Assembly: GCA_964644295.1 (NCBI GenBank) | Contig: CAZXVQ010000001.1 | Coordinates: 1 to 26,836 of the forward strand | DNA length: 26,836 nt | DNA from: an uncultured Clostridium sp. | GTDB taxonomy: Bacteria > Bacillota > Clostridia > TANB77 > CAG-508 | Reading direction: 5' to 3' | Shown here: positions 1 through 26,836 of the stretch, piece after piece | How positions within the stretch are numbered: position 1 is the stretch's first letter | Layout: each line of letters opens with the position of its first letter | Notes under the pieces: generated by a model | The model's database searches: none | Told to the model about the DNA's origin: nothing | Seen by the model: the letters and a program-made list of their open reading frames with translations, nothing else | Translations under genes and position numbers: made by a program

Positions 1-42
1 AAGAAAATTTTTGCATCAAATTTTTTCAAAAAAATAAAATAT

Positions 43-87
43 AAAAATGCTTATAGCCCGGCAATACCAGCAGGTATAGGCATTTTT
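43..87. terminator. Stem-loop, intrinsic terminator-like, flanked by A- and T-runs
   Basis: AAAAATGCTTATA (43-55) pairs with TATAGGCATTTTT (75-87) with one G:U pair; 19-nt loop. Confidence 0.55.
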
Positions 88-92
88 TATTT

Positions 93-119
93 AACCATAT
101 AGATAGTTACTATATGGTT
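93..119. terminator. Second hairpin (terminator or palindromic operator)
   Basis: Perfect 10-bp inverted repeat AACCATATAG (93-102) / CTATATGGTT (110-119), 7-nt loop, followed by TTT. Confidence 0.5.
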
Positions 120-136
120 TTTGTAAAAGCATATAA

Positions 137-249
137 AACAACGTAATTACAAGGAGTTCGAGAAATTTACAGATGATTAAAAGTTGCAAATTACAATTCG
201 AAATTATTAAAATGCCTGCCTAAACTTAAAATAAAAAATTTACGTTGTT
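137..249. repeat. 10-bp inverted repeat pair flanking the region upstream of the pilin-like gene
   Basis: AACAACGTAA (137-146) and TTACGTTGTT (240-249) are exact reverse complements. Confidence 0.4.
184..213 (+). promoter_or_regulatory. Candidate sigma-A promoter for the pilin-like gene
   Basis: TTGCAA (184-189), 18 bp, TAAAAT (208-213). Imperfect match in AT-rich DNA. Confidence 0.3.
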
Positions 250-301
250 GATGGTGCTAAAAATACAATACTTTAGAAAATCTAAAGAGAAAGAGGAGAA
301 A

Positions 302-1549
302 ATGGAAAGAAAACAAAAAAACACATGGACAAACCCAAAGGGAATTACACTAATTGCTTTAGTAATAACAATAGTAGTACTTCTAATTTTAGCAGGAGTG
401 AGCCTTAACGCAGTAGTAGGCAACAATGGAATAGTAAATAGGGCGCAGGAGGCAAGTAAGGAAACAGATGTCGCAGAAACAAGAGAACAAATTTTGATGG
501 GACTTGTTGGAATCTATGCAGGCGCTGGAGATTACACAAATGATGATGTAGTTACAGCAGTAAAAAATGTAGTTGGAGACGATAAAGCAATAGAAGTAGG
601 ACAAGCAACAGTAACAACAGCAAAAGGAAATGAAGTAGATATTTCAGATTTGTGGGTAGGCGTAAAAGTAACATTTGAAGATGGAAGTACCACAATACTA
701 ACAAAGGATAATTATGCACAATATTTGGGCAAAGTAGTAACAAATTATAAAGGACCGGAAGGAACTGAAGAGATACAAGTGGGAGACTATACTTACACAG
801 TATCTACAACATACAGGTTGTATTACATAGACTTTGACAATAAATATGGAGATGGAGCAGGAACAGTATATTTAAAAGCAGATGAGACAGGGACTATCTA
901 TAGCCTGCAAACAGATGGAAATGAGGCAACATCAAAAATAGCAAGTTTAAATCCGTCATTGTATGCAAATGGAGTAACAGCACCATCAAGTGAAAATAAT
1001 AATATGAAGGCAGTAACATGGCTAACAGACACAGAAAAATGGAGCGGGCTTGTAACATCTGGAGCAGAAACGGATATAGGAGATAAAGTAAATTATGTAG
1101 TAGGAGCACCAAGCCTAGAAATGATGATGGATAGCTACAATGCACATTACGGATTAAATGAAGAAAGCATGAACACAGGAACACTTGATGGAAGTACAAG
1201 AGCAAAACTATTTTACAAATATAACTCAGGAGATTATGGATATATGGTAGGACCAAGTAATAGTAGCTCTGCAACAGATGGATATTATTATTCGACATCT
1301 AATTATAGCGTTCCATCAGATAGCGATATAGATAGAGTTTATTATCCAGGAGCATGGTACTGGTTGGCTTCCCCTTCTGCTTACTCTAACTTCGTGATGT
1401 CTGTGTTCTTTACCTACGGGGGCTATGTGCACACCAGCGGCTATAACTACGCCAACGCGTTTTGCCCGCTAGTTTCTCTAAAATCTAATGTACAGTTGTC
1501 ATTGAAGGACGAGAATGTAGATTTGCCGTATATTGAGGTAGAGATGTAA
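302..1549 (+). CDS. Type IV pilin-like (class III signal peptide) surface protein with a C-terminal C-type-lectin-like variable domain
   Basis: Likely start is ATG 302 after AAGAGGAG; the ORF track extends it to TTG 245. N-terminus PKG|ITLIALVITIVVLLILAGVSL resembles a prepilin cleavage site plus hydrophobic helix. C-terminus WYWLASP...AFCPLVSLKS resembles the CLec-fold end of DGR targets. Confidence 0.8.
   Translation: MERKQKNTWTNPKGITLIALVITIVVLLILAGVSLNAVVGNNGIVNRAQEASKETDVAETREQILMGLVGIYAGAGDYTNDDVVTAVKNVVGDDKAIEVGQATVTTAKGNEVDISDLWVGVKVTFEDGSTTILTKDNYAQYLGKVVTNYKGPEGTEEIQVGDYTYTVSTTYRLYYIDFDNKYGDGAGTVYLKADETGTIYSLQTDGNEATSKIASLNPSLYANGVTAPSSENNNMKAVTWLTDTEKWSGLVTSGAETDIGDKVNYVVGAPSLEMMMDSYNAHYGLNEESMNTGTLDGSTRAKLFYKYNSGDYGYMVGPSNSSSATDGYYYSTSNYSVPSDSDIDRVYYPGAWYWLASPSAYSNFVMSVFFTYGGYVHTSGYNYANAFCPLVSLKSNVQLSLKDENVDLPYIEVEM
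1358..1480 (+). other. Putative DGR variable region (VR) and IMH-like end
   Basis: In 1358-1468 (37 codons) none ends in A; A is 17/111 (15%) and GC is 58/111 (52%), while the rest of the gene is A-rich with many A-ending codons. Many NNC/NNT codons, as expected from mutagenised AAC/AAT. No template repeat or RT in the window. Confidence 0.7.
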
Positions 1550-1564
1550 CATAGGCATAGCCCA

Positions 1565-1667
1565 CTTTAGGTCACACGCCCTCGTGTTTTCCCGCTATTT
1601 TTTCTAGAGTCTAGTGTTACAAAGGCACAAGTAAATAAAACAAAAGCCAAAGATGATACGACTTGGG
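1565..1667 (+). repeat. 103-bp direct repeat, copy 1
   Basis: Ungapped alignment to 1795-1897 gives 88/103 identity; both copies start with the identical 16-mer CTTTAGGTCACACGCC. Confidence 0.9.
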
Positions 1668-1732
1668 ATAATATAGAACAAGCAGAACTACCACCAACTG
1701 AACCACCTGAGCAAGAAGAAGAGGAGAGTTAG
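1571..1732 (+). pseudogene. Orphan 3' end of a pilin/CLec-like gene (tail 1)
   Basis: Open frame of 53 codons without a start: VTRPRVFPLFFLESSVTKAQVNKTKAKDDTTWDNIEQAELPPTEPPEQEEEES*. Its start resembles the FCPLVSLKSNV end of the upstream gene. Confidence 0.55.
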
Positions 1733-1794
1733 AATAGGCAGAATTCAGCCTTTTAAGATAACTGCGTAAATTCAACGAATTTATTGGCGCAGCC

Positions 1795-1897
1795 CTTTAG
1801 GTCACACGCCATCGCTTTTTGCCACTAGTTTTTCTAGTAGCTAGTGTTACAAAGGCACAAGTAAGTAAAATAACAGTAAAAGATGATATGACTTGGG
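1795..1897 (+). repeat. 103-bp direct repeat, copy 2 (230 bp downstream of copy 1)
   Basis: Same alignment as copy 1; the sequences diverge completely after ACTTGGG. Confidence 0.9.
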
Positions 1898-2004
1898 TAA
1901 GGCAGAAGGATGCTCGATTTTGGCTAGCTCATAATGAGTGCGAAAAAAGGGCAAAAACTTCCCCAATAGCACAAATTTTCGGAGTCACTCCCAAAATGGT
2001 ATGA
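1801..2004 (+). pseudogene. Orphan 3' end of a pilin/CLec-like gene (tail 2)
   Basis: Contains ORF 1819-2004 (PLVFLVASVTKAQVSKITVKDDMTW...). ACGCCATCGCTTTTTGCCA-CTAGTTTTTCTA aligns to the gene's ACGCCAACGCGTTTTGCCCGCTAGTTTCTCTA. Confidence 0.55.
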
Positions 2005-2049
2005 TAAAAAATATGGGATAGTTTTACTAAGAATTTACAAATCAGTCCC

Positions 2050-2086
2050 AAAATAGTACGATTTTCATTGAAATCGTACTATTTTT
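2050..2086 (+). terminator. Intrinsic terminator closing the pilin locus
   Basis: Perfect 15-bp stem AAAATAGTACGATTT / AAATCGTACTATTTT, 6-nt loop, ending in a T-run. Confidence 0.7.
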
Positions 2087-2096
2087 GCTGTATAAT
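2068..2096 (+). promoter_or_regulatory. Sigma-A promoter of trmB
   Basis: TTGAAA (2068-2073), 17 bp, TATAAT (2091-2096). Confidence 0.75.
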
Positions 2097-2137
2097 GGTT
2101 TTGTAAAAAAATGCAAATTAATATGTGGAGAATGTAA

Positions 2138-2824
2138 ATGAGAATTCGTTTTAAAAAGTGGGCAAGACCAGAATTAGAAGCAAGCAAGTTTTATATAGAT
2201 AATCCAGAGGAATATAAGGGAAAGTGGCAAGAGCTTTTTAAAAATCAAAATCCAATATATTTAGAACTGGGATGTGGAAAGGGCAGTTTTATTTCTCAAA
2301 TTGCATGTAATAATCAAAATGTAAATTATATTGCAATAGATTTGGTAGATGCAATGTTGGGGCTTGCAAAGCGAAATATAGAAACTGCATATAAAGAGGC
2401 AAAAAAAGAAATAAATAATGTGTATATAACTAGATACGATATTGATAGAATTTCAAATATTTTTGATAGTAATGACAAAATAGAAAGAATATATATTAAT
2501 TTTTGCAATCCATGGCCAAGAGGAAAACATCATAAAAAAAGGCTAACTCATACAAGGCAATTAGAAAAGTACAAACAGTTTTTACAAGAAGGTGGTAAGG
2601 TTTATTTTAAGACAGATGATGATAATTTGTTTTGCGATAGTCTAACTTATTTTAAAGAGGCGGGATTTACCATAGAAAAAACGACATACAATTTAGAAAA
2701 TGAGCAGAATTTTTGGAATGGCGAGGAAAATATAGAAACAGAACATGAAAAAATGTTTATGCAAGATGGAATTAAAATTAAAGCACTAATTGCAACTTGT
2801 AATAAAAAGCCAAAAAATAACTAA
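2138..2824 (+). CDS. trmB: tRNA (guanine-N7)-methyltransferase
   Basis: Motifs [34 protein letters not shown]. Confidence 0.95.
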
Positions 2825-2896
2825 AGAAAAATATTAAGAATTTCATAAAAAACATAAGAAGGACACAAAATAGTCTTATAATACTATTAGTAAAAA

Positions 2897-3595
2897 ATGG
2901 GAGGAATGAATTTTATTATGGATAATAATTGTATTCTAATAGTAGATGACGAAGAAAGAATGAGAAAGCTTATAAAAGATTTTTTAAAGCAAAAGGATTA
3001 TTGCACATTAGAAGCTGCAGATGGCGAAGAGGCTTTAAAAATATTTGAGGAAAATCAAAAGAGAATAAAACTAATATTATTAGATGTTATGATGCCGAAA
3101 TTAGATGGCTGGTCCGTACTTAGACAAATAAGGCAAAATTCAACAGTTCCAATTGTTATGCTTACAGCAAGAGGCGAAGAACAGGACGAACTTTTTGGGT
3201 TTGAGCTTGGGGTGGACGAGTATATATCTAAGCCGTTTAGCCCTAAAATATTGGTTGCAAGAGTAGAGTCAATTTTAAAAAGAACAGCCGAAGGTTCAAA
3301 ACAGATAAAGGAAATAGGCGGAATAGAAATAGATAAACAAGGAAGAACAGTATCTGTTGATGGAAAAGAAATAGATCTTAGTCTAAGGGAATATGAATTG
3401 CTTGTTTATTTAATAGAAAACCAAGGAATTGCACTTTCAAGGGATAAAATTTTAAATAATGTATGGAATTATGATTATTATGGCGATTCAAGAACAATAG
3501 ATAGTCATATAAAGAAAATAAGGCACAAATTAGGCAAAAAAGGTAAGTTTATAGAGACTATAAGAGGAATTGGATATAAGTTTGAGGTAAAGTAA
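2897..3595 (+). CDS. OmpR/PhoB-family response regulator
   Basis: Receiver domain (ILIVDDE, LLDVMMPKLDG, MLTA, DEYISKPF) plus winged helix (SRTIDSHIKKIR, TIRGIGYKF). The true start may be ATG 2918. Confidence 0.95.
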   Translation: MGGMNFIMDNNCILIVDDEERMRKLIKDFLKQKDYCTLEAADGEEALKIFEENQKRIKLILLDVMMPKLDGWSVLRQIRQNSTVPIVMLTARGEEQDELFGFELGVDEYISKPFSPKILVARVESILKRTAEGSKQIKEIGGIEIDKQGRTVSVDGKEIDLSLREYELLVYLIENQGIALSRDKILNNVWNYDYYGDSRTIDSHIKKIRHKLGKKGKFIETIRGIGYKFEVK

Positions 3596-3599
3596 AAAC

Positions 3600-5108
3600 A
3601 TGAAAAAAAAGGGAGTAATATTTAAATCTGTAAGAATGAAATTGTTTGTTACGTTAAGTGGAGTAATTGCGTTTATTATAGCTCTACTTATAATAATGAA
3701 CAGTTTAGTTTTGGAGACTTTTTATATTATGTCAAAAATAAACACCGTAAAAGAAGAATACCTATCAATTAACGATATGTTTAATAAAAATAGCGCTGAT
3801 ACAATAGAACAAATAAAAAGAGATGCCATTGCAAATAATTTTGATATATTAATACAAAACGAAGCATATATGGTTATATTTTCTTCAAGCGACGATTTTA
3901 CAAACATATTAAACCAAAATGCAGATATAGGTGTAAAATTCAAATTTTGGAACAAAGGAGAGCAAAGGATAATCTATACTTCGGAAAATTTTTCAATAAA
4001 AAAAGTCTACTCCAATGGTCTAAATTGTATACTATTAAATGGCGAGCTTGATAATGGCTATAAAATTTTTATACAAATTCCAATAGCTGCAATAGAAGAA
4101 AGCGTTAGAATATCCAACAATTTGCTATTAATTATAGGAGCAATTTCAATTATTATTGCGGGAATTGCTGCCTCATTGGTTTCAAAAAAGTTTACAAAAC
4201 CAATACTTGAGCTAAATCTAATAGCAAATAAAATGTCTAAACTAGATTTTAGTCAAAAATACGAATTAACTAATTCGCAAGACGAGATAAACGAACTGGG
4301 AAATAGTATAAATACAATGTCTGAAAAGCTGGAGAGTACAATAAAACAGCTAAGAGATACTAACACGGAACTTGAAAAAGATATAGAGGAAAAATCTAAA
4401 ATAGACGAAATGAGAAAGCAGTTTATTTCTGATGTGTCTCACGAGCTAAAGACGCCAATTGCCCTAATTCAAGGCTATGCAGAAGGATTAGTGGAAAATG
4501 TAAATGCTGACGAGGAATCAAAAAAATATTATGCAGAAGTAATATTGGACGAGTCGTACAAAATGGATAAATTGGTAAAACAATTGCTAGAATTAATGAA
4601 ATTAGAATATGGTAAGAGAGAATTTAACGACCAGCAATTTAATATTTGCGAACTTATACAAGAGGTAATAAGAAAATGCCATGTTATGTTAGAGGAAAAT
4701 AAAATAGAAGATATAAGATTTGAATGTGAGAAAAAAGTGGAAGTTTATGCAGACGAATTTTATATAGAGCAAGCATTTACAAATTATTTAACAAATGCAA
4801 TTAAAAATACAAAACAGATTAATGGAGAAAAATATATTGAGATTAAATTAACAAAAAATCCAGATGGCAAGAGCATTAGAGTTTCCGTATTTAATACTGG
4901 TAACAACATAAAAGAGGAAAATCTTGATAGAATTTGGGTAAGATTTTATAAAGAAGATGAGTCTAGAAATAGAAACGATGGAGGAAGCGGAATAGGTCTA
5001 TCTTTAGTAAAAGCAATAATGAACAATTACAAAGCAAAATATGGAGTTATTAACAAGCAAAACGGGGTAGAGTTTTACTTCGACATAGCAGTAAGTAGCA
5101 ATTCTTGA
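3600..5108 (+). CDS. Membrane sensor histidine kinase (HAMP-HisKA-HATPase)
   Basis: Two TM segments, HAMP (DEINELGNSINTM), H-box FISDVSHELKTPI, N-box NYLTNAIK, G-box GGSGIGLSLV. Confidence 0.95.
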   Translation: MKKKGVIFKSVRMKLFVTLSGVIAFIIALLIIMNSLVLETFYIMSKINTVKEEYLSINDMFNKNSADTIEQIKRDAIANNFDILIQNEAYMVIFSSSDDFTNILNQNADIGVKFKFWNKGEQRIIYTSENFSIKKVYSNGLNCILLNGELDNGYKIFIQIPIAAIEESVRISNNLLLIIGAISIIIAGIAASLVSKKFTKPILELNLIANKMSKLDFSQKYELTNSQDEINELGNSINTMSEKLESTIKQLRDTNTELEKDIEEKSKIDEMRKQFISDVSHELKTPIALIQGYAEGLVENVNADEESKKYYAEVILDESYKMDKLVKQLLELMKLEYGKREFNDQQFNICELIQEVIRKCHVMLEENKIEDIRFECEKKVEVYADEFYIEQAFTNYLTNAIKNTKQINGEKYIEIKLTKNPDGKSIRVSVFNTGNNIKEENLDRIWVRFYKEDESRNRNDGGSGIGLSLVKAIMNNYKAKYGVINKQNGVEFYFDIAVSSNS

Positions 5109-5133
5109 CAAGGCAATTATAAAAAATTATAAT
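5105..5133 (+). promoter_or_regulatory. Consensus sigma-A promoter
   Basis: TTGACA (5105-5110), 17 bp, TATAAT (5128-5133). Confidence 0.85.
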
Positions 5134-5189
5134 AAAATTATTCCTAAAAGAGAAAATATACTAAGGAAAATTTAAAAAAGGAGAAGCAT

Positions 5190-7004
5190 ATGAAACAAAA
5201 TAATAATCAATTAAAAAATCAGGATGATATAAGGAAAACTGTTAGAAATAGCACAACTAAAAGCAAAAAGAAAAATCCCAAAGGGGCTATTTATCTAATA
5301 ATTTTAATAATTGCAATAATAGCAATTATTGCAATAGTTAATAATATTAATAAAAACAAAAACATTGCACTAGAGGAAGTAAGTGAATATAATTATTTCA
5401 TTACAACAGTTGACTCAAAATATGGAATTATAGATAAAGTTGGGCAGGTTATAATAGAGCCACAATATGATTATATACAAATACCAAATCCGGAAGAACC
5501 AATATTTATATGCTTTTATGATTACAGCACAGAAGAAATGGAATATAGCTCAAAAGTATTAAATGAAGAAGGCGAAGAAATACTTACAAAATATCAAAAA
5601 GTACAGGCAATTGCAAACAATAATACATCTATTAATAATTCTTATCAAACGAGCATTTTAAAATACAAAGATAACGGAAAATATGGAATAATAACATTAA
5701 CTGGCAAGAAAATTACAGATGCCATATATGACAGCATTGAAACTTTAGAATACAAAGATGGAATTCTTAAAGTAAAGCAAGAAGACCAATATGGGTTAAT
5801 TGAGCTAAATGGAAATAAGCTTGTTGAATGTGAATATAACTCTATTGCATCAGATGGTTATTATGACGAAAACACAAAGTACGATATGGCTGGATTTATA
5901 GTAAATATTAGAACAGATGAGGGATATAGATATGGATATATAAACTATAAGGGAAAACAAACATTAGACACTATTTATACAAATCTAAAAAGAATAACAG
6001 AAATAAAAGATGCAGAAACCGTTTATATGATAACATATAAAAATGGACAAGCAGGGCTTCTAAAAAATTCTCAAACCATATTAAAAAATGAGTACGAAAG
6101 CATAGAATATGATTCGGTAAATAAACTTTTGGCATTGCAAAAAAGCGCTAAGCAAGGCGTATACGATTTAGCCGGAAATATGATTTTACCAATTCAATAT
6201 GATGAAATAATATTTGCTGGGCAGTATATTAACACATCTAAGGATGACAAACTTTTGGTATTTGATGCAACTGGAACAATTCAAAGTGAAGATAGCTACA
6301 AGAGCATTTTGCCAGTAGCTGACGGAAAATATTATATAACAATAGATAGAAACAACAAATATGGCGTTACAGATAGTAACAAAATAACGTTAATAGAAAA
6401 TAGCTATTCATATATAGAATATGCTTTTGACAACTATTTTATTGTATCTAAAGGAGGAAAATCTGGCGTATTAAGTACAGATACAGAGATTATTCCTATA
6501 GAATATAATGTTGTTCAAAATATAAGAGGAACTAACATAATTCAAACAATAAATTCAGATACAAGTACATCAGAACTATATAACAAAGAATTAGAGAAAA
6601 TTGCAACTAAAAAAGAGGCAAAAATTTATATAAAAGATAATTATATAGAGATTTCGTCAGAAGAAAGCATAGATTATTTTGACTTTGACGGAAATGCAAA
6701 ACAGCCACAAGAAATTTTTACAGATAATCAAATATTTGCAAAAGAGCAAAACGGCAAATGGGGATATGTGGATAAAGCTGGGAATGTAGTTGTGGAATTC
6801 AAGTATGAAATGGCCACTAATATAAACGAATATGGCTTTGGTGCGATAAAGCAAAATGGAAAATGGGGAGTTGTAGATAGCGCTGGAAATATTATAAAAG
6901 AGCCAGTATATACTATAGAAACTTATGAACCAAACTTTATTGGCGAATATTATGAGATTACAAGTGCATATCAATCTTCATATTATTCTAATGTTGTAGA
7001 GTAA
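5190..7004 (+). CDS. Membrane-anchored WG-repeat (beta-repeat) protein
   Basis: Basic N-terminus plus one TM helix; repeated KYG/KWG-xI-D/N motifs (SKYGIIDKVG, GKYGIITLTG, GKWGYVDKAG, GKWGVVDSAG). Confidence 0.8.
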   Translation: MKQNNNQLKNQDDIRKTVRNSTTKSKKKNPKGAIYLIILIIAIIAIIAIVNNINKNKNIALEEVSEYNYFITTVDSKYGIIDKVGQVIIEPQYDYIQIPNPEEPIFICFYDYSTEEMEYSSKVLNEEGEEILTKYQKVQAIANNNTSINNSYQTSILKYKDNGKYGIITLTGKKITDAIYDSIETLEYKDGILKVKQEDQYGLIELNGNKLVECEYNSIASDGYYDENTKYDMAGFIVNIRTDEGYRYGYINYKGKQTLDTIYTNLKRITEIKDAETVYMITYKNGQAGLLKNSQTILKNEYESIEYDSVNKLLALQKSAKQGVYDLAGNMILPIQYDEIIFAGQYINTSKDDKLLVFDATGTIQSEDSYKSILPVADGKYYITIDRNNKYGVTDSNKITLIENSYSYIEYAFDNYFIVSKGGKSGVLSTDTEIIPIEYNVVQNIRGTNIIQTINSDTSTSELYNKELEKIATKKEAKIYIKDNYIEISSEESIDYFDFDGNAKQPQEIFTDNQIFAKEQNGKWGYVDKAGNVVVEFKYEMATNINEYGFGAIKQNGKWGVVDSAGNIIKEPVYTIETYEPNFIGEYYEITSAYQSSYYSNVVE

Positions 7005-7042
7005 TATGAAAATATTATAAAAAAATAAACAGGAGTAATAAA

Positions 7043-8272
7043 ATGGTAAAAGAAGAAATAACACAAATTGTTAAAACAGCAGAAGAAAAACTTAAAGAAC
7101 AATTTAAATTGGCAGACGAAATATGCGAATTTAACAGTAGCAAGGTATTGCAGGCCTTTCAAGAAAATTCAGTAACAGAGGCAGATTTTGGAATGACAAC
7201 AGGTTATGGCTATGGCGATATAGGAAGAGAAAAAATAGAAAATGTATTTGCAGATGTTTTAAAAGCAGAGGATTGCATAGTAAGAGGTCAATTTATATCT
7301 GGAACACACGCATTAACCGTTGCTTTATTTGCATTTTTAAGGCCGGGGGACACCATGCTTAGCATTACTGGCAAGCCATATGACACATTAGACGAGGTAA
7401 TTGGAATAGAAGAAAATGAAAGCTCACTAAAATCATTTGGTGTAAAATACGAGCAAATAGAATTAATAAATAACGACTTTGATTACGAAAAGATACAAGA
7501 AAGACTTAAAGGTTCTAAAATAAAATTAATAGAAATTCAGAGGTCAAAGGGATACTCATTAAGAAAAAGTATCTCTCTAGAAAAAGTTGAAAAAGTGATA
7601 AAAGCAATAAGGCAAGTAGATAAAAATGTTATTATAATGATAGACAATTGCTATTGCGAATTTGTAGGAAAGCAAGAGCCATTAGAGGTTGGAGCAGATG
7701 TAATTGTTGGTTCGTTAATTAAAAATTTAGGTGGAGGAATTGCTCCAAATGGAGCATATATTGCAGGCAAAAAACATTTGGTAGAACTTGCAGCTCAAAG
7801 ATTAACCGTACCAGGAGAAGGAAGAGATGTAGGACCAAGCTTGGGAATAAACAAAAGCTTTTTACAGGGCTTGTTTTTAGCCCCTGGAGTTGTAAAGGCA
7901 AGTGTAAAAACAGCAATATTAACAAGTAAAGTTTTAGAAGATTTGGGTTACAAAGTAGAGCCAAGATATAATGAAGAAAGAGTAGATATTGTTCAAACTA
8001 TAGAATTTGGAGAAAGAGAAAAACTAATAAAATATTGCCAAGGCATACAAAAAGGTTCTCCAATAGATTCTAATTCTTTACCGGAACCGTGCAAAACACC
8101 AGGTTACCTAGACGAAATAATAATGGCATCTGGCAGTTTTACGCAAGGCTCTTCAATAGAACTTTCATGTGATGGGCCACTGCGTCCACCATTTGTAGGG
8201 TTTCAACAAGGAGCATTAACATACGAATATGGAAAACTTGGATTAATAAAGGCAATATCGGAAATTTCATAG
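7043..8272 (+). CDS. Methionine gamma-lyase family / YnbB-like PLP-dependent protein
   Basis: Motifs GYGYGDIGRE, FISGTHA, MIDNCYCEF, GSLIKNLGGG, FTQGSSIELSCDGP. Confidence 0.9.
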   Translation: MVKEEITQIVKTAEEKLKEQFKLADEICEFNSSKVLQAFQENSVTEADFGMTTGYGYGDIGREKIENVFADVLKAEDCIVRGQFISGTHALTVALFAFLRPGDTMLSITGKPYDTLDEVIGIEENESSLKSFGVKYEQIELINNDFDYEKIQERLKGSKIKLIEIQRSKGYSLRKSISLEKVEKVIKAIRQVDKNVIIMIDNCYCEFVGKQEPLEVGADVIVGSLIKNLGGGIAPNGAYIAGKKHLVELAAQRLTVPGEGRDVGPSLGINKSFLQGLFLAPGVVKASVKTAILTSKVLEDLGYKVEPRYNEERVDIVQTIEFGEREKLIKYCQGIQKGSPIDSNSLPEPCKTPGYLDEIIMASGSFTQGSSIELSCDGPLRPPFVGFQQGALTYEYGKLGLIKAISEIS

Positions 8273-8295
8273 ATTAAAGAAAGGGGAGAAACTTT

Positions 8296-26836: not shown

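Follow-up and report, generated by a model that had tools for sequence, protein, structure and literature searches.

A probable diversity-generating retroelement variable region at the end of a pilin-like gene in an uncultured Clostridium, with matching cassettes in its relatives

A pilin-like gene in an uncultured Clostridium sp. ends in what is, with high confidence, a variable region (VR) of a diversity-generating retroelement (DGR). The gene lies on the forward strand at 302..1549 of the window, by which we mean the whole 26,836-nucleotide stretch of DNA that was analysed; it starts with ATG at 302, stops at 1549 and encodes a pilin-like surface protein of 415 aa that has the VR at its C-terminus (ORF list and translation). 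The VR itself occupies bases 1361..1483 (+ strand) and is homologous to the template repeats (TRs) of related DGRs, with 79% identity to the TR of the cassette designated P0008. An earlier note on this DNA had proposed a DGR-type VR at the end of this gene, and the proposal is borne out by DGR cassettes in relatives, differences centred on adenines, hypervariable columns among homologues and a C-type-lectin-like fold.

The end of the gene stands apart from the rest by composition. The block at 1355-1480 holds 42 codons, translated as WYWLASPSAYSNFVMSVFFTYGGYVHTSGYNYANAFCPLVSL, and was compared with the 351 codons upstream in the same gene. Its A content is 15.1% vs 41.5% upstream and its GC content 50.8% vs 36.3%, in agreement with the abrupt A-poor, GC-richer block that the earlier note described, and a sliding composition profile takes a sudden step at the start of the block (~1355). 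It is the lowest-A 126-nt stretch in the 26.8-kb window (window mean 40.9%, sd 7.0). Codons ending in A number 2/42 in the block vs 183/351 upstream (Fisher p = 3.5e-10); both are CTA and are located in the 3′ end, while the 111 bp at 1355-1465 (37 codons, TGG to CCG) contain no A-ending codon at all, as had been claimed. The adenines left over in the block fall at codon position 1 (7) and position 2 (10).

A block of this kind could in principle be unrelated to any DGR, being either a recombined or horizontally acquired segment of higher GC or the product of amino-acid composition alone, and the composition shift taken by itself does fit a foreign segment. We regard this as very improbable. 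Among Gly, Val, Ala and Thr codons, those ending in A number 0/13 in the block vs 109/131 upstream, so that synonymous choice shifts in addition to amino-acid content; the same block occupies the same place in 13/13 homologues from different genomes; differences from TRs concentrate on adenines; and cassettes adjoin the block in relatives. One comparison does fall on the side of a non-DGR origin. Codon identity at identical residues was 65-83% in the VR scaffold vs 58-63% upstream and was not significant in 7/8 comparisons; it had been meant to detect recent template refresh and was dropped as evidence. Both a foreign GC-rich insert and a pure amino-acid effect were rejected, as they are contradicted by the TR/VR pairs found in relatives.

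These pairs support the assignment of the block to a DGR. A DNA search of 40 relatives with the block returned two homologous blocks. In a member of the same order (G040), the block forms the 3′ end of a 477-aa gene and is followed by a MutS-domain-I-like gene, bAvd, a 114-nt direct repeat and an RVT_1 reverse transcriptase (RT), and every difference between the repeat and the gene end falls at a repeat adenine in the alignment. This locus is a textbook DGR with the MSL architecture of Wu et al. (PMC5758913). A member of the same genus (G019) carries a full cassette whose target also has a pilin-like N-terminus. The cassettes of G040 and G019 belong to a sister subfamily; the closer subfamily ends in A-F-C-P-L-V-S-L, like the window protein. 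To this closer subfamily belongs P0008, whose target protein shares 53% identity with the window protein in a local alignment and 61% over the aligned length. On three metagenome contigs (locus L042 among them) it has the order target, 174-aa MutS-like gene, bAvd, TR and RT, its TR and its own VR differ at TR adenines only, and the element that contains the cassette also carries an integrase and a Mob_Pre relaxase. The P0008 RT has an in-frame TGA where G264 has Arg, a TGA that is read on L042, and gene calls split the RT into two ORFs on all three sample contigs. G264 itself belongs to the same bacterial family and is 99% complete; it carries a target-MutS-like-Avd-TR-RT cassette like that of P0008, and its TR and adjacent VR differ at 22/43 TR adenines vs 1/90 other sites. 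Cassettes of the closer subfamily are carried by four rabbit-gut metagenome-assembled genomes (MAGs), one of which belongs to the same bacterial family as the window.

Set against the P0008 TR, which comes from another organism, the window VR differs at 21/42 TR adenines and at 5/82 other sites, with one codon missing. The differences lie mainly at adenines, and the 5 other mismatches and the missing codon mark this TR, the best available, as a non-cognate one. Within the VR, column entropies in 98 homologues and the codon list delimit a hypervariable core at 1382..1456 (+). Its variable codons encode Y-S-N-F, S, F-F-T-Y, Y and H-T-S-G-Y-N-Y-A-N, set between invariant V, V, GG and V, and all 19 of them have the form NNY. 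The 31 nt at the 3′ end of the VR (1457..1487, +), GCGTTTTGCCCGCTAGTTTCTCTAAAATCTA, agree in every base with the VR of the P0008 cassette. In this stretch, every VR seen has T directly after CTAG and every TR seen has C or A, an asymmetry between VR and TR of the kind expected at the homing end, and we designate the stretch a putative initiation-of-mutagenic-homing-like (IMH-like) end.

The same pattern extends across the family. At E <= 1e-5 the window protein has more than 5,650 homologues among database proteins, the best of them 53% identical (local alignment), and the species of the window is represented by one record among them. In the alignment of 98 homologues, the core columns (1382-1456) have entropies of 2.4-3.5 bits, with one at 1.7, vs under 0.7 bits for the flanking invariant scaffold residues; low-entropy scaffold residues (V, M/L, V, GG, V) are also interspersed within the core, and there is little or no variation in the VR flanks, W-L-A-S-P-S and A-F/L-C-P-L-V-S-L. 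The variable columns hold almost only N, S, Y, D, G, T, A, F, I, L, R, C and H, which is the set of residues reachable from AAY by changing adenines. Some pairs among the proteins listed share 99.1-99.7% identity in the 329 residues upstream and yet disagree at 13-16 of the 26 VR residues, and in such near-identical pairs the number of VR differences is bimodal, either 0 or 13-19, as expected from wholesale replacement by homing. The earlier note had let its reading depend on the existence of a template and an RT in the genome or its relatives and on variation of the region across strains; TR and RT do occur together in relatives, and the VR does vary between near-identical strains of the family. 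Scarcity of A is common to the VRs of all 13 family genes examined, which have 1-6 A-ending codons of about 41. The upper part of this range includes the VRs of G219 and P0017, with 4 and 6 A-ending codons, which look slightly decayed. The window VR is as A-poor as cassette-adjacent VRs, and its two CTA codons also occur in TRs.

Fold prediction, which the earlier note had named as a check on the C-terminus, gave a C-type-lectin-like ectodomain. The AlphaFold2 model has a pLDDT of 88 at full length and of 91.4 over the ectodomain (residues 118-405). The AlphaFold2 domain model assigns the ectodomain, encoded at 650..1513 (+), to a DUF6273/C-type-lectin (FGE-like) fold of which the VR forms the last strands. 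Fold matches were obtained with the domain model and VIA-align; Foldseek with the whole-protein model gave nothing significant against the PDB. The Thomasclavelia ramosa IgA peptidase supplies the best structural match with its N-terminal domain (Z 7.3-7.7), which is assigned to DUF6273 (PMC12402451). It is followed by the Lcl C-terminal domain, PvdO, PorK, EgtB, CarF, many animal C-type-lectin-like domains, TvpA, TaqVP and Mtd, which are almost all FGE/C-type-lectin folds and include the DGR variable proteins TvpA, TaqVP and Mtd. The Z-scores with the domain model are modest (3.4-7.3) and thus speak for a fold class rather than for close kinship. The window protein has no match to Pfam DUF6273 (PF19789) at E <= 0.1; weak matches occur in 15 of 71 homologues (best E 0.0028), in the orthologue-like copy of G009 (E 0.015) and in the G040 target (4.5e-5). 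As modelled, the window protein is a remote relative of DUF6273 by fold and is not a member by the Pfam criterion.

The N-terminal segment encoded at 338..406 (+), KG/ITLIALVITIVVLLILAGVSL, is a candidate class III signal peptide followed by a hydrophobic helix. The claim of the earlier note that the protein is a pilin stands in part. Gly-1 and the hydrophobic helix are present, and the same N-terminus is found in the small pilin of the organism's own type IV pilus operon, a 73-aa pilin gene on contig C2 about 2 kb upstream of PilB/PilT; against it, Pfam N_methyl scores 17.3 bits, under the 21.2 cut-off, and position +5 is Ala instead of Glu. A gene adjoining the 73-aa pilin gene appears, in our own reading of the sequence, to encode a prepilin-peptidase-like CxxC motif; a family search gave no prepilin-peptidase match at this gene, and the Peptidase_A24 match in the genome lies on contig C4. 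Six further ORFs of the genome share the N-terminus of the window protein and have different C-terminal domains. A pilin-like export and processing signal is therefore plausible in view of the N-terminus of the C2 pilin, the Peptidase_A24 match on C4 and the six further ORFs; identity of the window protein as a pilin is moderately supported, and a role as a tip or minor pilin, with a position at the pilus tip, may be envisaged. CofB and TcpB, minor pilins located at type IV pilus tips, have lectin-like domains at the C-terminus and are not known to be DGR-diversified. Like them, the window protein is large and pilin-like and joins a pilin helix at the N-terminus to a binding domain at the C-terminus, but it shows no significant structural or sequence match to them, with only a very weak Foldseek entry for 5AX6.

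DGR machinery was sought in the window, in the assembly and in the genus. RT, Avd and TR are all absent from the 26.8 kb, as the earlier note had stated, and no second copy of the block occurs there. The template search that it proposed succeeded in one respect and failed in another: TRs lie beside RT and Avd in relatives, and neither TR nor RT was found in the organism's own assembly. That assembly comprises 845 kb in 96 contigs and is 71% complete, and the contig of the window ends 300 nt upstream of the gene. The assembly contains the block once, and searches of it for RVT_1, 23S_rRNA_IVP, bAvd, MSL and whole-cassette DNA gave nothing above noise. Local tblastn with 11 RT, Avd and MSL proteins and blastn with 13 TR subfamilies likewise detected no cassette component in the 845 kb. 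Scans for AAC-rich stretches and IMH-like motifs, together with blastn, returned the VR itself and a low-complexity linker on C45 only. A 32-nt match on C15 was considered as a trace of a cassette and rejected as chance, since it lies within a sigma-factor region. Beyond the assembly, 18 of the 21 other species of the genus have RT homologues, and several of these homologues are part of full DGR cassettes; a TR of the subfamily that fits the window VR was found in none of the 21. G009, a member of the same genus that is 100% complete by markers, has an orthologue-like copy and shows no cognate TR, and G493 and G219, of the same family, apparently hold VRs without a cognate TR (a qualitative result, with two candidates scored per genome). 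The TR-type 3′ pattern had no match in IMG/VR. A 20-mer specific to the window and free of A had one match in JGI metagenomes, in an unrelated gene, which we set aside as chance.

Copies that stand alone are nevertheless the commoner state among the sampled loci of relatives. Five of six sampled loci on long metagenome contigs have no cassette within 7-10 kb, and four of these five lie directly upstream of housekeeping operons (rpsF-ssb-rpsR, rplU-rpmA, rimP-nusA-infB and rpsJ). G264 has two and a half copies beside its cassette and more on two other contigs, beside rimP-nusA and era. Compared with the TR of that genome, the dispersed copies differ at 23-24 of 41 adenines and at 4/89 other sites and have one codon fewer in an (AAC)4 run, which is compatible with homing in trans plus slippage and is not proof of it.

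We hold two readings of the window gene, a live remote target and an orphaned VR, to be about evenly balanced. If the gene is a live target, its cognate cassette would lie in the unassembled or unbinned 29% of the genome and would be rewriting 1382-1456 in trans now, a reading to which we give somewhat less than an even chance; such a cassette would probably carry its own cis target, on a mobilisable element. The state of the assembly (71% complete in 96 contigs, with an end 300 nt upstream of the gene) leaves room for this, all the more as MAGs typically lose repeats and mobile elements. It is further favoured by the RT homologues in 18/21 other species of the genus, several in full cassettes, by an intact IMH-like end, by the dispersed copies of G264 that match a resident TR almost A-only, and by the fact that no four-fold codon of the mutagenised part has drifted to the A ending preferred in the genome. 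Remote targets are also documented for non-phage DGRs (PMC5758913). Against a live target stand the 845 kb in which no cassette component was traced, the 21 species in none of which the fitting TR subfamily was found, and the same-family genomes G493 and G219, which appear to hold VRs without a cognate TR. That a cognate cassette is in the cell of this organism now is a possibility that we put a little below even.

Alternatively, the DGR that wrote the VR may be gone, having for example resided on a passing mobilisable element, and the VR may by now be evolving like any other gene end. We consider this orphaned state close to an even chance. It accords with an assembly that lacks the machinery and with the complete-by-markers genome G009, which has the orthologue-like gene and no TR. 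The P0008 cassette lies within an integrase/Mob_Pre element and has an in-frame TGA in its RT; the VRs of G219 and P0017 carry more A-ending codons (4 and 6), as decay would give; and degenerate gene tails just downstream of the window gene point to past rearrangement at the locus. On the other side, absence of a cassette cannot follow from an incomplete assembly, and the window VR is as A-poor as cassette-adjacent VRs, its 2 A-ending codons being found in TRs as well. Because of this scarcity of A, any loss of the DGR would have to be recent relative to synonymous drift, and the VR was probably last rewritten recently on the same scale. A more speculative reading, which we consider rather unlikely, is that in these Clostridia DGRs on small mobilisable elements rewrite a dispersed, multi-copy family of type-IV-pilin-like lectins in trans, perhaps transiently, that the lectin genes lie next to housekeeping operons with high expression, and that the VRs persist where there is no RT ("hit-and-run"). 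If true, genomes like that of the window would keep freshly written VRs while holding no RT.

The window gene is a member of a very large family in reduced-genome gut Clostridia, whose proteins combine a type-IV-pilin-like N-terminus with a DUF6273/C-type-lectin ectodomain. A cassette of the target-MutS-like-Avd-TR-RT type writes the last roughly 40 codons of these genes from an adenine-rich TR. Scaffold residues are coded without adenines and ligand-facing residues by AAY-derived NNY codons, and it is this combination of codons that produces the abrupt A-poor, GC-richer block. The window gene would be a stand-alone copy, and a cassette located elsewhere in the cell would rewrite it in trans via cDNA made from the TR, with homing at the IMH-like 3′ end. 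The product would be exported and processed like a pilin and would present a lectin surface that varies, perhaps as part of a type IV pilus.

Much of this has precedent. The C-type-lectin VR, the MSL-Avd-TR-RT order, non-adjacent targets and DUF6273 targets have all been published (PMC5758913, PMC11792537, PMC10743442), and the known DGR paradigm holds here with no departure. The Treponema denticola protein TvpA (PDB 2Y3C; PMC5758913) belongs likewise to a cellular, non-phage DGR and is a surface protein with a C-terminal VR and a C-type-lectin/FGE-type fold that matches the window ectodomain structurally (Z 4.7-5.1); the Treponema denticola DGR also has several paralogous targets scattered in the chromosome (PMC5758913). 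It differs in that TvpA is a lipoprotein rather than a pilin-like protein, that the accessory gene of the Treponema cassette is of the HRDC type, in place of the MutS-like and Avd genes in the cassettes of the window's relatives, and that the window assembly, unlike Treponema, shows no cassette. With MSL-type DGRs (architecture D of Wu et al., PMC5758913, including Legionella) the relatives share the order of target, MutS-domain-I-like gene, bAvd, TR and RT, but the window itself lacks cassette genes, the hosts are gut Clostridia of reduced genome, and the targets have a pilin-like N-terminus. DUF6273 is a DGR target domain in Faecalibacterium prophages, with the VR at its C-terminal end (PMC11792537). 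These targets and the tentaclins (PMC11792537, PMC10743442) resemble the window family in having the VR at a DUF6273-type C-terminal end and in coming from gut Firmicutes; they are phage tail or receptor-binding proteins within prophages, whereas the window family is chromosomal, multi-copy and located beside housekeeping operons, with its TR pattern absent from IMG/VR contigs.

The pilin-like part has a parallel of its own. DGR-diversified pilus adhesins have been described for the type V pili of Bacteroides (bioRxiv 10.1101/2024.11.15.621889), which like the present case involve gut bacteria, pilus-associated adhesins and cassettes on transferable elements (here P0008). The window protein differs from these in its type IV-like class III signal, its phylum and its DUF6273-like fold, and its incorporation into a pilus is putative. 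A G-type pilin domain appears in a survey as one of the rare domains that bear a VR (PMC11661182). Less familiar are the size of this pilin-like family, its dispersed multi-copy state beside translation operons in Clostridia genomes of 1.2-1.8 Mb, and the apparent separation, in many cases, of VR and machinery.

The analysis assigns a mechanism to a gut-metagenome family of more than 5,600 members, for which no Pfam domain is on record among the homologues listed, and predicts that these are pilin-like surface lectins whose binding face is rewritten by a retroelement. On this view, small-genome Clostridia may have type IV pilus-like fibres with DGR-diversified adhesins, in parallel to the type V tips of Bacteroides. 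The stand-alone copies offer a test bed both for the reach of DGRs in trans and for the persistence of a VR signature once the machinery has gone. In annotation, DGR targets can be flagged by an abrupt A-poor 3′ gene end even when a MAG misses the cassette.

Two 103-nt units of repeat family D7 lie downstream of the pilin-like gene, identified from alignments and translation. The first orphan tail (1565..1667, +) comprises a degenerate hairpin, an IMH-like stretch that is one base short and the 3′ end of a gene of a different target type; the second (1795..1897, +) is 85% identical to it. The hairpins of the tails are degenerate versions of a 14-bp hairpin. Its intact form lies downstream of the stand-alone copies of L041 and G009, at a distance of about 75 nt (z = -5.6) and about 55 nt (z = -6.9), respectively. 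The coding ends of the tails resemble the part of the G019-type target that follows its VR; BLASTP of the first tail against the G019 target gave nothing, and the resemblance appears in the DNA alignment only. The tail junction shares ACGCC with the VR. As the simplest reading of the sequence, the tails may be remnants of tandem paralogous targets, deleted between the hairpin and the next VR. Tandem target copies and a C-terminal fragment, such as this reading supposes, are present in G264.

Two stand-alone copies of the family, that is, genes with no DGR cassette nearby, are followed by a conserved hairpin with a 14-bp stem and a 4-nt loop, which lies ~75 nt 3′ of the gene at one locus (L041:11325-11356) and ~55 nt 3′ of it in the same-genus genome G009 (L050:371-402, minus strand). 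The DNA fold z is -5.6 in L041 and -6.9 in G009, and the base differences between the two preserve pairing. No such hairpin was found 3′ of the P0008 gene, the homologue of the window protein that adjoins a DGR cassette on metagenome contigs. The L041/G009 hairpin may serve either as a terminator or in target recognition by a DGR.

Degenerate versions of this hairpin form the 5′ start of two orphan gene tails downstream of the window gene, at window positions 1565-1667 and 1795-1897 (within 1550-2004). In both, the hairpin remnant is followed by an IMH-like stretch (resembling the putative 3′ homing end of the VR) that is 1 base short, and the final part is coding sequence similar to the post-VR end of a G019-type target from the sister subfamily (SLKSDVTTAQVKK vs. 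FLESSVTKAQVNK). The ACGCC at the tail junction is shared with the VR. The two tails probably derive from target paralogues that once stood in tandem. A single cassette in G264, a genome of the same bacterial family (L080, C5:8000-18000), is accompanied by two full tandem targets and one fragment of a gene's C-terminal part. Near-perfect agreement with the TR at non-adenine sites is confined to the target closest to the cassette (1/90 mismatched); the remaining copies carry 7-8 non-adenine mismatches.

Stand-alone copies lie directly 5′ of highly expressed housekeeping operons, namely rpsF-ssb-rpsR, rplU-rpmA, rimP-nusA-infB, rpsJ and era (L041, L085, L086, L087; L081, L082), and the window copy is followed by trmB. 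The window protein ends in a 13-residue C-terminal extension (DENVDLPYIEVEM, window 1511-1549) present in 0 of 97 aligned homologues, which end directly after the L-x-L motif. Its pilin-like N-terminus recurs in three paralogues of its own genome (C42:6494-8029, C58:433-1779 and C93:3-785), with 51-63% identity over ~75-95 residues, joined to unrelated C-terminal domains, and resembles a portable module for export.

In the P0008 cassette, the RT gene (L042:8162-9121; also L043 and L044) has a single in-frame TGA, read on L042, at a position that encodes Arg in the G264 RT. The same two-ORF split recurs in the gene calls for contigs of three samples (L042, L043, L044); either the RT is inactivated or the TGA is read through. 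At least three TR subfamilies occur in the same bacterial family (L089-L108), ending in A-F-C-P-L, G-F/L-R-P-L and G-V-R-P-V; common to them are a conserved upstream motif, GGTTGAATGTGG, and a downstream motif, TAGCTTCTAAAAAACTGTGG, both of which probably belong to the DGR RNA.
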